In this document: positions 1 through 64,000 of the stretch, in pieces | Layout: each line of letters starts with the position of its first letter | Numbering within the stretch: position 1 is the stretch's first letter | DNA from: a virus | Lineage: Duplodnaviria > Caudoviricetes | IMG/VR virus record: IMGVR_UViG_3300022723_000184 | Coordinates: 96,001-160,000 of that record | Strand: one strand, 5' to 3' | Length of the DNA stretch: 64,000 bases | Position numbers and translations under genes: made by a program | The notes under the pieces: generated by a model | Told to the model about the DNA's origin: nothing | What the model saw: only the letters and a program-made list of their open reading frames with translations | Databases searched by the model: none

Positions 1-1
1 G

Positions 2-1036
2 GACCGGCTCCAGGTGGTCGAGGCCCAGCAGGCGGTCGGGATCTTCGCGGGCAACGAGGTGACCAGGGCCCTGCGCCTCAGTGATCTGGATCCACGTCGC
101 CGCGCCGGCATGGGGTCACGGATCATACAGGCGCTGTCCGAGATGGACGAGCAGGATCGCACGGACCAGACCAAGCGGAACCAGGTGATCCAGCAGACGA
201 TCCACGCCGAGATGGATCGGTTGGGTGTCGACAAGAACGATCCCCGCCGTTCCCGTGTGATCGGGGCCGTCGCCGAGAGCGTGTTCGGCGAGCTGACCCG
301 GGGCGTCAGGTCCTCGCAGATCCTGGGCATCGACAACATCGAGGCCCTGCTCCAGATGTCGGACCCGCAGATACGTGAGGCCATGCGACGCGTGCAGTTA
401 GAGTCGATCGCCGGCTCCCGGGTCCGTGGCGCCCTGGAAGGTCTGGGACGCGGCAGCTTTGCTCAGCGATTCATCGGGGCGATCCAGGAGTCGCCCACCG
501 CTCAGCTCGACGACATCCTGTTCGGGACGCTGGGCGTGCCGAAGGACAAGGTCAGCAAGGCCCTTCGCTCATCGCTCAGCGACCTGCAGGGGCAAGCAGC
601 CGAACTCAAAGACCTGGAGAAGCAGGTGCTGGAGGAGAACGACCCAGCCCGCCGAGACACGATCCGCGAGGATATCCGCGTCAAGCGGGCGGTCATCAGC
701 TCGACGATCAACAAGGTCCGGGAGATCGTCGATTCCGAGGGCGGGTTCAAGAAACTGGACGAGGCCGCGGTCAAGGCCAGGGAGGCCAATGAGGCCGAGC
801 AACAGAAGCTCAAGGAACAGACCGATAAAGTGAGCAAAGGGACGCAGACCGGTGTCCGCGATACCACGGCGGACTTGGACAAGGCCGAGAAGGCCAAGAA
901 GGAGACGGGCTCGGCCGCCGCCGCGGCGATCGAGTGGCCGGACCGGTTGGCGGTCGAAGGGACCATCGAGATCCCAAATCTCGGCAAGGGCAAGATGCAA
1001 GGGTTCCTGCTGGGCAAGAACCAGGTGCCGGCCTAG
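2..1036 (+). CDS. 5'-truncated large helical protein, possibly the C-terminus of a tape measure protein
   Basis: Frame open from the window edge; helical/coiled-coil, Ala/Glu/Lys-rich; directly precedes the baseplate genes. Confidence 0.35.
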   Translation, partial: DRLQVVEAQQAVGIFAGNEVTRALRLSDLDPRRRAGMGSRIIQALSEMDEQDRTDQTKRNQVIQQTIHAEMDRLGVDKNDPRRSRVIGAVAESVFGELTRGVRSSQILGIDNIEALLQMSDPQIREAMRRVQLESIAGSRVRGALEGLGRGSFAQRFIGAIQESPTAQLDDILFGTLGVPKDKVSKALRSSLSDLQGQAAELKDLEKQVLEENDPARRDTIREDIRVKRAVISSTINKVREIVDSEGGFKKLDEAAVKAREANEAEQQKLKEQTDKVSKGTQTGVRDTTADLDKAEKAKKETGSAAAAAIEWPDRLAVEGTIEIPNLGKGKMQGFLLGKNQVPA

Positions 1037-1045
1037 GAGACGTAG

Positions 1046-1660
1046 ATGCCTGTCATTTTCCAAGGACAACCTGGCCGGGTGCTTGCGATCAAGGATCCCG
1101 CGGTCCCCTCGGAGATCCGACCGCTCGTACAGCCGGATCCCTCGATCGACATCCAAAGCGAGAAGTCAATCATCACCAACGTGGCGATCAACCAGCAGAC
1201 CAACCACCAGTTCTTGCACACGCTGGGCAACGACATCTACGTCTACGTGTTCGGCGACCGCATTGGCCAGATCAACATCATGGGCTTCTCGTTCATGGAG
1301 ACCTGCGGCGGCAGTGGCGGCGGTAACGGCCAGCACGGCCTGGAGCTGATGCTCAACTGGTACAAGCGGAACAAGCTCTCGTCCCGAAAGGAGCCGGTGA
1401 AGGTGGCGATCGGCGCCGTGACCTTCACCGCGTTCGTCACTGGCATCCAGACGCAGGTCCAGGACCCCAAGCTGTTCCTCACCTCGTTTAACGTGTCCAT
1501 GGCCTTGATCCCGGAGAAGAACGACGAGGGTGGAGGTGATCCGTCAGGTGGCGCCGGCACCATACCGGTTGGCGCCGCGCTGTCCGGCGGTCTGGGTACG
1601 GCAGGCACCCAGTTGTTTGAGACCGGGGGCATCTCCGGGGCAGGTACGGCAGTCGTATGA
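1046..1660 (+). CDS. Putative tail tube initiator/hub-associated protein
   Basis: RBS GGAG; beta-rich 204 aa with Gly-rich tail; position after the putative tape measure gene. Confidence 0.35.
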   Translation: MPVIFQGQPGRVLAIKDPAVPSEIRPLVQPDPSIDIQSEKSIITNVAINQQTNHQFLHTLGNDIYVYVFGDRIGQINIMGFSFMETCGGSGGGNGQHGLELMLNWYKRNKLSSRKEPVKVAIGAVTFTAFVTGIQTQVQDPKLFLTSFNVSMALIPEKNDEGGGDPSGGAGTIPVGAALSGGLGTAGTQLFETGGISGAGTAVV

Positions 1661-2460
1661 TCAACCACGTACGAACACTCCTGTTGAACGTCGACGGGTC
1701 GAACAACCCGGGCCCCACCTTCTTCGGCGAGGAGTACGTCCCGCCGGAGTTCAAGGCCGTGGACTACCCGTCGTTCATCGTCGACATCCGAGAGAAGCTG
1801 TTCGGGGCAGAACCCGACCGGGCGATGCTCAACTACCGCCTGTGGCAGTTCATGCAGGTACTGCACTCGACCGATGACCTGTCCCAACACGTCGAGGACT
1901 TCGACCCCCGCGTGACTTACGTCGACAGCAAGCGGATTGACCTCTACAACCCGGTGTCGTTCGAGCCGGTGGTCGACCAGATCTCCGGCGTGACCGCGGA
2001 GCTGTTCCCGCAGCAGGGGCCGGCAGTGCCCGATCAGAACGGCCGCGTGCGTCACCAGTACGAAGTTGACATTCTCAGCAGCTCCACGGTCCGCGTGAAG
2101 CAAGAGACGCAGCCCATTCGGCAGGAGATCGTCAGCTACACGTTCGCCGACGGTCTGAGCAGCCGCATCAACCTGCTCGACAGCGGGTGGGGCGTGTTGC
2201 TGGGTACGGACAGCGCGGGCACCTCGTGGAAGGTCGAGGTCCGCAACCGACCGCAGTACGACCTGGGCCAGCTCGTTGCGAGCGTGGCGGCCGTCGGTGA
2301 GCCGGTGTTCTTGGAACTATTCGGCCTGGCTCCCGAGGAGCCGATGCTGACCTTCAAGAACCTGTGGGAAACGAACAAGGAAACCCCGTACCGCCTGGGT
2401 GGCTTGCTGCTTGCACTGGCCCGGCGGTCCGATGAAGCACGGAGACAGGTGGTTGGCTAA
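1657..2460 (+). CDS. Phage structural protein (tail module), unknown function
   Basis: ATGA overlap with previous gene; high-GC3 codon usage. Confidence 0.5.
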   Translation: MINHVRTLLLNVDGSNNPGPTFFGEEYVPPEFKAVDYPSFIVDIREKLFGAEPDRAMLNYRLWQFMQVLHSTDDLSQHVEDFDPRVTYVDSKRIDLYNPVSFEPVVDQISGVTAELFPQQGPAVPDQNGRVRHQYEVDILSSSTVRVKQETQPIRQEIVSYTFADGLSSRINLLDSGWGVLLGTDSAGTSWKVEVRNRPQYDLGQLVASVAAVGEPVFLELFGLAPEEPMLTFKNLWETNKETPYRLGGLLLALARRSDEARRQVVG

Positions 2461-4156
2461 GGCCAAGAATTACATCTACACCGACCTGTCCGAGGACGAC
2501 GTCCTCGAAGTGGAGATTGACGGCCAGACGTACAAGGCCGTCAATTTCACGATGTCGTTTGCGCTCAACTCGATCCCCCAGGCCGCGGCCACCCTGGCCA
2601 TCGGCCGGGAAGCTCTGTCTGGCGAGCCGGCGAAGATCGCGGAGACGGCGGCCGAACTGACTTCGATGAAGCCAGTGAAGGTCACGTTCAACGCCGGCGG
2701 CGAGTGGGACTCCGAAGGCACCAAGTGGCCCGGCAAGCAAACGATCTTCGAGGGCTACTTCACCGGGTTTTCGTACAAGAAGCTCTATGGCAAGGTCCAG
2801 GTCGTGGCCAACTTCATCCATTGGCTCGTGGACCTGGGCTTCAGCTCCTGCCTCAACTCTCAGATGCACGTGGGCAACCCGGGCGTCATGCTGGGGCCGG
2901 CCGTCATGTCAGTGCAAATTAACTCGGCGGGCGGCGCAGGTGCCAGTGACAAGAACAGCGCCCTGGTCGCCAACCACATCGGTTACGACCTGATCGCCAA
3001 CAACGTCGAGTCCGATTGGTGGAAGACGATCAAAAGCTATCTGTGTGCACTGGCCGGGGTCTCCGGGTTGGCGACCAGCGCCACTGCTACGTGCGAGGGG
3101 ACCGGCGACATCACGGCGAACGACCGGGCGCTCAGAGCCCTGTCCCGGATTGAGGGAGAGGACCTGGCCGGCGAGTGCTCTCGCGACTACGAGTTCGGCA
3201 AGGCCCTGCCCCTCGAAAGCCGAGGCCAGCGGCAGGTGCCCGATGCCGTGGCGAAGTCTGTGGCCAACTCGTACATGCAGTCCTACTTCAACCAGACGTT
3301 CTGGGACCTGCTGGTTAAGGACCTGCTGCCGAGCTTTGGTGCTGCGGTCATGCCCCTGGTCGACCGGGCGGTGGTCATCGCCGACCTCCCGACCTGGCAG
3401 GGCGTCAGCAACCAGCCCTGGAAAGAGATTGGCCCCGACGAATACGTGGCGATGGAGCAGGACTCGAAGATCCCACAGCCGTTGCGGGGAATCGGCATCT
3501 ACGCTCCGGTCGCCGGTGAGACGAACGTCCAGTCAGTGTCCGGCCCTTACAAGCCGCAACTCGGCGGCTGCTACGTGTCGGACGCCGAGGAGGACTCGGA
3601 CGGCACACTCAAGTACGTGACCGCGCCCCGTTGGTTGTTGGGGGTCCCGTCCGAAGGCCTGTACGCCGGCGCCATGACCGGGAACAAAGAAGAGAAGTCG
3701 ATCAAGTCGGCGACCCACGGCCAAGAGGACAAGATCGACACCCCCGAAGACCCTAGCCCGGTGGATACGTTCGAGACGGTCAACGAGCTGATGGTGCGGT
3801 ACGCCCACTGGCTTTTCACGATGGAATCACTTCGTGGCCGGAGCGCCATCTTCTCTGGTAGACTGAGGTTCGACATCGCCCCGGGGTCCCACCTGAAGAT
3901 CGTGGGCTCACCGGAGCAGTTCCTGGAGACCGACGCCCTGGCCTCCGACGTCTACGGCATGGTCCGTGCGGTCACGATCGGGATCGACATCGAGGCGAGG
4001 GCGGCGGTTACCTCATACGTGCTGTCACACAATCGAAACGAGGCAGAGAACGAGGCCGAGCGGACGAGTATCGAGGAACATCCACTGTTCGGGTCAGCGA
4101 TCGTCAACGGGGCGCCGCTGGTCAAGGCCTTGGACCTGGGGAGCGAAGATGCCTGA
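2432..4156 (+). CDS. Baseplate hub protein (late control D/gp27-like); start may be TTG 2453
   Basis: ~575 aa; C-terminal GRLRFDIAPGSHLKI...GMVRAVTIGID pattern typical of hub proteins; context. Confidence 0.5.
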   Translation: MKHGDRWLAKAKNYIYTDLSEDDVLEVEIDGQTYKAVNFTMSFALNSIPQAAATLAIGREALSGEPAKIAETAAELTSMKPVKVTFNAGGEWDSEGTKWPGKQTIFEGYFTGFSYKKLYGKVQVVANFIHWLVDLGFSSCLNSQMHVGNPGVMLGPAVMSVQINSAGGAGASDKNSALVANHIGYDLIANNVESDWWKTIKSYLCALAGVSGLATSATATCEGTGDITANDRALRALSRIEGEDLAGECSRDYEFGKALPLESRGQRQVPDAVAKSVANSYMQSYFNQTFWDLLVKDLLPSFGAAVMPLVDRAVVIADLPTWQGVSNQPWKEIGPDEYVAMEQDSKIPQPLRGIGIYAPVAGETNVQSVSGPYKPQLGGCYVSDAEEDSDGTLKYVTAPRWLLGVPSEGLYAGAMTGNKEEKSIKSATHGQEDKIDTPEDPSPVDTFETVNELMVRYAHWLFTMESLRGRSAIFSGRLRFDIAPGSHLKIVGSPEQFLETDALASDVYGMVRAVTIGIDIEARAAVTSYVLSHNRNEAENEAERTSIEEHPLFGSAIVNGAPLVKALDLGSEDA

Positions 4157-4874
4157 GACACCCGATATCGATTTCGACCAGGCGTATACGTCGTGGGCCT
4201 CGGACAGGTCTCCGCAGGCCAACGCCACGATCCTGAAGGTTCTCGACCCGGTGATCAGCCAGGCGGTGCAGACACACGTCGGTACGAGCAACCCGCTGCT
4301 CAAGGCCCGGGCCCGGAAGATGACGCTCGGCGCCCTGGGCTCGTTTGACCCGAAGCGGGGCCGGCTCAAGAGCCACTTGTATTCGCAGCTCCAAGGCCTC
4401 AAGCGGCAGCATGCCAAGCAGCAGAGCATCTTCCGGGTGCCCGAGCGGCTGATGTTGGACCGCCGAGGTCTGAAGGCGGCGCAGCAGGAACTGGAAGACG
4501 AACTGGGGCGGGAGCCGACGGACCAGGAGCTGGCGACGCGCACCGGGTTCTCGGTCGACCGGATCTCTCGCATCCGGCAGTTCAGCCCCGCGATGAGCGA
4601 GGGCTTCTTCTCGACGGTGGGCGAGGGCGGCATGGTCCCACAGTCCACGAGCCCGATCAGCCAGCAATCGTCGTGGGTCCAGGTGGTGTACGACGACCTG
4701 GGCCCGCTCGACAAGAAGATCATGGAGTGGACGCTGGGCCTCAATGGCCAACCCCGACTCTCGAACCAGGAGATTGCTTTGAGGCTCAAGAGGTCCCCGG
4801 GCGCCATCAGCCAGCGAAAGGCGCTGATCCAGCAGATGCTTGACGAGGAGCAGGACCTTTCCCCTTTTCTATGA
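4149..4874 (+). CDS. RNA polymerase sigma-70 family factor (FliA/SigF-like)
   Basis: Region 3 motif ELGREPTDQELATRTGFSVDRI; region 4 HTH LSNQEIALRLKRSPGAISQRK; region 2-like helix. Confidence 0.85.
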   Translation: MPETPDIDFDQAYTSWASDRSPQANATILKVLDPVISQAVQTHVGTSNPLLKARARKMTLGALGSFDPKRGRLKSHLYSQLQGLKRQHAKQQSIFRVPERLMLDRRGLKAAQQELEDELGREPTDQELATRTGFSVDRISRIRQFSPAMSEGFFSTVGEGGMVPQSTSPISQQSSWVQVVYDDLGPLDKKIMEWTLGLNGQPRLSNQEIALRLKRSPGAISQRKALIQQMLDEEQDLSPFL

Positions 4875-4882
4875 AACTATGC

Positions 4883-4917
4883 CAGCTCGTCGGCTTAAAA
4901 GCGAGACAAGGCGAGAC
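4883..4917 (+). repeat. Degenerate solitary CRISPR repeat A (sense, upstream of RBS)
   Basis: CAGCTCGTCGGCTTAAAAGCGAGACAAGGCGAGAC resembles repeat CTGCTCATCGGTTTAGAAGATGAGAC; stem CTCGTC/GGCGAG + AC; 31/35 identical to the copy at 33550 (-). Confidence 0.75.
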
Positions 4918-4931
4918 CTCTGAGGTAGACC

Positions 4932-5408
4932 ATGGGTACCGAACCGAAACCACAGTCCAAGGCCGAGATCGACTCGAACTTCGAGGGTCAGATCAAGAAG
5001 CTGCGTGAGCGGGCCAAGGACGAGGCCGACGCGAAGCTGGGCGGCGACAACGCCCAGTGGAACATCCCGGAGCTGGGCGATTGGGACGGCGACCTGTTCG
5101 CGGTCGAGGAGATCAGCGACGCGTTCAAGCGGGAAGAGGCCAACGAGAAGTTCGAGGAGGCGACCAAGGACTCCAGCTCGCCGGGTGTCGCCGGCGACCT
5201 CGGCGTTACCACACTGCAGGTTGACTACTTGGCCTGCATGGACCGGGCCTTCCGGGCCAGGCACACGATGCGACGGCCCCGGACCATGGCCCACATGACC
5301 GGCCGCCGCAAAGGCCACGGCAACGAGCGAGGTACGCTGACCCAGACGGCGTTGGAGTTCGCCCGCAACCTGCTTAAACAGGCCCAGGCGTCGGGAGGTG
5401 GTAGCTGA
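4932..5408 (+). CDS. Hypothetical protein in baseplate module
   Basis: RBS GAGG; coding-like composition; overlaps next start. Confidence 0.6.
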   Translation: MGTEPKPQSKAEIDSNFEGQIKKLRERAKDEADAKLGGDNAQWNIPELGDWDGDLFAVEEISDAFKREEANEKFEEATKDSSSPGVAGDLGVTTLQVDYLACMDRAFRARHTMRRPRTMAHMTGRRKGHGNERGTLTQTALEFARNLLKQAQASGGGS

Positions 5409-5893
5409 TGACCGTGACCGGATCCGTTGCTGCCTACGCCGATCGTCAGATCGACATGCTGGCTTTCCAGAACCCAGGTATCGGGAGCCTGGAACTGGTC
5501 GACTTGATCCTCGTCCCCGACGGCGGCAGCGGGTTCAGCATCGCCGGCATCGCCAAGCTCGCCCAGCGGTTCTTGATCGAGCTGCTGACTGAGCAGGGAT
5601 CGATCCCGTACGACACGGTCCGCGGCTCGACGTTCCTCACCGAGCTTCGGCAGGGTAGGGTGCGTACGACGCCGGCCGCCGAGACCGCGTTCTACCTGGC
5701 GCTGGACCAGGTGAAGCTCCAGCTGCAGCTGGAGGAGTCCGACGACATGCCCGACGACGAACGGTACGGGCGAACGACCCTCGACTCGATCGTGCTGTCG
5801 CCGGCCGATACGGTAAAACTACGACTGACGTTGTTCAGCTTGGCGGGGACCGGCGTGACGCTGTTGCTCCCGATTGAGACTACGCTTGGATAG
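5408..5893 (+). CDS. Baseplate wedge subunit, gp25/GPW-like
   Basis: LAQRFLIELLTEQGSIPYDTVRGSTF motif; size; precedes baseplate J. Confidence 0.65.
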   Translation: MTVTGSVAAYADRQIDMLAFQNPGIGSLELVDLILVPDGGSGFSIAGIAKLAQRFLIELLTEQGSIPYDTVRGSTFLTELRQGRVRTTPAAETAFYLALDQVKLQLQLEESDDMPDDERYGRTTLDSIVLSPADTVKLRLTLFSLAGTGVTLLLPIETTLG

Positions 5894-5922
5894 TGCCAGC
5901 TCGCTGGCGAATAGAGCGAGAC
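5887..5922 (+). repeat. Degenerate solitary CRISPR repeat B (sense, upstream of baseplate J RBS)
   Basis: TAGTGCCAG-CTCGCT-GGCGAATAG-AGCGAG-AC: same 6-bp stem, 9-nt loop and AC tail as the repeat; three compensatory pairs. Confidence 0.75.
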
Positions 5923-5939
5923 GATAAGGCAGGGAAGCC

Positions 5940-7643
5940 ATGACGATTCAGATCACCAACCTGGACGACGTGAACCAAGAGCTTGTCGCGGACAACCTCG
6001 ACGAGATCATCACGCGCCTGCAAGAAGACAACCCATCACTCGACCTCCGGCGAGGCGTCCTCAAGGACCTGCTTGCCGGCTACCACGCGTCGCTGAGCGC
6101 TGCCGAGCAGCAGACGTTGGCCCGGTACCTCAGCGCCCGGTCGCTGCAGCAGATCGAGGCCGATCCGACGCTGGCCGACGAGGGGGTGACCGACGACGTC
6201 CTCTCCAACTACCGGGTCACCCGGCAGCAGGGGGCTACGGCCCAGGGTGAGATCACGATCGTCGTCAGTCAGAACACCACGGTGGTCATCTCCGAGGGAG
6301 CCATCTTCGAGGCCGACGGGCAGCAGTTCGCTAGCGATTCGGTGTTCACGGCCAAGACCGAGGCCGCCCAGATCAACACGTCGACCGACCGCCTGCTTCA
6401 ACAGCGATCGGACGGCAACTGGTTCTTCACCATCACGGTGACCGCGGCCGAAGTCGGGACCGAGGGGAACATCGCCAAAGACACTTTCATGGTGCCGGCC
6501 GTGCCCCCGCCCAACTACGTCACGTCGTTCGCGACCAACGACTTCGTGAGCGGGACCAACACCGAGACCAACACCCAGCTGCTCCAACGATTGCAGGAGG
6601 GGCTCGCGGCCAGGGCCCCGTCCAACCGCACGAACATGAAGGGGATGCTCCGAGAGATCTCCGACGAGGCGTACGCCGGCAACCTGCATAGCTCGATCGT
6701 CGGGTTCGGCGACGAGGAGATGCTCCGTGACCAGCACACGATCTGGCCCGGCAGCCTGGGCGGGCGCTCCGACTGGTACATTCGCACGGTCGAGCAGCTG
6801 TTCCGGCTGACGCTGCAGCGGGAAGCCACGCTCGTCCAGATCGGGACCCGTGGCGAGCTATCGAATAACTGCTCGCCCGGAGGCCCCAACGCCTCGGACA
6901 TCGTAACGGTCTGGCAGTTCGCCCTGGCCCGCGACGACGCCCCCGGTTTCTACGAGATCCGGACGGTACGCCCCCTGGGATTCGATGAGGCCAGCGGCAG
7001 CTTCGAGATCCTGGCCGACATCCGGGGCCTGGACCTGACGGGCGACGGCTTCGTCCCGGACATCGACACCGTGGAGGAAGGGGCGTACAGCCGCTACCAG
7101 ACCACGGTCATCAAGTTCATTGACGACCAGGTTGACCCGACCACGGTCGCGGTCGGGGACACTAGCGCCTACGACGTGTCAGTGGCCATGATGCCCCAGA
7201 TCGGCGACATCCAGGACGACCTGAACACCCGCGACATCCGCAGCTACGGGTCCGACGTCCTGATCAAGGCCCCGGTACCCTGCTTCGTGTCGCTCTCGTT
7301 CACGATCAACAAACAGAACAACGTGCCGGACCCGGACCTCGATGCGATCAAGACGGCGTTGGCCAAAGAGGTCAACACGATTGCGTTCCTAGGCCGGCTG
7401 TACGCTTCGCAGCTGCACGACGTGATCCAAGGCCTGCTCGGAACCACGACCAGCGCCGGCAAGATCGACATGTTCGGTCGCCTGCGTTACCCGGACGGCA
7501 CGACCAAGTACGTCCGTGACTTTGAGGTGCTGGCGATCGACGGGCCGGCCGGGCAAATGGTCAGCCCGAAGACCGTGCAGTTTTATCTGGACGTCGAGGA
7601 CATCTCGATCTCGATCGCGACCAGCGTCCCCGTGCCCTCTTAA
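5940..7643 (+). CDS. Baseplate J-like protein
   Basis: ATAQGEITIV..VVISEGAIFEADGQQF and ITVTAAEVGTEGNI / GTNTETNTQLLQRL motifs of the baseplate J family. Confidence 0.8.
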   Translation: MTIQITNLDDVNQELVADNLDEIITRLQEDNPSLDLRRGVLKDLLAGYHASLSAAEQQTLARYLSARSLQQIEADPTLADEGVTDDVLSNYRVTRQQGATAQGEITIVVSQNTTVVISEGAIFEADGQQFASDSVFTAKTEAAQINTSTDRLLQQRSDGNWFFTITVTAAEVGTEGNIAKDTFMVPAVPPPNYVTSFATNDFVSGTNTETNTQLLQRLQEGLAARAPSNRTNMKGMLREISDEAYAGNLHSSIVGFGDEEMLRDQHTIWPGSLGGRSDWYIRTVEQLFRLTLQREATLVQIGTRGELSNNCSPGGPNASDIVTVWQFALARDDAPGFYEIRTVRPLGFDEASGSFEILADIRGLDLTGDGFVPDIDTVEEGAYSRYQTTVIKFIDDQVDPTTVAVGDTSAYDVSVAMMPQIGDIQDDLNTRDIRSYGSDVLIKAPVPCFVSLSFTINKQNNVPDPDLDAIKTALAKEVNTIAFLGRLYASQLHDVIQGLLGTTTSAGKIDMFGRLRYPDGTTKYVRDFEVLAIDGPAGQMVSPKTVQFYLDVEDISISIATSVPVPS

Positions 7644-7656
7644 AAAGTACTTTTTA
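7641..7656. promoter_or_regulatory. Palindromic operator-like motif TAAAAAGTACTTTTTA
   Basis: Perfect 16-bp AT-rich palindrome between a stop and a start; core recurs at 29933, 48099, 58170, 62496. Confidence 0.6.
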
Positions 7657-7660
7657 GATC

Positions 7661-9211
7661 ATGGCCGACTTCCTCTATCCGACCAACGACTTCGACCGCC
7701 GCAACCGGCTGCTGGCTGAGGTGGCGTCGTTCTGGAACAACGTGTTCGGGCAGCGGGAGTTTGTCCGCGACATCCTGTTCGCCAAGGGTCAGCTGGAGCA
7801 GCAGACGGTTCAGCAGCTGACCGAGCTGTTCGATTCGGTCAGTCGCTTCAAGCTGCCGCCGTTTCATTTAGAGCGATGGTATCTGATCACGCTGCTGGAG
7901 TCTGACCTCAACCAGGGCAAGGCCGCCCAGCTGCTGTACGACGGTGAGGTCGACTACGACCCGACCGGCCCTTTCAAGTACGGGGTCCCCCGACAGCTCA
8001 ATCAGTTCACGTGGGATGCGCCGGCCGAGCTGGTCGACACCGGTGTCCTGGTCAACCGGATCCACGACGCCAGCCTGACGATGACCCGGGGCGTCGACTT
8101 CCTGTTGGAGGACGGGAGCCTGTTCTTCAGGGAGAACCCGTTCGACAACCCGCTGGTCCCGGTCCGCGACATCGTCGTCGGCCAGGAGGTCGTCGACCGG
8201 CAGATCGGTCTGTGGGTCTTCCAGGCCAAGTTTGACTGGGACTACATCTTCGAGCAGTTCGGGTACGTCATCCAGCTGTCGCTGGAGAGCGGCGACGAAT
8301 ACAAGGGCATGATCAACGCGGTGTTCGACGCCCTGGTCGAGGGCACGACCCAGCGGTCGGTCGAGAACGCCTTCGAGGCGATGACCGGCTCCACCCTGGT
8401 CCAGAACCCGACGGAGACCGTCAAGGCGATCGTCGACGAGCCGGGCAGGCAGCTGGTGATCACCGACCAGGTCGTCTACGAGTACAGCGACCTGGTCAGC
8501 GTCATCGTTTCTGTGGGCGACAAGGTCATCGAGGGCCAGGCTCTGGTCGACACGCTCCAGTTCTTCGAGTTCAACCGGGGCCAGTGTCCGACGCAGGAGC
8601 AGTGCCAGGCGGTCGCCTTGGGTCGTGGTTTCCTGGGTCGCGGGTTCTTCGGTGACCTGGTGTTCGAGAACAAGAGCACGCCACTCGTGGTCGAGACCGA
8701 CGACGAGGGGTACACCAAGGTCAGTTGGGAGATCGGCGGGTTCCCGACCGACGTCGTGAAGTTCTTCGACGACCTGCACGCTAACGGGCTTGCCGCCGGC
8801 CAGACGCTGGCCAACCTGCTCGACACCCGGACCAATAAGGTCGGCGAGCCGCAGGCGAGCAACCTACCGACCACAATCAACCCGTTCGAGTTTCTGTGTC
8901 AGAACGTGCTGAGGAACCACGCCTACCTGGCCAAGATCCGGACGGCCGGCTTCGGGCCGGGCGCCGTGGGCATGAACGCCGGAAAGATCCTGAGAAAGGT
9001 ACATCCACCGCAGACTGCTCTAATTATCGCCGCGGAATTGGCTCACACGGACGATCCGATTATCATGGAAGATCCGGGTACGGAGACCGCGCCGGGCTAC
9101 GAGGAGACCGTCTCGACCTACACCGGAATGGTGCAAGCCGAGACGATTTCACCGGATACGGCGATGGACGAGTGCGTGCGGGTCAAGCTGATCTCGGGCC
9201 GCTGCACCTAA
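7661..9211 (+). CDS. Baseplate wedge protein (tail protein I/gp7-like)
   Basis: Follows baseplate J; 516 aa structural-type composition. Confidence 0.45.
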   Translation: MADFLYPTNDFDRRNRLLAEVASFWNNVFGQREFVRDILFAKGQLEQQTVQQLTELFDSVSRFKLPPFHLERWYLITLLESDLNQGKAAQLLYDGEVDYDPTGPFKYGVPRQLNQFTWDAPAELVDTGVLVNRIHDASLTMTRGVDFLLEDGSLFFRENPFDNPLVPVRDIVVGQEVVDRQIGLWVFQAKFDWDYIFEQFGYVIQLSLESGDEYKGMINAVFDALVEGTTQRSVENAFEAMTGSTLVQNPTETVKAIVDEPGRQLVITDQVVYEYSDLVSVIVSVGDKVIEGQALVDTLQFFEFNRGQCPTQEQCQAVALGRGFLGRGFFGDLVFENKSTPLVVETDDEGYTKVSWEIGGFPTDVVKFFDDLHANGLAAGQTLANLLDTRTNKVGEPQASNLPTTINPFEFLCQNVLRNHAYLAKIRTAGFGPGAVGMNAGKILRKVHPPQTALIIAAELAHTDDPIIMEDPGTETAPGYEETVSTYTGMVQAETISPDTAMDECVRVKLISGRCT

Positions 9212-9224
9212 AGGCAGGGAAGCC

Positions 9225-9815
9225 ATGCAAGAAATCATCCTCCCAAACAAGAGCGTCTCTGGTCGGGTCCGCGCCCACGAGGTTCGTGGCGACGTCTGGG
9301 ACCTTCTGACCGCGTGGGACCACAACCAGGTCCTCTACGGCTGGGGGACCGTGGTCGGCACGCTGCTGACCAAGGGCCTGTCCAACTACCGCATCGGTGG
9401 GATGTACCTGGAATACGAGAACGTCGCGGACCCCGACGACCCGGTGTCGGCCCCGACCTTCGACCGGAGCGGCGGCAAGAGCTACTACGACGGCCTGGGC
9501 CTCAGCGCGACCCGCGACTACCTCCGCGTCCCGCTGACCGCCTCGCTCTTGAGCAGCAGCGATGAGACGCTGTTCCCGGACGGCAACGTGATGACGTTCT
9601 TCGCCCAGTCCCAGGGCGTGACGGGGGCCAACGGCAAGGCGTTCAGCGACACGGTCAACTCCAAGATCTACGGAGGGGCCCTGGTCGCTTTCCTGGATGA
9701 GGCGGACGCGGATCAGGATATCGTCTTCAGCCGCTTCTACTTCTCGGTGGCGAACCAGCAGGTGAAGTTGCCCACCTCCCAGATCGGGTTGGAGTGGGAG
9801 ATCACGCTGCAGTAG
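9225..9815 (+). CDS. Tail/baseplate-associated protein
   Basis: Context; 17-nt RBS/start region identical to that of baseplate J. Confidence 0.45.
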   Translation: MQEIILPNKSVSGRVRAHEVRGDVWDLLTAWDHNQVLYGWGTVVGTLLTKGLSNYRIGGMYLEYENVADPDDPVSAPTFDRSGGKSYYDGLGLSATRDYLRVPLTASLLSSSDETLFPDGNVMTFFAQSQGVTGANGKAFSDTVNSKIYGGALVAFLDEADADQDIVFSRFYFSVANQQVKLPTSQIGLEWEITLQ

Positions 9816-9888
9816 CGGCTAGAGTCACACCTTGTAAGCCGGTGCGCTGGCATGGTGACGCTAGTATAGCTAGATAAGGGGCTCAAGG

Positions 9889-11679
9889 ATGAGCGGCTGG
9901 AAAGATCTGATCCAGTTCATCAAGACCGGCGAACCCGTCTTGCCCGGCACCCCCAACCGGGTGACCCGGGACCTCGACGGCAACATCCGGTTCTTGCGTG
10001 ACCTGCTGGAAGCGGCGGAGATCGGCGAGGCCGTCTTCGCCCGTGACGTGACCGTCGAGGCCGGTGCCTCGGTCGGCATGCCCGTCTACTGGGACGTCCC
10101 CTCGAACTCGTTCAAGCGGGGCCTGGCCCAGGTCGACGTCGATCAGGCGTCCGGCGCCATCGAGACCGCGACCACCGCCCAGATCTGGGGCGTGGTCTAC
10201 GAGAAGACCAACACCACCCTCGGCTGCATCCAGCTCTTCGGGTTCACCGACCTCGACCTGAGCCTTGCGGTGGACGGCGACGTTGAGGCCGGCGTCTACT
10301 ACCTGTCTGCCGTGACCCCTGGCAAGCTGGTCAAGCAGAAGCCCGCGGTCAGCGTGGCCGTGCTGGTCGCCGACGGTCAGGGCGGGGTGTTCGTCAACAC
10401 GACGATCGCCAACTTCGTCAACGACCACGTCCATTTCAAGTACAACCTCGTGGCGGCGCCGGCCGGCGACACCAGCCCGCCGACCGTGGGCGACCCGCAC
10501 ACAATCACGTCTCCGGACAGCACACTCGAAGGCTGGCTGCCGGCCGACGACGCGATTTTCGGGGGCAAGGCCCCGGCCGGGGCCGTGTTCGGCTACAACC
10601 TCTCGGCCAACAGCCAGCTGGTCAACCAGTGGCCTCCGGTTCCTTACAACAGCGCGGTCCTCGAATGGGACCGGGGCGAGACCAAGGAGCTGGGCTACAT
10701 CGGGGTGGCCGACAACCTGGTTGTGCTCGACCAGAACGGCATCTGGTGGATGAGCGACTGTTACGGTGACGTGCCGTGGCCCACGGACCTCGACACCAAC
10801 AGCTCGTTGTCGGTTAGCGCGTCCGACGACTGCCCCCGAGAGTTGGAGTTCAAGCTCCGCCTATGGTTTACCAAGCTCTCGTTCCTGACCGATGGCTCGG
10901 TCGTGACCAGCCTGGCGACGGACGACGATCGCATCCAGATCCTGTGCGAGAACGACCCGAGCCAGACGGCCCGGACCGGGCCCCTGCTGCTCCGCCTGGC
11001 TCTGGAGTTCATGATCGATCAGACGGACGTCCGCGGAGGCCTGGCGTTCAAGGAGTTCGACGAGACCACCAACAAGTTCAACCTGGGCCCGATCTGCGAG
11101 GGCATCTTCGCCCTGAGCAGCAACCTGACGCTGACCGGAGAATCGAGTCAGGTGTTGAACGTGGGCGGCACCGACCGGACCGTGCACCAGGGCCTCGTGG
11201 GGATCGCTGTCGACACCCAGGGCGACCAGGAGCAGCCGGTGCAGCTGATCCGGTTGGACGGGGCGACCGAGGAGTTCTACGAGGACGTCCCGTACATCGG
11301 GTTCCCGGACGACGAGCTGACCCGGATCCGTTCACAGATCAACATCCCGGCCACCCTCGCCCTGGTGAGCCCCAAGCTCAAGGTCCGCCTCCGGATCCTG
11401 GGTCGGGCTGCAGGCAGCTTGCCGGCCCTGACCCTGACTGGCCGCCGCCTGCCTCGCGACGCAAGCAGCGCCACGCCGCTGCCCACCGTCGACAGTCCGA
11501 TCACCATCGACACGACCGGGGCCGTGGCGGCCGACGAGTACATCGAAGCCGAGTCCGACCCGATCGACGTGGCGGCCGGCGACGTCTTCCTGTTCACCGT
11601 TGAGCGGAGCGACGCGGATGGCTACACCGGCGAGCTGGGCATTATCCAGCAGACCGGGGTCATCACTACAGGTACCTGA
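9889..11679 (+). CDS. Large tail structural protein, unknown function
   Basis: 596 aa; N-terminal GEPV..GTPNR motif seen in tail-fibre-type proteins; context. Confidence 0.45.
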   Translation: MSGWKDLIQFIKTGEPVLPGTPNRVTRDLDGNIRFLRDLLEAAEIGEAVFARDVTVEAGASVGMPVYWDVPSNSFKRGLAQVDVDQASGAIETATTAQIWGVVYEKTNTTLGCIQLFGFTDLDLSLAVDGDVEAGVYYLSAVTPGKLVKQKPAVSVAVLVADGQGGVFVNTTIANFVNDHVHFKYNLVAAPAGDTSPPTVGDPHTITSPDSTLEGWLPADDAIFGGKAPAGAVFGYNLSANSQLVNQWPPVPYNSAVLEWDRGETKELGYIGVADNLVVLDQNGIWWMSDCYGDVPWPTDLDTNSSLSVSASDDCPRELEFKLRLWFTKLSFLTDGSVVTSLATDDDRIQILCENDPSQTARTGPLLLRLALEFMIDQTDVRGGLAFKEFDETTNKFNLGPICEGIFALSSNLTLTGESSQVLNVGGTDRTVHQGLVGIAVDTQGDQEQPVQLIRLDGATEEFYEDVPYIGFPDDELTRIRSQINIPATLALVSPKLKVRLRILGRAAGSLPALTLTGRRLPRDASSATPLPTVDSPITIDTTGAVAADEYIEAESDPIDVAAGDVFLFTVERSDADGYTGELGIIQQTGVITTGT

Positions 11680-12632
11680 TGCCAACACCCACGTGGAACA
11701 TCGAGTGGCTGAACCACAACTCGCAACGGCGATACCCGCTGTTCGACGACAGCAGCGCCGTTGACGACACCGGCTCGTTCGAGATCCCCAACGACTTCCT
11801 CGTGGAGCTGGACTTGCCCGTCCACGCGGGGCTCGACGTGGACCCGGCCCGCTTCTTCATCAAACACATCGGCGCCTACGCCACAGGGTTCAGCGTTGTG
11901 GTCGGCTACCAGCCGGAGGTGGGTGACGCGGTCGACGTGGCCACGGCCCTGATCAACAGCGACACCCACGCCAAGAACACGCCTTATCAGCTGGGCGGTG
12001 TCGGGGATTTCTCGGATACCAATGGCAAGCTGGTCATCGGACGCCTGGAAGAGATCCTGAAGCAGCCGGCCGGGTTCTTCACGTTCACGCTGGACAACGG
12101 CCGGCTCACTCCGGACACGACCCGGCCCATGATCCGCGGCATCAGCTCGATCCAGATCCGGTCGGGCGACGACGTGAGCGAGCGGATGTACGGTGACATC
12201 GAGCTGCAGCCGTTTGACAACATGCAGATCGTACCGATCATCGTGGCCGGCCAAGACCCGATCATCCGGTTCAGCGCCGTCGACGGCGAGGGCTTGGCCG
12301 AGGTCTGCGACTGCGAGGGCAACGTGCTGACCGCTCCGATCCGCCGGATCAACGGCGTGCCGCCGACGGCGGCCGGCGACTTCACGATGCTGGGCAACGA
12401 TTGTTTGGTGCCGACGCCGATCGAGAACGGCCTTAAACTTGACGACATTTGCTCCGAGCCCTGTTGTGGGTGCGAGGAGTTGGAAGCGATCACCCGCGAC
12501 CTCGAAGCGTTCGGGGCCAAAGCAACGACCCTGGAGAACTTCCTGGTTCGTCTGGAATCCTCGGTGACCCAGATGGACAGCGTGGTTCTCTCAGCGCAGC
12601 TCAGGGACAAGGGCTGCATCGACTGCGACTAA
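11679..12632 (+). CDS. Cys-rich tail protein (paralog family member 1)
   Basis: WLNHNSQRRYP N-terminus; RRING..P..AGDF; CSEPCCGC motif shared with downstream paralogs. Confidence 0.55.
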   Translation: MPTPTWNIEWLNHNSQRRYPLFDDSSAVDDTGSFEIPNDFLVELDLPVHAGLDVDPARFFIKHIGAYATGFSVVVGYQPEVGDAVDVATALINSDTHAKNTPYQLGGVGDFSDTNGKLVIGRLEEILKQPAGFFTFTLDNGRLTPDTTRPMIRGISSIQIRSGDDVSERMYGDIELQPFDNMQIVPIIVAGQDPIIRFSAVDGEGLAEVCDCEGNVLTAPIRRINGVPPTAAGDFTMLGNDCLVPTPIENGLKLDDICSEPCCGCEELEAITRDLEAFGAKATTLENFLVRLESSVTQMDSVVLSAQLRDKGCIDCD

Positions 12633-12643
12633 GGAGAAAAGTT

Positions 12644-13273
12644 ATGCCCTATTCGACTGCCGGCAAAAACCTGATGCTTGACGCGCTGAACGCCGTCAAC
12701 CCGACGACGCCGATCACGCATGCGTCACTGCACGACGACATCCCCGACGACACGGGATCCAACGAGATCTCTGGCGGCACCCCGGCCTACGCCCGCCAGG
12801 CGATCGACTTCGACGCGGCGGCCGGCGGTTCGATGGCCAAGAACGCGACCGACCCGGTGTTCGACGTTCCGGCCTCGACCGACGTCTTCTACGTCGGCTT
12901 TTGGTCGGCGGTGTCCGGCGGCACCTTCCTGGGCTATGCTCCGATCAACGGCGGTGCCATCGACGGGGTGGGTGACGGCCTGGACACCGGCGACATCATC
13001 AACGCGTCGAACCACGGGCTGAACGACGACGACCGCGTCGTCTTGTACGCTCCGGTCGGCCAGTCGCTGCCCGGCGGCCTCAACAGTACGACGCTCTACC
13101 ATGTGGTCAACCGTGTGGCGAACGTCAGTTTCCAGGTCTCGCTGACCCAGGGCGGTGGTGCGGTAACCATCACCAGCGACGGCACCGTCTACTTCCAGAA
13201 GGCCACGCCCGAAAGCTTTGCCTCGCAGGGCCAGCTGACGCTGGACACGGCGACGCTCAAGCTCGAAGAGTAG
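12644..13273 (+). CDS. Phage tail-fibre-associated protein
   Basis: RBS AAGGAG; SLH..P...G.NE.SG..YARQ.I.F...A / VGFWSAVSGG.FL pattern common in tail accessory proteins. Confidence 0.6.
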   Translation: MPYSTAGKNLMLDALNAVNPTTPITHASLHDDIPDDTGSNEISGGTPAYARQAIDFDAAAGGSMAKNATDPVFDVPASTDVFYVGFWSAVSGGTFLGYAPINGGAIDGVGDGLDTGDIINASNHGLNDDDRVVLYAPVGQSLPGGLNSTTLYHVVNRVANVSFQVSLTQGGGAVTITSDGTVYFQKATPESFASQGQLTLDTATLKLEE

Positions 13274-13306
13274 TCGGGCATCGGCACCTGTTGAAAGGAG
13301 GTCAGG

Positions 13307-13792
13307 ATGGCTGCAGGGCCCCTGGCACCATATTCCCGTTACCCTGTGACCGAGTCACGGGTGTTCCCCAATATCCATGAGGGCGCGGGGGCGAACTCGA
13401 AGCACGAAGAGGGTATGGGCGTCGAGGCGTCGGTGGGTGCCGATTCAATTTGGCGACTCAGGTTCCAACTGCCGCCGCTTCTTCCGACAGGTACACCCAA
13501 ATTACTGTTGAAGGCGTTGGCTGCGGCGACCAGCGGCAATGCTCAGGTCAATCCTAAATGGGCCTCGGTTGCAGCCGAAGAGGACGCCTCGTCGGCGACG
13601 CTGAATGCAGAAGGTACGACGCAGGTTACTTGGGCGTCTGGTGACTCGGACGTTTACAAAGAGACGAAGATCGATCTGGACGCCGACACATTGGTGGCCG
13701 GTGAAGTCGTCGTCATGGACCTGACCTTCGAGACCACCAGCTGGACGCTTGCAGTGGTGAGCACATGGAACGCTTTCATTATTTGGGAGTGA
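13307..13792 (+). CDS. Hypothetical virion-associated protein
   Basis: RBS AAAGGAGG; beta-rich 161 aa. Confidence 0.55.
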   Translation: MAAGPLAPYSRYPVTESRVFPNIHEGAGANSKHEEGMGVEASVGADSIWRLRFQLPPLLPTGTPKLLLKALAAATSGNAQVNPKWASVAAEEDASSATLNAEGTTQVTWASGDSDVYKETKIDLDADTLVAGEVVVMDLTFETTSWTLAVVSTWNAFIIWE

Positions 13793-13795
13793 TCC

Positions 13796-15634
13796 ATGGC
13801 CCGCAATCTACCGGCAGGCGGCACTACCCGGATCAACTTCGGTAACCCCACGTCGCTTGACATTACTGGTGACCAGCTCACCATGATGTTCTGGGTGAAG
13901 CGTGCGTCGAGCAGTACGAACCGGTTCATGGCGTTGGCCAAACGCAACAATTCCGGTGACAACGCTTACGACTTCAAATGGCAGCCGACACCTAACGGAA
14001 ACACTCTGCGGTTTTGCCTGGATACAGGTAGCGGTATCGTCTGTCATAACAGCAGCGCAGCTCATACTGAGACCGGCAGCTGGCACCACGTGGCCGCTAC
14101 GTACGACGGCAGCAACAAACGCATGTACTTCGACGGGGTCGAAGATGCGAACACCCCAGCTGAGTCGGGCAATATTATTTCGGTCGCTGAGCCCCTTCTG
14201 CTCGGGGCCAACGACGACACATCACCGGGCGACGAATCCGACGGCGATTACGCCGAAGTCGCCGTGTGGGCAGCACGGTTGACTGCAGCCGAGATTGCAG
14301 CGATCGCCTCTGGTGCCGTTGCTCCGTGGCAAGTCCGCTACAGCGATCTTCGCGGCTACTGGCCGTTATGGGGCACACACGCAACCGAGATTGATCTGTC
14401 GCCGCACCAAAACGGCGGTACGCTCGTCGGAAGCCCCGCCCGTGCCACCCACGCCCCTGTAGCCCCGTTCCAGTCGTTGCGGCACATGTTCAACCTGGAG
14501 GTTGAAAGCCTATTCACCGTCGAACAGAGCAAGGCGACATCGACCGGGACGAATGACGCAGCAATCACCGCCACGCTGGACAGCAGTCCGACTGTCGGCA
14601 ACGTACTGGTCGCAATTTGGGCAAATCGCGGCAACAACGCTGCGGGCTATCCGACGATGCCTGCAGGTTGGGAACGGATGGCTTTGGTTCGCGGCGAGCC
14701 GAACATTGCGATGTTCGTCAAGGAAGTCGAAGCCGGCGAGGCGACCGGCGTCACTGTGACGCACGAGAGCGGTACCGACCGCCAGTGCCTGCAGGTGCTG
14801 GAGATCTCGGGGGCCGATATTCAGAGTATTCGGGCCGCCGCTGCCGACAGTGCTCCGCCGTCCGCGTCGGTAACCTCGAAGACCGCGGGCACGGCGACGG
14901 ATGCACGTATCGCGGCCAAGGTATTTGCCGTAGCAGGTATGGCCATTCGCGATACACCAGGGACCTCCGGCGGTTGGACCAACGGATTCTCCGAGGTGGC
15001 TCAGGTCGGCGACGGTAGTTCGCAGGTGCATCTGGCCGTATCGACGTCGGAGGTACCGTCAGGGACCATCGAGACCACCCGGTCGTGGGCGACGGCTCGG
15101 AACGCCGTGGGGGCACTGCTCCTCATTCGCGAGGCCCAGACACGTAGCGGCGTCCAGAGTCGCCTGCTACCACGACAGTTCCTCGACTTCGGGTCGTCGC
15201 TCAACGCCATGGCCAACGGGGCGGCAGCGGGTTGTGCAGCAATCGATAACACGTCTGATGCGGCACAGCAGGCGTACATCGGCGGCAAGCTGCAAGTCGG
15301 TACGTCGCCGACCGACAATGCACAGATCCGGCTGTATGCCGTTGGCTCCAACGATAACGCGTTTTGGGATGACAACTACAGCGGGGCGTCGGGCAGCCAC
15401 ACACTTACAGCGAACGCAAGACAACTGAAAACACTTCTTGTCGACAGCACTACTGATAAGATCTACGAGTTCGGGGGTATCGATCTGGCCAAGGCCTTCG
15501 GTGGTCGTGTGCCGCGATACTGGGCGATCATCGTCGAGAACCGGACGGGGCAGGCGTTTGAATCGCTGGCCGCGGCAGACGTCAGGGACGGCTTCGAGCT
15601 GCATTACCAGCCGGTCGTTCGACAGCGGAACTAA
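13796..15634 (+). CDS. LamG/concanavalin A-like lectin domain protein, putative receptor-binding protein
   Basis: WHHVAATYDGSNKRMYFDG and GDYAEVAVWAARLTAAEI LamG motifs; C-terminal domain duplicated in the next gene. Confidence 0.75.
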   Translation: MARNLPAGGTTRINFGNPTSLDITGDQLTMMFWVKRASSSTNRFMALAKRNNSGDNAYDFKWQPTPNGNTLRFCLDTGSGIVCHNSSAAHTETGSWHHVAATYDGSNKRMYFDGVEDANTPAESGNIISVAEPLLLGANDDTSPGDESDGDYAEVAVWAARLTAAEIAAIASGAVAPWQVRYSDLRGYWPLWGTHATEIDLSPHQNGGTLVGSPARATHAPVAPFQSLRHMFNLEVESLFTVEQSKATSTGTNDAAITATLDSSPTVGNVLVAIWANRGNNAAGYPTMPAGWERMALVRGEPNIAMFVKEVEAGEATGVTVTHESGTDRQCLQVLEISGADIQSIRAAAADSAPPSASVTSKTAGTATDARIAAKVFAVAGMAIRDTPGTSGGWTNGFSEVAQVGDGSSQVHLAVSTSEVPSGTIETTRSWATARNAVGALLLIREAQTRSGVQSRLLPRQFLDFGSSLNAMANGAAAGCAAIDNTSDAAQQAYIGGKLQVGTSPTDNAQIRLYAVGSNDNAFWDDNYSGASGSHTLTANARQLKTLLVDSTTDKIYEFGGIDLAKAFGGRVPRYWAIIVENRTGQAFESLAAADVRDGFELHYQPVVRQRN

Positions 15635-15651
15635 GCACGGAGGCTACCCAC

Positions 15652-16125
15652 ATGACCACTATCAACTTGGATTACGGGACGGAGGTCGAACACGCGATCA
15701 CGCTGGCCAGCCTGGCGAACAACGGCGCTCGCGGCGGCGATTCGATCGACAACAGCAGCGACCAGAACATCGACGCACAGCTGGGCGGCGTGATCCGGAC
15801 CGGTGCCGTGGCGCCGACGGCCGACAGCCCGATCAACATCTACGTGGTCGGGTCAAACGACGACGTGCTGTGGGACGACAACTACAGCGGCAGCGATGCG
15901 GACCACACGCTCGGAGGTAATGCGAAGCTCGTCCACACAATCCGGGTCGATACGACCACGGGCAAGGACTACGAGTTTGGCGGGATCAGCGTGGCCCAGG
16001 CCTTCGGCGGCGTGCTGCCTCGATACTGGGCGGTGATCGTCGAGAACCTGACCGGACAGACCTTGGACACGACCGGCTCGAACTTCGAGATCAATCACGT
16101 CCCGGTGAACTTTCAGCAGAACTAA
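15652..16125 (+). CDS. Paralog of the C-terminal domain of the preceding lectin protein
   Basis: Shares GSND..WDDNYSG, YEFGGI..A.AFGG..PRYWA.IVEN.TGQ. Confidence 0.7.
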   Translation: MTTINLDYGTEVEHAITLASLANNGARGGDSIDNSSDQNIDAQLGGVIRTGAVAPTADSPINIYVVGSNDDVLWDDNYSGSDADHTLGGNAKLVHTIRVDTTTGKDYEFGGISVAQAFGGVLPRYWAVIVENLTGQTLDTTGSNFEINHVPVNFQQN

Positions 16126-16128
16126 CCA

Positions 16129-19100
16129 GTGGCTACGTACGACCGTCATTACGGCCGTGTGAAGCCACCGCTTCACGCGAAGATCGACTGGGCTCATCCG
16201 CTTGCGGACAAGCTCACGAACATGTGGTCGTTCCGCGAAGGCGCCGGCAGCATCATCCACAACGACGTGCCCAACGGCCTTGAGGGCATGGTCAACACCC
16301 TGACCACGGGCTTCTGGAAGGAAGCGGCTCCTGGCGAGGAGGCCTACCAACACGGCGTGGGTAGGGCGGTGTTCATTGACGCCATTGCCCAACGGATAGA
16401 GCTTGACGATACGGCCATCGTCATCAACGAGGACGATCCGTTTACGGTCTCCGCTCTCTGCCGACCGGACACTGAGCACCCAACGTTTGCTGGCCTGTTG
16501 GCGTTGCGGACTGACACCAGCAACATGTTGGAGATTTTTGCGTCGAGGTCTAGTAGTTACACCCACTTCTCTTTTGGTATCTCGGGCGTCATCGTTCGCC
16601 GGGATGGGCTGCCCGCTGCCAGCGAAGACAACAAATGGAAGCGAATTACGATCACTTACACGGGCGGCGGTTTTGGCGACTCCAACCACTGGCGGATGTA
16701 CCTCGATTCCGAGGAGATTGCCCACGTCAGCAGCAGCGGGTACTCGAACCGTTCCGAGCAGAACCGCATTGGTAGCGTGGGCAGTGATTCGCGTCAATGG
16801 GACGGCGACATCGCGGAAGTTCGGACCTATGCCCGAGAGCTGACGCCCGCCGACGTGCGGGAGATGACGATCAACCCATACGGCATCTACCTGATGTCGC
16901 CGATCGTCTTGGGCTTCTCGCCGCTGGAGGCCGGCGAGGCCGCGGAAGGCACGGGCCGAGGGCACCTCGAAGCCTCGTCGACCAAGACCGCGATCAGCGA
17001 CCCGGCTGAGGGTACGGGCCGGGGTACGGCAGAAGCCGTTTCGACAAAGAACGTTGAGGTTAATGCTGAGACCACAGGCCAAGGTACGACCCAGGCCTTC
17101 GGCCCCAAAATCCGCCTGGCTTCTGCCGAGGTCACGTCGCAGGGCACGGCCCAGGCGTCCGGGTTCCGTGCGGCGTTCCCCGAGGGTACTGGCCGCGGCC
17201 ACATCGAGACGGTGAGCGTCAAGCAGGTCGAGGGCAACGCTGCGGCGTCGGCCCAGGCCACGGGCGAGGCGATCTCGGTCAAGAACGTGGTGGCCGACGG
17301 CCAGGCGACGGCTCAGGCCACGGCCGAGAGCAGCTCAGTCAAACAGGTTACGGCTCAGGTCGAGGTCGCGGCTCAGGGTGCGGCCGACGCCCAAAGCATC
17401 TTCAGCGTCTCGGCCTCGGTCGAGGTCACGGCCCAGGGCCACGGCGAAGCCGTGATGTTCGTCGTGGCCAACGCCCGCCTCGCTGGCGCCCAAGGCCACA
17501 TTGAGGCGGTAAGCACCAAGACCGCGGTCTCGGTTGGGGTCGAGGTCACGGCCCAGGGCCACGGCGAAGCGTCCGGCGAGGCCATCTCGGTCTCGACCGT
17601 CAAGGTCTCGGCCCAGGCCCACATCTCGGCTACGTCCTCGTCGTACCAGCTCAGCCCGACCGGACGTAAACCGATCGGTCCCGACCAACCACCGCACGGT
17701 GCCAACTCGAACTACCCGTTCGTCAAGCTGTCGACCGACATCCAGAAGATGTTGGGTGATTTCTACCTGAGCTACGACGACCCGGACTGCGAGTACGCCC
17801 TGCCCTTCCGCATCGCGTGGATGGCCGGCTTTGGCAGCCTCGACGTCCCGGAGCCCCCCGGCTTCCCGACCAAGGTCCATAAGAAAGACTTGCTGGTGGT
17901 GGATGCCAACGACAAGGTGGTCTTCGACAGCACCAAGGCCATCGACTACGTCGAGATCCCGTGGGCCGGCCGCCTCGAATCGATCGAGTGGACGACCAAC
18001 AACAAGATCTGCCGGGTCACCCGCCACACGGCGTTCAAGCCCGGCGACACGCCGATCTTCTACGACACGTTCATCACTCCCGAGAACGGGCAGCTCGACG
18101 AGCGGACGTACCGCGCCAACCCGCGGCGGGTCACCTCGTTCAAGGTCGGCCTGGTGACGGTGAAGGCCGAGAACGTGATCTGGGACGAGGGTTTCAACCT
18201 GAGCATGACGCCGCAGGACCCGGTTTCCGCCGAGGGCGGGCGCCGCGTGCAGCCGATCGTGTTCACGGCCCGGCCCGGTGACGGCATCGGGCGTGTCCCG
18301 GCCTGCGAGGACGTCGACCCGCTGGTCCGCCGGATCAACAACATTCAGCCGGACGGGGCCGGCAACTTCGTGCTCGACACCTCTGGCTGCTACCGCATTC
18401 AGCGACCGACGCAGCTGGTCAACGACCGGCCGCGGACCGTGGAGCTTGGGCACCCGGACCTGACGGCCGAGCAGGCGGCTGCCGCCATCCAGGTGTTCAA
18501 CGATTGCGGCCCGTGCTGCGAGTGCGACGACTTCGTCAACACGTACGAGGGTGTGCGTCGCCTGGAGAACCGGTACTTCGGCCTGGGCCAGCGTGCCGAG
18601 GCGGCCCGGGACCAGTACGCTCTGAACTTGGCACGGTGGAACGCCGGCCGCGACTGTCGGATCAACAACCCGTTTCGCCTGGTCGTGCAGCAGGAGTACG
18701 GGTGCACGGTGGCCCTGGGCCTCAACCACTGCAACCTGACCGAGGGCTGCATCCGGCCGCTGTACATCCGCCTGACGCTGCAGGTGTACAAGGACGGGGT
18801 GATCGACCCGAGCGTTACGGCCACGACCTTCGTCTGCCCGGAGACCGTCCGCAACGGTACGGACACCGGGTACGAGGACGACGTCTACGAGATGGCCGGG
18901 ACCTACCCGGTGTTCGACACCAAGTTCGGCCTCGCCGACCCGCAGCAGCCGGCCAAGCTCCGGACTCGACTCAAGTTTTCGGGCTGCGACAATGGGCACG
19001 CCCTGAAAATCACGATGAGCGCCCACTACGAGGACGTGCTCAAGGACGATGGGACGCCGGCCAACACCCCGCCCGTCCTCACGCCGGGCGGCGACATTGC

Positions 19101-19194
19101 GACGCTGTGGGACGGGGCGGATGACGAGCTGCCGCCGGCCCGGGCGATCGTTCAGGACACCGTGGCCCTGACACTGGAGGATCCGTGTAGGTAA
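16129..19194 (+). CDS. Tail fibre protein: N-terminal LamG domain, Ala/Thr/Ser repeat stalk, Cys-rich paralog domain
   Basis: WDGDIAEVRTYARELT LamG motif; GTGRG/EVTAQGHGEA repeats; NSNYPF, RRINNIQPDGAGNF, CGPCCEC motifs. Confidence 0.65.
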   Translation: MATYDRHYGRVKPPLHAKIDWAHPLADKLTNMWSFREGAGSIIHNDVPNGLEGMVNTLTTGFWKEAAPGEEAYQHGVGRAVFIDAIAQRIELDDTAIVINEDDPFTVSALCRPDTEHPTFAGLLALRTDTSNMLEIFASRSSSYTHFSFGISGVIVRRDGLPAASEDNKWKRITITYTGGGFGDSNHWRMYLDSEEIAHVSSSGYSNRSEQNRIGSVGSDSRQWDGDIAEVRTYARELTPADVREMTINPYGIYLMSPIVLGFSPLEAGEAAEGTGRGHLEASSTKTAISDPAEGTGRGTAEAVSTKNVEVNAETTGQGTTQAFGPKIRLASAEVTSQGTAQASGFRAAFPEGTGRGHIETVSVKQVEGNAAASAQATGEAISVKNVVADGQATAQATAESSSVKQVTAQVEVAAQGAADAQSIFSVSASVEVTAQGHGEAVMFVVANARLAGAQGHIEAVSTKTAVSVGVEVTAQGHGEASGEAISVSTVKVSAQAHISATSSSYQLSPTGRKPIGPDQPPHGANSNYPFVKLSTDIQKMLGDFYLSYDDPDCEYALPFRIAWMAGFGSLDVPEPPGFPTKVHKKDLLVVDANDKVVFDSTKAIDYVEIPWAGRLESIEWTTNNKICRVTRHTAFKPGDTPIFYDTFITPENGQLDERTYRANPRRVTSFKVGLVTVKAENVIWDEGFNLSMTPQDPVSAEGGRRVQPIVFTARPGDGIGRVPACEDVDPLVRRINNIQPDGAGNFVLDTSGCYRIQRPTQLVNDRPRTVELGHPDLTAEQAAAAIQVFNDCGPCCECDDFVNTYEGVRRLENRYFGLGQRAEAARDQYALNLARWNAGRDCRINNPFRLVVQQEYGCTVALGLNHCNLTEGCIRPLYIRLTLQVYKDGVIDPSVTATTFVCPETVRNGTDTGYEDDVYEMAGTYPVFDTKFGLADPQQPAKLRTRLKFSGCDNGHALKITMSAHYEDVLKDDGTPANTPPVLTPGGDIATLWDGADDELPPARAIVQDTVALTLEDPCR
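16940..17640 (+). repeat. Degenerate ~20-aa coding repeats (GTGRG.A / EVTAQGHGEA)
   Basis: GTCGAGGTCACGGCCCAGGGCCACGGCGAAGC occurs at 17419 and 17539. Confidence 0.7.
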
Positions 19195-19199
19195 GTCGT

Positions 19200-20819
19200 A
19201 TGGCGGTAAGAAATAACCACTGGTACAACGCCAACGAGACTCGCAGCTACCCGCTGGACGAGTCGTCCACGTTGCGCTCCGACCAGGGCGACCTGCTGCC
19301 GAGCGACATCATCACGGACATTAACCTCCGCTACCCCGGCATTTACGGGGACTACCCGTTCCTGGCCAGCGTCGGGATCACCGAGAACCTGGTCAGCCTG
19401 ACGATCCAGGCGGCCACCGCGCCGACCGGAGGACCCGGGCTCAACCCGCTGGCCGTGTTCAGCTTGGCCAAGGACGACCTCGTCGAGGGTCGCCCCTACG
19501 CCCTGGAAGGGCAGGTGGACGGCGCCGGCGGCTGGATCGTCTTCGGGTCGGGCATCCAGGAGCCGTTCACCGGACGCTTCTCCGGGCCCGCACAGGCCCT
19601 CCTGGCCCCGAGGGCGGCCAGGGCCTACAGCACCCTCCCCCTGACCTCCCTGGCCAAGCTGGGCAACCAGCAGGCCCTGACCGGCGTCGTGCAGCTGCTG
19701 GCCGAGGACCCCCTCCAGATCGTCCGTGAGAGCCGGGAGATCGACGGGGTGGAGCGGGACGTGATTGTCCTTCGCCTCTACCAGGCGGGCAACGTGACCG
19801 TGGACGGCCGCGAGGTCAACGTGTTCCAGGCCCTCGGTGGGCCGTGCGTCGGCCGCCCTGAGAGCCAGACGTGCGGCGACCCCACGCCCATCGAGTTCAT
19901 CAACACGGTGGGCCCGGACTGCGACGGAAACCTGACCCTGGTCTTCCAGGGCTGCGCCGAGATCGCCAAGATCATCGACGAGTGCGGGATCGTGATCGAC
20001 TGCGACCAGGGCCTGACCGAGGCCTGCGTGCCCAAACGGCTGCCGGGCGCCGACGGCACCCTGCCCAATGAGTACCCGGACCTCTGCTTCTTCTCCGAGA
20101 GCCCGGAGCCCGAGGAGTCAGAGAGCCCGGAGCCCGAGGAATCGATCAGCGACATTTCTGAGTCACCGGTCGTGGTCGGCGAGCTGCCGTTCATCGAGTG
20201 CTTCGTCCCCGGCGACCTGAGCGCCGGCTGGGATACGAAGGAGGGGCTGTTCGCGTTCATCGACGACAACAGCCCGGACATCTCGATCAGCTGCGAGGCG
20301 GACACCGGTCAGAGCTACGCGTCGCTCGACACGGCGAAAGAGAACATCGCGATCTGGGAGGGCTTCGACGACTCCACGGTCAACCGAGTGGTGACCACGG
20401 ACTTCAAGATGACGATTGGCCCCACCGGCTCGAAGCAGAACGCCGGCGTCATCTTGAACTACCGTCCCGACCTGGCGCTGCAAGGGGCCAACGAATACTT
20501 CTTGGTCCGGGCCGACTACGACACGCAGCGGTTCGAGATCGTTCGGTTCGACGGCTCGTCACTCGTCTTGACCAGCGCCTTCGTCTTCCTCCCAGGCCTC
20601 AAGCTCGACGCTTGGTACCGGATTGTGGCCACGGTCACGATGTCCGGGTCCAAGGTCCTGATCTCGGCCACGATCGAGTCGTTGGACGACAGCAGCCTGT
20701 TCGCTTCGATCGGGCCGATCACTTCCACCCTCTACCTGCCGGACACCGGGTACATGGGGATCTATGCTGACCACGCGCTCAGCCGGTTCTCGTGGTTCGA
20801 GATCAAGGAGGCTCCCTGA
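19200..20819 (+). CDS. Cys-rich tail protein (paralog family)
   Basis: WYNANETRSYPL N-terminus; IEFINTVGPDCDGNL motif; C-terminal beta-sandwich. Confidence 0.55.
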   Translation: MAVRNNHWYNANETRSYPLDESSTLRSDQGDLLPSDIITDINLRYPGIYGDYPFLASVGITENLVSLTIQAATAPTGGPGLNPLAVFSLAKDDLVEGRPYALEGQVDGAGGWIVFGSGIQEPFTGRFSGPAQALLAPRAARAYSTLPLTSLAKLGNQQALTGVVQLLAEDPLQIVRESREIDGVERDVIVLRLYQAGNVTVDGREVNVFQALGGPCVGRPESQTCGDPTPIEFINTVGPDCDGNLTLVFQGCAEIAKIIDECGIVIDCDQGLTEACVPKRLPGADGTLPNEYPDLCFFSESPEPEESESPEPEESISDISESPVVVGELPFIECFVPGDLSAGWDTKEGLFAFIDDNSPDISISCEADTGQSYASLDTAKENIAIWEGFDDSTVNRVVTTDFKMTIGPTGSKQNAGVILNYRPDLALQGANEYFLVRADYDTQRFEIVRFDGSSLVLTSAFVFLPGLKLDAWYRIVATVTMSGSKVLISATIESLDDSSLFASIGPITSTLYLPDTGYMGIYADHALSRFSWFEIKEAP

Positions 20820-21646
20820 TGGCTAAGCGGATCCTCCACCCCGAGTGGCGGGACGAATACGAGACGACCAAGTATCCGTTCGGCGCCGGCGCGACGCTGA
20901 CCAACGGGGTCGACGTGTTCATCGAGGGTCTGTTCCTGGACGCCGTCGTCTACCCGATCGGCGGCCAGGCCCGCATGTACATCTCGAAGGTCAACGTCAC
21001 CCACAACCGCGTGACGCTGACCATCGGCGACCCGTTCAACGCGAACCTGGCTACCGGGTCGTTCGACCTCATCAACCCGCCCGACCGCTTCAAACTGGAA
21101 GACCAGTACGGCAGGCCGGCGGGCATCTTCATCTCTGAGACCCTACGGCTATCGACGTTCCAGAGCTGGGCGGTCGGCGATCACCTGTTCAGCGTGGACC
21201 AGTCGGAGCTGGCGGCCACGGTCTGCGTGCCGACGCCGGAGGTCGGTGTGCGGGGCATCCAGCTGGCCGACGGCAGCCTGTTCACGGGCGACGTCTACCT
21301 GGTGGGCGACGACGGCGTGGTGCTGAGCACCGAGGAGATCGAGGAGCCGACACCGTGCGGCCAGCCCAACCGACTGGTCACCGCGATCCGCGTGGATCTG
21401 GTGGGCGACCCGTTGTTCCGCAGGCGACTGTGTCAGGGCAACAACCTGTTCGCCACGCCCAGGTTCATCAAGACGATCACGTTCGACGACGGCAAGCAGC
21501 AGGTGACCTGTTCGCCCGACCAGGTGGGCGACGTGAAGGTGACGCCGAACAATGATCTGGCCGAGGACACCGTGCTCCGGATCAAGGCGACGGAGGACGG
21601 TATCGTGGTCAGGGCCGAGGGCACGACGCTCTCCGGCGTGAGGTAA
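20819..21646 (+). CDS. Tail protein (paralog family)
   Basis: WRDEYETTKYPF N-terminus; similar layout to 11679-12632. Confidence 0.55.
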   Translation: MAKRILHPEWRDEYETTKYPFGAGATLTNGVDVFIEGLFLDAVVYPIGGQARMYISKVNVTHNRVTLTIGDPFNANLATGSFDLINPPDRFKLEDQYGRPAGIFISETLRLSTFQSWAVGDHLFSVDQSELAATVCVPTPEVGVRGIQLADGSLFTGDVYLVGDDGVVLSTEEIEEPTPCGQPNRLVTAIRVDLVGDPLFRRRLCQGNNLFATPRFIKTITFDDGKQQVTCSPDQVGDVKVTPNNDLAEDTVLRIKATEDGIVVRAEGTTLSGVR

Positions 21647-21650
21647 CTGC

Positions 21651-22196
21651 ATGAAGCACTGTACTAAATGCAACAAAAGGAAAAGCAACAAGGCTTTTTC
21701 GTCGGACGCGTCTAAAGGTGACGGGCTGTATCCTTACTGCCTTGAGTGCCAGAGAGCGTATCACCGAACCAGAAGGAAGCGAAGAAAGCACGCGGTGTCT
21801 GTGGCAGAAAAAACCTGCGCCAAATGCTCTCAAGAGAAAATAGCGTCCGAGTTCTCGACCAATCCGACCAACAAGGACGGGCTACACGCGTACTGTCACA
21901 CGTGTGCGGCAGAAACACGCCGGCGGCGTTACCTAGAACACTCGGACTACTACAAGTCTTTAGCAGCTAAACGAAGAGCCATACGTAGAGGTGCTCGGGT
22001 CGAGACCAATATAAGTCGAAAAGAAATCTGGGAACGTGACGGTGGTATTTGTCAGCTGTGCTTTAGTCCGGTGCTGTTTGAAGATATGCACCTAGATCAC
22101 AAGGTGCCTTTGTCTCGCGGCGGCTCGCACTCGAAAAAGAATACTCAGGTGGCTCATTCCAGATGTAACTTGAGAAAGCACGCTAAGGTTTTCTAG
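21651..22196 (+). CDS. HNH homing endonuclease with repeated Cys zinc-finger units
   Basis: RDGGICQLC..HLDHKVPLSRGGSHSKKNTQVAHSRCN; lower GC than flanks. Confidence 0.9.
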   Translation: MKHCTKCNKRKSNKAFSSDASKGDGLYPYCLECQRAYHRTRRKRRKHAVSVAEKTCAKCSQEKIASEFSTNPTNKDGLHAYCHTCAAETRRRRYLEHSDYYKSLAAKRRAIRRGARVETNISRKEIWERDGGICQLCFSPVLFEDMHLDHKVPLSRGGSHSKKNTQVAHSRCNLRKHAKVF

Positions 22197-23212
22197 TGGG
22201 AAAAGTAGACTTCTACAACGACAACGCCAACCGGGCCTACCCGTTCGTTACGGGTACGGTGCACAGCCGTCCGCCCGGCGTGCCGCTCACGGTCAAGGAC
22301 CTGCCCAACGGGCTGATCGTTGACGCCGGCTTCCTCATGGGCCTGCAGTCAGGTTACGACGCGGAGCTGCACGAGGTGTACCTGCACGAGATCCGTCGGC
22401 AGGGCACCACCTTCTTCATTGAGTTCCGATCGACGGCACCCGGCCTCTTCGAGAGGCCGCTGATCTTCACCCGGGAGATCGGCGACAACACGTACGCCGT
22501 GGAATACGTCGACAACTTCCAGGAGCCGGTGTCCAGCGAGTCGGCGTCGTCCTCGTTCTCCGCCTCGGGCAGCGAGGGACCGTGCCCGCCCGAGCCCTTG
22601 TGGTCCGGGTTCCTGGTGACCGGCAAGCTCTCGGCCTTCGAGACGGCGTTGCCCGCGGACGACGAGATCACCCGGACCGACGATGACGACGGCCTGCTGG
22701 AGCCGGCCCTGATCCAGAGCATGGTGGTCGGGTACATCGATTCGCTGAACGTGGCGAACAACGACCGGACCCGGGTCACGGCGCCTGAAGACTGCCCGCC
22801 CGTGGTCTGGGACTACCCAACGGACATCGTGTACGTCCGAGATACTTGCATCCGAGGCGACGTCCGGCTGCGGCCCGGATTCAACACGATCATCGTTCAG
22901 AATCAGTTCGAGAACTCACTGACCATCACGCCGTCGGTCGGGGCCGGTGCCGGCCAGCCCTGCGAGTCGGTGCCCTTGTTCAACGGCGAGATGCCGCCCG
23001 ACGACAGCATCCTGCTTGAAGGCGGGCCGACGTGCGGCGACGTGCTACGATCGATCAACGGCAAGAGCGGCCGGGTCATTGAGTTCTTGGCCGAGCAGGG
23101 CGTGACGATCTCGCCCGACCCAGAAAACCACAGGCTTACGATCAACGTCGACATGACGGGCCTGGCCCTGTGCTACGAGTCCGACGTGTCCCAGGTGTCT
23201 GAGCAACTGTAA
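22196..23212 (+). CDS. Tail protein (paralog family)
   Basis: FYNDNANRAYPF N-terminus; VLRSING motif. Confidence 0.55.
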   Translation: MGKVDFYNDNANRAYPFVTGTVHSRPPGVPLTVKDLPNGLIVDAGFLMGLQSGYDAELHEVYLHEIRRQGTTFFIEFRSTAPGLFERPLIFTREIGDNTYAVEYVDNFQEPVSSESASSSFSASGSEGPCPPEPLWSGFLVTGKLSAFETALPADDEITRTDDDDGLLEPALIQSMVVGYIDSLNVANNDRTRVTAPEDCPPVVWDYPTDIVYVRDTCIRGDVRLRPGFNTIIVQNQFENSLTITPSVGAGAGQPCESVPLFNGEMPPDDSILLEGGPTCGDVLRSINGKSGRVIEFLAEQGVTISPDPENHRLTINVDMTGLALCYESDVSQVSEQL

Positions 23213-24087
23213 TGGCGAACGGCTCCCAAGATCCTGTTTTCGATCCAGACAAATGCCCTGTGCCATTTGTCCAGCGTATCCCTCAGCGGGACATCATCGA
23301 AGACTGCGACATTCCAGGGCCGCCGGACCCGATCTTTGATTGCCCTGACGCCTCCATCAACATCCCGCCCCCAGTCATCAACCCGATCGTCCCGTGTCCC
23401 CAGGTCGAGACCGAGGTCACGGTCTCTGGCGCCACGTTCACGGTGGAAGTGGAGAAAGAGGATCCGTGTCTCCTGACGTTCAAATACGATCTGACTGTTA
23501 CCGGTGGCGGAGGCGACTGCCCTGAGATAACCGCTGAGGCCTCGATCGATTGCGATACAGAAGAATGCGGGGTGAGCGTAGAAGTAACTAAAGACGCGCA
23601 GCAATGTGCGTATGAGTTTGATTTTGCATTTTCCGTACCAAAAGGTGCCGACGGCGCCCAAGGCTCGCAGGGTCCACAAGGCCCGCAGGGCTCGAAGTTC
23701 GCGATCATCGAGGTGACCGACGACCAGGGCGACGAGCAGTTCCTCGGCCTGTTTTGCACCGAGATGCCTGAGTCGTACTTCATGGACATCATGGATCTGA
23801 AGGTGCAGGCCTATCAGACCGCGGTGCCCATGGACCGAAACTTCCTGAAGGCGTGCGAAGGGAACAGCTTCCGGGTCGTGAGCGTGGTGCCCACGGACCC
23901 GATCCAGTACGGTGCGTTCATCGACGACGACAAGGTGGTGCTCCGCACCCAGGAGCACGCCAAGTGCGACAGGGCGACGGTCATGGTCGCCGGCATCCGC
24001 AGGCACTTCGCGGGCCAGAGATTCCCGGTCTTCTCCCGCGAGCAGAAGGCACAGAACGACCGGTTCTGGGGCTCGGCGTTCGAGTAG
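23212..24087 (+). CDS. Tail fibre-like protein with short collagen triplet repeat
   Basis: GADGAQGSQGPQGPQG; Cys/Pro-rich N-terminus. Confidence 0.55.
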   Translation: MANGSQDPVFDPDKCPVPFVQRIPQRDIIEDCDIPGPPDPIFDCPDASINIPPPVINPIVPCPQVETEVTVSGATFTVEVEKEDPCLLTFKYDLTVTGGGGDCPEITAEASIDCDTEECGVSVEVTKDAQQCAYEFDFAFSVPKGADGAQGSQGPQGPQGSKFAIIEVTDDQGDEQFLGLFCTEMPESYFMDIMDLKVQAYQTAVPMDRNFLKACEGNSFRVVSVVPTDPIQYGAFIDDDKVVLRTQEHAKCDRATVMVAGIRRHFAGQRFPVFSREQKAQNDRFWGSAFE

Positions 24088-24094
24088 GGTCCGC

Positions 24095-26077
24095 ATGGCT
24101 AGGCAACCCATACTGCTGCAGCACCGCTGGGCGCTGGGCGACGCAGTCCTGTTCACGGGCCTGTGCCGAGACATCCAGCTCAACCACCCCGGCAAGTACC
24201 AGGTCTACGTCGACACGCATTTCCGAGACGTGTTTACCAACAACCCCAACGCCACGCTCAAGGAGCGGATGCCGGCCCGTGAGGCTCGACGCATGCGTCC
24301 CGTCAAGATCTCGTACAAGGACGGGATCCGGATGGCCGGACGCGGCAACAAGATCCACATGCTCAGCGAGTACCACCGGGACTTCGAGAAGAAGACCGGG
24401 ATCAGGTGCCCGGTCCGTCGGCCCAAGGGAGACATCCACCTGGTCGGCGAAGAGAACGAGCCGATCGTCAAGGGCCGCTACTGGGTGATCCAGGCCGGCG
24501 GCAAGCTGGACATGACCAACAAGTTCTGGTGGTACAGCCGCTATCAGCAGGTCGTCGACCGCCTGGCCAAGCAGGGCGTCAGCTGCGTGCAGAGCGGGGT
24601 GCGGCACAACAACCACCGGCATCCCGATCTCCGCAACTGTCTGAATCTGGTCAACAAGTTTCAGTCTGCCCGGGAGTTCTTCAACCTGATCAAGTATGCC
24701 GACGGCTTCATCGGTCCGATTACCGGGGGCATGCACGTCGCGGCCTGCTTCGACAAGCCGTGCGTCGTCCTGGCTGGAGGTCGTGAGGAGCCTTGGTGGG
24801 AGGCGTATACGAACGCGTACAATGCGTTCGGCCCCCAGTGCGACCCGGTCAAAGTGGAACACCGGTTCCTGCACACCGTGGGCCTGCTGAGCTGTTGCGA
24901 GGCGAAGGGCTGTTGGAAGAAGCGGGTGGTGCCCTTGGACCCGGCCGACACACTTAAGAACGCGGACAAACTGTGCAAGATGCCTGTACAGCACAATGAC
25001 CAGGCGGTCGGCCAGTGCATGGACATGATTTCGGTAGATCACGTGGTGGAGGCGATAATGAGCTATTACGAGGATGGAGCGATACCGCCGGTTGGCGACA
25101 CGAGCGGGAAGTACCGGGACGAGGATGACGACGAACAGTTCGAGACCCCGAAGCTCGTCGACCCCGGCAACCTCCCGCCGGTGATCAGCACGCCGCCCAT
25201 CGTCCGGAATCGGCCGCAGCTGATAAAGAAGCCGGCGGCCCGCCCTGAGCCCGAGAAGCCCAAGATCCCGTCACCGGCACAGGCCCCGCCCCCACCCTCG
25301 TTCAAGGTCGCGGCGAGCCCTATTATCGGCGGCAAGTTCACGGTCTTCGTCCTGTGCTACGGGCCGTTCCCCGAGCTGGCCAAGCGGTGCCTGGGTTCGA
25401 TCCTCGACACGACGCCGCCCGAGATGCTCGACATCCGCGTGGCCTGCAACGAGTGCTCGCCCGACACGATCAAGTACCTGAGCACGCTGCCCATCACCAA
25501 GACCTACGTCAACCAAAAGAACCGCAAGAAGTACCCGGTGATGCGGGAGATGTTCTGGGACCAAACCTGCCCGATCACCACCAACTACGTGTTGTGGTTC
25601 GACGACGACACGCAGATCGTCGATCCCAACTGGCTGGTCCGGCTCAGCGAAACGATCGTGGCCAACCACCCACACGGCAACCGGATGTTCGGCACCCGGC
25701 TGATCCACGACATGCGGGTGTTCGCCAAGAACGGCAACCGGCCCGACACGTGGTTCCGACAGGCCGATTGGTTTCAGGGCCGCAACTTCCGGGTGCGTGG
25801 CAGGAACATAGAGGCGCCCAACGGCTCGATCATCGAGTTCGCCGTCGGCTACTTCTGGGCTCTGGCCACCGAGACGATCCGGAAGGCGAACATCCCGGAC
25901 CCCCGACTCAACCACAACGGCGGCGACATCACGATCGGCGAGCAGGTGCACCAGGCCGGGGCCAAGATCAAGATGTTCAACAAGGACAAAGTGTTCGTCT
26001 GGTGCCCGAAGAGGGAGGCAGGTGGAAGACGAGGTTACGCGGAAAATTTTCCTTGGTCGGCGGGGCGTGGCGTATAA
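24095..26077 (+). CDS. Two-domain glycosyltransferase: GT9 (heptosyltransferase-like) + Pro-rich linker + GT-A/GT2-like
   Basis: ALGDAVL..; FIGPITGGMHVAACFDKPCVVLAGG (GT9); FTVFVLCYG..CLGSI..VACN..LWFDDD (GT-A DxD). Confidence 0.8.
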   Translation: MARQPILLQHRWALGDAVLFTGLCRDIQLNHPGKYQVYVDTHFRDVFTNNPNATLKERMPAREARRMRPVKISYKDGIRMAGRGNKIHMLSEYHRDFEKKTGIRCPVRRPKGDIHLVGEENEPIVKGRYWVIQAGGKLDMTNKFWWYSRYQQVVDRLAKQGVSCVQSGVRHNNHRHPDLRNCLNLVNKFQSAREFFNLIKYADGFIGPITGGMHVAACFDKPCVVLAGGREEPWWEAYTNAYNAFGPQCDPVKVEHRFLHTVGLLSCCEAKGCWKKRVVPLDPADTLKNADKLCKMPVQHNDQAVGQCMDMISVDHVVEAIMSYYEDGAIPPVGDTSGKYRDEDDDEQFETPKLVDPGNLPPVISTPPIVRNRPQLIKKPAARPEPEKPKIPSPAQAPPPPSFKVAASPIIGGKFTVFVLCYGPFPELAKRCLGSILDTTPPEMLDIRVACNECSPDTIKYLSTLPITKTYVNQKNRKKYPVMREMFWDQTCPITTNYVLWFDDDTQIVDPNWLVRLSETIVANHPHGNRMFGTRLIHDMRVFAKNGNRPDTWFRQADWFQGRNFRVRGRNIEAPNGSIIEFAVGYFWALATETIRKANIPDPRLNHNGGDITIGEQVHQAGAKIKMFNKDKVFVWCPKREAGGRRGYAENFPWSAGRGV

Positions 26078-26078
26078 T
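26073..26078 (+). promoter_or_regulatory. -10 box TATAAT upstream of a rod-like RNA candidate
   Basis: TATAATAC, same as the promoter boxes of the array leader and solitary repeats. Confidence 0.5.
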
Positions 26079-26086
26079 ACTTCCAT

Positions 26087-26197
26087 GGGTAACGGTAACG
26101 CAAAAGACATGGCCGGTTAACGGTTTGGTCGCCTCCTGGTCCTTCAACGAGAAGCGGTTGACGGAGCCAAGAACGCCATGTGGTTGGTCCGTTACCC
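26087..26197 (+). ncRNA. Candidate structured (rod-like) small RNA
   Basis: Nested pairings GGGTAACGG/CCGTTACCC, CATGGC/GCCATG, TTGG/CCAA, CTCC/GGAG, TCAAC/GTTGA in intergenic DNA. Confidence 0.5.
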
Positions 26198-26228
26198 GAG
26201 CCCTGACCACCCCCGTCGGGGGTCGCGA

Positions 26229-26588
26229 ATGAAAACTGGTCCGCAGCTAGTCATCAACCACATGATCTTCTTCGACATGATCGGAGACCCCGCCTTCTAC
26301 TCGAAGGTGCCGGCCTTCTTCTTCATGCGGGACCAGGGTCTGGCCATCCACAAGAAGATCACCGACGCGGTCCTGGAGAAGGCAGGGTGCCGGGGCTGCA
26401 CGAACATGCGCCAGCAGGTCTGGCCGATCTTCCAGGTCTTCGCTCAGCAGGCCTTCCTGCTTGGCCAGGAGAATCCGGAAGCTCTAAAGCCTTTGGGGGA
26501 TTACATTGCAGGGAAGAAGGGCTACCGACCTACAGAAATACTGCTGTATTTCAGATATCAAGGAATAACGCATAAACTTGTAATATGA
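26229..26588 (+). CDS. Hypothetical CxxC protein (paralog of 27723-28037)
   Basis: GCRGC motif; LVI N-terminus; C-terminal beta hairpin like 27723-28037. Confidence 0.55.
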   Translation: MKTGPQLVINHMIFFDMIGDPAFYSKVPAFFFMRDQGLAIHKKITDAVLEKAGCRGCTNMRQQVWPIFQVFAQQAFLLGQENPEALKPLGDYIAGKKGYRPTEILLYFRYQGITHKLVI

Positions 26589-27244
26589 AAACTACAACGA
26601 AACCAAAACACGGAAGATTTAACGACCTAGAAGGTCGCAAATTTTCTAGATGGGCCGTAGTAGGTTATGCAGGCAGGAAACTTACCGGGAAACAGATGAA
26701 GACTTTCTGGTGGTGCCGTTGCTCTTGCGGTACCACTCGGCAGGTGGAGGCGCAATCTCTGAGTTCCGACGGATCTAAGTCTTGCGGATGTTACGAACGC
26801 GAGGTTGCGGGCGAGCACAGGCGAGTACACGGCGGCACAGGAACAGTAGAGTACACAACCTGGAAAAGGCTTCGCAGCAGATGCAACAATCCAAAATCGC
26901 CTGACTGGAACAATTACGGGGGAAGAGGAATAAGGGTATGTGCCGAGTGGGACGCTATTGAAACCGGATTCTCCAAGTTCTTGCTCGATATGGGTCCCAG
27001 GCCAGGCGACTATTATTCCGTAGAGCGCAAGGACAACGACGGACCGTATAGCGCGGAAAACTGCGTATGGGCGACAAACTACGAACAGAGCCGAAACAGG
27101 CGAACTAACCACATGTTTACCTGGGAAGGTGAAACTCTGTGTCTGAAAGACTGGGCAAATCGTTTCAACATTAAATACGACAAGTTGCGTCGCAGGTTGT
27201 TAAAATACGGATGGCCTTTTTACCGGGCAATCACGACAGCGTAG
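26585..27244 (+). CDS. HNH homing endonuclease
   Basis: DLEGRKFSRWAV..WWCRCSCG..KSCGC; YGGRGIRVC.EW; SVERKDNDGPYSAENCVWA; low GC. Confidence 0.9.
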   Translation: MKTTTKPKHGRFNDLEGRKFSRWAVVGYAGRKLTGKQMKTFWWCRCSCGTTRQVEAQSLSSDGSKSCGCYEREVAGEHRRVHGGTGTVEYTTWKRLRSRCNNPKSPDWNNYGGRGIRVCAEWDAIETGFSKFLLDMGPRPGDYYSVERKDNDGPYSAENCVWATNYEQSRNRRTNHMFTWEGETLCLKDWANRFNIKYDKLRRRLLKYGWPFYRAITTA

Positions 27245-27261
27245 ACGCAAGGAGGCCAGGG

Positions 27262-27714
27262 ATGGCCAGAGGCATCAGGCTCACACGACACTCGGTCAAG
27301 AACGCCAACCACTGGCACCTCCGCGCCTTCCGGCTGCGGATCGAGGTGGCCGAGACCAGCCCCGACATGAGCCGATACGTCTTCGTCTACCGGCGGCACC
27401 CTCCGGACCCGTACACCGGCGAGGTCTTCGACGAGTTCTGCACCGTCGCGAGCCCCGTTGACATGAGCGAGTACCCGGTGGGCGCCCCCGACCCCAACCT
27501 GCCGTTCCCGTTCTTCCGAAAGGATTTCATTGAGGTCGACGTCCGGTCGCTCAAGGACTTCGACGAGACGTGGGACCTTGTCGTGAAGCAGGTCTGCGTC
27601 CTGACCCAGGCCCTCGACGACATGGAGAACCTGGTGCAGGACGAGGAGGCGGTATGCGGTACGCTGCCCAGCGGTTCCGAGTCAGTCTCCGAGTCCGAAT
27701 CGGTCTCGTCGTAG
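27262..27714 (+). CDS. Hypothetical protein
   Basis: RBS AAGGAGG; coding-like composition. Confidence 0.65.
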   Translation: MARGIRLTRHSVKNANHWHLRAFRLRIEVAETSPDMSRYVFVYRRHPPDPYTGEVFDEFCTVASPVDMSEYPVGAPDPNLPFPFFRKDFIEVDVRSLKDFDETWDLVVKQVCVLTQALDDMENLVQDEEAVCGTLPSGSESVSESESVSS

Positions 27715-27722
27715 GAGCGGCC

Positions 27723-28037
27723 ATGGCCACAGCAGCACACAAGCTGGTCGTGATCCAGGACAACACCCTGAAGAACATGGCCAAGCAAACGCGGTTCACC
27801 AAGGAGTTCCCGTTCCTTCAGTCGCTCAACCGACTGAACCAGGGCGCCCCGAAGCGAGGTTGCGGCGGGTGCCGATCGAGCAACAACCGGGTGTCCGAGG
27901 TATTCGCTGCGGCAAAGCGTGCGCTGGCCTCGCTGCCGGCCTCGAAGAAGCGGGTGCTCAAGGAGCTGCTTGGGGCTAAGAAGGTGCGGGTTACCTACCG
28001 TCAAGCAGGCGGGAAGACGGTCGAACTGACCTTTTAA
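27723..28037 (+). CDS. Hypothetical CxxC protein (paralog of 26229-26588)
   Basis: RBS AGGAG; GCGGC motif. Confidence 0.6.
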   Translation: MATAAHKLVVIQDNTLKNMAKQTRFTKEFPFLQSLNRLNQGAPKRGCGGCRSSNNRVSEVFAAAKRALASLPASKKRVLKELLGAKKVRVTYRQAGGKTVELTF

Positions 28038-28138
28038 AGTCACGCCTTTTGAACCGGTATGCCGGCATGTTGACACCAGTACGGCTACCTAAATAAACGT
28101 GTTTTTTGCGTCAAAATACATGCAGGCAAATTAGCCCG

Positions 28139-28174
28139 GTCTCATCTTCTAAACCGATGAGCAGGTATTAAGAT
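28139..28174 (-). CRISPR. Solitary CRISPR repeat C with leader end and -10 box
   Basis: 35/36 identical to the array repeat; preceded on - strand by TATAAT-ACCGAGG, like the array leader TATAAT-GCCGCGG. Confidence 0.92.
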
Positions 28175-28196
28175 CCTCGGTATTATAGCCGAACCG

Positions 28197-28227
28197 CACC
28201 CGGCACATCGCCGGGTGTTTTTCTTTT
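28197..28227 (+). terminator. Rho-independent terminator ending the structural operon
   Basis: CACCCGGC-ACATC-GCCGGGTG followed by TTTTTCTTTT. Confidence 0.8.
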
Positions 28228-28328
28228 CACCCCACCCCTCGTCCCGGTAGGCGTCCTGCTTGCCGGGGCTTTCGTCGCGGGCCTGTTGTCCGCGACTACT
28301 ACCACCTCCTCCAGAAGGGAAAATTGTC

Positions 28329-28613
28329 ATGATCGATCACAACCCCGTCCCCGCCATCCTCGTCCAGGACATCATCGACAACCAGGATCTGGGCCGTGCG
28401 ACCAACTTGGTCGCCTACGTCCGCAAGAATCTGCTGACCTCAGCCCGCGAAACAGGCCTCAGCAATATTGCGGTTGAGCGTTTAATCTCCAGCACGTTGG
28501 AACGGCTGACCCGTGGGGTGCGTGAGAATGCACCAAAAGACCGTCGATTTTTGTTCTGGGTCAACGACCGTCTCCTGCGGCGTGAGATCCTCGAAGGCCG
28601 GATCGCCGCGTAA
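28329..28613 (+). CDS. Hypothetical protein
   Basis: RBS GAAGGGA; 94 aa. Confidence 0.55.
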   Translation: MIDHNPVPAILVQDIIDNQDLGRATNLVAYVRKNLLTSARETGLSNIAVERLISSTLERLTRGVRENAPKDRRFLFWVNDRLLRREILEGRIAA

Positions 28614-28648
28614 GCGATCGGCATCGATCCTTCAGAGAAAGGGACAAC

Positions 28649-29113
28649 ATGTTCAAATTCGCACCGTTCCTGCTACTCGTCGTCTGTTCGGCGACACTGG
28701 CCGACCAGTCTGCCGACGAGTCACAGATCAACTGGAATCTGGTCTTCAAGTGCCTTCACATGAAGGAGGCCAGCGGTAAACTGAGCCCCGATCGTGGGGA
28801 CGACGGTAAGGCCCTTGGACCCTACCAGATCCACGAGGTTTACTGGAAGGACGCGCTCAAGGGTGATCCGTCGATCGGCGGGAAGTACGAGGACTGCAGC
28901 GACAAGGCCTACTCCGAGAAGGTGATCAAGGCTTACATGCGACGGTGGCTCGTGGTGAGCCGGGTCGGCAAGGTGATGACCTACGAACTCATTTGCCGGT
29001 CCCACAACGGGGGAGGCCCTAGGGCCTGGCCCAAGCACCCCGGCCACATGCGGTGGCTTCAGGCCTCCCAGGCGTACTGGGAGTCTGCGGTCTTCGATCC
29101 CCTGCGGAAATAG
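28649..29113 (+). CDS. Lysozyme-like (invertebrate-type/destabilase-like) muramidase with signal peptide
   Basis: EASG..GDDGKALGPYQIHEVYWKDA..HNGG motifs; hydrophobic N-terminus ending ATLA. Confidence 0.65.
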   Translation: MFKFAPFLLLVVCSATLADQSADESQINWNLVFKCLHMKEASGKLSPDRGDDGKALGPYQIHEVYWKDALKGDPSIGGKYEDCSDKAYSEKVIKAYMRRWLVVSRVGKVMTYELICRSHNGGGPRAWPKHPGHMRWLQASQAYWESAVFDPLRK

Positions 29114-29149
29114 ACCGAAAATCACAGGTCCCGATTGACCTTGATTGAC

Positions 29150-29185
29150 GACGCAATACCGGCTCATCAGCCGGGAAAACTAGGA
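29150..29185 (+). repeat. Possible decayed solitary repeat D
   Basis: GACGCAATACCGGCTCATCAG.. 22/36 identical to the repeat; 5' half kept, 3' stem arm lost. Confidence 0.4.
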
Positions 29186-29194
29186 GAAGCTATC

Positions 29195-29929
29195 ATGAAG
29201 ACTCTGATCATCGCTATCGCTGCCGTGCTGCTCGTGTGTCCGGCGTTCGGGCAGGAGCAGGAGACGAAACTTCAATCACTCGGCGCTCGTCGGGCCATGG
29301 TCCGCTACAAGGCCAAGGTCGCGAACGCAGAGCGCCTGTACAAGGCCGCACTGTTGCGAGCGGCGAAAGACCTGAAAGAAGAACTTCAAGCCGACCTCAT
29401 CAAGGTTACGAAGACCGGCAACCTGGAGTCCGCCAACCAGGTGAAGGCCGAGCTGGATCGCATTCAGGCGGAAATCGAAAAGATGACCAACCCTGACGCT
29501 AAGCCGAGCAATACGCCCAGCGACTCCGTTGAAATCACTGAGGGCGATCCGAATGTCAAAGTCGGGAAACTCAAGCCCACTCGCGACTGGTGGACGCTCG
29601 CCCAACTCAAAGCAGGTGACAAAGTTTACTTCCGGGCGGCTGGAACATGGGAGATCTTTGGCGTCGGCACCTGCGGGCCTGACGGCGGCCGTGGAAGCAA
29701 GGGCGACAAGAACGACCCGCTCCCCGGCGCTCCAGTGGGCGCAATTCTCGGCAGGCTTCCTGGCTCCACCGACGAGAAGCGGGCTACTGGCTTTGTGATT
29801 GGGCGCAGCGCCGTATTCACTGCCAAGGAGGATGGCGCGTTCCAGCTTCGCGTCAACAAGACGAGCGGCTACATCTACAAGTGCGATGGCGAACTGGCCT
29901 ACAAAGTCAAGGTCGTTCCAGCCAACTGA
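29195..29929 (+). CDS. Secreted protein: signal peptide, coiled coil, C-terminal PA-IL/LecA-like lectin fold
   Basis: KAGDKVYFRAAGTW..CGPDG..PLPGAPVGAILG..FVIG..GAFQLRVN pattern. Confidence 0.6.
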   Translation: MKTLIIAIAAVLLVCPAFGQEQETKLQSLGARRAMVRYKAKVANAERLYKAALLRAAKDLKEELQADLIKVTKTGNLESANQVKAELDRIQAEIEKMTNPDAKPSNTPSDSVEITEGDPNVKVGKLKPTRDWWTLAQLKAGDKVYFRAAGTWEIFGVGTCGPDGGRGSKGDKNDPLPGAPVGAILGRLPGSTDEKRATGFVIGRSAVFTAKEDGAFQLRVNKTSGYIYKCDGELAYKVKVVPAN

Positions 29930-29932
29930 TCC

Positions 29933-29946
29933 AAAAAGTACTTTTT
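29933..29946. promoter_or_regulatory. Palindromic motif AAAAAGTACTTTTT
   Basis: Second copy; abuts solitary repeat E. Confidence 0.6.
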
Positions 29947-29979
29947 AAAATACCCGCATATCGGCTTAAAAGATATGAC
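29944..29979 (+). repeat. Degenerate solitary CRISPR repeat E (sense, upstream of RBS)
   Basis: AAATACCCG-CATATC-GGCTTAAAA-GATATG-AC; 25/36 identical; two compensatory pairs. Confidence 0.85.
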
Positions 29980-29995
29980 GAAAGGGAGGCACACG

Positions 29996-30190
29996 ATGCT
30001 GTGCGCTACCGAAGGCAAGGCGTGCGTCCTCGTCGGATTCATCGCCACACTCGCAGGGATCATCGTGGCAGCGTACACCACGCCGCTAACCGGGATCGCC
30101 TGGGGCATGGTTGCTCTGCTGGGCCTGTTGGCCTGGGTGAACACCAAGCTCGAACCCGCGGACCGCGATGGTCCCGGGAAACGAAACTAA
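29996..30190 (+). CDS. Small two-TM membrane protein
   Basis: RBS GGGAGG; two hydrophobic segments; 64 aa. Confidence 0.6.
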   Translation: MLCATEGKACVLVGFIATLAGIIVAAYTTPLTGIAWGMVALLGLLAWVNTKLEPADRDGPGKRN

Positions 30191-30193
30191 ACC

Positions 30194-30297
30194 CAGGACC
30201 CTGGGTAGCCTCGTCATGTAGGACGAGCGAGAGAGCGACATGGCGTCGCGCATTACTCCCGCTACGTCCCTACCGACAAGGCTACCCCAGGGTCCTG
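30194..30297 (+). ncRNA. Candidate long rod-like RNA hairpin
   Basis: 18-bp closing stem CAGGACCCTGGGTAGCCT/AGGCTACCCCAGGGTCCTG plus inner stems GTAGGACG/CGTCCCTAC, AGCG/CGCT, GCGAC/GTCGC. Confidence 0.55.
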
Positions 30298-30310
30298 ACA
30301 ACCGCTCCTT

Positions 30311-30334
30311 AGCCCCAGAAGGGGGCTTTTCTTT
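30311..30334 (+). terminator. Rho-independent terminator
   Basis: AGCCCC-AGAAG-GGGGCT followed by TTTCTTT. Confidence 0.75.
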
Positions 30335-30395
30335 ACCTATTGCAGGGGCGGAGGTAGGATGAGAAGCTCAACCCTTTTCTGAAGGAGACCGCGTC

Positions 30396-30761
30396 GTGAA
30401 CACCCCCAACGCCGCACATCAGCAGAGCCTCCACGTGGTGGAGAAGGCCTGCAAGTTCGCCCCCGACATGTCGACGGGCACCATCGTGATCGAGTCGTCC
30501 AACGACGAGCAGTTCAACCTTGCGATCGAGGAGCTGCAGAGCGCCGCGGCCCGCAACCTGGCCGCAGGCTACGCCTCGTCGAAGGGCATGGGCGACGCTC
30601 GGATCAACGGGAACGTCGTCGGCCCCTACCCGATCAACGCCAAGGGCGTGCCCCTGGACCAGGTCAAGGACGAGGCCGGCAACACGCTGCCCCCGCAGCA
30701 CCCGGAGATGCAGCCGGCCGCCTACCGGGCGGACATCCCGGTCTGCCGCAAGCTCGTATGA
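30396..30761 (+). CDS. Hypothetical protein
   Basis: RBS GAAGGAG; GTG start. Confidence 0.65.
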   Translation: MNTPNAAHQQSLHVVEKACKFAPDMSTGTIVIESSNDEQFNLAIEELQSAAARNLAAGYASSKGMGDARINGNVVGPYPINAKGVPLDQVKDEAGNTLPPQHPEMQPAAYRADIPVCRKLV

Positions 30762-31252
30762 TCGAGCAGATCACGGCCAAAGAACTCAGGATACAAATGG
30801 AAGCGTTGCCCGAGCAACGCTTCTGTTTTTTGGTGAAGCACGTGCTGCAGGTCGACGACGGCATGGACTGCGAGTCGATGCAGTTGACCGACGTCCTCAA
30901 GCTGGGCCTGGCTGACTGGATGACCAAGCTCAGCGTGATGGACGGAGACAATCAGCAGAAGATCTTCGCCGAGTTCTCCGGCGCCTTTCAGAAGTACGTG
31001 CTGCAGAAGGCCGACACCGGCCGCTGGCCCGTGGCGCAGCTGGGAATCCTGGATTTCCGGTGGGTGGTCCTGAACCCCGTGTTCACCGACGGAAAGGGGT
31101 TCTACGACCTGCAGAAGGATCGCTGGACCAGGAGGCTACCGTACCACGCCCTCACGCTGCTATACTGTGACCTGTCGGCCCTGCTCAGCCGCCTGAGCGA
31201 TCGAATCGAACGGACTCGAAAAAAGGTCGAAGAGCTGACGGATGGACCCTAG
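30758..31252 (+). CDS. Hypothetical protein
   Basis: ATGA overlap; coding-like composition. Confidence 0.6.
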   Translation: MIEQITAKELRIQMEALPEQRFCFLVKHVLQVDDGMDCESMQLTDVLKLGLADWMTKLSVMDGDNQQKIFAEFSGAFQKYVLQKADTGRWPVAQLGILDFRWVVLNPVFTDGKGFYDLQKDRWTRRLPYHALTLLYCDLSALLSRLSDRIERTRKKVEELTDGP

Positions 31253-31970
31253 CGGCAACAACCTGCTGTACGACCAGTCGTTCCGGCGATCGTACCCCAA
31301 ACCCAAAAGCCCGAGATCCAGGCTGCAGCAACTGCTGCACAGCGAGGATACGTACGCGACGACACTGCTCGTCCTATTCGCTGACCGGTACGGGATGGAG
31401 GGCTTGGACTGGCACCCGGAGACCATCCGGCTCCAGCTCCAGAGCGACTTCGGGGTGCAGATCCCGAAGCACACGTTGGACAAGCTGATGGCCGCGATCG
31501 CAATCGTGACCACCGATGCGTTCTACAAGGACCTCACCAGGTTCATCGAGCTGTCGAACATCTTGGCCGGGGACGACTTTGACCCGACCGTGTTCGAGCC
31601 CGCGGACTCCGCCGAGATGGCATGGGCCGTGGCCGAGGCCACGCTGCTTTTTCCGCCGGAGGACGAGACGTTTTCAGACGAGATCAAGGGGTACGTCGGG
31701 TCCGTACTCCGCGACGAGGGCTACGTACGCCCGCCGAAAATCCTGAGCTTTGCGACCGACGCCGACTTCGCGTCCAAGGTCGAGCATGACTTCCAGGATG
31801 ACCCAGAGATGTTCCAGGCGGTATACGCCAACCAGTCGGCGAAGGCCGACGAGATCGACACCCTGGTCATGGACAACCTCCGTGAACTCTTCGGCCAGGT
31901 GACCTCCCTTCCCCTGAAAAACGGGGACACCAGCCAGATTGCCGAACGGATCAAGAAGACCATCGGCTGA
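31242..31970 (+). CDS. Hypothetical protein
   Basis: Overlaps previous gene; high GC3. Confidence 0.65.
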   Translation: MDPSGNNLLYDQSFRRSYPKPKSPRSRLQQLLHSEDTYATTLLVLFADRYGMEGLDWHPETIRLQLQSDFGVQIPKHTLDKLMAAIAIVTTDAFYKDLTRFIELSNILAGDDFDPTVFEPADSAEMAWAVAEATLLFPPEDETFSDEIKGYVGSVLRDEGYVRPPKILSFATDADFASKVEHDFQDDPEMFQAVYANQSAKADEIDTLVMDNLRELFGQVTSLPLKNGDTSQIAERIKKTIG

Positions 31971-32006
31971 CGGCTAAGAGAACAACCGAGCAACAAGGGG
32001 AACGCT

Positions 32007-32297
32007 ATGTGTGCGCCCACGCACGACAAGGCTCCCGGCGACGACGGCCTCTTCAAATTCGTTCGGGTGAACGGCGAGTACCGGTTCACCCTCGCGATGT
32101 TCGGAGGCCGCACCCACAAGTCCCTGGTCGGGGAAGGCGAGACCGCCGAATCGGCCGGGACCATGGACGTCCGGGAAGACTGTTGGAAGATGGCGGACTG
32201 GCGGTCAATGACGCTGGGCATCGGCGTAGACGGCCAGACGGACATAGACAACCTCACCGAGTTGCTCGGTAAACCGTACCGGGACAGGTGGAGTTGA
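32007..32297 (+). CDS. Hypothetical protein
   Basis: RBS AAGGGG. Confidence 0.6.
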   Translation: MCAPTHDKAPGDDGLFKFVRVNGEYRFTLAMFGGRTHKSLVGEGETAESAGTMDVREDCWKMADWRSMTLGIGVDGQTDIDNLTELLGKPYRDRWS

Positions 32298-32302
32298 CCT
32301 AG

Positions 32303-32572
32303 ATGAGCGCAGCCACGATACCCAACTACGGATGCTTCTCCGACGAAGCGAACCAGGACATCGACGAGATGATCGACGTTCTCATCGACAAGATCGAGGA
32401 CGGCGAGCTGACGACCCCTGAGAGACTCGTGGCCGAGATGGCCATGCGAATGAGTGAGATCGGCGACGGTGCGTGCGATACCGTTGTCAAAGAAACTGTG
32501 GCATACCACCTGCGAGATGCAATGGAAGAGCACAACATCCCTGAGTTCGGGATGCTCCTATACGGGTGGTGA
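32303..32572 (+). CDS. Hypothetical acidic protein
   Basis: Compact ORF in operon. Confidence 0.55.
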   Translation: MSAATIPNYGCFSDEANQDIDEMIDVLIDKIEDGELTTPERLVAEMAMRMSEIGDGACDTVVKETVAYHLRDAMEEHNIPEFGMLLYGW

Positions 32573-32635
32573 CCAGAGTCCAGGGCAGGACGCCCGCGAG
32601 GCCGTCCCAATGGACGGGAACAGGAAAGGGATGTA

Positions 32636-32875
32636 GTGCTAGTAGAAGGGCACATTCCACAGCAGAGCGTCGAGGAAGACGTCGAAGCAGCTACCCGCAG
32701 GGAAGCGGTCATCGAGTTCATGAAGCGCCACCCAGGTGTGTGCATAGAGAGCATCGATGGTGAAATGATCAGGGGTCTGTGCGAGAGCTGCAGCAAACCG
32801 ATCATGGAGAGCGACACCGAGTTCAACTACGACTCCGAAGGTGTCTATTGGTGTAAGGATGACTGCGAAACATGA
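32636..32875 (+). CDS. Hypothetical zinc-finger protein
   Basis: CESC..WCKDDC motifs. Confidence 0.55.
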   Translation: MLVEGHIPQQSVEEDVEAATRREAVIEFMKRHPGVCIESIDGEMIRGLCESCSKPIMESDTEFNYDSEGVYWCKDDCET

Positions 32876-33351
32876 GTCACGTTGTTGAGACCGAACCTGA
32901 CGGCCCTGACCAGGGCATCAGAGACCTATACGTGTTGAAGAAGGCCGCAGAACGCTGCGGCCTTGTCTTTAACGAGGGACAGACGCATTTCAGAACTTGG
33001 GCCGACGACCACAACGGTCGTCTGGTCGGGGACTGGCCGCTGCCTGAGGGCCGGACGCTGGACGACGTGGGTAAGTGCGCCCACGCCCTTAGCCTGCCGA
33101 ACGCCGCCAAGTCAGGCGTCGACAGCTACGAGATCGGCGTGGTGGAGTCTAAGAAACATCCGGGCACCTATTCGTTGATGTACGACTTCTGGCGTGGTGC
33201 CCTGGAGAAGAAGGCCGGCAACTGGTGCGAGGACCTGCTGATGTACTACCAGATGGAGGCCGCGAAGCTCGCGGCCGAGGAGCAGGACCATACGTACGTC
33301 GAAGAACAGCTGGCGGACGGGACCTTCGTGGCCCGGGTAGAGGTGAACTGA
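32872..33351 (+). CDS. DUF1257-like protein
   Basis: HALSL..YEIGV..YSLMYDFW pattern; synteny with DUF2997-like and Ycf46-like genes. Confidence 0.6.
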   Translation: MSHVVETEPDGPDQGIRDLYVLKKAAERCGLVFNEGQTHFRTWADDHNGRLVGDWPLPEGRTLDDVGKCAHALSLPNAAKSGVDSYEIGVVESKKHPGTYSLMYDFWRGALEKKAGNWCEDLLMYYQMEAAKLAAEEQDHTYVEEQLADGTFVARVEVN

Positions 33352-33545
33352 TGCCAGAGATCAAGTTCCACTTCCAGAAGGGCGGCAAGGTCAACATGGA
33401 GGTCAACGGGGTGAAGGGAGAAGGCTGCCGCACCCTGACCGCCGCGTACCGCGAGAAGATGCTCGGCATGGTGACGTCGGACGAGCCGACTGACGAGATG
33501 TACGAGGCCGAGACGGAAAACGAACAGGAGCACGAGCACGGATGA
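33351..33545 (+). CDS. DUF2997-like small protein
   Basis: GKVNMEVNGVKGEGCRTLT..LG motif. Confidence 0.65.
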   Translation: MPEIKFHFQKGGKVNMEVNGVKGEGCRTLTAAYREKMLGMVTSDEPTDEMYEAETENEQEHEHG

Positions 33546-33549
33546 AGCT

Positions 33550-33588
33550 GTCTCGCCTTGTCTTGCCTTTAAGTCGGCGAGCTGCATT
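33550..33588 (-). repeat. Degenerate solitary repeat F with own -10 box (TAGAAT, 33595-33600)
   Basis: - strand AATGCAG-CTCGCC-GACTTAAAGGCAAGACAA-GGCGAG-AC; 31/35 identical to copy A. Confidence 0.75.
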
Positions 33589-33615
33589 GTCCGTATTCTA
33601 CTCAGGTGAGTCTAG

Positions 33616-35139
33616 ATGAAACTTAAAAAAGCGATTGAGGAAGCGGTCTCTGCCGGCTATGGCGGGATCTGGGTCCGCTCCCCTGAACACGAAGACGCCA
33701 TCCGCCTGATCAGTGACGTGTGCAAAGAGTTCGGCTGGAACATGGCCATGTTCGACCTGGACCGTGGCTTCCGCATCGTTGGTGCGGAGGAGTCCCATGT
33801 CACCGAACCGAGCTTGGGCGCAGCGCTCAAGGCGTCGATCAAGTGGGTCGAGACGGCGGACGACGTGGAGACCGAGGACTCGCAGTACCTGCTGGTCGTT
33901 CGCAACCTTCACTTCAGTCTGAATAACAGCAAGACGATCCAGATCCTGCAGCACGTGATCGAGGAGGGCGCCGCCCTCGGCCTTCACGTGATCGGCCTGA
34001 CGCCTGAGGGCATCAAGCTGCCGCGGGAGCTGGACAATTACTTCTACCCCACGCACCACACGCTTCCGGACATGGGGGAGCTGTACGACCTGGTGCTTGA
34101 GGTGGACGACGAGATCAAGATGCCCGAGAAGGGATCCAAGGACGCTGAGCAGCTTTTGTCGAACGTGACGGGCATGACCCGTATGGCGGCAATGGGCGCC
34201 TACGGCATCTCCCTGGCCCGCCACAACAAGATGGACCCGGAGACGCTCAGCCAGGTCAAGTCCGAGACCATGGAGGCCGGCGGCCTGTTGTCGATCCACG
34301 AGTCCAAGCAGGGCTTCGAGGCGGTGGCCGGCTGCGACCACATCAAGGACTTCCTCAAAACCGGCATCCTCTCGCCGAATAAGACCGACGTCGTTCGGTT
34401 GCGTGCGGTGATGCTGCTGGGCTGGCCGGGCACCGGCAAGTCGTTCCTCACCCAGTGCCTGGGTAAGGAGACCACCCGGCCGACCGTGGAGGTCGACGTG
34501 GGGGCTCTCAAAGGGAGCCTGGTGGGCCAGACCGAGGAGAACACCCGCAGGGCCCTGGCGACACTGGACGCCATGGCCCCGTGCATCGCCTACTTCGACG
34601 AGATCGAGAAAGCGGTCACGACCAACGCCATGGACAGCGGGGCCAGCAGCGGACAGCTGGGGGCCCTTCTGACGTGGCTGAACGACCACACGTCAGACGT
34701 GGTCTGCGTGTTCACCTCGAACGACATCTCGCACCTGCCTCCTGAGTTCCTGCGGGCGGAGCGGATGGACGGGATCTTCTACTTCGGCCGGCCGACGCGT
34801 GAGGCGAAGGACCGGGCGTGGGAAATCTACGAGGCCAAGTTCGGTGTCTCGGGCGAGCGCCCGGACGACACGGACTGGACGCCGGCCGAGATCAAGACCT
34901 GTTGCCGGCTGGCCGCCCTGTTCGACCGGAGCCTGGTCGACTCGGCGAACCAGGTGGTGCCGGTCTATCGGACCAATGGCGAGAAGATCAACGCCCTCGA
35001 AGAGTGGGCCGAGGACCGATGCCTGAGCGCCGACTACCACGGCGTGTTCACGCGGAAGTCCCGTCCCAAGATGATCGAGCGGCCGGGCGGTGGCGAGAAG
35101 CCTCGCCGGAGGGTCCGCCGCAAGGCTGGGACCAAATAA
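33616..35139 (+). CDS. AAA+ ATPase, Ycf46-like
   Basis: Walker A GWPGTGKS; Walker B IAYFDEIEK; SRH TSNDISHLPPEFLRAERMD. Confidence 0.88.
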   Translation: MKLKKAIEEAVSAGYGGIWVRSPEHEDAIRLISDVCKEFGWNMAMFDLDRGFRIVGAEESHVTEPSLGAALKASIKWVETADDVETEDSQYLLVVRNLHFSLNNSKTIQILQHVIEEGAALGLHVIGLTPEGIKLPRELDNYFYPTHHTLPDMGELYDLVLEVDDEIKMPEKGSKDAEQLLSNVTGMTRMAAMGAYGISLARHNKMDPETLSQVKSETMEAGGLLSIHESKQGFEAVAGCDHIKDFLKTGILSPNKTDVVRLRAVMLLGWPGTGKSFLTQCLGKETTRPTVEVDVGALKGSLVGQTEENTRRALATLDAMAPCIAYFDEIEKAVTTNAMDSGASSGQLGALLTWLNDHTSDVVCVFTSNDISHLPPEFLRAERMDGIFYFGRPTREAKDRAWEIYEAKFGVSGERPDDTDWTPAEIKTCCRLAALFDRSLVDSANQVVPVYRTNGEKINALEEWAEDRCLSADYHGVFTRKSRPKMIERPGGGEKPRRRVRRKAGTK

Positions 35140-35148
35140 GGAGGTCAC

Positions 35149-36360
35149 ATGACCACCATGACCCAAGACACCAACCTGTTCGACAAACCCCAGGTCTCCG
35201 AGAAATCGGTGGACGCGTCACCGAGCGAAAAGCTGCAGCAGGAGTGCTGCGGTTGCCGGCTGAGCTTCAGCTGGCTTGCCTCTAACAAGGGCCTGTCGGA
35301 CGCCGACAAGCAGGGCATGGCCCTGGCCCTGGGCGTGACGGACCGCAAGGCCCTGAGCGCCAGCAAGCGGCTCTTCGACTCGAAGCAGCCGTGGATCAAG
35401 ATGGCCAACGAGCTGCGGAATCGTATCAGCAACTACTGGTACGGCATGACCATCCCGCTGGCCCAGGCCCACACCGACGACGTCCGCCTGGAGGGCGGCG
35501 TCCGGCTGGTCCGCCGTGACCAGATCGAAGAGTTCCACAACCGGATGCTCGCTTACAAGAGCGAGGCCGAGACCGTCGAGCAGAAGCTCGTGGAGCATCG
35601 CGACGAGATCCTCGCGGCGTCCCGGAAGATGCTCGGCAACAAGTTCGAGGCGAGCGACTACCCGGCCCGGTTCCAGCTGTCCTTCCGCTGGGGCTTTCCC
35701 AGCGTGGAAATCCCCAGCTACCTGGAGGAGCTGTCGCCGGAGGTCTACCAGGCCGAGCTGCGGGCCGTGAAGCAGCGGTTCGAGGACACCTACGAACTGG
35801 CCACGAGCGTCATGCTCAGCGAGTTCCAGGCGGTGATCGCGAGCTGGGTCGCCCGGCTGGGTCCGGTGCTGAAGATCTACCCGCCCCGAGGTCACGAGCA
35901 CAACGCTCTGGCCGGGGCCAAGATCGACGAGCGTACCGACAACCCTGACGGCTCGATCACGCTCAAGTTGCGGCACAGGCCGCCGCACGAGAAGAAGAGT
36001 ACGGTCCACGAGATCACGGTCGCCGACGACAACGAGTACGCCTCGTTACGTGCGGCCAAGGACCCGACCGAGAAGCAGACCTTCAAGAACTCGACGGTCC
36101 AGAACCTGCTCGACCTGATCGGCAAGTTCCGGAACCTGGGCGGGACCATCTCGTCGAGTGTCGAGTTCGAGGGCCTGGTGGACCAGGTCTCCCAGCAGAT
36201 CCGTGGCTTCAACGACGCCGAGGACCTGGGCAAGGAGCTGCGGGACAGCAAGCGTTTCCGTGAGGACACGCACAAGCTGATGAGCGAGCTGTCGTCGAAC
36301 CTGGAGGGCCAGGTCGTCGAGTTCACCAAGAAGCGGCGGAAGATCCGCCGCATGAACTGA
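35149..36360 (+). CDS. DUF3150-like protein
   Basis: CRLSFSW..ASKRLFD..GVRLVRRDQIEEF..LGNKFEASDYP; usual partner of this AAA cluster. Confidence 0.55.
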   Translation: MTTMTQDTNLFDKPQVSEKSVDASPSEKLQQECCGCRLSFSWLASNKGLSDADKQGMALALGVTDRKALSASKRLFDSKQPWIKMANELRNRISNYWYGMTIPLAQAHTDDVRLEGGVRLVRRDQIEEFHNRMLAYKSEAETVEQKLVEHRDEILAASRKMLGNKFEASDYPARFQLSFRWGFPSVEIPSYLEELSPEVYQAELRAVKQRFEDTYELATSVMLSEFQAVIASWVARLGPVLKIYPPRGHEHNALAGAKIDERTDNPDGSITLKLRHRPPHEKKSTVHEITVADDNEYASLRAAKDPTEKQTFKNSTVQNLLDLIGKFRNLGGTISSSVEFEGLVDQVSQQIRGFNDAEDLGKELRDSKRFREDTHKLMSELSSNLEGQVVEFTKKRRKIRRMN

Positions 36361-36629
36361 TGAGCGGGACCGTCATTCGGTTCACGAAGGGTGGGGGCGT
36401 TCGTGCGATTTATCATGACTCCTACAAGTTCGGCGCGGTGCCACGGAGGGCATCTCGCGTCGAGCCGATCCAGTCGGGCTCGCAGGCCGGCCGGTGGTTC
36501 GTGGACATGAGCCCGCTGGGCGCCAGGTTTCAGTACTGCCTGCTGCAAACCCACGAGGCGAGGCAGGAGGCGCTCGCCGCAGAGGTCAAACACATCGAGG
36601 AGGTCTGGATCTATGCTGATCGGACTTGA
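36360..36629 (+). CDS. Hypothetical protein of the AAA cluster
   Basis: VRAIY..RRASRVEP..WFVDMSPLG motif. Confidence 0.6.
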   Translation: MSGTVIRFTKGGGVRAIYHDSYKFGAVPRRASRVEPIQSGSQAGRWFVDMSPLGARFQYCLLQTHEARQEALAAEVKHIEEVWIYADRT

Positions 36630-37197
36630 CCGACGACAACTGAACCACGTGATCTTCGCCCTCCGCTTCTTGCAGTCGCAGGTCGAGGTGGACGCGGAGG
36701 TCGAGGACATCCTGGCGGAGTCCGAGCTGATCAAGGGCGAGGACGTCGACCCCATGTCGATGGAGGAGATCGACGAGCTGTGTGAGCACGTCAACACCAG
36801 CAACTTCGGTCGCCTGTACAAGGGCGGCTCGATGTTCCTCCGCAACGCGATCGGCGACGCCAAGGGTAGCGACGGCGAGCACGACTACGAGCTGTCGACC
36901 GTGACGTTTGGCGACAACCCGCTGATCGGTAGCAAGTACTCGGGCTGCTACTGGGGCCCGTCCTGGGAGGACCTGGTCCTGATGGCCAGGGCGGCGGGCG
37001 TCGACGACAACAACTGGGCGCCAGGCGACAAGGTTCGATGGACGGACCCCGACGAGGGCAAGGCCTCGGACGACGGGGTCATCGAGAGCGTGCAGCACCA
37101 GGAGATGGACGCGGTGATCACGGTTAAGCTCAAGAGCGGCTCCGTGGTCGAAGCCCTTCCCCGGGAGCTGCGGTTTTACTGCAAGAAAGAAAAGTGA
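36613..37197 (+). CDS. Hypothetical protein
   Basis: RBS GGAGG; high GC3. Confidence 0.6.
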   Translation: MLIGLDRRQLNHVIFALRFLQSQVEVDAEVEDILAESELIKGEDVDPMSMEEIDELCEHVNTSNFGRLYKGGSMFLRNAIGDAKGSDGEHDYELSTVTFGDNPLIGSKYSGCYWGPSWEDLVLMARAAGVDDNNWAPGDKVRWTDPDEGKASDDGVIESVQHQEMDAVITVKLKSGSVVEALPRELRFYCKKEK

Positions 37198-37238
37198 CAC
37201 CGTACGAGCATGTTGGCCCGAAACAGCACGGAAGGAAA

Positions 37239-37499
37239 ATGAAAATGACCGAAATCACTGAGATCAAGCCTGGCGACATCCTCTGGCAGGGCCACGGCCT
37301 ACTCGGCGGCCGTGATCACGACGACACGGCCACCGGCTACTACGCCACCGAGGCCGAGGCGCTGGCCGCCGTGGAATCGGAGTGGCTGGCGTGGCTGACG
37401 CCCAGCGAGCGAGAGCGCGCTGATACCTACGCTCGGCGATACCGCATCGAGGCCGTCGAGCCCGACGGCACGGTCGGCTCCGCGATCACGATCGACTGA
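37239..37499 (+). CDS. Hypothetical protein
   Basis: RBS GAAGGA. Confidence 0.55.
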   Translation: MKMTEITEIKPGDILWQGHGLLGGRDHDDTATGYYATEAEALAAVESEWLAWLTPSERERADTYARRYRIEAVEPDGTVGSAITID

Positions 37500-37568
37500 C
37501 CCCACCCCCGTCACTCTGCGGAGTGACGTGATGGACGGGTTCAAACACCAAACTGAAAGGAAAACGCT

Positions 37569-37829
37569 ATGAAGAAAATCATCGAAACAGACGAATCGGA
37601 AGGGCTTGAATCTCTACTCGGCGAGCAAGTCACGCTGTGGTGCGAGTGCTACATCTACGCCGGCAAGTTGATCGGCGTGAACACGCACGATGTGAAGCTC
37701 GCCGACGCAAAGATCGTCTACGAAACCGGTTCGCTCAACGAAGCCGGATTCAAGAATGCTCAGTCGCTCCCTGGCGAATCGTGGTATGTGCGCATCCCTA
37801 AAATCGAATCCTATGGGGTCATGAAATGA
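37569..37829 (+). CDS. Small Sm/LSm-like beta-barrel phage protein
   Basis: GEQVTLWCECYIYAGKLIGVN..VKLADAKIVYETG. Confidence 0.55.
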   Translation: MKKIIETDESEGLESLLGEQVTLWCECYIYAGKLIGVNTHDVKLADAKIVYETGSLNEAGFKNAQSLPGESWYVRIPKIESYGVMK

Positions 37830-38020
37830 GCCTTGGCGCTGGCGGCAGAATGTCGTGGTCGCGGTCGCGGTCGTGGTCGCGGTCGTGGTCGTGGTCGTGG
37901 TCGCGGTCGTGGTCGGGGTCGCGGTCGTGGTCGCGGTCGTGCTCGGGGTCGCGGTCGTGGTCGCGGTCGTGGTCGCGGTCGTGGTCGTGGTCGCGGTCGG
38001 GGAGCGACAACAACCGATAG
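37826..38020 (+). CDS. Ser-Arg/Ser-Trp dipeptide-repeat peptide
   Basis: ATGA overlap with previous gene; stop overlaps next RBS. Confidence 0.55.
   Translation: MSLGAGGRMSWSRSRSWSRSWSWSWSRSWSGSRSWSRSCSGSRSWSRSWSRSWSWSRSGSDNNR
37853..38002 (+). repeat. Hexanucleotide tandem repeat TCG(C/T/G)GG, ~25 units
   Basis: Directly visible 6-nt periodicity. Confidence 0.95.
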
Positions 38021-38034
38021 GAGTGTTTAGACCC

Positions 38035-38454
38035 GTGAAGCACGAAAACCAGTGCAGCTATTCCCGCTGCCGATACGAGTATGAATTGCGGCTGATTTAT
38101 GCCAACGTGCAGCTGTGCAACAAGCACTGGTCCCAGCTCTGCGACATCGAGCTGGACCTGGAAGGCCGCACGGCTGCCAAGGTCCTGCAAGCGGAGCGGG
38201 CCTGCCTCAAGTTCTTCGCCAAGTGCGGATCCCGCAAAGCCAAGCGCCTGCTGGACAAGCTGAACGCAGACCCGGACGCCTACACCCTGCAGCACGTAGG
38301 AACCAGGGGCCTGACCGTCGCGGAATACATCGCGTCGCTCGCCCGCCCCGTGGAAGAGCCTACCCCCGTCGAGGAGGACGAGGCCGATGACTCAGACGAG
38401 TTCGGCGGTATCTCCGGTTACATCGAAGATCCCGCGAGTGGTCCTGTTCTTTGA
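38035..38454 (+). CDS. Hypothetical Cys-containing protein
   Basis: RBS AGGAG; GTG start; acidic tail. Confidence 0.5.
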   Translation: MKHENQCSYSRCRYEYELRLIYANVQLCNKHWSQLCDIELDLEGRTAAKVLQAERACLKFFAKCGSRKAKRLLDKLNADPDAYTLQHVGTRGLTVAEYIASLARPVEEPTPVEEDEADDSDEFGGISGYIEDPASGPVL

Positions 38455-38887
38455 CGGGGCCTGCGAGCCAAAGAACCCGGGCGGCGTGCCGACCTGGGGT
38501 TACGTGATCTACCGGGCCGACGGCTCCCTGTGGTTTGAAGACTGTGGGGTGTCCAGGCTCAACAAGTTCCCCAAGACCAACAACGTCGCGGAGTACCACG
38601 CCCTAGGTCACGGCCTGCGTCGGCTACTCGACGAAGGTCACCAGGGCGACGTGATGGTCTACGGTGATTCGCAGCTGGTGATCAACCAGGTGTTCGGCGA
38701 GTGGAAGTGCAGGCCGGTACATCTGACCCAGCTCCGCCGCAGGATCCTCCAACTGGTCTCGGAGCTTAGGGGCCAGGTGATCGGGTCCTGGGTGCCCCGG
38801 GACCGCAACGAGTACGCCGACGCCCTGTCGAAAAAGGCTTACGTGCAGACGACGGGCAGGCAACCACCAGAACGAAGGAGACAGTAA
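38387..38887 (+). CDS. rnhA: Ribonuclease HI
   Basis: LFFDGAC..TNNVAEY..YGDSQLV..RNEYADALS (D-E-D-D). Confidence 0.9.
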   Translation: MTQTSSAVSPVTSKIPRVVLFFDGACEPKNPGGVPTWGYVIYRADGSLWFEDCGVSRLNKFPKTNNVAEYHALGHGLRRLLDEGHQGDVMVYGDSQLVINQVFGEWKCRPVHLTQLRRRILQLVSELRGQVIGSWVPRDRNEYADALSKKAYVQTTGRQPPERRRQ

Positions 38888-38890
38888 CGC

Positions 38891-39148
38891 ATGGCGAGCC
38901 GTGCTGAAGTGCAGATACAGTGGGCGGAGAAGGCGGCTGACATCTTGCTCGACCGAAGGATCGTGGAGATCCGCTACATGTCCGACTTCCACATGGCCCA
39001 GGAGATGTGGAGCGGACCCGCCCCGATCATCCTCGTCCTCGACGACGGGACCAAGATCTACCCGGCACGGGACCCTGAGGGCAACGGCCCGGGGGCGTTG
39101 TTCGGCGTGAAGAGGGACGGCGAGGACTTCTGCGTCCCGCCGGTCTGA
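38891..39148 (+). CDS. Hypothetical protein
   Basis: RBS AAGGAG; RDPEGNGPGALF motif. Confidence 0.6.
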   Translation: MASRAEVQIQWAEKAADILLDRRIVEIRYMSDFHMAQEMWSGPAPIILVLDDGTKIYPARDPEGNGPGALFGVKRDGEDFCVPPV

Positions 39149-39160
39149 TAGGAGAGACAC

Positions 39161-40048
39161 TTGGCCAAACGCAAGTTCACGATGCACGAGCAGATGATCT
39201 TCGACGTAATCCGCAAACAGGCGGGCACGCTGTCGAAGGCGGCGTTGGAAGGCGTGATGAACGCCGTCGACGCCAACGCCTCCGAGATCAAGATCACGCT
39301 CGACGAGGGCAGGATGACCCTGTCCGACGACGGTAAGGGGTTCCGGTCCAAGAAGGAGATCGAAGACTACTTCGAGACCTTCGGCCGACCTCACACAGAG
39401 CAAGAGCAGAAGGTCTTCGGCAAGTTCCGTATGGGTCGCGGGCAGATGTTCGCGTTCGGCAGGAACCTGTGGGAGACCGGACGATTCCGGATGGACGTCG
39501 ACGTCAAGGACAAGGGCCTGGATTACGACCTGAAGGAGCTGTCCGAGAAGGAGCGGGCGCCCGGTTGCTCGATCACGATCGAGCTGTACGACCAGTTGCT
39601 GCCGAGTGACGTCGACAAGACGGTCAGGGACCTGGAGCTGTGGTGCAAGTGGGCGCCGCTCCGTGTGGTGCTCAATGACCGGGAGATCAGTTCGGATCCC
39701 GCTGCCCAGGAGTGGCAGTACGAGACGGACGAGGCCTACGTCAGTCTGACGGGTGTCGGCGGTCTGACGATCTACAACCAGGGCGTGTTCGTCATGGACA
39801 TTCCGGCCTACCGGTACGGGACGGGCGGCGAGGTCGTGACCAAGATGGGTCAGGATCTTGACGTCAACTTCGCCCGCAACGACATCCTGGCTTCGTGCCC
39901 GATCTGGAAGAAGGTCTCGCCCTTCATCGACCAGCGGGCCACGGAGAAGAACACCAAGAAGCGGGCCCTGGACGACGGCGCCCGCCAGAGGCTGGCCCAC
40001 CAGTTGAAGGCCGGCGAAGAGATCGAGTCTCATCTTCTAAACCGATGA
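39161..40048 (+). pseudogene. GHKL (HSP90/MORC/rIIA-like) ATPase, truncated by a CRISPR repeat
   Basis: EGVMNAVDA, DDGKG, GKFRMGRG motifs; last 7 codons come from the inverted repeat; likely C-terminal remnant at 40077-40130. Confidence 0.7.
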
Positions 40049-40062
40049 GCAGGTATTAAGAT
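40027..40062 (-). CRISPR. Solitary CRISPR repeat G with leader end and -10 box (TACAAT, 40070-40075)
   Basis: 35/36 identical to the array repeat; 46 nt identical to copy C. Confidence 0.92.
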
Positions 40063-40139
40063 CCTCGGTATTGTAGTCTAGCAAGAAGGACTTCGTGTTC
40101 GACTGGATCAAGAACATCATGCTCATTTAGGAGGTTGTT

Positions 40140-40406
40140 TTGAAAACCATTTGGAAATTCCCGCTCGAAATCGTCGACCAGCAAGAGGTCGAGATGCCTG
40201 CCGAAGCAGGCGGCATTCACGTGGAGATGCAGAACAACCAGCTGTGTTTGTGGTCGATGGTAGATCCCGAGGCGCCCAAGGTGTCCGTCAAGATCCGTGT
40301 CGTTGGTACTGGGCACCCTATCCCGGACGCCGACAAGCTGACGCACTTGGGCTCGTGCCTGATGGCCGGCGGTGCCCTCGTGTGGCATGTGTTCAAGAAG
40401 GACTAG
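40140..40406 (+). CDS. Hypothetical phage protein
   Basis: RBS AGGAGG; KTIWKFPL..LCLWSMVDP..VGTGHPIP..LVWHVF. Confidence 0.7.
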   Translation: MKTIWKFPLEIVDQQEVEMPAEAGGIHVEMQNNQLCLWSMVDPEAPKVSVKIRVVGTGHPIPDADKLTHLGSCLMAGGALVWHVFKKD

Positions 40407-41074
40407 AAGGGGTCGGATACGCGGCCTAACCAGTTTACCACCGTCGGGCCGAGGTGGTAGGCGGCGGTCTGCTCCATGTAGACCACGCGATCGCGTTCGG
40501 CCCACTGCTTCGCAAATTGGATGTCGCAGGTCTCGGCGGTCTGAAACCGTTCGGGGTACGGCTTCCGTTGCGAGGTGTGGTAGAGCTGGAAGTAGCCTCG
40601 GACCAGGCCGTGCTCGAAGGCGGCTGAGTCCGGGGGGATGTACGCCAGGCGGGTGTGATACGGGATGAACGGGTCGGCCTGCTTGATCGCATAGCGAGAG
40701 GGTACGACGAACCTTGGCGCCCCGTACAGCTTAGTAGGGTCAGGGACGACCCGGTGCAGTTGGTCGATCGTCTTCTCGGGGATCACGATGTCCGCGTCCA
40801 GGTGTAGTATCCAACCAGGGGACGCATCGAAGATGCCAGCGCACCGGCTTAGCAGGTGCGACAGTGCCTTGCCCTTGTTGAACGGTGCACCGCCCTCGTA
40901 GAAGGCGTCGGTGCGGACAAGAGAAAAGCCCAGGTCCTTGCAGACCTGGGCCGTGTGTTCGTCTTGGTTGTCGGTCACGACGACGACCCTGGGGGTCAGC
41001 CGCTTCCAGGACAGGCCGGCGATCTCCAGGGTGTCGGCGTAGTTGACGCTGACACTGACGATCGTCGGCTGCAT
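40403..41074 (-). CDS. Glycosyltransferase, GT-A fold
   Basis: VSVSVNYADTL..VVTDNQD..FNKGKAL..ILHLDADI. Confidence 0.8.
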   Translation of the reverse strand: MQPTIVSVSVNYADTLEIAGLSWKRLTPRVVVVTDNQDEHTAQVCKDLGFSLVRTDAFYEGGAPFNKGKALSHLLSRCAGIFDASPGWILHLDADIVIPEKTIDQLHRVVPDPTKLYGAPRFVVPSRYAIKQADPFIPYHTRLAYIPPDSAAFEHGLVRGYFQLYHTSQRKPYPERFQTAETCDIQFAKQWAERDRVVYMEQTAAYHLGPTVVNWLGRVSDPF

Positions 41075-42243
41075 CAGTAGGTGACACCCGCGGCGTGGAG
41101 CAGTTCGTCGGAGACCCGGTCCGGCTCGCTGGCCGCTTTGGTCATGATCGGGGCGATGCCCGCCTCGGTCGCGAGCTTGTCGAACAGCTCGGCGTCGTCC
41201 CGAGGCATGGTCTCGGCGATCTCCGCGAGCTTCTCGGCGTCGACGTTGTCCAGGCCCCCGGAGACCTCGTTGGCGACGTCGGAACCGAACAGGTTCTGGA
41301 TGTCGGCCAGCTTGATCTTGCCGAAGTCGTTCTTCGAGTAGATGTTGCCCGTAAGCATGGCGCAGGAGCCCTCGACCGCGGCCCTGGCCTCTTTGTAGGT
41401 GGCCTTGAAGATCACGTCCTCGGGCCGGGGCAGGGTGTCGGTGTACCGGCCGGCCAGGTTCATGGCCCGGTCCATGATGTCGACGGTCTCCGCCAGCTTG
41501 ACCAGGGCCTCGGGGACCAGGGCGTGACGGGGCTTGGAGGCCACGGTCTCCGCCAGCTTCATGATCGCCTCGCGGTGCTCGGCCGTCTTGGCCAGGCGGG
41601 CCCGGTTCGTCAGCATGGCGACCACGTCGTGGGGGTTGCACACCCCGTGGCCGGCCTGCTTCTCGATGAAGTTCTCGTGCTGGCCGAGGCCGGCGCCGTA
41701 CCGGGCGGCCTTCTCCAGGATCTTCTTGGCGATGACGTTGCGGTCGGAGAACGGCAGCTGGTCCCGGTACTGGGCCAGCCAGTCGGCGGCGGCCCGGACC
41801 TCCTGAGCGTTCTTGATCCGGAGGTTGCGGACCTTGGAGCCGTCGTCGCCCGTCCAGACGTAGGCGAAGTCCTCGTCCGGCAGCTGGTCGTCGGCGTTCT
41901 TGGTCAGCTCGACCTCGCGGGTGGCCAGCTCGTCGCAGGCCCCCTTGATGCCCCAGTACTTGGCGAAGTGATCAAGGCGTTGCTTGATGTGCGCCTGCTT
42001 CGTAGGATTGTACCCTGCCTTCTTATCGTGGAAGTACAGGTGGCTGAGCCAGGTCGACGCGGAATTGTGGCAAGGGTACCGCCTGTTCAGCTCGTCGCCG
42101 TAGACCGTCGGCGGGAGGTCCTGGGGCCGCATGGTCTGATCCATGTTGGCCTGTTTCACGAACCCGGGGATCGGGTAGAGTTTGGAGAGACGGTGAAGTT
42201 CTGCCCCGTTCGCGTCAGAGACGTGGTCGAAGGTCGTGCTCAT
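41074..42243 (-). CDS. Hypothetical protein (possibly head-associated)
   Basis: RBS GAGGT; 389 aa; high GC3 on - strand; TGATG coupling to the GT gene. Confidence 0.65.
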   Translation of the reverse strand: MSTTFDHVSDANGAELHRLSKLYPIPGFVKQANMDQTMRPQDLPPTVYGDELNRRYPCHNSASTWLSHLYFHDKKAGYNPTKQAHIKQRLDHFAKYWGIKGACDELATREVELTKNADDQLPDEDFAYVWTGDDGSKVRNLRIKNAQEVRAAADWLAQYRDQLPFSDRNVIAKKILEKAARYGAGLGQHENFIEKQAGHGVCNPHDVVAMLTNRARLAKTAEHREAIMKLAETVASKPRHALVPEALVKLAETVDIMDRAMNLAGRYTDTLPRPEDVIFKATYKEARAAVEGSCAMLTGNIYSKNDFGKIKLADIQNLFGSDVANEVSGGLDNVDAEKLAEIAETMPRDDAELFDKLATEAGIAPIMTKAASEPDRVSDELLHAAGVTY

Positions 42244-43906
42244 GGCTAAGGCACCTCGTAGTCTGAACATCCATGTTCCCTGGGCCGAGGTCGCCGAGGC
42301 TCTGGAGTTGCCCCTGAAGAGCCAGACACTCCCCGCTACGACCAGATGCCCATTGTGCGGCGGACGCCGCTTACGTATCTATCAGGATAGCACAAGCGGG
42401 GGGTCATGGCACTACTGCGGTGATTGTAAATCCCGCGGTGACATGATAACACTGGCCGGTTCCGTGTGGAAAACGGACGTCTACGAGACGCTCGACAGGC
42501 TGAGAGATGCTGGCATCGATCTGCCCGATACGCAGTTAGGGTCGCCCCAGGTCGTCAGTTACGCCGATCGACAGAAGCGACAGGCCACGATCAGCGAACT
42601 TTGGAAGCTGGCGCAGCGTCAATTGTGTGCCGGCCGGATGGGGGGAGTCGCTGACCTGCAGCGGAAGTACTATCTTCGGTTCAAAGGCGACCGTGAGCGG
42701 GTGGAGGACGGGCCGGCCAAGCTATACGGGGCCCTGACCGTCAAGCAGGCGGAGCGGGCGTTGTACAGCCCGGGGTCGTTGAACAAGTACGGGCGGACGA
42801 AGAACGCGCACCTCGCCTTCAAGGGCCGCAACTGGGGCGATGTCCTGGTCATGCCGTTCTACGACATGCCCCAGCGGATCTGTGCCCTCAGCTTTATGGG
42901 GCGCCGCGGCAATCCGAAGACCGACCAGGTGTTTTACACGACGCACACCAGCGCGATCGAGGCGGGCCTCGGCGGGCTGCCCTCGATCGAACTGGCTCAT
43001 GACCCGGACACGGTGATTGCCGTAGACGACTGGCTGTTCTACTTGCGGGCCCAGATCCGCCACTTCCGCAGCTCGTACATCCCGATGCCCATGGTCGTAT
43101 GGCGGGACGAGGGCAAGATCAGGACCCAGCGGGCGTGGAACGCGGTCAGTGACAAGAACATCGTGTTCTGGGGGTTTAACTTGGACGCCCGGATGATCCG
43201 GCACGCGATGGAGACCGACGGCATGATCTCGCTGCTCGGGCCCAAGGAGTTTGTCGACGACCAATCGGTCGGCCACTTCCTGCGGGACCACCGGGGCACC
43301 GACCTGCCCCGCGACGTCATCCGGGCCGCGAGGCCGTGGCGCAAGGCTCTGGCCCACTGGCTCTCGTGCAATAGGCCGGAGCACGGCCACAATCTGTTCA
43401 AGGCCCTCGAAGAGCTGGGCGAGGACGTCAGCCACATCCTGAACCAGATCGGCAAGGGCCCGACGACGATCGCCCGACCGGTCATGCGGAGGTCGGCCGA
43501 GGTCGGCCCCTACACGATCTCCGAGCGAGGCGGGTGCTGGTACCACGACAGGTACAGGACCCGGCCCGAGCTGATCATGGATGCGGTTCTCAGGGTGACC
43601 CATGCGATCAACGACCTGCGGTCGGGTGACCTATGGTACCGCGGGTTCATCGAGTACCGCGGGCAGCGGATCTATTTTCTGGAGCCGGCCAAGACCATGG
43701 AGGGCCGGACCCTGTTCTGGATCCGGGACAAGGTCAGCGCCGCGGGTCTCGGGCTGCTGCGGTACAGCTCGATCTGGTCACGGGGTGGGAGGCACAATCT
43801 GTACCAGGTGGCCGTGACCTTCGACGAACCGCGGTTTGTGAATGAAGACCTGGCCTTGCACGTGCAGGAGATGCGTGAAGCCGGGCACCTGATCGATCCG
43901 ATCTAG
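42242..43906 (+). CDS. DNA primase-like protein (N-terminal zinc-binding domain)
   Basis: RCPLC..WHYCGDCKSRGDMI CHC2-like motif; central Toprim-like region weakly conserved. Confidence 0.55.
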   Translation: MAKAPRSLNIHVPWAEVAEALELPLKSQTLPATTRCPLCGGRRLRIYQDSTSGGSWHYCGDCKSRGDMITLAGSVWKTDVYETLDRLRDAGIDLPDTQLGSPQVVSYADRQKRQATISELWKLAQRQLCAGRMGGVADLQRKYYLRFKGDRERVEDGPAKLYGALTVKQAERALYSPGSLNKYGRTKNAHLAFKGRNWGDVLVMPFYDMPQRICALSFMGRRGNPKTDQVFYTTHTSAIEAGLGGLPSIELAHDPDTVIAVDDWLFYLRAQIRHFRSSYIPMPMVVWRDEGKIRTQRAWNAVSDKNIVFWGFNLDARMIRHAMETDGMISLLGPKEFVDDQSVGHFLRDHRGTDLPRDVIRAARPWRKALAHWLSCNRPEHGHNLFKALEELGEDVSHILNQIGKGPTTIARPVMRRSAEVGPYTISERGGCWYHDRYRTRPELIMDAVLRVTHAINDLRSGDLWYRGFIEYRGQRIYFLEPAKTMEGRTLFWIRDKVSAAGLGLLRYSSIWSRGGRHNLYQVAVTFDEPRFVNEDLALHVQEMREAGHLIDPI

Positions 43907-46860
43907 TCGAGATCCCAGTTCGGGTTCTCGGGATTCAACGCATCCATGATCGCACGGTCGATGCCGATGTTTTCGATCTCGGCAAGGTTCGGCCAGTTGC
44001 CAGTCGCCTGGTACAGTGTGATCAGGCCGAGGTTGGTGGCCTGGGCGAAGTCGTCGGACAGCGCAGGATCCCGGATGATCGTGTAGATGTCCTTACCCAG
44101 GCGGCTGTCGACCTTCTCCTCGACCAGGGCCAGGAACTCCCGGATGAGGCCGGGGTTCTCGGCGTCCTTGTAATCGTCTTGAAAGAACCGGAGCCAGCCG
44201 GTCTTGATCTGTTGGCAGGTGAGCTGCAGGGACCGGGGCTTGTCGACCAGGTAGTAGTCGCGGGGGTGGCGGTCCGTCCGGGGCTTGGGAACGATGATGC
44301 CGCCGACGGCCGCACGCTGCAGCTGGCAGGCGATGATCCGGTTGTAGGGGAAGCCGGCCTGATTGATGAACGTCTCCCGCAAGGAGCCGGCACCCGTGTA
44401 GTCGTGAGCCATCAGGTGACACTTGAACCGGGTGAGAAGGGCAATGGCCAGCCGGGCTTCCCGGGCATGGTCGTGGGGCGTCAGCGAACGCAGGGCGTAC
44501 AGGCAGTCCACCCGACCATCGGGCATCATGCCGAGGACCGAGTAGGTCGTGAAACTGATGCCCTGTTCGCCGCCGCCGCCCCAGTCCACGCCCAAACAGC
44601 GGAGGGTGTACTCGCCGATCTGTTTCTGGGCCTCTTCGACCTCGTTCTTCCACGGAAGGCACGCGGCCTTCATCAGGTCGGTGAGCGTCACGAGCTTCGA
44701 GCCGGTGTCGTAGCTCTCGCCGCAGACCTCGTTGTAGAACACATGGATCGGGGTGTTGCCCCGGCCCTCACGCTTGCCGAGAAGGACGTCCCACTTCTCG
44801 GCGTTGCCGTAGTGCATCGGCATGATGATCTGCGGCACGTGGTACCCGGCGAACGTCCAACGCTTTTCCGGGTGGGCATGAACCCAACGGCCGTGCAGCT
44901 TCGGGTGGATGGGCCTCCGGCACTTGGCGCAGATTACGGCCGGATTGTTGAAGGAGATGTCGTCACGCAACGGGCCGATCATCTTGTCGAGATCGTGGGT
45001 CATCGCCGGTACGTTATGGTAATTGCAGCGGTGACATTTGATGACCCATTCGGCCATCGAACTGTCTCGCCAAAGAGTTTCGATCGTGTTTTCGAGGGTC
45101 TTTGGAGTGCCCGCAAACGACTCGATGCCTCCGTACTTCGATCCGGACATCGTTTCCCGGATGATCGGGATGAAGTCTTTGTCGAGGTCCTGCACTTCGT
45201 CATAACAATTATGTGTCAGCACACCTTCAGCGAAGAAGCAGTGTTCTCGTTGCGTGTTGATGTCCCAAACCGGTTTGAGGTCAAGACGTTTTACGTGGAC
45301 TACGTGTACAAACGATGTCTCACTTTTCGACACTCTGGCCCGCAGACGGGATTCGATGCCGCAATCTGATGCTGCTTCGCTTCTATCGTTTTCCCGCACA
45401 TCGAACAGGCAATTTCGGGGCGAGGTTTCGCGAGCTTGTAAGACATCATCTTCGGGACGAACGCGGATACGTTTTCGGACAGTTTCCTGGAGTCCGCGGC
45501 CGGCAGGTAAACTAAGTGATAGAGCTTTCCTGTACGAGAGTTTATGGACGGGTGACGTTTGGCCGACAACAATTCTCGTCGCTGTAGGTCGGACGCGATG
45601 AGGTCCACTTCCCTTTCGGTGAACCCTTGCGTGTTGAAGTGGATAGTACTTCTTTGTCGTGCCCCGTCGTCCATGAGCTAGTAAGCGATTCCTCGCCAGT
45701 CGAGTCGTTCTAGCCAATCCTGACTGACGCGTTTCTTTCCTTCCGGACAGGTCAGCGCATACAGCGGAGCCAGCTCCACGGCGCTTACGGTGTTGAACAC
45801 GCAAGATACTTTGCCCCAGCCTTTGTTTTCTTTCACTCTTGGTGGTGTGGACACGTACTCGCCTAAGACTGCTGCCTTGTGTCGGCAGTACGCTTCTCGA
45901 GACCCGCCGTGGCGGAAGCATACCCGCGGGTTTGCTGTGTTGCTCGATTTTGACAGGCAAGCATCCCCGAGCAAACAGCCGAGTAGAAGTTGTTCTTGCT
46001 CGCAGGTCAACGGAGGCACCTTCTTCGGTTTTCTCCCCGGGCGAGAAAAGGGTCGACAAGCGGATCCATTCGCCCTCGGCGGTTTTGAACCGAGAGTCTT
46101 TTGTACACCTAAGGACCGAGCCATTGGAAAACCGGACTTCGTAGATCTGCTGGACGCCTTGGAAGATTTTTTCGGTAACGACATCGTCGACAACCTTTCC
46201 GTCGTTGTTGACGGCCGGCACGATGTCCCCAGTTCTGGCTTCGTCGATCCGGATACCGCCGCGGTTCCTGGTTTCGATTATTGTATCGCCTACGAAGCAG
46301 TTCTGGTCAGCGGAAATACCACGAGTACGTTCGGCGTCGAGGAACGCGAACGAGAAGATCATCTGGCTGTTGTTGCGGAAGGTACGTTGCAGCACAGAGC
46401 CAATCGTGTTCGTGCCGGTGAACACGTTGACCACGGGCGACTGCTCGATGAACGGTCGGATGTAGTTCTGGCTGAATCGCCGGATCATTTCAAACAAGGG
46501 CGTGACGTACAGCGTCGAGAAGTACGGCAGGCAGTTCGACTGCACGACGCCGCGACTTGCCAGGCTCGTCGACTTGGAGACTTGACGGCCTGTTTTGAGC
46601 AGCGACTTGCGGGCCATGCGAGTCCGGAAGAACGGCTCGAACGGGAAGTAGTTGTCGAGGCTGTACGGTTCGCCCTTGAGGTTGAGTAGCAGCGGGAGCA
46701 GGGGTTTCAAGGACGCCACCCTGCTTTTGCGCATGAGGTGGGCGGCCACCGTAAGTCGGCGGGTGTTGGCGTCCTCGAACCCCGATAGTTTTAGGCCGTC
46801 AAGGATCTTGGGCGAGACGTCGAGGCCCATTTCCTTGATGACGTCGGAGACAACTGACAT
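43903..46860 (-). CDS. terL: Terminase large subunit (GpA-like) containing an intein
   Basis: KTGRQVSKSTS P-loop; YDEVQD Walker B; LGVDWG nuclease; CxxC; C-terminal DDFAQA. Confidence 0.85.
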   Translation of the reverse strand: MSVVSDVIKEMGLDVSPKILDGLKLSGFEDANTRRLTVAAHLMRKSRVASLKPLLPLLLNLKGEPYSLDNYFPFEPFFRTRMARKSLLKTGRQVSKSTSLASRGVVQSNCLPYFSTLYVTPLFEMIRRFSQNYIRPFIEQSPVVNVFTGTNTIGSVLQRTFRNNSQMIFSFAFLDAERTRGISADQNCFVGDTIIETRNRGGIRIDEARTGDIVPAVNNDGKVVDDVVTEKIFQGVQQIYEVRFSNGSVLRCTKDSRFKTAEGEWIRLSTLFSPGEKTEEGASVDLRARTTSTRLFARGCLPVKIEQHSKPAGMLPPRRVSRSVLPTQGSSLRRVRVHTTKSERKQRLGQSILRVQHRKRRGAGSAVCADLSGRKETRQSGLARTTRLARNRLLAHGRRGTTKKYYPLQHARVHRKGSGPHRVRPTATRIVVGQTSPVHKLSYRKALSLSLPAGRGLQETVRKRIRVRPEDDVLQARETSPRNCLFDVRENDRSEAASDCGIESRLRARVSKSETSFVHVVHVKRLDLKPVWDINTQREHCFFAEGVLTHNCYDEVQDLDKDFIPIIRETMSGSKYGGIESFAGTPKTLENTIETLWRDSSMAEWVIKCHRCNYHNVPAMTHDLDKMIGPLRDDISFNNPAVICAKCRRPIHPKLHGRWVHAHPEKRWTFAGYHVPQIIMPMHYGNAEKWDVLLGKREGRGNTPIHVFYNEVCGESYDTGSKLVTLTDLMKAACLPWKNEVEEAQKQIGEYTLRCLGVDWGGGGEQGISFTTYSVLGMMPDGRVDCLYALRSLTPHDHAREARLAIALLTRFKCHLMAHDYTGAGSLRETFINQAGFPYNRIIACQLQRAAVGGIIVPKPRTDRHPRDYYLVDKPRSLQLTCQQIKTGWLRFFQDDYKDAENPGLIREFLALVEEKVDSRLGKDIYTIIRDPALSDDFAQATNLGLITLYQATGNWPNLAEIENIGIDRAIMDALNPENPNWDLD
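45208..46299 (-). mobile_element. Intein (364 aa) with frame-shifted, inactivated LAGLIDADG endonuclease
   Basis: Starts CFVGDT, ends FFAEGVLTHN before Cys; LLGCLLGDACL and IAY*LMDDG motifs lie in another frame. Confidence 0.9.
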
Positions 46861-47029
46861 GAAAGATCAGTCCTATCATCAAGCAGACCGGGACGAGGGC
46901 GTGGATTGGCTCGCCAACCTGCTCGAAGTCCTGTTCTCCAGCCTCTGGGCAGTCGTGGTCGTCGTTGCCACGGGCCTCTGGGGCCTGTTATGCTGGGCAC
47001 GTAAGATGTTGTCCAGCAAGAGCAAGTAG
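46859..47029 (+). CDS. Small membrane protein
   Basis: RBS GGAG; one hydrophobic segment; start shares CATG with terL. Confidence 0.45.
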   Translation: MKDQSYHQADRDEGVDWLANLLEVLFSSLWAVVVVVATGLWGLLCWARKMLSSKSK

Positions 47030-47056
47030 GTTTCACTATAAGGTGCGGAGGCTAGG

Positions 47057-47305
47057 ATGGCTACACACTCTCGCAGTGCCCGTAACTTCCTGGAGCGGAA
47101 CGGGGTTTACTCAACCCGCCGTTCACCGGTCACGCCGCGGCTCGACACCACGAAAGCCGGGCTCCGGGTGAACACCATCCCGTTACAGCAACCGTCGTTG
47201 AACCCAGATCTTTTGCTGGATAACAACGGTGCCCCTCCGACAGATAGGGGGATCACGGACCCCTGGCCTCCGCCGCAGGAGGTGTCTGATGAGTCAGAGG
47301 AATAA
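47057..47305 (+). CDS. Hypothetical protein
   Basis: RBS GGAGG. Confidence 0.45.
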   Translation: MATHSRSARNFLERNGVYSTRRSPVTPRLDTTKAGLRVNTIPLQQPSLNPDLLLDNNGAPPTDRGITDPWPPPQEVSDESEE

Positions 47306-47477
47306 CGGAGCTGACGTCGTATTTCAGTTCTTCCTCTGGATTGTCGTGGGCGGCATGGTTTTTACCTACGTCTGCGACATCTGGTTGCACTGGGTGCCGA
47401 TCGGTCTAGCACTGCTTGTGTCCATGTGGACGGGGCAGTCGATGCAAAAGCAACGATCGGATACCCGAGACCCATAA
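47289..47477 (+). CDS. Small membrane protein
   Basis: RBS GGAGG; two hydrophobic segments. Confidence 0.5.
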   Translation: MSQRNNGADVVFQFFLWIVVGGMVFTYVCDIWLHWVPIGLALLVSMWTGQSMQKQRSDTRDP

Positions 47478-47496
47478 CCGCACCAACCGAAACCTG

Positions 47497-47889
47497 ATGA
47501 CCGCAACCACCGCAACCTTGATAGCCGCTCTGGCCGTGTGGGAGATAGTCGAGATCTGGCACCACTCCCAGCTGTTCGCTGGGCGGCGTGCTTGGCTCGA
47601 AGCGCAGGACAACTGGCTGGCGGACCTATTGCTGTGTCCGTTTTGCCTGTCCGTATGGGTATCGCTCATCGTGCTCCTCACCGTGGGGACGAGCGTTCAC
47701 CTGGAGCAACACTGGCCCCGGTGGCTTTGCGACCTGGTACTTCTCCCGGTACTTGTCTTTGCAGTCGCACGCCTGGCCAACCTCTTCAACGACCTGACTC
47801 GAAAATACTGCAGGACCCCCAAGGACTGGACCCTGGGGGACGACAACGAGCATCAGGCGGAAGAAACCGAGCAAGGTGAAGAGCAGTAA
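47497..47889 (+). CDS. DUF1360-like membrane protein
   Basis: WLADLLLCPFCLSVWV motif. Confidence 0.65.
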   Translation: MTATTATLIAALAVWEIVEIWHHSQLFAGRRAWLEAQDNWLADLLLCPFCLSVWVSLIVLLTVGTSVHLEQHWPRWLCDLVLLPVLVFAVARLANLFNDLTRKYCRTPKDWTLGDDNEHQAEETEQGEEQ

Positions 47890-48098
47890 TCTGACGACGC
47901 CCTCGTGGCGTAGAGCAACGCGGTAAGGGGCCAGGGTTTCCGGGCCCCCTCTCTGCAGGCGGGAAAAAGCGTAAGCGGGGCGAGGCTGGCCCACAGCCGT
48001 TTGAGTCCTGGAGTGGCCACACCACTGGTCCTGGCAAGCCTGCCGTCGGATTTTTCTTTTGGTCGCCTTCATGGGCCTCCGTGCCCGTGGGCCGATCT

Positions 48099-48112
48099 AA
48101 AAAGTACTTTTT
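48099..48112. promoter_or_regulatory. Palindromic motif AAAAAGTACTTTTT
   Basis: Third copy, 12 nt before an ATG. Confidence 0.6.
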
Positions 48113-48124
48113 GAGAGGAGCGTC

Positions 48125-48520
48125 ATGGCCGAAGACCAGATGCCCGAGGAACAAGAGAAACGGCTGCCGTTCGACGAGGAGATCGCGGCCAGGTTCAAGG
48201 ACACGATCCACCGCTGTCTGACCGACTTCCCGGAGCTGCGGTCGGTGATCGTGGCCTTCGACTGGGCGGGCAACCTGAACGATGCCCCGATCAAGGCGGG
48301 CGTCTGGCAGGGCGAGCGGGGAGGCGTCGACAGCGCGGCCGGCATCGTCGGCAGCATCCAGCAGACCATCAAGGTCATGGAGCAGCAGTTCCTGCGACTC
48401 CACAAGCTGGAGCAGGCGATGCGAGAAGAGCTGACCGTCATCGGTCAGGAGCTGGTCAGGAAGAAGGAAGAGCTGGCCAGGCTCAGCGAAGGAAGCAAGA
48501 ACCCCGATGCCGAAGCCTGA
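48125..48520 (+). CDS. Hypothetical coiled-coil protein
   Basis: RBS GAGGAG. Confidence 0.65.
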   Translation: MAEDQMPEEQEKRLPFDEEIAARFKDTIHRCLTDFPELRSVIVAFDWAGNLNDAPIKAGVWQGERGGVDSAAGIVGSIQQTIKVMEQQFLRLHKLEQAMREELTVIGQELVRKKEELARLSEGSKNPDAEA

Positions 48521-49070
48521 GTTTTTTCAAGACGTCCTCGACCGGTTCAAGATCGATGAGTGGGACATGGTTCTGGTCGGGGACGGCAGCGGCTCCAAGT
48601 GGGGCTACCCCGTCGGCTGGGGCGTGACCGCCGTACTCAAGAAGCAGATGGATCGCCGGGTGTTTTACGGGGCTATGAACGATGGCACCGTGAACATCGC
48701 GGAGGTCATGGCCTACCTGCAACCACTGATGTGGTACATGGCGGAGGTCCGCAAACAGCGAAAACAGAAGGGCACCACTGCCCGCAAACACGTTGTCCAC
48801 ATCATCACGGACAGCGAGTACGCCCGGAAGGTGGGCGAAAAAGGTCACCTCGACTTCAACACCAACCAGCCCCTGTGGGCGGTGTTCGAGTTCGTCAAGC
48901 GTCAGGCCATCGAGCTGCACTGGCACTGGGCCGAACGCGAGGAGATCGCCCTCAACATCTACGCCGATGCCTTGAGCAAACGGGCACGGAAGCAGGTGAA
49001 AGAGAACGACCAGGTCCAGAGCCTGGCCGGAGACGGCTATTCGGCCGAGGAGTTCAATCCATGGGAGTAG
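48507..49070 (+). CDS. Second RNase H-like protein
   Basis: LVGDGSG..VNIAE..ITDSEY..NIYADALS (D-E-D-D). Confidence 0.75.
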   Translation: MPKPEFFQDVLDRFKIDEWDMVLVGDGSGSKWGYPVGWGVTAVLKKQMDRRVFYGAMNDGTVNIAEVMAYLQPLMWYMAEVRKQRKQKGTTARKHVVHIITDSEYARKVGEKGHLDFNTNQPLWAVFEFVKRQAIELHWHWAEREEIALNIYADALSKRARKQVKENDQVQSLAGDGYSAEEFNPWE

Positions 49071-49453
49071 AGGAGGCCACCGTCCTCTCCAACCACGAGA
49101 ACCGGCTGAGGCTGATCCTCGACAACTACAAGAACTGGTTCAAGGCAGAGCACGACACCGACGCGATGGTCGTGTTGATGTCCGACGTGTTCATGCGCCT
49201 TGACGCCCTGGATATCGGTGAGCAGGACATCATCGACCAGGCCGACGCCGAGTCGCTGGCCCTGTACGAAGCCCTCAACGCCTTCTACGGAAAGAAAGGT
49301 CAGTTCGCGGCCGCGATCGACAACGACCACGTCCAGCTCGACCTCAAGCAGTCGCAGGTCGGAGATGCGTGCTCTCAAAGAGAAGATGCCGGCCAAGCCG
49401 GTAAAGCCGATGCTTCCAAAGAAGCGTCGCAAGAAGAGGAAAAGGAGTTCTAA
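49061..49453 (+). CDS. Hypothetical acidic protein
   Basis: Overlapping ORF; high GC3. Confidence 0.55.
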   Translation: MGVEEATVLSNHENRLRLILDNYKNWFKAEHDTDAMVVLMSDVFMRLDALDIGEQDIIDQADAESLALYEALNAFYGKKGQFAAAIDNDHVQLDLKQSQVGDACSQREDAGQAGKADASKEASQEEEKEF

Positions 49454-49455
49454 GC

Positions 49456-49674
49456 ATGGCAAACCCTAACCAAGGACATCTCGTTCTCAGTCGCCAGCGC
49501 GACGAGAAAATCATGATCGGAGATGACATCATCGTGCAGGTCGTGGACATCCGGGGCGACAAGGTTCGCATCGGGATCTCGGCGCCGCCCAACGTCTCGA
49601 TCGACCGCGAGGAGGTCTTCCTCGCGAAGAAGCGTGAGCAGGAGGCAAGGGCCGATGTCCGCAGCAACCACTGA
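49456..49674 (+). CDS. csrA: Carbon storage regulator CsrA/RsmA
   Basis: LVLSRQRDEKIMIGDDIIVQVVDIRGDKVRIGISAPPNVSIDREEV. Confidence 0.95.
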   Translation: MANPNQGHLVLSRQRDEKIMIGDDIIVQVVDIRGDKVRIGISAPPNVSIDREEVFLAKKREQEARADVRSNH

Positions 49675-50491
49675 GGTCAAGGACGGCGACCCCCGGGTCC
49701 GGGTCATCCGCGACTCGGGCCCGGAATCGCCACGAGATTGGGACAACCTTGGGACCATGGTCTGCTGGCACCGCAACTACAGTCTGGGCGACTTCGAGAA
49801 GACCGATAAGGGTCGTAGGGCGAAACCGAAGTATGAGACTTCGGCCTACATGTTCCTCGACATCCTGCGGGATGCCGAGGCGAGCCTGGAGGTGTTGCGT
49901 CCGGTCATCTTGCAGCTGATCAAGGACCCGGACAACCGCTGGCGATACAAGCAGTACTGGCTGGATGATGCTCGGGAGGACAAGCAGCAGGCTTGGCTCG
50001 ACTTCATCGACGACCGGATCACGTACGGCTACAACAGCAAAGAGCACCGAGCACTGGCCCAGGCCGCCTCGGAGGTGGCCTACATCCTGCCGCTGTACCT
50101 GTACGACCACAGCGGCATCACGATGAACACCAGCGGTTTTAACGACCGCTGGGACAGCGGGATGGTCGGGTACATCTTCCTCACACACAAGCGGTTCGAC
50201 GAGGAGACCAGCTGGAAGGACGAGACCCTTGAGGCCAAGAAGCAACACGCCGAACGGGTTCTCAAGGGCGAGGTCGAGACCTACGACCAGTATCTCCGCG
50301 GCGACATCTACGGGTTCGTCGCGGAGAAGGCATCGGTCTGCGAGTGTTGCAGTACCGTTGAATGGGAGGAGACCGATTCGTGCTGGGGCTTTTACGGCAC
50401 GGACGAAGACAACGGGATGAAGGACCACCTGAGCCCCGAGTATCATGAGGCTCTGAAGGCGGCTCTGGAGAACCCGGAGTACGGAAGGTAG
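49655..50491 (+). CDS. Hypothetical phage protein
   Basis: RBS GGAGG; PLYLYDHSGIT..WDSGMVGYI..SCWGFYG motif. Confidence 0.7.
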   Translation: MSAATTEVKDGDPRVRVIRDSGPESPRDWDNLGTMVCWHRNYSLGDFEKTDKGRRAKPKYETSAYMFLDILRDAEASLEVLRPVILQLIKDPDNRWRYKQYWLDDAREDKQQAWLDFIDDRITYGYNSKEHRALAQAASEVAYILPLYLYDHSGITMNTSGFNDRWDSGMVGYIFLTHKRFDEETSWKDETLEAKKQHAERVLKGEVETYDQYLRGDIYGFVAEKASVCECCSTVEWEETDSCWGFYGTDEDNGMKDHLSPEYHEALKAALENPEYGR

Positions 50492-50494
50492 CGG

Positions 50495-50845
50495 ATGCTT
50501 TACAGCGTCGACAAAAAGCTGATGACAAAGGTCCCGCACGCGCAGGACTACGAGACGATCCGCGGTCGGATCTCCGACCCGGAGCTGGCTGCCTTGGAAT
50601 CGGCCATCAACATGGCCCTGAACACGGCCGACGTGTTCCGGGCCCGACAACTGACACCCAATCCGATTCAGGGCTCGGTGTACGAGCCGGTCTACAACGC
50701 GGTCGGGCAGCTCGTTGAGCCGTCGTCCAAGTGGATCGGTCTGTTGATCTGGCACGTCCTGATGGAGCGGGACGACAGCTGGATGTTCCAAAACGCGGAC
50801 CCCGACGACCCGGAAGCGGGCAAGGTCTACTGGAGGATGTTCTGA
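50495..50845 (+). CDS. Hypothetical protein
   Basis: RBS GAAGG. Confidence 0.6.
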   Translation: MLYSVDKKLMTKVPHAQDYETIRGRISDPELAALESAINMALNTADVFRARQLTPNPIQGSVYEPVYNAVGQLVEPSSKWIGLLIWHVLMERDDSWMFQNADPDDPEAGKVYWRMF

Positions 50846-51393
50846 TGGGGATCGTGCTCAGCAACAAGTACGGGGGGAACCCTTCGATGAACCTGTGCTA
50901 CTACTGCCAGAAGGAGGTCAGCGACATTCTTCTGATGGGCCGGATGCGGGACGACGCCGAAGCGCCTCGACAGATGACTTACCACATGGACCCCTGCAAC
51001 AAGTGCAGGGAGTTCATGCAGCAGGGGGTCATACTGATCGAGGTCACGAGCGAAGAGGAGATGGTGAAGGTCGAGCAGGAGCAGCGGGAGTGGCAGAACC
51101 AGTATGGTTACCTCCCCGACCGCAAGAAACCGTTCCCCGGCTACTTCATACCGAACCCGACGAGAGCGGGCGGCTGGTGGGTGGTCAAGGACGACCTCAT
51201 CCGCCGCACCATCGGGCGGGAGATGGCCGACTACATCATCAAGCACCGCTGGTGCTTCTTGCCGACGGAAGCGGCCAAGGCCCTAGGCCTGCGAGACGAG
51301 GAAGGAGTCATTACGACGTGTTCAAACGACTCTGGCGAAAATTCACAGGAGCCGTCATCGGAGCCCGGCGAGTCTTCCTCGTCGACCGACTGA
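50845..51393 (+). CDS. Hypothetical zinc-binding protein
   Basis: CYYC and CNKC motifs. Confidence 0.65.
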   Translation: MGIVLSNKYGGNPSMNLCYYCQKEVSDILLMGRMRDDAEAPRQMTYHMDPCNKCREFMQQGVILIEVTSEEEMVKVEQEQREWQNQYGYLPDRKKPFPGYFIPNPTRAGGWWVVKDDLIRRTIGREMADYIIKHRWCFLPTEAAKALGLRDEEGVITTCSNDSGENSQEPSSEPGESSSSTD

Positions 51394-51444
51394 TCGTCGT
51401 TAAAAACAACAAGGTTGTCTACGACGGGCCGTTAGGAGTGCAGG

Positions 51445-52140
51445 ATGCTTTCAGGTATTGAGATCCAGGAGGCGGTGGTCCGCCAGAACGAGTTCGAGAT
51501 CGGAAAGGCCAGGCTCGACAAGGGCATTTGCCCGTTCACCGGCAAGAAGGTCGGTGAGTTCGTGCGCAGCGGTAGGGACCAAAGGCTGGACTTCCAAAAC
51601 CAGGTGAAGAACCGGCCGAGGATCAAGATCGATCCGTTCAACGCCGGCCAGCTGAACCCCAACAGCTACAACGTGCGGCTGGCACCGGAACTCCTGGTGT
51701 ACGACATTCCCCACCACAACCAGACGCTCGGCGGGTTTGAGGCCTACGTCTACCCGCTCGACATGAAGCGGGCCAACCCGACCCGGGAACTGACCATCCC
51801 GCGGAGCGGGCTGATCCTGGAGCCCGGCGTGCTGTACCTGGGCAGCACGATCGAATACACCGAGGCCCACAACGTGGTCCCCCAGCTCAACGGCCGGTCA
51901 AGCACCGGCCGCCTGGGTCTGGATGTCCATGCCACCGCGGGCTTCGGCGACGTGGGGTTCTGTGGGACTTGGACGCTGGAGATGAGCGTGATCCACCCGC
52001 TGCGTATCTACGCCGGCGTGGAGATCGCTCAGCTGGCCTACTTCGAGATCAGTCTCAGACACGAGACGTACAGGTCGAACAAGTACCAGGGCCAGCGAGA
52101 GACCCGCGCCAGCGGGATGCACAAGGACTTTGGTGGCTAA
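51445..52140 (+). CDS. dcd: dCTP deaminase
   Basis: NPNSYNVRL; GRSSTGRLG; AGFGDVGFCGTWTLE; IAQLAYF. Confidence 0.93.
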   Translation: MLSGIEIQEAVVRQNEFEIGKARLDKGICPFTGKKVGEFVRSGRDQRLDFQNQVKNRPRIKIDPFNAGQLNPNSYNVRLAPELLVYDIPHHNQTLGGFEAYVYPLDMKRANPTRELTIPRSGLILEPGVLYLGSTIEYTEAHNVVPQLNGRSSTGRLGLDVHATAGFGDVGFCGTWTLEMSVIHPLRIYAGVEIAQLAYFEISLRHETYRSNKYQGQRETRASGMHKDFGG

Positions 52141-52475
52141 TGGCTCACTTCTATGGCACCGTCGATGGGCGGAGCCGGACGGAAGGGACCAGATGCGGGA
52201 CCCGGTCATCGGGTCTCCGGACGGTGGCCGCCAGCTGGGCGGGCGCCGTACAGGTCAACCTTTACATCGACGAGAACGGGGCCGATTGCTGCGAGATCCG
52301 CTTCATCCGCTGGGAAGGTTGCGGAACCGACAAGCTGGTCTACGACGGTCCGATCGACCCTGGTGATCAGATCTCCGACCTCCTCGACCAGATCAAGGAG
52401 GAGCGGACGCTGCATCACGAAGACATCAACAAGCCGGGTCCCCGGCGTAAGGTACGGAGAGGAGCGATCACATGA
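52140..52475 (+). CDS. Hypothetical protein
   Basis: TAATG coupling. Confidence 0.6.
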   Translation: MAHFYGTVDGRSRTEGTRCGTRSSGLRTVAASWAGAVQVNLYIDENGADCCEIRFIRWEGCGTDKLVYDGPIDPGDQISDLLDQIKEERTLHHEDINKPGPRRKVRRGAIT

Positions 52476-52915
52476 GCGAGGACCACAACTGGAAAGTGTT
52501 GGAAGACGCGATCGACATTGCGGCGACCGGCCACCAGAAACAGATAAGGGCCGACGGTCGACCCTACATCGTCCATCCCGTAAGGATGGCGATGCGCCTG
52601 CTGCAGAAACACGGGCCGCTGCTGGCCGCGGTGGCCATGCTCCACGACGTCGTGGAGGACACCGACTACACGCTCGACGACCTGGCCGGGCTGTTCCCGC
52701 AGCACGTGGTTAAGGCGGTCGACAACCTGACGCGGCGTGACGGCGAGACATACGATGACTTCGTCGAGCGGTGCGGGGCCAACCCCTGGTCCCGCCTAGT
52801 GAAAATGCACGACCTGCGAGACAACATGCGGGACGTGGACGAGTTCAAGCCGTCGCTCCGCAAGCGATACGACAAGGCCCTCGGCCGCCTGGAGGAGATC
52901 GATGCCCAAACATAA
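52472..52915 (+). CDS. HD-domain (p)ppGpp hydrolase-like protein (Mesh1/SpoT HD)
   Basis: AATGHQKQIRADGRPYIVHP; MLHDVVEDT; VKMHDLRDN. Confidence 0.88.
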   Translation: MSEDHNWKVLEDAIDIAATGHQKQIRADGRPYIVHPVRMAMRLLQKHGPLLAAVAMLHDVVEDTDYTLDDLAGLFPQHVVKAVDNLTRRDGETYDDFVERCGANPWSRLVKMHDLRDNMRDVDEFKPSLRKRYDKALGRLEEIDAQT

Positions 52916-53315
52916 GCCCGGGATCAACCCGGCCACCCTGCGGCCCTCCAAGACGGCGGCCGGCAACTTGCTGTGCCTGACGATCTCCAGGATGGTCATC
53001 GGGAACAAGGACCAGTTCGTGCGGCGAGTGCAGTTGTCGCTGTTCGACGAGAAGACCGAGTTGTCCGTAGGCTTCGCCATGTTCCCGGAGGACCAGTTCA
53101 TCGACGCCCTGGGACACCTGTTCCCTCGGGGCGAGTTGGACGGCGCCAACCTGGAAGACGGGCCGGAGGACGTCGAACAGCTCAACAAAGAGCTGGACGG
53201 CCTCAACGACCTGATCGATGGCAACGCCTTCAACAAGGACTCTGAGAGATACCGGGCCATGGCCCGGCAGGCCGAAATCCGCGAGATCCTGGCCGAACTA
53301 AGAGAAAACACATGA
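52902..53315 (+). CDS. Hypothetical protein
   Basis: RBS GGAGG. Confidence 0.6.
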   Translation: MPKHKPGINPATLRPSKTAAGNLLCLTISRMVIGNKDQFVRRVQLSLFDEKTELSVGFAMFPEDQFIDALGHLFPRGELDGANLEDGPEDVEQLNKELDGLNDLIDGNAFNKDSERYRAMARQAEIREILAELRENT

Positions 53316-53339
53316 GCCATTTTGTGGCTTTGGTGTTCA

Positions 53340-53550
53340 CAGACCGTGAGCCCGACCAGCACAGGTTGCAGGAAAGCCGGTCGAGTTGGAGTTCGACGGC
53401 CACGGCGGCCCCGGGTCGGCCCTCGGGGGCTGGCGGATCCTGACCGAGGTCCTCTGATGACCCTGTTCTCGGAGCGGGCCACCCGAAGGGCCTACTGGGC
53501 CCTGGGTGGTCCGGAGAACAACCGCTGCTGGCGGCCGAGTCGCCAACAGG
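53340..53550 (+). ncRNA. Candidate structured leader RNA upstream of cas12m
   Basis: GC-rich non-coding stretch with nested stems TGTTCTC/GAGAACA, GGCCACCC/GGGTGGTC, AGGGCC/GGCCCT. Confidence 0.4.
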
Positions 53551-53575
53551 CTGCTCATCGACAAGAGGATGAGAC
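53551..53575 (+). repeat. Degenerate solitary repeat H in the cas12m 5' UTR
   Basis: CTGCTCATCG-ACAAGAG-GATGAGAC: first 10 and last 8 nt identical to the repeat 3' part; exactly 20 nt before the ATG. Confidence 0.88.
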
Positions 53576-53595
53576 AAAAAAAAAAGGAATAGCGC

Positions 53596-55365
53596 ATGGG
53601 ATTCAATAAGGACCCAGAGGCCCGCTGTGTGGTTTACCAGTACGGCGGCAAACATCCGACGGAAAACGAAGACGAAGCGATCAACCAGCTCGCCAAGGCG
53701 AACCGTTTTCGGAACCGGCTCGTTGAGTTGGAGCTACAACGACGTGAAGAATACCACGCTGCGTTCTCGGGTTACGGAGACCTGGCGGAGCCGTCAAATC
53801 AGCTTGAGACGCTCAACGAGCAGCTGACCGCTGCGGTGGCAGAACTTAAGGCGTGGAGACAATTGAACGGCACTCGAAGTCAACACCCGACGCTAACCCC
53901 GCAGATCGTTTCGCTACGGGCTCAGGCTCGCCAGCTACGGACACAGATCAAGTCGATCAAGGAAGCGGCCAAAGGCGATCCTACGGTGCAGGCGGCAATC
54001 GAAAAAGCAAACCAGCAGCACCGAGATCAGACCAAAGCTGCGTACGGCGCTGTAAGAGAATCGAACCCGGAGGCCGAGGACGCCAGAGACCGGCATGGGT
54101 TGTTCTGGGGAACGGCCCTCCTAGTTCAAAGGGCAGCGACACAGTTCCAGAAGGGCCCTCCCCCGAGGTACAAACGTTTCGACGGGACGGGAACTATCGG
54201 CGTGCAGCTGCAGAACGGGATGTCTGTGGAGGATCTGTTCACTCCGGGCGGCAGCGTCTGGATTGACCCCGTTCCTCCGGAGGCCTGGGACCCGCAGACG
54301 CCGAGAGGTCAAAGGCGAAAACTCGCAAGAACGATGCTACACATGCGGATCGGCGGGAAGCCGCAGGCCTGGGTGATTCTAAAGCTACCTGTCACCGTGC
54401 ACAGACCGCTGCCTGCAGGAAAACTTATCAAGTGGGTCACGGTCACTCGGCGTAAGTACGGTTCACAGGCGCGGTGGTATGTAAACGTCACGACGGATAT
54501 CAGGTCTGGTGGCACGCTTCACGATGATGTTGCGGCTGCCGGATTTGTGGGTGTCGACCTGGGTTTCAGGTTGTTCAAGCCCGCAGAAAGCAGCTCAGGC
54601 AAGCGATCGCTCCGAGTGGCTGTATGGGCCGGAGATGACGGGGAGACAGGCGAACTTCGCCTCGACGCGAGGTTTATGTCCTACATCTCAAAGGCCGACG
54701 GTTTGAGGTCGATCCGGGACAAGCGGCTTGATCAGATCAGAGCGGCGCTGCTTCCGTTGTGTGACGAGGCGGGTACGCCGGAGTGGTGGAAAGACGACAC
54801 TCAACACATGGCCAAATGGAGGTCTCCTCGAAAGCTGTATCACTTGCTCCACAAGTGGAAAGACAACAGGTGGGATGGCGACAAAACGCTGTTCGATCTG
54901 TTGGTTAAGTGGGTAGTTCAGGACCGTCACCTCCACGTGTGGGAAGCCAACAATCGCCGAAAAGTAGCGGCTCGTCGCCTGGACATGTACCGGAACCTGG
55001 CGGCCTCTTTGAGGCGCAAGTACGCGGTTATCGGGATCGAAGACATCGATTGGCGGATCTGGAGCAAGTTGGCCCTGCCCGAAGAAGAGGAGACCAAGTC
55101 AAAGAAGTTCCGTGTTCAAAAGAAACATGCGGCGGTCGGTCTGCTTGCAGAGACGCTGTCGAATTGCGGGGCACAGGTTGTACGTTTGGATCCCGCTTAC
55201 ACGACGAAGCGGTGCAACGCCTGCGGCAAGATCACCGAATTTGACGCTGACCGGCACCTGCGACATACGTGCGAACATTGCCATGCGGAGTGGGACCAAG
55301 ACTACAATGCGGCAAAGAACCTGCAAGACATGGCGAGCGGCAACGCCGTAACGCAAACCGCGTAG
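53596..55365 (+). CDS. cas12m: Type V-M CRISPR effector Cas12m-like (589 aa)
   Basis: LFWGT, RYKRFDGTGTIGVQLQ, VHRPLP, KWRSPRKL, EANNRRK motifs as in Cas12m; RuvC D321/E482/D569; CNAC..CEHC zinc finger; adjacent array. Confidence 0.88.
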   Translation: MGFNKDPEARCVVYQYGGKHPTENEDEAINQLAKANRFRNRLVELELQRREEYHAAFSGYGDLAEPSNQLETLNEQLTAAVAELKAWRQLNGTRSQHPTLTPQIVSLRAQARQLRTQIKSIKEAAKGDPTVQAAIEKANQQHRDQTKAAYGAVRESNPEAEDARDRHGLFWGTALLVQRAATQFQKGPPPRYKRFDGTGTIGVQLQNGMSVEDLFTPGGSVWIDPVPPEAWDPQTPRGQRRKLARTMLHMRIGGKPQAWVILKLPVTVHRPLPAGKLIKWVTVTRRKYGSQARWYVNVTTDIRSGGTLHDDVAAAGFVGVDLGFRLFKPAESSSGKRSLRVAVWAGDDGETGELRLDARFMSYISKADGLRSIRDKRLDQIRAALLPLCDEAGTPEWWKDDTQHMAKWRSPRKLYHLLHKWKDNRWDGDKTLFDLLVKWVVQDRHLHVWEANNRRKVAARRLDMYRNLAASLRRKYAVIGIEDIDWRIWSKLALPEEEETKSKKFRVQKKHAAVGLLAETLSNCGAQVVRLDPAYTTKRCNACGKITEFDADRHLRHTCEHCHAEWDQDYNAAKNLQDMASGNAVTQTA

Positions 55366-55439
55366 CCGATCGATCTGTAGTGTGTACAAGTAGTTGTGGC
55401 GGCTACGGAGGGCCGCTGCACTTCTGTCAAGGGTGCCGA

Positions 55440-55502
55440 CGATCGAACCGCTCGAAAACGGCCTGATAACCATGTACGCACGTGTAGGTTATAATGCCGC
55501 GG
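55440..55502 (+). promoter_or_regulatory. CRISPR leader with -10 box TATAAT (55490-55495)
   Basis: TATAAT 7 nt before repeat 1; same end motif at solitary repeats C and G. Confidence 0.7.
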
Positions 55503-56247
55503 ATCGTAATACCTGCTCATCGGTTTAGAAGATGAGACGCGGCATTGATTGCCTTCTTGAGTTGCTGCTCCAACATCGTAATACCTGCTCATCGGTTTAG
55601 AAGATGAGACATCGCCGCATCGCTGGAAGCGGGCGTGGCGTCGGCGGATCGTAATACCTGCTCATCGGTTTAGAAGATGAGACCTTTCTCTGTGTCCGAG
55701 ATAACGGGGTCACTAATGTCATCGTAATACCTGCTCATCGGTTTGGAAGATGAGACAAGCATCCGAGCAGCCGCTACAAGGACAAGATCGGCATCGTAAT
55801 ACCTGCTCATCGGTTTAGAAGATGAGACTAGTCGGGCAATTGCTCGAACGGCACAGAGATATCGTCATCGTAATACCTGCTCATCGGTTTAGAAGATGAG
55901 ACGCTTACCGGTGGCCGAGGCCAAGGCGCGATGGAGAACATCGTAATACCTGCTCATCGGTTTAGAAGATGAGACACGGTGGATCCGGTCGAGCGGCTGA
56001 TCCTTCACATCATCGTAATACCTGCTCATCGGTTTAGAAGATGAGACCCGGTGATCGACGCGGTCCTCGAGAACGCCGAGGACATCGTAATACCTGCTCA
56101 TCGGTTTAGAAGATGAGACAAGTGGATCAGGTTCTTCTCATCGTAATACCTGCTCATTGGTTTAGAAGATGAGACGCGGACTGCCCCGAGATGCGGCGCC
56201 GGCTGTGGGTAATCGTAATACCTGCTCATCGGTTTGGAAGATGAGAC
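55503..56247 (+). CRISPR. CRISPR array: 11 x 36-nt repeats ATCGTAATACCTGCTCATCGGTTTAGAAGATGAGAC, 10 spacers
   Basis: Repeats start at 55503, 55575, 55648, 55721, 55793, 55867, 55940, 56012, 56084, 56140, 56212; spacers 36-38 nt except spacer 9 (20 nt); 3' hairpin CTCATC/GATGAG + AC. Confidence 0.99.
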
Positions 56248-56302
56248 GAAGATGAAACAGAAGGCGAGACAACGACTTGATCGCTAAGGATGGAGAAAAT
56301 AG

Positions 56303-56878
56303 ATGACGACAACCAAAAAGACCCCGCGAGACATGTTGCGGGAAAGTCTGGCCAACCACAGGCTGGTTGAGCTAGTCCGGACGACGGAGGCCGTGGTCTT
56401 CTCGCTCCAACGCGAAGGGACCAGAAACATGTCGACGATGATCACGTTCACCCGCGAGGGGATCGTGCTCCAAGGAGACCTGACGCCTCAGACCTACGGG
56501 TCGGTTAGCGCCAAAGGCTACGGCGAGCGGTGGTTCGCTAGCAAGCTCAGCGTCAGCTATCTCTGCGAGAAGTTCTTGCAGCGGAAGTTCCGCCTGGAGC
56601 TGTTCAAGCATGCTCTTGGAGATTCTGGGTGGCGGTGCGCCGCGGGGATCTCCGAGGAGAACGCCAACCAAATCGCCAGCGAGACCGAGCTGGAATGCGG
56701 GTGCGACGCCTACGGGAAGCTAATGGACCTCGGCCTCGACCCTGATACCGTTCCAGGCGTCGGCTACGATCCTCGGGAGGCCGACGTCCTGTGCGAGATA
56801 CAACGGCGGTTCGCCGAGCTGCACCGAGAGATATACGGAGACCAGGTGCCCGAGATCCGGGTACCTGAACGATCATGA
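56303..56878 (+). CDS. Hypothetical protein
   Basis: RBS GGAG. Confidence 0.6.
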   Translation: MTTTKKTPRDMLRESLANHRLVELVRTTEAVVFSLQREGTRNMSTMITFTREGIVLQGDLTPQTYGSVSAKGYGERWFASKLSVSYLCEKFLQRKFRLELFKHALGDSGWRCAAGISEENANQIASETELECGCDAYGKLMDLGLDPDTVPGVGYDPREADVLCEIQRRFAELHREIYGDQVPEIRVPERS

Positions 56879-57141
56879 ACCAAGAAAACCTGGCCCCATT
56901 CAGGGCCGTTATCGTGGCCGAGATCCGGACCACGCTTTCCGTTAAAGGTCTGAACGACCCACCAGAGGCCCTCGTCGACGAGCTGTTATCGCTTCCCAGG
57001 GTTGTCGAGACCAGTAACTACACGTCGCTCGACGTCGTGTTGAGCTATGTGGGAATCGGGGAGCTGGAGCTGCGCCTGACCTCGGACAAGGTCGATATCA
57101 TGAGGGTGATCCAGAAGCACGAATCTCGGGCCTCATCCTGA
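56875..57141 (+). CDS. Hypothetical protein
   Basis: ATGA overlap. Confidence 0.5.
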   Translation: MNQENLAPFRAVIVAEIRTTLSVKGLNDPPEALVDELLSLPRVVETSNYTSLDVVLSYVGIGELELRLTSDKVDIMRVIQKHESRASS

Positions 57142-57185
57142 CGGGTGCTCGGGGAGAAGAGATTCCACTACAGGTGCTCGGGGAA

Positions 57186-57330
57186 CATGAAGGCGGTGTA
57201 GCGACGCCAGGGAGTGGTCGCGAAGCGACCACCGGCTTCATGTTTATTTAGGACCTTAATACCAGCGCCCTGACGGGCTGGTGTTAGTATACTCTCTATC
57301 TAAGATAGAGAGTAGGTTTAATTAAACCTA
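57186..57330. promoter_or_regulatory. Cluster of inverted repeats (possible origin/operator region)
   Basis: CATGAAG/CTTCATG, GTGGTCGC/GCGACCAC, TACTCTCTATC/GATAGAGAGTA, palindrome TAGGTTTAATTAAACCTA. Confidence 0.5.
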
Positions 57331-57340
57331 TAGGGAGATC

Positions 57341-58165
57341 ATGGTCGACACACCTTTCACCTATAAACCTATGCCATACGTCGGTCTGGAGGCTGCCAGG
57401 GAGGCGGTTCTCAAGCCGATCTTGAAGGGCATACGCAAGGAGAAGGCCCTCAAACGCCCGCTCGACGAGCAGCACGCGATGCTTCAAAAGCTGTGGCGCC
57501 TTCGGGCCTTGGTCCTTGGAGAACACAACTGGTCCCGGGCCGAGCACGGCCGGGGCCTCCAGTACCTCCGCAACTGCCCGCCGTTCGGTGTCCACTACGG
57601 CGAGCGGAGCCGTGCCCGGCACTGTGGTGCGGTCAAGGTCTGCCCCAACTGCTTCGCGAGGCGCAATGTGATGGCCGCCTTCCGGTCAACCGAGTGGTTG
57701 TTCTATCTCAAGAACAACAAGCCGGTCATCGCCTACGACCTGGTGTGCATCCGCCGGACATGGGTTCGGGACGTGGAACTGAGCCAGGCCCTGGAGATGG
57801 GTCGGGCCAACCGGAACATGTACCTAGGCAAGTTCACGAAGCCGGCAGGGGGCATCACACTGACCACGCTGGAGCCGGCCAAGACCGGTTGGCAGCTGGC
57901 CCTGGCCACGATCGTCGCGGCCCGCGAAGAGGACCTGCCCGACCTGGGCCAGGCCGACGTCCAGCGTCTGGGTGTCGATCACATGACCAAACGCCGCATG
58001 GCCCGGATGATCGGATGGGCCATGCGCTACCCGCTGGGCATGATGTACGGCTCTGAGGGCCGGGCAGCCCAAATGCTGACCGTGGCCGGCGAGGCCCGAA
58101 CCCGTCAGCTGGTGTCTTCGGGCGCCATGCGGAACGAAGGAGTCCGGAAGATGTCTTTCCGGTGA
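57341..58165 (+). CDS. Hypothetical protein with C-x5-CPxC zinc motif
   Basis: RHCGAVKVCPNC; RBS GGGAG. Confidence 0.6.
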   Translation: MVDTPFTYKPMPYVGLEAAREAVLKPILKGIRKEKALKRPLDEQHAMLQKLWRLRALVLGEHNWSRAEHGRGLQYLRNCPPFGVHYGERSRARHCGAVKVCPNCFARRNVMAAFRSTEWLFYLKNNKPVIAYDLVCIRRTWVRDVELSQALEMGRANRNMYLGKFTKPAGGITLTTLEPAKTGWQLALATIVAAREEDLPDLGQADVQRLGVDHMTKRRMARMIGWAMRYPLGMMYGSEGRAAQMLTVAGEARTRQLVSSGAMRNEGVRKMSFR

Positions 58166-58169
58166 ATCC

Positions 58170-58183
58170 AAAAAGGACTTTTT
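58170..58183. promoter_or_regulatory. Variant palindrome AAAAAGGACTTTTT
   Basis: One mismatch to the motif; intergenic. Confidence 0.5.
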
Positions 58184-58216
58184 AGATGTCGAATCAATAC
58201 AGTTGCCGGCCCGTCG

Positions 58217-58648
58217 ATGAAAGCGAGGCCCGAGATGGGTAAGCGGTCAAAATTGAAAAGACGAGTCGACGCTTGTCAAGGTGGCCAGACCTTGTTGATC
58301 TGGACCGAATCGTACAACCCGTTCCAGTTGGGTGGCTACGTTCATGGTCCGGTCGGGATCCATGTCAAGGTCGGCCAGCGACTGCCGTTGGGTAAGGGCT
58401 ACTACGGTTACCTCGTGGTCAACCCGTTGAACGGTGAGACCCACGTGGCTGAGGAGCTGACCGGGGCCCTTATAGGTCCTAGCCTGGCGTCGGTCCGTAA
58501 AGACGTGGCCGCGGGTGACGGTAGGACCATGAAGAACCAGATCGATGCGGCACTAGCTCGCAAGGCGGGGGTAGTAGTGGTCCAGGACGAAGAGGATTTT
58601 TGGCAGCGGCTGCAGCCGACTGTCGTCGACGAAAGTGAGGAGGAATAG
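58217..58648 (+). CDS. Hypothetical protein
   Basis: ORF coupled to next gene. Confidence 0.55.
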   Translation: MKARPEMGKRSKLKRRVDACQGGQTLLIWTESYNPFQLGGYVHGPVGIHVKVGQRLPLGKGYYGYLVVNPLNGETHVAEELTGALIGPSLASVRKDVAAGDGRTMKNQIDAALARKAGVVVVQDEEDFWQRLQPTVVDESEEE

Positions 58649-59211
58649 TGGCCAACAACTATTGGGTCTTCAGCACCATGCTCCCGCTCGACAACAACGA
58701 GCAGAAGAATTGGTGGTTGGACCAAATGGAAGAAGTGTATTACACCGAGACCCGGGATGAGCAAGGGAAGCTCACGGAACTCGAACTGGTGGAGTGCGAG
58801 CAAGACGAGGTGCCTGAGCACGATACTGAGGTGCCCCGGATCGTTGGTGAAAGCGCACAGCGCGTTTTGACCGGCAACGGCGACGTCCACGACATCGACC
58901 TGATGGAGGCCCTGGAGTTCGGCCTCGACTTTCAGTGGAAAATGGAACAGGACGGCGACAAGCCGGCGGTCTGGATCTATTCGGACGACGGTGGTAATGC
59001 CTACCACGCGGCCCTGGTGGTCCGTAAGATGTTCCAGCACTTTGAGCTGCCCCGCAGTTGGTGGATGACCTGGGCCACGTACTGCTCTAAGCCCCGTGTG
59101 GACGAGCAGAGCGGTGGCGCCGTCGTCGTGACCCGCGAGGGTATCCATTGCATGGACGCCCAGACCTGGGCCAGGAACAAGGTCAAGGCCAGAGGAGAGT
59201 TCGATGGGTAG
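58648..59211 (+). CDS. Hypothetical protein
   Basis: RBS GAGGAGG; WAxYCSKPRVDEQSGGAVVV motif. Confidence 0.65.
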   Translation: MANNYWVFSTMLPLDNNEQKNWWLDQMEEVYYTETRDEQGKLTELELVECEQDEVPEHDTEVPRIVGESAQRVLTGNGDVHDIDLMEALEFGLDFQWKMEQDGDKPAVWIYSDDGGNAYHAALVVRKMFQHFELPRSWWMTWATYCSKPRVDEQSGGAVVVTREGIHCMDAQTWARNKVKARGEFDG

Positions 59212-59494
59212 ACTCAAGCCCCGTGGCCTCCCGCCGGAACCGGACGACGACTGGAATGAGCCGGAGCTGAGCTGGGAGGACGCCGCCGAACAGTGCCAAA
59301 CGATCTATGACAAGATCGAGGATGCCAGCCCAGGTCTGTGGGACCGGGCCTACGACTTTTTCGAGAGCATCCAGGAGAAGGTCAAGGACATGAAGGAGTC
59401 GATCGAAAGCCGGCGACGCGCTACGCCCAAGCAGAAGGCTGCGTTGGACAAGATGGAGGCGGGCGTCGATCGGTGGTTGGAAAACGATGAGTGA
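59204..59494 (+). CDS. Hypothetical protein
   Basis: RBS GGAG. Confidence 0.6.
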   Translation: MGRLKPRGLPPEPDDDWNEPELSWEDAAEQCQTIYDKIEDASPGLWDRAYDFFESIQEKVKDMKESIESRRRATPKQKAALDKMEAGVDRWLENDE

Positions 59495-60008
59495 AAGCAT
59501 CAACAGCCCCCCGTACCCCAGGATGACCGCTACCTCGGCGAGTCTCTATCGGAGGCTTAGCGAGTTGCGGGAGTGGGTGCTGGAGGAAATCGAGATCCTT
59601 CGGGAGGAGATCCCGGATCAGGTGGAGCGGTTGGAGGTCCCAGAGAAAATCCCTCCGACGACCGTGTGGGGTAACGTGAGCGTCGCCGACAAGTTCTCGG
59701 TGCTCACCCATGCACGGCACATCAGGGAGAGCTGGGACCACATCATCCGCGAGCACGAAGACGCGTGGAATTCGGCGTTGGCCCTCAAGAAAAGGGTGAT
59801 GTTGGTGAACAGCGCGATCACAGGTCTGAGCGAGGCGTTCGTCGACCCCGAGACGCGAGAGGCCAAGGAGCAGGAGTACTTCGACAAGACGCGGAAGCGG
59901 ATGAAGATCATCCGCCAGCAGATCGGTCGTGCACTGACACCTGAGGGGCTCTTCGAGGAAGATGACGAGGACAAAGACGATTTTACCGATCTTGGACCCG
60001 TCGGCTAA
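59487..60008 (+). CDS. Hypothetical coiled-coil protein
   Basis: Overlapping ORF; high GC3. Confidence 0.55.
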   Translation: MSESINSPPYPRMTATSASLYRRLSELREWVLEEIEILREEIPDQVERLEVPEKIPPTTVWGNVSVADKFSVLTHARHIRESWDHIIREHEDAWNSALALKKRVMLVNSAITGLSEAFVDPETREAKEQEYFDKTRKRMKIIRQQIGRALTPEGLFEEDDEDKDDFTDLGPVG

Positions 60009-60858
60009 GCAACAGCTGACGCTCCAGGATGCTGTGAAGCTCGGGCTACCGATCGTGCAGTCCCACGGCATCGGTGTGGACAGCACCGCGGTGACCGTGG
60101 GCATGGTGCAGCGAGGCATCCGTCCTGATCACATCCTGTTCGCCGACGTGGGCAACGAACTGCCCGAGACCTACGACTACATTCCGGTGCTCAACGAGTA
60201 TCTGGAAGAGAACGGCTTCCCGCAGGTGCAGGTAGTGAAGTACGTACCTAAGAAGTTCAAGGGCGAGCCGTACGACACGCTGGAGACCGACTGCCTGACC
60301 AAGTCGATGCTCCCGAGCCTGGCCTACGGGTTCAAGGGCTGCAGCAACAAATGGAAGATCGGCCCGCTCGACAAGCAGGTGAAGCAGGTTTACAAGGACC
60401 ACCTCAAGGGCGGCGGCCAGGTGGCCCGGCTGATCGGTTACGACGCGGGCCCCAAGGATTGTGCCCGAGGCACGCACGCCAAGGACTCGAAGCAGTGGCG
60501 GTTCGTCTACCCGCTCCGCGACTGGGGCTGGGACCGCGACGAGTGCCTGCGGCAAATCGAGAAGGCCGGGCTCCCAGAGCCTACGAAGTCGGCCTGTTTC
60601 TTCTGCCCCTCGACCAAGAAAGAGGAGCTGCGGTGGTTGGCGATCACCCATCCTGAGCTTGCCAAGCGGGCCGTTCAGATGGAGGACCGGGCGCAATCCA
60701 CGCTCAAATCGATCGAGGGTCTGTGGCGTAACGGCACCAAAGGCACCAGAAAACCAGAGGCCAAGAAGCCGGGCCGGTGGCGTAAGTACCTGGAACAGGA
60801 AGGCCTGCTGGAGCAGGTTATGATGTGTGGCGAGGAGTTCGACCCCGAGGACTTCTGA
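59962..60858 (+). CDS. PAPS reductase family protein (PP-loop, Fe-S Cys)
   Basis: SHGIGVDSTA; FADVGNELPETY; CSNKWKI; KSACFFCP. Confidence 0.82.
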   Translation: MTRTKTILPILDPSAKQQLTLQDAVKLGLPIVQSHGIGVDSTAVTVGMVQRGIRPDHILFADVGNELPETYDYIPVLNEYLEENGFPQVQVVKYVPKKFKGEPYDTLETDCLTKSMLPSLAYGFKGCSNKWKIGPLDKQVKQVYKDHLKGGGQVARLIGYDAGPKDCARGTHAKDSKQWRFVYPLRDWGWDRDECLRQIEKAGLPEPTKSACFFCPSTKKEELRWLAITHPELAKRAVQMEDRAQSTLKSIEGLWRNGTKGTRKPEAKKPGRWRKYLEQEGLLEQVMMCGEEFDPEDF

Positions 60859-61021
60859 TCCCCGTAGGCTGGCCAGGGAGGGCCCTGACAGGAGCCAGCT
60901 TTGTGTCGACAACCTAAAGGCCTAACAACACCGATCGTGTGGTCGGTGTTGTCGCGTCCATAGACAGGAGGACCGTGGCCATCAAAACAGCACCCATGTT
61001 AGGAGGCTTGCCTATTGAAGA

Positions 61022-61288
61022 ATGGGCGGGCCGACGGGTGATCTGGCACGGAGCCAAAAAGAGGCGGGAACCCGACTACTGAACTCCCAGTTCGTGGAGG
61101 TGAGCGGAAACCCGAAGCGGGCCGTTATGGCCAACCAGGCCAAATCCGCGTACAACACGGACGGCGGTGAGGAGGCTCGCAGGGAGGTGGGCAAGAACCC
61201 CGAGTGTTTCCCCAGCGTGTTCGCGTTCTACGAGCACCACACGGGCGACAAATACGTGCCCGGAGCGATCCGGGCGATAGGAGGCTAA
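61022..61288 (+). CDS. Hypothetical protein
   Basis: Short ORF; start uncertain. Confidence 0.35.
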   Translation: MGGPTGDLARSQKEAGTRLLNSQFVEVSGNPKRAVMANQAKSAYNTDGGEEARREVGKNPECFPSVFAFYEHHTGDKYVPGAIRAIGG

Positions 61289-61289
61289 G

Positions 61290-61859
61290 TTGAGTACGGA
61301 GCTGCAGGACAACCTGTTGAACCTCCTGATCGACATCGAACGCCAAGACAAGCTCGCCGGCCTCGGCATCCGAGACGGTATGGGCCTGGGCGATGCGATC
61401 GACAGGATGAAGGAGATCGTGTCCGGGCCGCTACCGGTCTGGATCTACGCCGATCTCAGCACCTGCCACATAACCAAAGACGACTCGTACAAGTTCAGCT
61501 CGTGCGCCCAAGACACCAAAGGGCAGACGCCTTGCGTCGTGTACGAGTACGAAGAGGGTTTCTGGGTCTACGTTCCGAGCAAGCAGGAAGATCTGGACGA
61601 TTACATCAAAAACATGCTGGCCTTCGGGTTCAGTACGGCGGCCACGTCGCTCGTGCGGCTGGCCAACAGGCAGAGGCTGGCTTTCATCCGTCTTGACAGT
61701 GACGGCACCATTGTGTCTGACCTGGAGCATTACGAAACAGAGAACTGTGGTTCTGATCCACGCCCCTGCGGGACGTGCCCGGAGTGCAGTGCGACTTGCT
61801 ACAAGACGCCGTCCGGGATCGTTTGCGAGAACGGTCACGGCGGCGTCCTGCCAACTTAG
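61290..61859 (+). CDS. Hypothetical protein with C-terminal zinc ribbon
   Basis: DLSTCHIT..RLDSDG; CPEC..CENGH. Confidence 0.6.
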   Translation: MSTELQDNLLNLLIDIERQDKLAGLGIRDGMGLGDAIDRMKEIVSGPLPVWIYADLSTCHITKDDSYKFSSCAQDTKGQTPCVVYEYEEGFWVYVPSKQEDLDDYIKNMLAFGFSTAATSLVRLANRQRLAFIRLDSDGTIVSDLEHYETENCGSDPRPCGTCPECSATCYKTPSGIVCENGHGGVLPT

Positions 61860-61868
61860 AGGAAACAC

Positions 61869-62993
61869 ATGGCTAGAAAACCTGTGGCGGTGATGTATGC
61901 CGACGGCCACCTGGCTGACAGGGCATGGTCCTGGCGCCCTATCGAGGGCGACTCGTACCACTCCCTGCACCAGATCATCACCGCAGCCCGCAAACGGGAG
62001 GTGCCGGTCATCGGGGCCGGCGACCTCATCGATAAGCATCGGAACACCGCTCGGCCGATTCACATGCTCCACCGGGAGCTGGATCGGCTGGCGGACAAAG
62101 GCCTGGAGTTCTTTTTTGTCCAAGGTCAACATGAGTTTGATGACGTGCCATGGTTCTCTGCGAACTCGCAGGCCTGCCACATCCACAAGAAAACGATCGA
62201 CGTCGGTCCTTTTAAGGTCTACGGCCTCGACTACCAGCCGGCCGGCCGGCTCCAACAGGAGCTTGACCAGATCCCGGCCGACACTGACATCTTGGTGGCT
62301 CACCAGGTGTGGGATCTGTTCATGGGAGACATTGCCGCCCCGCAGGGAGGCATCCACGACGTGCCCGTGGTCAGCACTGTGTTCACCGGGGACTTTCACG
62401 AGTTCAAAGAGGTCGACACCCGGGGCAAGGACGGCCAGGAGGTTCACGTGGTGAGCCCGGGGTCCGTGTGCATGCAGTCCATCGACGAACCACCCAAAAA
62501 GTACTTTTTGATTTTGCACGACGACGGGACCTTCGAGCGGCGCCGCCTAAATACTCGGCCTATGCTCGATGCTTCGATGTTGCTGACGCAGGACAACATG
62601 GACCACTTCGCCGAGACCATCCAGGGCGAGCTGGAGAAGATGACCGAGGAGGCAGCCGGGTTCAAGATGCCGGAGGAGGTCTGCAAGCCGCTGCTACGGG
62701 TGACGTACTCCTACCGGCTCAAGGACGTCAAACGGCGTGTCATGAATCTGGTGGGCGAGCGGGCCCACATCTTCTGGAAGGAGCTGCCGCCGGAGAAGCC
62801 GGAGGCGCAGGAACGTCGGAAGAAGCGGGTGGTGGGCCAGAAGCACGCCACTACCCTGGACACCAAGCTGGGCCCCTACCTGGAGGCCACGGACCAGAAG
62901 CGGCTGTTGGGGCCGTGTCAGAGGCTGCTGCAGGCCAACGATGTTGGGGCCGAGCTGCAACGTATGAGAGCGGAGGCCCTCGGTGAAGGATGA
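61869..62993 (+). CDS. Mre11/SbcD-like metallophosphoesterase nuclease
   Basis: ADGH, AGDLID, GQHE, AHQ, GDFH, SPGS motifs. Confidence 0.85.
   Translation: MARKPVAVMYADGHLADRAWSWRPIEGDSYHSLHQIITAARKREVPVIGAGDLIDKHRNTARPIHMLHRELDRLADKGLEFFFVQGQHEFDDVPWFSANSQACHIHKKTIDVGPFKVYGLDYQPAGRLQQELDQIPADTDILVAHQVWDLFMGDIAAPQGGIHDVPVVSTVFTGDFHEFKEVDTRGKDGQEVHVVSPGSVCMQSIDEPPKKYFLILHDDGTFERRRLNTRPMLDASMLLTQDNMDHFAETIQGELEKMTEEAAGFKMPEEVCKPLLRVTYSYRLKDVKRRVMNLVGERAHIFWKELPPEKPEAQERRKKRVVGQKHATTLDTKLGPYLEATDQKRLLGPCQRLLQANDVGAELQRMRAEALGEG
62496..62509. promoter_or_regulatory. Palindromic motif AAAAAGTACTTTTT inside the Mre11-like CDS
   Basis: Perfect copy encoding KKYFL. Confidence 0.4.
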
Positions 62994-63645
62994 CGGCATC
63001 GACTACAAGGTCGTGGACCTGGGCACGAAACTGGGCAGCTCGCTGGGCGTGTTCCTCGACAAGGGGAGCATGTACTACGGCAGCCACGTCAAGCAGATCC
63101 AGCCAGGCGAGTGCCTGGGCATCGATCTGAAGGACCAATACCAGCAGGATGTCGAGAAGCGAGGCTTCCAGTTCCGGGCCATGGACGTACTCAAGGACTT
63201 CCAGTATCCGGTGGCCGACTACTACCTGGCCTGGGACTTCCTGGAGCACCTGCCGAGCATCGAGGATTCGAACAATGTGCTCGGCGCGATGATCGATCAC
63301 GCCGTCAAGGGCGTGTGGCTCAAGATGCCCAGCTTCGAGCAGTGCGAGGAGGGCGAGGGCCAGCTCAGGGAGCACGGGCTCAGGTTTACCTGGACCTACT
63401 GGAAAGGGCACCCGTCGCATTACACGCTGGCTGACGCCACACGTGTCATCAGCCGCGTGGCGCCCGGGGCCCGCATCAAGCACAAGCACCAGCGGATCAT
63501 CCTTGATTCGTCGAGTAAGTTCGTCGTGCCAATCGACGCACCGATCGACACGAACGAGTACAAGCCGGAGCACGGGCCCAAGCCTTTCGTCAGGTTCGAC
63601 CCTCCGGTAATCGGCTGTCACGAGCTGATCGTTTACCTGGATTGA
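62983..63645 (+). CDS. SAM-dependent methyltransferase-like protein
   Basis: VVDLGT..GIDL..AMDV..AWDFLEHLP. Confidence 0.65.
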   Translation: MKDDGIDYKVVDLGTKLGSSLGVFLDKGSMYYGSHVKQIQPGECLGIDLKDQYQQDVEKRGFQFRAMDVLKDFQYPVADYYLAWDFLEHLPSIEDSNNVLGAMIDHAVKGVWLKMPSFEQCEEGEGQLREHGLRFTWTYWKGHPSHYTLADATRVISRVAPGARIKHKHQRIILDSSSKFVVPIDAPIDTNEYKPEHGPKPFVRFDPPVIGCHELIVYLD

Positions 63646-63774
63646 GGTGGCCAGTGCTCAAAGAGAACGGGTTCTACACGCTTCTCAAGAAGACTAACCC
63701 GGAGCTGTGCGATAGCATCGAAGAGATGCGCCAGGTCGTTCGGCAGAAAGAAGCGAGGTCGAGACAAAGGTAAT

Positions 63775-64000
63775 GTGGATCAAGAAAGCAGTCTTCAAGA
63801 ACTTTGGCCGGCACGCGGTATTGGAGCTGGACTTCACCCAGGGCCTGATCGGGATTTTCGGGCCCAACGGGTCCGGCAAGTCCACGATCACCGACGGCAT
63901 CTACGCGGCCCTGACCAACGACTGGTCGCGGTTCGCCGGGGTGAAGACGGACAACATACGTGACACGGCCGACGAGAAAGACGAGTCGAGTGTGTATATC
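63775..64000 (+). CDS. Rad50/SbcC-like ATPase, N-terminus (runs off the window)
   Basis: LELDFTQGLIGIFGPNGSGKSTITDGIYAAL. Confidence 0.85.

Follow-up and report, generated by a model that had tools for sequence, protein, structure and literature searches.

A mimic of the phage's own Cas12m CRISPR repeat at the ribosome-binding site of a small membrane-protein gene in a jumbo phage

Described crRNA look-alikes and the phage locus

To our knowledge, the regulatory crRNA look-alikes (CreA, CreR, long tracrRNA and scaRNA) all guide Cas proteins to DNA, and the known solitary repeats of phages are all decoys against the Cas proteins of the host. At the ribosome-binding site, a protein bound to a hairpin blocks initiation, as is known for the MS2 coat protein on the replicase start and for T4 RegA. 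A small size, a charged tail and two transmembrane segments are typical of class II holins, which are known alongside pinholins with SAR endolysins, and the lambda S gene has the sdi stem-loop and dual starts.

CreA is a separate small RNA that consists of repeat, spacer and repeat (Li et al. 2021, summarised in bioRxiv 10.1101/2024.01.05.574328). Its spacer partly matches the PAM-flanked toxin promoter, which is repressed at the level of transcription, and the module resides inside the cas locus (bioRxiv 10.1101/2024.01.05.574328). CreR directs Cas12a to promoter DNA with a TTTA PAM (bioRxiv 10.1101/2023.03.10.532045). Racrs are small stand-alone RNAs that mimic host repeats and poison the Cas complexes of the host (PMC10651486; review PMC11656645). 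In the type V-M scaffold, the 36-nt repeat forms a 6-bp stem closed by G.A with a loop of 8-9 nt, and about 17 nt of the guide are engaged. The 5' segment pairs into the loop (ACC or GCC with GGU or GGC) and the 5' end is dispensable (PMC10442227, PMC11013384).

The phage sequence was taken from an IMG/VR record that is a single sequence of 201,946 bp, about 90% complete and with 62% G+C. The phage is a lytic-looking jumbo phage. The window, which is the whole stretch of 64,000 nucleotides that was analysed, corresponds to bases 96001-160000 of this record. Rfam and tRNA scans of the window gave no matches. Besides the database matches listed in Table 1, the cas12m product has a Cas12f1-like TNB domain (Pfam), and on these matches the cas12m of the phage is genuine. 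Judged by the HMM score, the protein is about 30% identical to Cas12m2. It differs from Cas12m2 in that D, E and D are retained in the three RuvC motifs (VGVDLG, IGIEDID and WDQDYNAAKN; read from DNA). Since these residues are kept, it is not established that the phage Cas12m is 'binding only' like Cas12m2 and GoCas12m (PMC10442227, PMC11013384), and its activities may differ from those of the binding-only orthologues.

A diverged copy of the array repeat, which we call E, precedes a gene for a 64-aa protein (Table 1). As in CreTA and CreAP, a degenerate repeat would tie the Cas effector to a small, possibly harmful product that is released when the effector is lost or inhibited. However, E is a single repeat copy located in cis in an mRNA leader, with no second pseudo-repeat downstream. 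None of the 27 guide-position segments of the genome matches the E cassette locus with an 8-nt seed and at least 13/18 positions, and E ends at 29979 whereas cas12m starts at 53596, 23.6 kb apart. As three features that define CreTA/CreAP are lacking, the cassette is not a member of this group. The likeness to CreR, including its type V-A form, is that degenerate repeats of a type V single effector would be used for regulation and not for immunity, and that competition by crRNAs would tune the effect. CreR is directed to DNA, whereas E lacks a DNA target and its action would be on the ribosome-binding site of the RNA that carries it. With the Racrs, E has in common that a solitary repeat copy in a phage genome mimics a crRNA scaffold, but E mimics the phage's own array and is followed by a ribosome-binding site and an ORF with no terminator, which places it outside this class. 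Compared to the type V-M scaffold, E has two swapped stem pairs, an A.C mismatch in the pair of the 5' segment and a ribosome-binding site that replaces the spacer.

The E cassette would work like a translational repressor with an operator hairpin, here made of a CRISPR scaffold, whereas the natural examples MS2 coat protein and T4 RegA involve neither a CRISPR effector nor a repeat mimic. That a Cas RNA-binding protein at the translation start can occlude the ribosome has been demonstrated with engineered Cas6f (PMC13478208); this synthetic system uses antisense guides to act in trans, whereas E would act in cis. Cas12m on a phage has been described in one report, which does not contain leader elements like E (bioRxiv 10.64898/2026.09.14.751636). 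The cassette is not demonstrably a type I toxin locus. A small hydrophobic peptide is present, with 64 aa and two hydrophobic segments. For an antisense antitoxin RNA that would pair with the mRNA, a sigma-70-type scan of the minus strand from 27600 to 30500 found no promoter-like site. The cassette is best filed among the crRNA-like regulatory elements, as a new variant.

Table 1. Features of the cassette, its operon and the repeat family (positions of the window unless marked as genome)
Feature	Position	Strand	Description
Operon gene 1			94-aa protein
Operon gene 2, lysozyme	28649-29113	+	i-type (destabilase-family); PF05497 3.7e-8; PDB 8bbu lysozyme 1e-9
Decayed repeat copy	29150-29188	+	heads the 244-aa gene of the lysozyme operon; 10.2 bits, not significant alone
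Operon gene 3	29195-29929	+	244-aa protein; N-terminal signal/anchor, long coiled coil, C-terminal beta-rich domain
Palindrome AAAAAGTACTTTTT	29933-29946	.	perfect, 14 bp; overlaps the degenerate 5' tail of E by 3 nt
Repeat mimic E	29944-29979	+	diverged copy of the phage's 36-nt Cas12m CRISPR repeat, predicted to be structurally intact; leader copy of the 64-aa ORF
Hairpin of E	29957-29962 with 29972-29977		stem with 9-nt loop, closing G...A, AC tail
Guide-position segment	29980-29995	+	16 nt; Shine-Dalgarno GGGAGG at 29984-29989, 6 nt before ATG 29996
Operon gene 4, 64-aa ORF	29996-30190	+	two predicted TM helices, charged C-terminal tail; one gene after the lysozyme
Rod-like hairpin	30192-30297	+	106 nt, near-perfect, between stop codon and terminator; -66.6 kcal/mol
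Intrinsic terminator	30311-30335	+	6-bp GC-rich stem (30311-30327) and T-run; closes the operon
Leader copy	4873	+	158-aa protein
Leader copy	5887	+	baseplate J-like protein
Leader copy	53551-53575	+	cas12m; degenerate, 14.8 bits, E-value 0.036
Leader copy	genome 72751	+	119-aa protein
Leader copy	genome 174582	+	UvsX-like recombinase
cas12m	53596-55365	+	589 aa; PDB 23vw Cas12m 5.9e-67; PDB 8hhl Cas12m2 1.5e-26
CRISPR array	55503-56247	+	36-nt repeat, 11 copies; the repeat family stems from it

The repeat mimic E and the other copies in the genome

E and the array repeat are identical at 25/36 positions. The 11 substitutions are located in the first eight bases, which form the 5' tail, in columns that are variable in the family, or in two compensated pairs. 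The array stem CTCATC/GATGAG is CATATC/GATATG in E, and the exchange of TC to AT on the 5' arm and of GA to AT on the 3' arm swaps two adjacent pairs on both sides with the pairing kept. Both the identity and the compensated exchange had been put forward in the original prediction and are read directly from the sequence. All family-invariant columns are retained in E, among them the AC end and the two stem-flanking bases G and A.

To score E independently, the covariance model R1 was trained on 10 other copies with E left out. E reached 30.2 bits (E-value 2.7e-6 for the window, 8.5e-6 for the whole genome). The copy at 40826 scored slightly better with 32.8 bits, so that the earlier description of E as the best-conserved degenerate repeat holds only approximately. 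When 16 distinct repeat versions were aligned, 96.5% of the hairpin cells were paired, compared to only 23-44% in slid controls. Changes on both sides were observed in 5/6 stem pairs, and the covariation score was reached by none of 500 shuffles. Covariation in the family also extends to a pair that joins the 5' segment to the loop (GC in 10, AU in 4 and GU in 1), and E alone is unpaired here, with A.C. The 6-bp stem, the closing G...A and the AC 3' end of E agree with the description of the Cas12m2 scaffold, where the stem is closed by a G.A pair and the 5' tail of the repeat from -36 to -30 is disordered (PMC10442227). We conclude from these results that E is a genuine mimic of the phage's own Cas12m repeat, with a predicted structure that is intact.

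The genome contains at least 17 non-array repeat copies. When the seven plus-strand copies were inspected, six ended 11-24 nt before a Shine-Dalgarno sequence and a start codon (Table 1; the recombinase start was added to this count by hand). This placement is expected for a random plus-strand position in 1.7% of the cases, and P for 6/7 is about 1.8e-10. E is one instance of a genome-wide design and not the private device of a toxin gene. The phage places mimics of its own repeat over ribosome-binding sites, among them those of cas12m and of the membrane protein beside the lysozyme. The copy ahead of cas12m suggests autogenous control. Because five other genes including cas12m share the geometry of E, a link from Cas12m to the leader is the most economical reading. 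The copies on the minus strand run antisense to plus-strand genes, and a box resembling TATAAT or TATACT is located 7 nt upstream of each.

Repeat copies can decay, as is seen in the operon of E itself. The copy at 29150-29188 is identical at 26/36 positions to the 5222-type variant (counted by hand) and has lost its 3' arm and thus the hairpin. The 244-aa gene now uses the 3' end of this copy as its ribosome-binding site, AGGAG. Such decay would also be in line with E being a relic, left when a repeat cassette inserted at the gene boundary, with no role of Cas12m now or with no more than the effect of a generic RNA structure close to the ribosome-binding site. The alteration of E at 11/36 positions, the A.C mismatch in the covarying tertiary pair and the lack of demonstrable conservation in other genomes fit this explanation. 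However, both changed stem pairs of E are compensated, all family-invariant unpaired positions are kept, and the leader placement of the six plus-strand copies is far from random. Since copies can decay and the stem of E is nevertheless compensated, we favour selection on E and regard the relic as unlikely.

Two successive genes of the operon, those of the 244-aa and of the 64-aa protein, carry repeat-derived leaders. A duplicated 3' arm of the GCGAGAC-AAG-GCGAGAC type is common to the copies at 4873-4917 and 33550-33584(-), which suggests that one was derived from the other, despite the distance of 28.6 kb and the opposite strands.

As had been stated before, the 14-bp palindrome runs into the repeat, with an overlap of 3 nt. 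The palindrome, which had been called operator-like, is not private to the 64-aa gene. The palindrome is present in 14 copies genome-wide, 11 of them with the exact 12-nt core, whereas any other 12-nt palindrome occurs at most three times. In the window, the core was found 5 times, compared to 0.00 expected from window shuffles. Most copies are found where two plus-strand genes meet; in many of them the palindrome includes the TAA stop, and the next start follows after a few bases. With 14 copies in the genome, a private operator of the 64-aa gene is rejected, and the palindrome may be a promoter, an operator or a site of RNA processing. Two other copies abut the promoters of minus-strand repeat units. 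The consensus is about gATCTAAAAAGTACTTTTTAGATc and AT-rich; the copies are found at 7644, 29935, 48101 and 62498 of the window and at ten more sites, with a spacing of 7-26 kb.

A lead for the 5' end of the transcript is the sequence TACTTT. If it is a -10 box with the 7-nt spacing of the crRNA promoters, the start would be at A29952, the first ordered base of the scaffold. No terminator is found between the upstream gene and E, so that read-through is equally possible as a start at A29952.

Relatives of the locus were searched in several ways. The DNA from 27000 to 33000 had no match among GenBank phages, no useful relatives were obtained from IMG/VR when loci were searched by pattern with Cas12m, the 264-aa protein and the 507-aa ATPase, and no relative carrying the cassette was found. 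In contig L011, which encodes a 46% identical Cas12m, only an array and no dispersed copies were seen in the +/-10 kb examined. In Virus Rctr197k (197 kb), a search that allowed up to 3 mismatches detected only the array. R1 lacks sensitivity for the Rctr197k repeat, and a generic hairpin-plus-AC scan of this genome was no better than with shuffles. The absence of dispersed copies in L011 and Rctr197k is therefore weak evidence. The palindrome was not found in either of them. The Cas12m-like gene of Rctr197k (KX853510.1, 110754-112317) is 33% identical and annotated only as 'similar to transposase'. Its array of about 20 repeats has the same stem-loop-AC architecture as the phage array.

The 64-aa gene and its putative lysis operon

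The reading frame of the 64-aa protein reaches +0.50 bits per codon in its coding score, compared to at most 0.13 in the other five frames. This score is within the range of the small genes of the genome and above that of cas12m. As had been predicted, the protein shows two hydrophobic segments by hydropathy, peaking at about residues 9-27 and 31-48. Apart from the protein itself, no homologue was found in a 90%-clustered collection (word-based search) or among 1.84 billion representatives (exhaustive HMMER search). A match to a 1219-aa protein (E-value 5e-4) was disregarded because it had no matched stretch. No family was found at the level of Pfam, PHROG or NCBIfam, the best being an unnamed PHROG with an E-value of 0.04. 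The look-alikes in a protein atlas were unnamed small viral proteins below a useful score.

The gene is the last of four in a transcription unit that is bounded by the terminators at 28196-28218 and 30311-30335. The lysozyme encoded by the second gene is of the secreted type, with an N-terminal signal or SAR-like segment. When the genome was searched with four common endolysin families, it was the sole match. In a single-sequence fold of the 244-aa protein, the helices 2-98 were confident and the rest had a low pLDDT. This protein has no family match, and a likeness of its C-terminal domain to PA-IL lectins was considered and dropped since Pfam did not confirm it. Neither an o-spanin lipoprotein nor a spanin pair was seen near the operon.

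The small size, the two transmembrane helices and the charged C-terminal tail of the 64-aa protein are traits of class II holins and pinholins, and its gene is in the same terminator-bounded unit as the endolysin-type gene, with one gene between. The locus also resembles lambda S and other holin genes in that a two-TM protein is encoded near a secreted muramidase, a hairpin precedes the start and a second in-frame ATG is present upstream. In contrast to the holins, there is no sequence match to a family, the distance between the two starts is 7 codons, the gene is one gene away from the lysozyme and no spanin pair is seen. The lack of homology, the intervening gene and the missing lipoprotein spanin count against a holin. 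From size, topology and context, the 64-aa protein may be a holin, a tentative assignment for which the prospects are somewhat short of even. The upstream start is ATG 29975 in the 3' stem arm of E. It would add the seven residues MTKGRHT, three of which are basic. This recalls the dual starts of holin and antiholin and may be due to chance, which is about 1 in 4.

Downstream of the gene, the predicted long hairpin and terminator were both found, the former as a 106-nt rod (Table 1). The rod matches no Rfam family and has no second copy in the genome. Folding of the whole cassette gave a z of -6.0. In the minimum-energy fold, the Shine-Dalgarno sequence is paired over 6 bp with CUCCUU just after the rod.

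The original prediction had considered the cassette as an addiction module by analogy with CreTA and type I toxin loci. The 64-aa protein would then be a membrane toxin that is silenced by Cas12m, and the loss or inhibition of Cas12m, e.g. by the anti-CRISPR of a rival, would kill the cell. Protein toxins that are repressed by CRISPR exist (CreP; bioRxiv 10.1101/2024.01.05.574328). A small hydrophobic protein, a heavily structured mRNA, the possible weak pairing of the Shine-Dalgarno sequence with the 3' end and a putative Cas-binding element over the ribosome-binding site would be in agreement with such a module. However, neither a separate crRNA-like gene for an antitoxin RNA nor a PAM-flanked partial match to a promoter was found, and cas12m is distant by the 23.6 kb given above. 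The sister copies head ordinary genes, such as those for the baseplate J-like protein and the recombinase, and not toxins. The cassette is part of a lysis-type operon in a lytic-looking jumbo phage, and a virulent phage has no obvious gain from an addiction to cas12m. The addiction module is therefore not supported, and we consider it very unlikely. The timed lysis switch, which had been named as the other option, fits better to the context because the gene closes the operon with the sole detected endolysin-family gene.

Possible action of Cas12m at the leader

Exactly 16 nt separate the end of E from the ATG at 29996, and they hold the GGGAGG, which agrees with the predicted identity of the guide segment and the ribosome-binding site. 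In Cas12m2, about 17 nt after the scaffold form the duplex between guide and target (PMC10442227). In our proposal, the leader RNA would fold into the Cas12m crRNA scaffold and would be bound in cis by the phage Cas12m, the product of cas12m being the presumed binding partner of E. The next about 17 nt, which are the guide in a crRNA, are here the Shine-Dalgarno sequence and the start codon, and the bound Cas12m would hide them both. This would block the access of the 30S subunit and repress the translation of the 64-aa protein. We infer this binding, and repression as its direction, from the architecture of the leader. Repression is favoured at E by extension from the copy in the cas12m leader, which suggests negative feedback. 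In the Cas12m literature considered, no report of Cas12m binding to an mRNA-embedded scaffold was found. That E functions as a Cas12m binding site in the leader or intercistronic spacer of the two-TM gene and that the ribosome-binding site is occluded in cis is our preferred reading of the sequence, and we give it a nearly even prospect.

Synthesis of the membrane protein would depend on the Cas12m that is free of crRNAs, other leader copies or inhibitors. The repression would be relieved once crRNAs, other leaders or an inhibitor occupy Cas12m. The target would most probably be a holin-type lysis protein. In this case, the pool of free Cas12m would determine when lysis occurs, or whether it occurs prematurely once the anti-CRISPR of a rival disables Cas12m. 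Taken as a whole, the proposal that the phage Cas12m is a sequence-specific translational repressor acting through leader mimics, and that it gates a holin-type protein through E, is rather unlikely.

Immediately 5' of the scaffold, Cas12m may also cut the leader in the way it cuts pre-crRNA. Cas12m orthologues are known to process pre-crRNA upstream of the scaffold (PMC11013384, PMC10442227). The effect at E, as read from the sequence, could equally be processing or stabilisation instead of repression. The cut would then free the 64-aa cistron and Cas12m would guard the new 5' end, with more or longer synthesis of the protein or a neutral outcome. E is probably part of a polycistronic RNA, since no terminator precedes it, and the strong 3' rod and the terminator would guard the other end. 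However, after the cut Cas12m would be expected to remain on the scaffold with the ribosome-binding site in the guide channel, which favours occlusion, and the copy in the cas12m leader is more sensible as a negative feedback. We regard processing as the main effect as quite unlikely and continue with occlusion as the preferred reading.

If Cas12m binds to the leaders, a CRISPR effector would also regulate phage development at the level of translation. A CRISPR protein that targets DNA would then have a natural regulatory role that is exerted in cis on RNA. The system is simple to test, with one protein, one hairpin of 30 nt and one reporter, and it would provide a compact natural part for the control of translation. 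If Cas12m does not bind, the cassette still records the spread and the decay of CRISPR repeats within a phage genome.

An RNA headed by E might also load Cas12m and send it to the DNA of the host or of a rival phage that resembles the segment with the Shine-Dalgarno sequence and the ATG. E has the full crRNA architecture for such a guide in trans, and promoter-driven stand-alone repeat units are present elsewhere in the genome. The segment, however, serves as ribosome-binding site and start codon, which fixes its sequence and prevents it from being a free guide. A second site with its 8-nt seed and at least 13/18 matches was not found in the phage genome. At its own locus, the repeat end GAC adjoins the segment, as it does in the array. 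The absence of a second target and the GAC at the own locus make DNA targeting unlikely and leave a role at the level of RNA. The two other guides that were searched, array spacer 5 and the guide of the stand-alone unit at 28139, had no exact 20-nt match in viral contigs, so that no PAM could be inferred. A guide acting in trans is thus extremely unlikely, and occlusion in cis is still preferred.

The guide-position segments of the stand-alone units had no second match in the phage genome, and a seed-anchored scan for self-targets gave no convincing hit. The units at 9824(-), 28139(-), 28039(-), 33550(-), 40027(-) and 40826(+) have a TATAAT- or TATACT-like box at 7 nt upstream and are antisense to the local genes. 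The stand-alone unit at genome position 163592(-) has a terminator of its own, about 25 nt further on.

Follow-up and report, generated by a model that had tools for sequence, protein, structure and literature searches.

Comparison with related phage loci shows that the hairpin between the DUF2997 and AAA+ ATPase genes of this phage, here called repeat F, belongs to a 65-nt cassette which, on the grounds of its sequence, consists of a leader and a single repeat of the phage's own type V-M (Cas12m) system, and the insertion of which, accompanied by a 9-bp duplication, split the overlap between the stop codon of the first gene and the start codon of the second. The window analysed comprises 64,000 nt (bases 96001-160000) of a single viral contig of 201,946 bp, which is ~90 % complete by the record's own estimate. 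Among the solitary Cas12m repeats of the phage, F has the clearest insertion history and shows most cleanly how such solitary repeats may originate, namely by precise insertion behind a PAM-like TTN, whereby the junction sequence of the phage itself would become a guide. Known solitary CRISPR repeats of viruses serve either as decoys or for regulation by way of hijacked host Cas proteins, and the present phage has its own effector together with about 18 single repeats.

The DUF2997 gene (64 aa; 33351..33545, plus strand; Pfam PF11211, E=6e-11) and the AAA+ ATPase gene (507 aa; 33616..35139, plus strand; Pfam PF00004, E=9e-21; 881 homologues) are separated by a gap of 70 nt. Read on the minus strand, this region comprises TAGAAT, 13 nt, CTCGCC, an 18-nt loop, GGCGAG and AC, followed by AGCTTCATCCGTGCTCGTGC, which extends back into the end of the DUF2997 gene. 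Repeat F (33550..33593, minus strand) is classified by covariance model R1 and alignment A1 as a degenerate Cas12m repeat, a putative crRNA scaffold with a shortened 5' part. Its 5' stem arm CTCGCC (33576..33581, minus strand), directly preceded by the family-invariant G, and its 3' stem arm GGCGAG (33552..33557, minus strand), followed by the invariant AC (33551-33550), form six perfect pairs. The 3' arm is the outer copy of a duplicated arm, the inner copy of which, GCAAG (33562-33566), has lost full pairing, and the duplication accounts for the loop being 18 instead of 9 nt in length. Repeat A (4883-4917, plus strand), at a distance of 28,633 nt, is identical to F at 31/35 positions, including the duplicated 3' arm GCRAGAC AAG GCGAGAC. 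These measurements bear out a sequence-only reading of this DNA, which had described a minus-strand box in front of the hairpin (here located as TAGAAT at 33600-33595, then the repeat at 33593-33550), a perfect CTCGCC/GGCGAG stem, and 31/35 identity to repeat A, duplicated arm included, 28.6 kb away.

The handle of F departs from the Cas12m geometry (a stem of ~6 bp, a loop of 8-9 nt, ~30 nt in total) in the length of its loop and in the loss of ~7 nt of the 5' part, and its covariance-model score is the second-lowest among the promoter-bearing copies. It scores 34.1 bits (E=1.6e-6) with model R1, a value somewhat favoured by the inclusion of F among the ten training sequences of the model. 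As the 32-mer of F is matched by no shuffled window, the repeat is not a chance hairpin. Its fold is no better than that of shuffled sequence (z = -0.2 and -1.1 on the two strands), and the support for the hairpin comes from covariation, not from energy.

The inserted cassette (33550..33614) comprises the repeat, the -10 box and a tail with a new ribosome-binding site, and is missing from the three nearest relatives, L003, L004 and L005 (alignment A3). In L003, the closest relative found (AAA protein 69 % identical), the junction reads GAGCAGCAATGAAGCTGAAAC, with the DUF2997 stop codon overlapping the AAA start codon (ATGA), while the junction is a TAATG overlap in L004 (AAA protein 53 % identical) and a 7-nt gap in L005 (44 % identical). 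The cassette lies between the two copies of the 9-bp duplication. The left copy, GATGAAGCT (33541..33549, plus strand), contains the DUF2997 stop codon TGA and corresponds to the first 9 nt of the minus-strand guide, and the right copy, GATGAAACT (33615..33623, plus strand), contains the AAA ATPase start codon. Since it abolished translational coupling, the insertion has certainly rewired AAA expression, and the lost coupling is replaced by a Shine-Dalgarno sequence, AGGTGA (33604..33609, plus strand), within the cassette and 6 nt before the AAA ATG. No repeat was found by the covariance model anywhere in L003, L004 and L005, and 80 additional viral relatives had no repeat-like element at a distance of up to 2.5 kb from the AAA start; a repeat occurs at this junction in 0/83 related loci. 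The A/F-type repeat pattern gave zero matches elsewhere in viral or metagenome contigs, F being confined to the present genome, and no match to the canonical-repeat pattern was obtained in viral contigs. Close relatives of the phage were detected neither by megablast of 12 kb against phages nor by a single-protein scan of metagenome contigs. In Planctomycetota genomes (for instance Rhodopirellula, Rubinisphaera and Fuerstiella), homologues of the AAA ATPase (~40 % identity) beside DUF2997 genes are common, and they also occur in many viral contigs of ~200 kb, a distribution which hints at the host lineage and the phage family. An epimerase and a nucleotidyl-transferase gene (~2 kb; L003:5136-7117) are located between the L003 homologues of two adjacent window genes (31970-32636), and are lacking from the window.

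The effector and array of the system lie in the same window. The cas12m gene (589 aa; 53596..55365, plus strand) encodes a protein that matches a solved Cas12m (PDB 23vw; E=5.9e-67) and Cas12m2 (8hhl; 1.5e-26), has the D-E-D RuvC residues and is the single Cas12/TnpB-like protein of the genome; Cas12m descends from TnpB (PMC10442227). The CRISPR array (11 repeats of 36 nt; 55503..56247, plus strand) has a leader with the -10 sequence TATAAT at 55490-55495. One of its spacers (56120-56139) is just 20 nt in length (56-nt repeat spacing), and 15 nt past the last repeat an A/F-type arm, AAGGCGAGAC (56248-56270), is possibly the remnant of a terminal degenerate repeat. Covariance model R1, built from ten family members and run over the whole genome with a cut-off of E<0.01, recovered the 11 array repeats and 18 solitary copies. 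Across 19 distinct copies, in an alignment fitted to the model, 98.2 % of the cells of the 6-bp stem are paired and 5/6 pairs have changed on both sides, a result equalled by 0/500 shuffles. The base preceding the stem (G) and the two that follow it (AC) do not vary within the family and parallel the G(-23)/A(-2) contact of the Cas12m2 scaffold, which has a 6-bp helix and of which the loop bases contact the protein (PMC10442227). The solitary copies adjoin ~18 unrelated genes and fall into two classes, the first (including A) being sense-oriented and separated by a few bases from a ribosome-binding site downstream, and the second (including F) having a -10 box of their own and mostly opposing the neighbouring genes. 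The earlier observation that the same variant is used sense in one place and antisense in another agrees with F and A being sisters that are oppositely oriented with respect to the genes. A second sister pair of this kind is formed by two solitary cassettes 2.4 kb apart (L006:5222-5257 and L006:7620-7655; genome 5.2 and 7.6 kb), which have the same repeat and leader (TTGAAAGTTATACTGACCAGG plus repeat), one of them with a 7-bp duplication, CTCCTAC, behind TTA. Searches of the genome for a Y1 transposase (TnpA), Cas1, reverse transcriptase or rve integrase found none.

The -10-like box of F, TAGAAT (33595..33600, minus strand), keeps 5/6 consensus positions and is homologous to the TATAAT of the array leader (alignment A6). 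Because alignment places TAGAATACGG of F opposite TATAATGCCGCGG, which is the array leader's -10 region, and opposite TATAATACCGAGG / TACAATACCGAGG of the leader-repeat cassettes D (28139) and G (40027), a promoter-driven minus-strand RNA from F is a reasonable expectation. The sigma-70 consensus scan found no -35/-10 pair at F, and the predicted promoter consists of the -10 box only. The earlier description of F as promoter-driven is retained as far as the -10 homology goes, and not as regards a complete -35/-10 pair. With flanks read by eye, a TATAAT-like box (5 or 6 of 6 positions) is found just upstream of 7/18 solitary copies, F included, and in the array leader. To judge by these alignments, F is a leader-plus-repeat unit minus ~7 nt of the 5' part of the repeat.

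Insertion behind TTN can be followed at two further copies. Repeat A is part of a 43-nt insertion without leader (4875..4917, plus strand), which lies in the 5' UTR of the gene at 4932 between CTATGA (4869-4874) and CTCTGA (4918-4923), with TTT (4866-4868) ahead of the former. Flanks of CTMTGA after TTT had been predicted from the window alone, and the empty site in L095 (sigma factor 77 % identical) reads TTT CTCTGA GGTA. At the copy C9824, comparison with L097 delimits a 45-nt element with a 6-bp duplication of GCTAGA behind TTA. A 10-bp flanking match at this copy (9/10, implying a 68-nt element) was dropped, the exact 6-bp solution alone restoring the 22-nt intergenic length of L097 and keeping the start codon. 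Flanking direct repeats with a score of at least 6 occur at eight of the 18 solitary copies, against 3.3 expected, and TT is present at -3,-2 before 5/8 of these, against a null of 3.1 % (binomial P=1.5e-6). Of these five, the match at repeat A, located 133 nt upstream, is probably due to chance, but the true duplication at A also follows TTT. The inserted DNA ends exactly at the last base of the repeat in every resolved case, while its 5' extent is variable (31 to 65 nt). For F, A and C9824, the uninterrupted allele would read 5'-TTN and then the guide sequence, a placement that fits the PAM type of other, characterised Cas12m proteins (TTN, YTN, YTTS and TTV; PMC10442227; bioRxiv 10.64898/2026.03.26.714355).

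The putative 20-nt guide of F, AGCTTCATCCGTGCTCGTGC (33530..33549, minus strand), matches the reconstructed uninterrupted junction at 19/20 positions. No second target was found in the 202-kb genome at <=4 mismatches in 20, its own locus being the sole full match. On the guide strand, the locus without the insertion would read TTA and then AGTTTCATCCGTGC..., the TTA (33624..33626, minus strand) being a PAM-like trinucleotide that would abut the guide match in the uninterrupted allele and that lies within AAA codons 3-4 (Leu-Lys). Its equivalent is TTC in L003 and TTG in L005, TT being kept at this position because it is the complement of a conserved AAA lysine codon. The L003 junction matches the guide at 17/20 positions behind TTC, with the three mismatches at guide positions 9-11. 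The guide differs from the phage's own reconstructed allele at position 3, and even one mismatch in the 12 nt next to the PAM is not tolerated by PmCas12m (10.64898/2026.03.26.714355). At F's own locus, the repeat end GAC occupies the PAM position, and at the PAM-side copy of the duplication just nine bases match the guide. A comparison of the whole array with the phage collection in sensitive mode gave no protospacer match for the array spacers.

Tentatively, repeat F may be read as a Cas12m guide directed against related phages without the insertion. The minus-strand RNA would start ~7 nt after TAGAAT, near 33588 and six or seven bases before the stem, and this would place its 5' end roughly at that of the ordered portion of the Cas12m2 handle (PMC10442227). 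It would fold into the handle and continue into ~20 nt of the pre-insertion junction as guide. Cas12m loaded with this guide should be unable to bind the carrier's DNA, because the repeat end fills the PAM position at the full match and the PAM-side copy offers only its nine bases. Any related genome with the uninterrupted junction would be bound, since 5'-TTN directly precedes the guide match there. Cas12m at such a junction would block transcription or replication of the co-infecting relative and, were the D-E-D enzyme to cut DNA, could also favour the copying of the cassette into this genome. A polymerase that meets a dCas12a complex from the PAM-distal side encounters it in the weaker blocking orientation. 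RNA polymerase on the operon would meet the F-guided complex from this side, which counts against strong blocking. If the guide is used, the phage could distinguish itself from close kin with no need to acquire spacers, in a natural parallel to TnpB elements that target their empty sites. It is somewhat unlikely that the solitary cassettes as a whole, F among them, form a self-marking system, in which insertion would part the TTN PAM from the protospacer in the carrier and express that protospacer as a guide, with uninterrupted co-infecting relatives being silenced. Were this the case, an RNA-guided exclusion or homing system would have arisen from single CRISPR repeats, and nicking or cutting by the D-E-D Cas12m, if it occurs, could convert the relative to the inserted allele in place of silencing it.

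As to the origin of F, leader, repeat and spacer may have been copied from an array into the homologous genomic site, in a templated insertion of which one side was joined through spacer/protospacer homology and the other illegitimately. Such an insertion would account for the TTN, for a repeat that ends flush with the junction, and for the differences between copies in 5' extent and in duplication length (6-9 bp). The TTN and the flush junction could in that event reflect the mode of insertion and not a present function. It is nevertheless unlikely that F is an inert scar with no present function, left by illegitimate or spacer/protospacer-templated copying of leader-repeat DNA or by mobile-element activity, and tolerated as it landed between genes and brought or gained a ribosome-binding site. 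The presence of F in this genome only and its degraded handle, with a low score, a long loop and a truncated 5' part, are consistent with such a scar, and a PAM-selected spacer beside a repeat as donor would make the TTN and the flush junction automatic. Nor does the genome hold a transposase, integrase, reverse transcriptase or Cas1 that would hint at organised mobility. However, the outer stem of F is perfect, where repeat A has one G-U pair, the invariant G and AC are retained, the -10 box still keeps most of the consensus, and the 18 copies with a covarying stem argue for selection.

The sequence-only reading had located the guide antisense to the end of the DUF2997-like gene and the box 15 nt from the AAA ATPase start. 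Both placements are correct, the 20 nt extending from the final codons through the stop codon to 4 nt past it, and the ATG lying at 33616. The suggestion that this arrangement is the point of the element is not upheld. The alignments indicate that the guide is whatever DNA adjoined the insertion site, the antisense relation being a by-product of insertion site and orientation. It is improbable that F serves as a local regulator, the minus-strand promoter and antisense RNA of which would lower DUF2997 and/or AAA expression through collision at the AAA start, antisense pairing or Cas12m binding. The short distance from the -10 box to the AAA ATG, the complementarity of the RNA to the DUF2997 3' end and the rewiring of AAA expression through lost translational coupling would suit this role. 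Against it, the antisense relation follows automatically from where and how the cassette was inserted, sister A is in sense orientation, copies occur at ~18 unrelated genes, and none of the 83 related loci needs such a regulator. Characterised Cas12m binds PAM-flanked double-stranded DNA (PMC10442227, PMC11013384), and the F locus offers GAC at this position; RNA targeting or collateral RNA cleavage by Cas12m is not known (PMC11013384). Self-regulation through a second genomic target was ruled out, the guide having no match at <=4 mismatches. Regulation of DUF2997 or AAA by Cas12m binding to DNA is unsupported, since the guide would find no second target and its own locus lacks a PAM.

A function of the hairpin in the plus-strand operon transcript, as a spacer or stability element or by sequestering the new ribosome-binding site (CUCGCC pairing with GGUGAG), is very improbable. 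The perfect inverted repeat folds in plus-strand RNA too, with the 5' arm paired to the Shine-Dalgarno region in the structure of minimum energy. This fold is not superior to that of shuffled sequence (z = -1.1), and the conserved G and AC beside the stem, like the leader homology, are features specific to the minus strand. A terminator reading of the hairpin was ruled out, there being no T-tract. It is very improbable that F is a decoy, in which a solitary repeat RNA would soak up Cas12m (the phage's own, for tuning, or that of a host or rival) in the manner of an RNA anti-CRISPR. In favour of a decoy, the architecture of a promoter and single repeat on a virus recalls solitary repeat units and Racrs (PMC10651486). 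Against it, a matching cas12m and array are present on the same phage, and a decoy gives no reason for the steady TTN placement or for the flush junction with target-like sequence.

Read as a putative guide against uninterrupted relatives, F shares with type V-M repeats and the Cas12m scaffold (Cas12m2, GoCas12m and PmCas12m; PMC10442227, PMC11013384, bioRxiv 10.64898/2026.03.26.714355) a cognate cas12m in the same genome, a 6-bp stem, conserved G and AC flanks, a guide 3' of the handle, and a TTN that fits the known PAM type. It differs from these in being solitary, in its loop (18 nt vs ~9) and shorter 5' part, and in that its guide is its own flanking DNA and not an acquired spacer. As in the viral solitary repeat units and Racrs (PMC10651486; review PMC11656645), one CRISPR repeat is carried on a virus behind a predicted promoter. 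Racrs, however, mimic host repeats and have no cas linkage, while the virus carrying F has a matching effector, an array and 18 copies; the solitary copies of this phage are inserted after TTN with short duplications, and there is no indication of an inhibitory role. The CreR/CreA/crlRNA and viral Cracr systems (bioRxiv 10.1101/2023.03.03.530964, 10.1101/2024.10.29.618823) likewise combine a degenerate repeat with a short guide, and there the Cas effector silences and does not cleave. The guides of those systems match a promoter that has a PAM beside it and belongs to a cas, toxin or defence gene, whereas the F guide has no second genomic match. The omega-RNA logic of TnpB/IS200-IS605 elements, said to have been set out by Meers et al. 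in 2023, resembles F in that the RNA scaffold ends at the element boundary, the flanking DNA is the guide, the targeting motif lies across the element and the empty site is the sole target. Unlike in TnpB/IS200-IS605 elements, no TnpA is present in this genome, F has a 9-bp duplication where IS200/IS605 insertions have none, and many cassettes are served by an effector encoded at a distance of 20 kb. An origin via spacer/protospacer homology, as proposed for F, also recalls the spacer-protospacer recombination between arrays and phages that Varble et al. reportedly described in 2019. Virus-borne CRISPR mini-arrays, as outlined in the summary of Medvedeva et al. 2019 in PMC11656645, are used against related viruses, and the target proposed for F is similarly a close relative of the carrier. 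In comparison with the mini-arrays as there outlined, F has one repeat and not a repeat-spacer-repeat unit, its guide is colinear with the carrier genome, and self-immunity would result from the insertion itself.

Further features were observed at other solitary copies of the phage. The 'guide' of cassette D (28091-28138) is a conserved element located after a stop codon and before an intrinsic terminator ending TTTTTCTTTTCAC. A second copy of this element in the same genome (L012:9320-9355, ~189.1 kb; 29/36 identical) has no cassette and has GAG at the PAM position, and a further copy occurs in the relative L003 (L003:772-816). The weak family member u28039 (28039-28074; 20.7 bits) represents extra DNA in comparison with L003, the distance from the stop codon to the conserved element being ~50 nt vs ~5 nt in L003. 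An AT-rich palindrome, AAAAAGTACTTTTT (29920-29943; L008 ~7010-7035, genome ~46.8 kb), lies just upstream of the solitary copies E29979 and u46773, and the similar AAAGTGCTTTT precedes u53583. Such a sequence may be a promoter or protein-binding element of the phage's own transcription system.

What the first reader, a model, noticed from the sequence alone, without database searches (positions are those of the whole stretch)
39161..40130. Leader-repeat cassette G joined into a GHKL ATPase gene, turning the gene into its own antisense guide
The ATPase reads ...LKAGEEIE and then enters the inverted repeat. After the 50-bp cassette a codon-typical remnant (SKKDFVFDWIKNIMLI*, 40077-40130) ends at the next RBS, so the middle of the gene appears to be replaced. 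The - strand transcript would give crRNA TCGATCTCTTCGCCGGCCTTCAAC, which cannot self-target here (no PAM) but could hit an intact homolog in a rival phage. It could also be the scar of half-site Cas1-Cas2 integration of a genome end. Prediction: intact homologs read ...GAGATCGA-NAA, giving a TTN PAM at the junction.
Basis: partly seen in the sequence, partly recalled or inferred. Interest (0 to 1): 0.85.

Follow-up and report, generated by a model that had tools for sequence, protein, structure and literature searches.

The report
Solitary Cas12m repeat truncating phage ATPase
In an uncultured 200-kb phage that carries its own Cas12m CRISPR system, a 50-base promoter-plus-repeat unit has replaced the middle of an ATPase gene, so the surviving gene end sits where a CRISPR spacer would sit and could act as a guide against intact copies of the gene in related phages, though no RNA, target or read support could be checked.

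Summary
Window 40027-40076 is a 50-bp unit on the minus strand. It consists of a -10 box (TACAAT), a 7-nt discriminator and a 36-nt repeat. The repeat is 35/36 identical to the repeat of the phage's 11-repeat array, which lies next to a Cas12m gene. The unit is 49/50 identical to a sister unit at 28139-28188.

It abuts a GHKL ATPase ORF of 295 aa whose last six codons and stop come from the repeat. Full-length homologues are 540-680 aa. Ours matches only their first ~290 residues, and the conserved C-terminal HExxH half is nowhere else in the 202-kb genome. After the unit lie 17 startless codons with a strong coding signature and a family-like C-terminal motif. An internal replacement of ~0.8 kb is therefore the best reading.

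Function remains inferred. No close relative carrying a target was found, and expression and read support could not be tested. The phage has no Cas1 or Cas2.

The unit is one of at least 15 solitary repeats in this genome with compensatory hairpin changes. A regulatory or decoy role, with the truncation as collateral damage, is a serious rival. Other first-reader notes of this scan flagged the same unit and the wider repeat set.

The parts
39161..40026 (+). Native part of the GHKL ATPase gene (codons 1-289, N-terminal half only)
   Evidence: HATPase_c_3 at E 6e-9. It is 58-68% identical to the first ~290 residues of 540-680-aa homologues. GC3 is 0.88 and there are no internal stops.
40027..40062 (-). 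Solitary 36-nt Cas12m repeat (hairpin CTCATC / GATGAG, AC tail). On the plus strand it supplies the ORF's last six codons and the TGA stop (40027-40048).
   Evidence: 35/36 identical to the array repeat. The hairpin forms in the RNA fold. There is no second repeat downstream.
40063..40076 (-). Leader piece: -10 box TACAAT (40075-40070) plus the 7-nt discriminator ACCGAGG
   Evidence: Same layout as TATAAT + GCCGCGG in front of the array, and as six other solitary repeats. No -35 box was found.
40003..40026 (-). Predicted guide (24 nt; the 17-nt core is 40010-40026), antisense to the last native ATPase codons
   Evidence: Read directly from the sequence. The 17-nt mature guide length is taken from PmCas12m.
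40077..40130 (+). Startless 17-codon remnant plus TAG stop, probably the old C-terminal end of the same gene
   Evidence: GC3 15/17 against GC1+2 7/34, Fisher 8e-6. Tail likeness to the four nearest homologues has P = 0.022.
40140..40406 (+). Next gene (DUF7352), intact. Its Shine-Dalgarno sequence overlaps the remnant's stop.
   Evidence: PF24043 at E 6e-30, aligned from residue 1.
28139..28188 (-). Sister unit (cassette C) in a 290-bp intergenic region
   Evidence: 49/50 identical, with identity ending exactly at the -10 box and at the repeat end.
53596..55365 (+). cas12m (589 aa, RuvC triad D-E-D)
   Evidence: PDB 23vw Cas12m at E 6e-67 and Cas12m2 8hhl at 1.5e-26. Cas12f1-like TNB domain.
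55490..56247 (+). Array leader -10 box (55490-55495) and CRISPR array of 11 repeats (55503-56247)

Best explanation
What it is: a real and evolutionarily recent rearrangement. A 50-bp mobile unit of the phage's own type V-M CRISPR system has replaced about 0.8 kb of the interior of a GHKL-ATPase/HExxH gene. The unit consists of the -10 box, the discriminator and one repeat, and it is a near-identical copy of cassette C. The first 289 codons of the gene now run into the inverted repeat, which supplies six codons and a stop. The last 17 codons are left untranslated.

How it would work (inferred): on the minus strand the unit is built like the first unit of the array. Transcription from TACAAT would therefore give an RNA that starts with the repeat and continues as the antisense of the ATPase 3' end. 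The phage's Cas12m would bind the hairpin and trim the RNA to roughly 33 nt of repeat plus a ~17-nt guide. The phage's own copy is exempt because the repeat end (GAC) sits where a PAM would be. An intact allele in a closely related co-infecting phage would show the same 17-24 nt behind a TTC/TTG-type PAM. Cas12m would bind it and block it without cleavage.

The locus would thus work as a one-repeat mini-array whose 'spacer' is self-derived.

Origin: the junction has the geometry of a true repeat-spacer joint. The likeliest origin is either recombination between a leader-proximal spacer against this gene and its protospacer, or an illegitimate copy of cassette C that was kept because the joint is functional.

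Shown: the anatomy, the truncation, the effector family and the PAM-compatible junction in homologues.
Inferred: transcription, loading, targeting and origin.
For: - Cassette anatomy and its non-chance recurrence.
- Cas12m with an array 13.5 kb downstream.
- Truncation exactly at the repeat edge, measured against 266 homologues of 500 aa or more.
- The C-terminal half is absent from the 202-kb genome, and the gene is the only GHKL copy.
- The remnant has a coding signature and a family-like tail.
- The unit differs from cassette C by 1 of 50 bases, while other solitary repeats are far more diverged, so the event is recent.
- Seven promoter-bearing solitary repeats share the same -10 spacing.
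- Hairpin covariation across 12 distinct repeat copies is 100% paired, with 5 of 6 pairs showing double changes. This shows the repeat RNA is under selection in this genome.
- A single repeat is enough for Cas12m maturation, and known Cas12m PAMs are YTN, YTTS and TTV or T/C-rich.
- The junction-equivalent triplets in the three nearest intact homologues give TTC, TTG and TCC. About 10% would be expected per site by chance.
- No bacterial genome among the 185,579 species scanned carries this repeat, so there is no sign that the unit mimics a host array.
Against: - There is no expression data and no read support.
- No allele close enough to be a target was found in the viral, metagenome, genome or protein collections. 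The PAM of this Cas12m is unknown because no spacer has a protospacer match.
- The PAM evidence rests on homologues only 58-68% identical, at a poorly conserved position, and one of the three fails.
- G's -10 box carries a T-to-C change and has no -35 box.
- The sister unit C and most other solitary repeats sit in ordinary intergenic positions, right behind stop codons or over ribosome-binding sites. This points to a general cis-regulatory or decoy role in which the flank is irrelevant.
- Characterised Cas12m effectors do not cut DNA, so any benefit would have to come from binding alone.
Confidence: 0.4

Rival explanations
1. Collateral damage by a regulatory or decoy repeat. The unit is just one more member of the phage's set of at least 15 solitary repeats. 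The job of those repeats is to bind Cas12m as pseudo-crRNAs. That could titrate or time the effector (Racr-like), mark mRNA leaders and 3' ends, or drive antisense transcription. A fresh copy of cassette C happened to land in the ATPase gene together with a deletion. On this reading the sequence after the repeat has no targeting role, and the truncation is neutral, mildly harmful, or a useful knock-out.
For: - Sense-strand copies end 13-21 nt before start codons, so that the 'guide' covers the ribosome-binding site. Minus-strand copies sit 0-36 nt behind stop codons of intact genes. One example directly follows the stop of a sulfotransferase gene that is full-length against its PHROG profile.
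- The hairpin is kept by compensatory changes.
- Promoter-plus-single-repeat units in phages are known RNA anti-CRISPRs, including type V-A, and a non-targeting crRNA also inhibits by competition (PMC10651486).
- The sister unit C lies in plain intergenic DNA.
Against: - The junction is PAM-compatible in two of three homologues, which this reading must treat as chance (roughly 1 in 10).
- Described Racrs are not associated with cas genes in the same element, whereas this phage carries the cognate effector and array.
- No host array with this repeat was found.
- The reading does not explain why the join is exact at the repeat end on one side and at the -10 box on the other.
Confidence: 0.3
2. 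A non-functional scar. The unit is the footprint of a past recombination between a CRISPR array or mini-array that held a spacer against this gene and the matching protospacer in the phage. The array could have belonged to a rival phage or to the host. The recombinant escaped Cas12m binding because the PAM was lost. The unit is now inert and the gene is dead.
For: - The join is exact at the repeat end, the neighbouring triplet in homologues is PAM-compatible, and the orientation is that of a spacer.
- Spacer-protospacer recombination between phages and CRISPR loci is documented (Varble et al. 2019, Nat Microbiol 4:956, as listed in PMC9071438). The mechanism itself is from my own knowledge of that paper.
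Against: - A second, non-homologous join at the -10 box is still required.
- The leader piece matches cassette C of the same genome, not a foreign array.
- The ATPase fragment shows no decay: GC3 is 0.88 and there are no stops. That only says the event is recent.
Confidence: 0.15
3. Assembly artefact. The contig is chimeric at the cassette, for example through the 46-nt identity with cassette C or through a spacer-protospacer match, and the true genome carries an intact ATPase.
For: It is a single metagenomic contig, and the protein is seen on only one contig. The record is estimated to be 90% complete.
Against: - Both flanks of the unit are unique sequence that shares no k-mer with the flanks of cassette C or of the array. 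Two separate false joins 50 bp apart would therefore be needed.
- G carries a private base (40073) found neither in C nor in the array leader.
- The missing C-terminal half is not in the contig.
- With two direct copies in one linear contig, the given order is the only path that uses the 11.9 kb between them.
Confidence: 0.05
4. The gene is not truncated. This phage simply has a naturally short, N-domain-only form of the ATPase, and the unit lies in the intergenic space behind it.
For: Forms of about 300 aa exist on long contigs and end near the same domain border. P0161 (302 aa) is seen on 12 contigs and is followed by separate ORFs. P0179 is 310 aa and P0180 is 276 aa.
Against: - Those short forms are only 39-45% identical. 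All homologues of 50% identity or more on adequate contigs are 540-680 aa.
- Our ORF lacks its own stop and borrows one from the repeat.
- The conserved L-x-L-x-T-x-V-x-G-R motif that follows directly in relatives is missing.
- A startless coding remnant lies behind the unit.
Confidence: 0.05

Closest known systems
Solitary repeat units (SRUs) / RNA anti-CRISPRs (Racrs) of phages (Faure et al. 2019; Camara-Wilpert et al. 2023, PMC10651486)
   Same: A single CRISPR-like repeat lies directly behind a predicted promoter in a viral genome, with no second repeat. It would bind the cognate Cas protein.
   Different: Described SRUs are not associated with cas genes in the same element, and they mimic the host's repeats. 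Here the cognate cas12m and an 11-repeat array are in the same phage, and no host array with this repeat was found. The unit is fused to a gene it has truncated, and the joint has repeat-spacer geometry.
Virus-borne mini-CRISPR arrays used in inter-viral conflict (Medvedeva et al. 2019, as cited)
   Same: The proposed role is the same: a small virus-encoded guide unit aimed at close relatives for superinfection exclusion. The carrier is protected because it lacks the PAM-flanked target.
   Different: Mini-arrays have two repeats around an acquired spacer and rely on host Cas proteins. Here there is one repeat, the 'spacer' is the carrier's own adjacent gene sequence, and the effector is phage-encoded.
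Type V-M CRISPR-Cas12m (Wu et al. 2022; PMC10442227; PMC11013384), including the phage-borne MvCas12m of myxophage MV-1 (preprint 10.64898/2026.09.14.751636)
   Same: A compact ~590-aa effector with an adjacent array, no adaptation genes, and a 36-nt repeat with a 3' hairpin. Self-processing and binding-only interference are expected.
   Different: Neither the bacterial systems nor MV-1 have been reported to have dispersed solitary repeats or gene-fused repeat units. This effector is 46% identical to its nearest database relative.
cr-like regulatory RNAs (scaRNA, CreA, type I/V-A standalone repeats; Shmakov et al. 2023, 10.1101/2023.03.03.530964)
   Same: A standalone repeat outside the array gives a guide-like RNA for the resident effector.
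   Different: Those guides pair partially with a PAM-flanked promoter of a regulated gene and lie inside cas loci. Guide G pairs perfectly with its own flank, which has no PAM, and it lies 13.5 kb from cas12m.
TnpB omega-RNA logic (guide = DNA flanking the element's end)
   Same: The guide is not acquired. It is whatever lies next to the scaffold-encoding end, so that element-free alleles are recognised and the carrier is exempt. Cas12m descends from TnpB.
   Different: There are no transposon ends, no TnpA and no tnpB in the unit, and the scaffold is a CRISPR repeat with its own promoter. The resemblance is in logic only and was not tested.
Promoter-stem-loop cassettes (PeSLs) of T4-type phages that mediate modular shuffling (Arbiol et al. 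2010; from my own knowledge)
   Same: A short promoter-plus-hairpin unit is repeated at gene boundaries, and fresh copies are associated with deletions and rearrangements.
   Different: PeSLs have no link to a CRISPR effector, and their hairpin is not a Cas-binding repeat.

Membership tests
Type V-M CRISPR-Cas (Cas12m) locus | Effector homologous to Cas12m over its full length | tested here: met
   PDB 23vw Cas12m at E 6e-67 over residues 14-578. Cas12m2 at 1.5e-26.
Type V-M CRISPR-Cas (Cas12m) locus | Adjacent CRISPR array with a ~36-nt repeat ending in a hairpin, repeat 5' of the spacer | tested here: met
   11 repeats at 55503-56247, starting 137 bp after the gene. The hairpin is CTCATC/GATGAG plus AC. 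A 46%-identical relative has the same repeat architecture.
Type V-M CRISPR-Cas (Cas12m) locus | PAM-dependent DNA binding without cleavage | not testable with these tools
   The RuvC triad here is D-E-D. D-E-D Cas12m orthologues tested in PMC11013384 still did not cut.
Solitary repeat unit / Racr | One repeat closely matching a CRISPR repeat, with no partner repeat | tested here: met
   35/36 identical to the array repeat. The best second-repeat match within 327 nt is 16/36, which equals background.
Solitary repeat unit / Racr | Promoter immediately upstream | tested here: inconclusive
   TACAAT lies 7 nt before the repeat, as in the array leader and six other units. No -35 box was found, the consensus scan was silent, and there is no RNA data.
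Solitary repeat unit / Racr | Mimics the host's repeat, is not linked to cas genes in the element, and inhibits the host system | tested here: not met
   The cognate cas12m and array are in the same phage. The repeat was not found in 185,579 species genomes. Inhibition itself is not testable here.
Virus-borne mini-array | Two repeats flanking a spacer that matches related viruses | tested here: not met
   There is a single repeat only. No related virus with a matching site was found.
GHKL ATPase with C-terminal HExxH domain (uncharacterised, ~560 aa, common on large phage contigs) | N-terminal Bergerat-fold ATPase domain | tested here: met
   PF13589 at E 6e-9. The invariant N, DxGxG and RMGRGQ motifs are kept.
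GHKL ATPase with C-terminal HExxH domain (uncharacterised, ~560 aa, common on large phage contigs) | C-terminal half with the conserved HE-x-C-H ... HDHD motif | tested here: not met
   It is absent from the ORF, and tblastn against the whole genome gives no hit better than E 0.01.

The most novel reading that the evidence does not exclude
Guide capture without adaptation genes. A phage lacking Cas1-Cas2 makes new Cas12m guides by placing a mobile promoter-repeat cassette directly against a PAM-flanked stretch of one of its own genes. The insertion removes the PAM, so the carrier becomes immune. It also turns the adjacent self sequence into a guide that silences every relative still carrying the intact allele. 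This is a CRISPR analogue of the TnpB omega-RNA 'flank as guide' principle, working as an exclusion or drive element between phages.
Probability: 0.15. Interest if true: 0.85.

Novelty: new variant of a known kind. Interest (0 to 1): 0.55.

Why it matters
Phage-borne CRISPR systems usually lack adaptation genes, and how they obtain useful guides is an open question. This locus shows a repeat unit joined to the phage's own gene with the exact geometry of a repeat-spacer joint. That suggests guides can arise by moving the repeat to the target rather than the spacer to the array.

If the RNA is made and loaded, it would be a natural single-repeat guide gene for a binding-only Cas12m. It would offer a simple test bed for inter-phage exclusion, and a hint of how TnpB-like 'flank as guide' logic persists in CRISPR systems.

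Even on the dull reading, it documents that these units are mobile and can destroy genes.

Tried and rejected
1. Searching for an intact close allele or a related phage. Peptide-pattern scans of viral and metagenome contigs were run with the ATPase, the primase-like gene and Cas12m. Exact repeat scans were run on viral, metagenome and genome contigs. Nothing closer than 68% protein identity was found.

2. Read support.

3. PAM from protospacers. The array region was searched against phages and plasmids, and only chance-level hits came back. No spacer or solitary-repeat guide has a second site in the phage's own genome within 4 mismatches, apart from the duplicated region next to cassette C.

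4. Host-gene targeting.
   - The 24-nt guide has one exact match, in the rplB gene of a Phycisphaerae MAG, with CTT on the PAM side.
   - I reject this as chance. The 18-mer encodes the common peptide A-G-E-E-I-E. It hits 85 of 401 Phycisphaerae genomes at up to 1 mismatch, in unrelated genes. That tally includes one unpublished genome, G284.
   - The array spacers do not hit that MAG.
   - The 20-mer hit in an IMG/VR contig is likewise in an unrelated frame context.

5. The remnant compared with the tails of all 146 long homologues was not significant. Only the post-hoc test on the four nearest is.

6. Missing half elsewhere in the genome: none found.

7. Cas1 and Cas2 in the phage: none found.

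8. Defence-system models for the ATPase family (PADLOC): none matched.

9. Rfam: no family at gathering score in the window.

10. PAM test at the two other repeats whose neighbour ORF also ends inside the repeat (genome 46773 and 53583). Those genes have no homologue in the phage collection, so the test could not be made.

11. Solitary repeats around the 46%-identical Cas12m relative. None was clear in the 21.7 kb available.

Full report
**Context**

The window is bases 96001-160000 of a 201,946-bp IMG/VR virus record estimated to be 90% complete. It is a large tailed phage. It encodes a terminase with an intein, a baseplate wedge protein and virion proteins.

At 53596-55365 it encodes a 589-aa protein that matches solved Cas12m structures over its full length (23vw at E 6e-67, Cas12m2 8hhl at 1.5e-26). 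The RuvC residues are D-E-D.

A -10 box (TATAAT, 55490-55495) lies 137 bp downstream of that gene. It is followed by 11 copies of a 36-nt repeat ending in the hairpin CTCATC-N9-GATGAG-AC (55503-56247). The phage has no Cas1 or Cas2. A phage-borne Cas12m has been reported once, in a 2026 preprint on myxophages.

**The observation**

None is expected in shuffles.

Read on the minus strand, the unit is C-TACAAT-ACCGAGG followed by a repeat that is 35/36 identical to the array repeat. This reproduces the array's own leader layout of a -10 box, 7 nt, then the repeat. No second repeat follows within 327 nt; the best match is 16/36, which equals background. The RNA hairpin forms in the predicted fold.

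On the plus strand, the ORF 39161-40048 is a GHKL ATPase (PF13589, E 6e-9). It runs into the inverted repeat after ...LKAGEEIE and takes six codons and its stop from the repeat.

**Is the gene truncated?**

Yes, by the evidence available.
- A search of 1.84 billion representative proteins gave 1271 homologues. Nearly all of the best 150 are 540-680 aa, and they align only with our residues ~3-290.
- A second search, seeded with a full-length homologue, found closer ones: P0268 (575 aa) and P0267 (564 aa), both 68% identical to ours.
- Of 331 collected homologues, 266 are 500 aa or longer.
- Directly after our last native codon, these relatives continue with a conserved L-K-L-x-T-A-V-T-G-R stretch. 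About 270 more residues follow, including an HE-x-C-H ... HDHD motif.
- That half is nowhere else in the phage genome (tblastn), and the gene is the only GHKL copy.
- A few ~300-aa forms exist on long contigs (P0161 on 12 contigs, P0179, P0180). The cut therefore lies near a natural domain border. Those forms are only 39-45% identical and have their own stop codons.

**The remnant**

Bases 40077-40130 read as 17 codons plus TAG, in a frame closed by a TAG directly upstream, so there is no start codon. GC3 is 15/17 against 7/34 at the other two codon positions (Fisher 8e-6).

Compared with the tails of all 146 long homologues, the peptide is not significant. Compared with the four nearest it is (P = 0.022, post hoc). 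It shares their terminal pattern F-[DE]-x-[LI]-x-x-[YFI]-[LFM] one to three residues before the stop.

The stop overlaps the Shine-Dalgarno sequence of the intact DUF7352 gene at 40140. The simplest reading is that about 0.8 kb of the gene's interior was replaced by the 50-bp unit.

**Artefact?**

Reads could not be consulted. However, both flanks of the unit are unique and share nothing with the flanks of cassette C or of the array. A chimera would therefore need two false joins 50 bp apart. G also carries a private base, and the missing gene half is not in the contig. I put misassembly at about 5%.

**The junction**

The DNA of the three nearest intact homologues reads as follows at the equivalent codons:
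- L022: CTGGAG AAC
- L010: ATAGAC AAC
- L023: CTGGAG GAC

On the guide strand, the three bases before the protospacer-equivalent are TTC, TTG and TCC.

Known Cas12m PAMs are YTN, YTTS and TTV or T/C-rich. Two of the three therefore fit, where about one site in ten would fit by chance.

This is modest support from diverged sequences at a variable position. It was, however, a prediction made before the data were seen. The phage's own locus has GAC at that position.

PmCas12m trims a pre-crRNA both inside the repeat and at guide nt 17-18. One repeat followed by any sequence is therefore enough to make a mature guide.

**The wider setting**

A descriptor scan of the whole genome found at least 15 solitary repeat-like hairpins.
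- Across 12 distinct sequences, all 72 stem cells pair, and five of the six stem pairs show changes on both sides. No shuffle and no slid register comes near this. The RNA hairpin is therefore under selection.
- Seven minus-strand copies carry a TA-n-A-n-T box at the array's spacing.
- Sense-strand copies end 13-21 nt before start codons, including that of cas12m itself.
- Minus-strand copies sit 0-36 nt behind the stop codons of plus-strand genes. One directly follows the stop of a sulfotransferase gene that is full-length against its profile.
- In two further cases (genome 46773 and 53583) the neighbouring ORF also ends inside the repeat. I could not test whether those genes are truncated, because they have no homologues in the phage collection.

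G and C are almost identical while the others are well diverged. G is therefore a recent copy.

This setting cuts both ways. It shows that the units are functional and mobile. It also shows that most of them sit where a cis-regulatory or effector-titrating role makes sense and the flank need not be a guide.

**Explanations**

My best reading (0.4) is that the unit is a real, recent replacement that created a one-repeat guide gene. Its RNA, loaded into the phage's Cas12m, would bind intact alleles of the ATPase gene in close relatives. The carrier would be exempt because the repeat replaced the PAM.

The main rival (0.3) is that G is simply a new copy of a regulatory or decoy repeat and the ATPase was collateral damage. 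This resembles RNA anti-CRISPRs, except that the cognate effector is in the same genome.

An inert scar of spacer-protospacer recombination (0.15) explains the joint geometry but not the match of the leader piece to cassette C. A natural short form and misassembly get 0.05 each.

**What I could not find**

No allele close enough to be targeted was found, and no protospacer for any array spacer. The PAM of this effector is therefore unknown.

An exact 24-nt match of the guide to the rplB gene of a Phycisphaerae MAG, with CTT on the PAM side, looked exciting. It is chance. The 18-mer encodes A-G-E-E-I-E and occurs at up to 1 mismatch in 85 of 401 genomes of that class, in unrelated genes (one of those genomes, G284, is unpublished).

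**Novelty and score**

Solitary repeats, mini-arrays, cr-like regulators and Cas12m are all known. A solitary repeat of a phage's own Cas12m system that has truncated a gene and joined it with repeat-spacer geometry has not been described in what I could search.

It is a single metagenomic instance with no expression or read data. I rate it a new variant of a known kind, with interest 0.55.

Other first-reader notes of this scan flagged the same unit and the genome-wide repeat set. I checked their coordinates, but not their regulatory claims.

Noticed in passing
window 40827-40862 (+), inside the minus-strand gene 40403-~41080: A solitary repeat (27/30 identical to the one at 9824-9859, stem changed by compensatory substitutions) lies antisense inside a glycosyltransferase-like gene. 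It is read in frame there as ...ALSHLLSRCAGIF.... This is the same frame as the SHLLNR-stop tail that cassette G gives the ATPase, but without the stop.
   Followed up: partly
window 28075-28138 and genome 189125-189190 (outside the window; L019): About 60 nt on the 'guide' side of cassette C recur near 189.1 kb, with 29/31 identical in the first 31 nt. No repeat lies next to the second copy, and its flank there reads ...TTGAG. It may be a duplicated regulatory region or a self-target of cassette C.
   Followed up: partly
whole genome: 5222, 7620, 46773, 53583, 72764, 100886, 101900, 105824, 124139, 125957, 129550, 136027, 136840, 149553, 163592: At least 15 solitary repeat hairpins with compensatory stem changes. 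Sense copies cover ribosome-binding sites, including that of cas12m (window 53541-53575). Antisense copies, each with its own -10 box, abut the 3' ends of genes.
   Followed up: partly
genome 46773 and 136027 (window 40027): The plus-strand flanks of two different antisense repeats both read CGAAGAG-nn-CGA directly before the repeat. Four of nine antisense units have guides starting with TC. This may reflect an insertion-site preference or a microhomology.
   Followed up: no
window 56120-56139: Spacer 9 of the array is only 20 nt, while all the others are 36-38 nt.
   Followed up: no
window 37828-38020: A long run of 12/18-nt tandem units (GTCGTGGTCGCG-like) gives an R-G or D-H/D-R dipeptide repeat, depending on the strand read.
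   Followed up: no
window 43903-46860 (-): The large terminase subunit gene (985 aa) is interrupted by an intein (Hint/intein splicing domain hits).
   Followed up: no
window 29920-29945 and genome 46800-46830: The palindrome AAAAAGTACTTTT lies just upstream of two solitary repeats. It may be an operator or part of their promoter.
   Followed up: no
L020 (JGI contig Ga0309935_100041, 87 kb, 38% GC): The nearest Cas12m relative (46% identity) sits on a low-GC phage-like contig with a 10-repeat array of the same repeat architecture. No clear solitary repeats were seen in the 21.7 kb examined.
   Followed up: partly

Follow-up and report, generated by a model that had tools for sequence, protein, structure and literature searches.

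The cas12m gene of a 202-kb phage is preceded by a degenerate solitary CRISPR repeat (53539-53575, plus strand), whose 3' end lies 8 nt before the Shine-Dalgarno (SD) sequence and 20 nt before the AUG. We consider it possible, with a probability of roughly 0.4, that this unit is a mimic of the crRNA scaffold which is bound by Cas12m on its own mRNA and thereby gives translational feedback. All coordinates refer to the window, the whole stretch of 64,000 nt of this phage that was analysed, unless the genome is named.

The phage encodes a single Cas12m with one array

The open reading frame 53596-55365 (plus strand, 589 aa) encodes Cas12m. Its product matches PDB 23vw_A (Cas12m) in phmmer with an E-value of 5.9e-67, and more weakly Cas12m2 (1.5e-26) and 8pm4_A (2.5e-19), while Pfam finds the TNB domain (PF07282). 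In the alignment of the protein family (A1) the scaffold-contact residues H269/R270 are invariant. The RuvC residues D321-E482-D569 form the canonical triad, which is also present in the closest solved relative, called DNA-binding by its depositors. In the studied clades of Cas12m, DNA binding without cleavage goes with a non-canonical RuvC. The genome has one cas12m, no cas1 and a single array (55503-56247, plus strand) with 11 repeats of 36 nt and spacers of 36-37 nt plus one of 20 nt; a TATAAT box precedes the first repeat, 5 nt away. As cas12m is the only PF07282 gene in the genome (n = 1), a second effector for the variant repeat classes described below was rejected.

The array repeat is of the Cas12m type, i.e., about 36 nt long with a stem plus a pseudoknot, ending in GAC and adjacent to the effector. 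Both helices covary over 29 phage repeats (91% of cells paired; 0/500 shuffles as good). The array spacers gave no protospacer match when compared with the phage collection by blastn.

A degenerate repeat in the cas12m leader

The stretch 53551-53598 reads CTGCTCATCG-ACAAGAG-GATGAGAC, followed by A10-GGAATAGCGC and then by the ATG at 53596. The blocks CTGCTCATCG and GATGAGAC are identical to the array repeat, and the stem arms are located at 53554-53559 and 53568-53573. A first, sequence-only reading of this DNA had noted that the stem, the 5' CTG and the AC tail are the same as in the array repeat, which is confirmed by 18/18 identical stem and flank bases, the stem-versus-rest position classes having been picked after the data were seen. 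It had also stated that only the loop differs. The loop is indeed different in sequence and in length (1-nt deletion), but the 5' third has diverged as well, a 2-nt insertion is present, and the pseudoknot helix keeps 2/3 pairs, the middle one being changed (GGC vs GAC).

The covariance model R1, built from the 29 phage Cas12m repeats, matches 53539-53575 over its full length with 17.9 bits (E 0.057 window-wide, 4e-4 in a local search). The hairpin pointed out in the sequence-only reading is thus real, but the element is longer, namely a whole degenerate repeat. The window contains 13 matches to the pattern CTCATC-N4-12-GATGAGAC, compared with 0 in 100 shuffles, and among these 13 only the copy in the leader has a different loop. 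In a filter-free covariance search of 53200-53650 the leader unit stands alone, the next best match reaching 8.2 bits. No other full or partial repeat lies within about 100 bp and the array begins 1.9 kb downstream, so that the unit, resembling a CRISPR repeat in both sequence and secondary structure, is classed as a solitary repeat unit. A decayed array upstream of cas12m was rejected, as no further remnants are present in 53200-53650.

The repeat abuts the ribosome-binding region

The 20 nt behind the repeat (53576-53595, plus strand), which we call the pseudo-guide, are the ribosome-binding region of cas12m. They consist of A10 (53576-53585) and GGAATAGCGC, with the SD AAGGA at 53584-53588, 7 nt before the ATG. 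This segment had been described as exactly guide length and ending at the ATG. The 20 nt up to the ATG hold, and laboratory guides for Cas12m also have 20 nt, with a heteroduplex of 17-18 bp (PMC10442227, PMC11013384). However, the native spacers are 36-37 nt long and the sibling units of this phage end 11-24 nt from an ATG, so that the agreement in length is nominal and a spacing of 20 nt nothing particular. With a ligand-like copy abutting the RBS of the protein's own gene, the leader has the layout of an RNA-mimic translational operator.

The leader hairpin is present in the minimum-energy (MFE) and centroid folds, and the segment from A10 to the SD is unpaired in both. Since the hairpin is stable and the RBS unpaired, masking of the RBS would need a trans factor. 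The hairpin is too close to the ATG for a promoter to fit in between, therefore any cas12m transcript that uses this SD contains the hairpin.

Upstream of cas12m no sigma-70-like promoter was recognised in 52800-53700. The leader unit also has no -10 box of the kind seen 5-9 nt before the minus-strand units, and so it is not positioned directly downstream of a recognisable promoter, a frequent trait of solitary repeat units. In the 280 nt before cas12m (53316-53595) no frame shows coding-like GC3 (0.58-0.66 vs 0.86 in the preceding gene), and a small ORF at 53322-53609 was rejected as coding because of its GC3 of 0.58. An N-terminal extension of cas12m is ruled out by the in-frame TAG at 53590. 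An intrinsic terminator was rejected too, as on the plus strand the hairpin is followed by an A run and no T run, and on the minus strand the T run precedes the hairpin.

Solitary repeats in front of other phage genes

At least 16 dispersed solitary repeats are present in the 202-kb genome. Six of the seven on the plus strand end 11-24 nt before a start codon, and all six have an SD within the first 18 nt after the repeat, i.e., in the guide slot. The genes headed in this way include a baseplate J-like gene, a UvsX-like gene and cas12m, with at least five besides cas12m. The leader unit is therefore one member of a genome-wide family of solitary repeats, and the view of it as a dedicated autoregulator had to be given up.

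Within the window, a unit of a variant stem class (4873-4907, plus strand; 24.7 bits in the covariance model) ends 24 nt before the ATG at 4932 of a 158-aa ORF, and another (5887-5922, plus strand; 21.5 bits) ends 17 nt before the ATG at 5940 of the baseplate J-like gene. A third repeat-like hairpin (29944-29979, plus strand) with the stem CATATC/GATATG and an AC tail is located 16 nt before the ATG at 29997; it was missed by the covariance model and read directly from the sequence. The sole plus-strand unit without a start codon after it (40826-40862; 27.0 bits) has the variant stem CGCACC/GGTGCG and a TAGTAT box.

On the minus strand the units come with boxes of their own. The one at 28139-28174 (33.4 bits) has a TATAAT box 7 nt upstream, and the unit at 40027-40062 has a TACAAT box and extends into the plus-strand GHKL-ATPase gene 39161-40048, of which it covers the stop and the final 7 codons. 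A further unit (9824-9859; 27.6 bits) carries the variant stem CGCACC/GGTGTG and a TATACT box, and its guide side starts 9 nt past the stop of the plus-strand gene 9225-9815. A weak repeat-like unit with an internal insertion is found at 33550-33594 (minus strand; 14.4 bits, E 0.37). Genome position 189136 was considered as a self-target of the unit at 28139 (minus strand), but the 2-mismatch match is unconvincing; this site is a paralogous intergenic region without the repeat core, its PAM slot reads GAG and guide position 2 is mismatched.

Cas12m leaders in other phages

Looking upstream of other cas12m genes, as the sequence-only reading had proposed, was productive: a same-strand repeat-like unit occurs 28-114 nt upstream of cas12m in at least seven other divergent phage lineages, about one in five. 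The distances are 28 nt in L075, 33 nt in L051/52, 35 nt in L010, 50 nt in L087, 82 nt in L065/66, 86 nt in L085 and 114 nt in L054. In L091 it is the last repeat of an upstream array that ends about 31 nt before the cas12m ATG, and in L065 cas12m is preceded by a repeat, a 24-nt spacer and a partial repeat. In L075 and L054, compensatory changes with respect to the array repeat of the respective phage preserve the fold of the unit.

With the window left out, 7 of about 20 distinct non-array covariance matches fall in the 130-nt same-strand stretch before cas12m, and these stretches make up about 1% of the sequence searched in the other loci. A strict scan of the upstream regions for the hairpin plus pseudoknot gave 5 matches vs 0.74 expected; the relaxed scan, with 12 matches vs 7.3 expected, is uninformative, and the covariance matches were relied on in its place.

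About 80% of the Cas12m loci are without an upstream unit, among them L009 (46% identity), the closest relative among the loci compared. Rctr197k, the one distant relative in the INPHARED collection, likewise lacks an upstream unit, and a single-protein scan of viral contigs for closer relatives found none. Scanning with the repeat pattern gave isolated single matches in 31 unrelated contigs, none of them multi-copy, and no related element.

Most of the other lineages have 33-114 nt between the unit and the start, and covering of the RBS is thus not a conserved property. The SD-covering layout claimed earlier applies to the phage studied here, with SD and AUG in the guide position, but judged by these distances RBS occlusion cannot be the conserved function across lineages.

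A possible translational feedback by Cas12m

Taken together, the earlier reading of the leader as an autoregulatory element is partly supported, and from layout, fold and recurrence we infer the following sequence of events. Free Cas12m would recognise the leader hairpin like a crRNA handle, and the next 17-20 nt or so, A10 plus the SD up to the AUG, would be threaded into its guide channel. The protein may also cut the transcript immediately 5' of the scaffold. Once bound, it would keep the 30S subunit off the ribosome-binding site. Synthesis of Cas12m would then drop as soon as there is more protein than crRNAs and solitary-repeat RNAs to bind it, and would climb again when these RNAs soak up the protein. 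Autoregulatory RNA mimics usually have a lower affinity than the regulator's true ligand, and the weakened pseudoknot and altered loop could likewise make the leader a lower-affinity site than true crRNAs. The A10 "seed" would leave the bound leader without a DNA target in the phage. The same logic could extend to the at least five other phage genes with a repeat unit 11-24 nt before the start codon.

The loss of the central pseudoknot pair and the loop changed in sequence and length run counter to the proposed binding; as the pseudoknot helix covaries in the family, Cas12m may not bind the leader element at all. The sign of the effect may differ as well, since a protein-bound 5' hairpin could instead stabilise the mRNA.

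A broader proposal, which we rate as rather doubtful, is that Cas12m of giant phages acts as a sequence- and shape-specific RNA-binding regulator. Solitary repeats would turn selected phage mRNAs (its own, those for the baseplate and the UvsX-like recombinase, and others) into pseudo-crRNAs with the RBS in the guide slot. Such mRNAs would form a post-transcriptional regulon run by the effector and kept in balance by the crRNA pool, in which the cas12m leader would serve as the feedback node.

Alternative explanations

The unit might instead be a processing or insulation site, where Cas12m cuts a polycistronic transcript and creates a defined, protein-capped 5' end, so that the mRNA is stabilised or uncoupled from the upstream genes and not repressed. 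Such a role would fit the lack of a recognised promoter in 52800-53700, the plus-strand units, which are without the -10 boxes of the minus-strand units and occupy stop-to-RBS gaps inside plus-strand gene runs, and the L091 locus, where cas12m directly follows an array. Cas12m is also known to auto-process upstream of the scaffold (PMC10442227, PMC11013384). However, the 5' part is the most diverged portion of the leader unit, and the 280-nt non-coding gap before it is unlike the tight junctions of the sibling units. We therefore regard this explanation as unlikely; it is compatible with a mimic bound by Cas12m rather than exclusive of it.

According to a second alternative the unit is a decoy or null guide, which makes a short repeat RNA that occupies Cas12m, be it the phage's own, a rival's or the host's (Racr-like), and its place before cas12m would come from co-transcription or descent from an upstream array. 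Solitary repeats of phages are known as RNA anti-CRISPRs (PMC10651486), those upstream of cas12a have been proposed as effector-binding inhibitors (bioRxiv 10.1101/2023.03.03.530964), and L065 and L091 carry a repeat-spacer-partial repeat and a whole array, respectively, upstream of cas12m. We think this improbable for the leader unit, because the gene of the cognate Cas12m is the phage's own and lies right beside it, and the unit has neither a promoter nor a downstream end except the cas12m ORF. Besides, a decoy role does not predict the SD in the guide slot, which is found at 6/6 of the plus-strand units preceding a start codon.

Equally improbable is a non-functional relic, i.e., what is left of a lost upstream array, with its last repeat in decay, or a product of recombination between dispersed repeats, with the RBS nearby by chance. 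Terminal repeats are commonly degenerate, Francisella solitary repeats were interpreted as remnants, and the leader unit, with its 2-nt insertion and lost pseudoknot pair, has the lowest score of the units in the genome (17.9 bits vs 21-40). But the decay is uneven: stem and flanks are intact at 18/18 positions, whereas the other positions are heavily substituted and hold the 2-nt insertion and the 1-nt loop deletion. Moreover, the 280-nt gap contains no other repeat remnants, and the same arrangement is seen again in independent lineages and in front of five sibling genes.

Autorepression at the DNA level as in CreR, by which the unit and the following 20 nt would guide Cas12m, a natural DNA-binding silencer, to a PAM-flanked site at the cas12m promoter, has been validated in type I-B, I-E and V-A systems (bioRxiv 10.1101/2023.03.10.532045) but is hardly conceivable here, as the pseudo-guide, searched with up to 4 mismatches across the 202-kb genome, has no match besides its own locus, and there, as in the array, GAC from the repeat end occupies the PAM slot. 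Furthermore, the leader A10 is the only A or T run of at least 8 in the genome. Both results together exclude a CreR-type DNA target inside the phage; in its genome no PAM-flanked cas promoter site is complementary to the spacer-like segment.

Comparison with known systems

Demonstrated autoregulation of Cas proteins, by Cas9 tracr-L and CreR, in all cases works through an effector guided to promoter DNA. Like the leader unit, these are degenerate repeat-derived elements near the effector gene, and they sense the crRNA load via competition for Cas. They direct the effector to PAM-flanked promoter DNA by partial complementarity (for CreR, bioRxiv 10.1101/2023.03.10.532045). In contrast, the phage is without such a DNA target, and any effect of the leader unit would be exerted on the mRNA in cis. 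If the feedback reading is true, it would add a circuit at the RNA level, in which the effector is bound to its own mRNA at the RBS, and a CRISPR effector would have been repurposed as a translational regulator of phage genes.

The earlier claim of novelty over autoregulation at promoter DNA needs to be narrowed. An effector-binding role has already been proposed for solitary repeats upstream of cas12a in type V-A loci (Shmakov et al. 2023, bioRxiv 10.1101/2023.03.03.530964). What stands of the claim is the RNA level, as that study has 0 mentions of mRNA, translation or 5' UTR and draws no link to an mRNA leader or RBS. Its V-A units, like ours, are single degenerate repeats upstream of and adjacent to a type V effector gene, show little identity with the array repeat and have no DNA target that could be recognised. 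They are, however, of type V-A and from bacterial chromosomes, with V-M treated only in passing, whereas the leader unit is phage-borne, abuts an SD and has siblings that head other genes. The proposed feedback, if true, would offer a function for target-less solitary repeats such as those upstream of cas12a.

Racr and other viral solitary repeats are single phage repeats that imitate the CRISPR repeat and are thus bound to Cas proteins, and they often follow a promoter directly (PMC10651486; Faure et al. 2019 as cited there). The minus-strand units of our phage have this promoter-plus-repeat form. Racrs are aimed at the host CRISPR-Cas and are not associated with cas genes, whereas the leader unit, which has no promoter of its own, shares its phage with the cognate effector and array.

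Translational operators that mimic the RNA ligand of the regulator are found in ribosomal-protein operons, in the hairpin of the MS2 coat protein/replicase and with T4 RegA. At the RBS of the regulator's own gene they imitate its natural RNA target in a weaker form, and surplus protein thereby stops its own translation. None of them involves a CRISPR effector and the likeness to the leader unit is functional only. If confirmed, the cas12m leader would be of use in Cas12m-based genetic circuits, as a compact 5' leader part that senses protein.

The characterised type V-M effectors use a single crRNA and process their own pre-crRNA (PMC10442227, PMC11013384), and a mimic in the leader has not been reported for any of those studied. 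The phage system differs from them in that the effector is phage-encoded, without cas1, and its Cas12m is distant (E 1.5e-26 to Cas12m2), with a DED RuvC triad vs HDD. Nevertheless, it belongs to the same protein family as MmCas12m2 and GoCas12m (PMC10442227, PMC11013384) and shares with them a 36-nt repeat with the same pseudoknot plus stem.

A phage-encoded Cas12m and its array

The IMG/VR virus record from which the window is taken (record positions 96001-160000) is 201,946 bp long (62.5% GC, about 90% complete), with most genes on the plus strand. By phmmer and Pfam (PF07282) the plus-strand ORF at 53596-55365 (589 aa) encodes Cas12m, with phmmer values of 5.9e-67 to PDB 23vw_A, the closest solved relative, and 1.5e-26 to Cas12m2. 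The RuvC residues (D321, E482, D569) form the same triad as in 23vw_A, whereas Cas12m2 has HDD, and the scaffold-contacting H269/R270 are invariant in 14 homologues. GC3 (0.67) and GC (57.9%) of cas12m are clearly below those of neighbouring phage genes (GC3 about 0.85), which suggests a more recent acquisition. The CRISPR array, 11 repeats of 36 nt each, lies 3' of cas12m at 55503-56247. One spacer (56120-56139) has just 20 nt, the remaining ones 36-37 nt, and the repeat following it carries a stem mismatch (CTCATT). Neither a second PF07282 gene nor cas1 was found in a search of the whole phage.

The cas12m leader contains a degenerate repeat

A covariance model was based on an alignment of 29 repeats from phage Cas12m arrays. 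In this alignment both the 6-bp stem and a 3-bp pseudoknot helix covary; in the latter the three bases ahead of the 'TG-stem' pair with the first three of the loop. The paired fraction of cells is 91%, a level reached in 0 of 500 shuffles. The fold agrees with the structure of the Cas12m2 crRNA, in which pseudoknot and stem are present, the helix is closed by a G·A pair and the 5' end is disordered (PMC10442227). The model matches 53539-53575 (+) at full length (17.9 bits; E 0.057 window-wide, 4e-4 locally) and the element, termed leader unit, is therefore a whole degenerate repeat. Positions 53551-53575 read CTGCTCATCG-ACAAGAG-GATGAGAC, followed by A10-GGAATAGCGC and the cas12m ATG. The 18 bases of the two outer blocks, CTGCTCATCG and GATGAGAC, are identical to the array repeat, confirming the stem and flank identity claimed in the sequence-only reading. 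That only the loop differs proved incomplete: the loop is altered and 1 base shorter, but there is also a 2-nt insertion and only two of the three pseudoknot pairs are left. The GTCGC-AA start is kept. Both the MFE and the centroid fold contain the hairpin and leave the A10-SD tract unpaired. The 280 nt 5' of the unit are non-coding by GC3, and neither further repeat remnants nor a sigma-70-like promoter were found there.

Related units precede other genes of this phage and other cas12m genes

Genome-wide searches by pattern and by model revealed at least 16 solitary units outside the array, which fall into several stem classes, all keeping the fold. Six of the seven plus-strand units end 11-24 nt 5' of a start codon, with an SD within the first 18 nt: those at genome positions 72751 (12 nt, 119-aa ORF), 100873 (24 nt, 158-aa ORF), 101887 (17 nt, baseplate J-like gene), 125944 (16 nt), 149539 (the leader unit; 20 nt, cas12m) and 174582 (11 nt, UvsX-like recombinase). 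The cas12m spacing had been read as exactly guide length, but 20 nt is one value within the sibling range and therefore no signature of guide length. Except for the unit at genome 136826, plus-strand units are without adjacent -10 boxes.

An alignment-based scan gave 53 viral Cas12m loci (24-38% identity), to which further searches added L009 (46% identity), L010, L011 and Rctr197k; upstream units were sought by arm-matching and covariance-model searches. The repeat-like hairpins that the sequence-only reading proposed to look for were found on the same strand shortly upstream of cas12m in about 8 of about 42 distinct loci. With the window excluded, 7 of about 20 distinct non-array model matches sit in the stretch before cas12m, which accounts for about 1% of the searched sequence. 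The units lie 28 nt ahead of the ATG in L075 (preceded by TATGAT), 33 nt ahead of the start in L051/52 (full fold, locus without array), 35 nt in L010 (weak match; a second unit lies 43 nt ahead of another gene), 50 nt in L087, 82 nt in L065/66 (repeat, 24-nt spacer, partial repeat), 86 nt in L085 and 114 nt in L054 (compensatory stem changes). In L091 the entire array is upstream, its final repeat ending about 31 nt before the ATG. No unit was found upstream of cas12m in the closest relative, L009, or in Rctr197k. The L075 solitary stem class (CTCAAT/ATTGAG) differs from that of its own array (CTCAGA/TCTGAG) by compensatory changes.

L075, an unrelated AT-rich phage, has three near-identical solitary repeats (65-100, 496-531, 2931-2966), each with a -10-like box just ahead, the third heading cas12m. 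In L010 both units (2239-2274, 3932-3965) are followed by a similar CCAACC-rich leader, SD and start codon; cas12m is one of the two genes headed this way, and repeat and leader may travel as one module. Divergently oriented solitary repeats or mini-arrays occur immediately upstream of cas12m in L053/L083 (2962-2997, 1247-1282 and 1385-1417, all minus) and L062 (1354-1461, minus).

Possible role of the leader unit

The best-supported reading, to which we give a probability of roughly 0.4, is feedback repression: Cas12m would bind the scaffold mimic on its own mRNA and occlude SD and AUG, with a strength tuned by crRNAs and solitary-repeat RNAs competing for the protein. This reading fits the uneven decay, which has left the stem intact and worn the remainder of the unit; it also fits that the RBS is unpaired, that further genes of the phage carry sibling units and that such units recur in other lineages. 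Against it count the weakened pseudoknot and the distance in most other lineages, too large to cover the RBS. The effect could also be positive, via processing and 5'-end protection, and a processing or stabilisation element is an unlikely, though the next most probable, explanation. Somewhat less probable still are a decoy or ordinary solitary-repeat RNA and, on a par with it, a relic. A CreR-like guide is very improbable: such a circuit requires that the promoter offer a partially matching site flanked by a PAM (bioRxiv 10.1101/2023.03.10.532045), but the pseudo-guide, the 20 nt between unit and ATG (53576-53595, including the SD AAGGA), has no other match anywhere in the 202-kb phage genome, its A10 (53576-53585) is the sole A or T run of at least 8 in this 62.5% GC sequence, and where it matches itself the repeat end GAC occupies the PAM position, as it does in the array. 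These points exclude a DNA-level mechanism inside the phage, which leaves a role at the RNA level.

Solitary repeats are found upstream of cas12a in about one third of V-A loci and were suggested to bind the effector, with no link to mRNA or translation made (bioRxiv 10.1101/2023.03.03.530964). CreR and tracr-L, known Cas-autoregulatory RNAs, act on DNA (bioRxiv 10.1101/2023.03.10.532045), and phage solitary repeats can serve as RNA anti-CRISPRs against host systems (PMC10651486). In literature using the term Cas12m no leader mimic was found described. The leader mimic is therefore a variation on a known theme: solitary repeats by effector genes are already known, and the mechanism is possibly new.

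Minus-strand solitary repeats

Minus-strand units lie at genome 163592 and, aimed antisense into plus-strand gene 3' ends, at genome 5222 and 7620 (L097:5222-5257, L097:7620-7655), 46773 and 53583 (L099:6973-7008, L099:13783-13818), and 105824, 124139 and 136027 (window 9824-9859, 28139-28174, 40027-40062). Most, among them the seven aimed at gene ends, have their own -10 box (TATACT, TACACT, TATAAT or TACAAT) a few nt ahead of the repeat, and six are located at a plus-strand gene's stop codon or overlap it. Three genes (ends at genome 46794, 53604 and 136048) take their final 7 codons and stop codon from the repeat itself. One stop codon overlapped in this way belongs to a 2248-aa helicase/primase-like ORF (L099:7058-13804, genome 46858-53604) interrupted by several Hint/LAGLIDADG intein domains. 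In our analysis the repeats over gene ends look like insertion scars or flank-derived guides as in TnpB omega-RNAs. The intergenic window region 28000-28260, site of the 28139(-) unit, has a paralogue outside the window (G000:C1:189020-189280), in which the -10 box and repeat core are missing and both flanks are kept, including 18 of 20 'guide' bases; it may illustrate a repeat-less allele.
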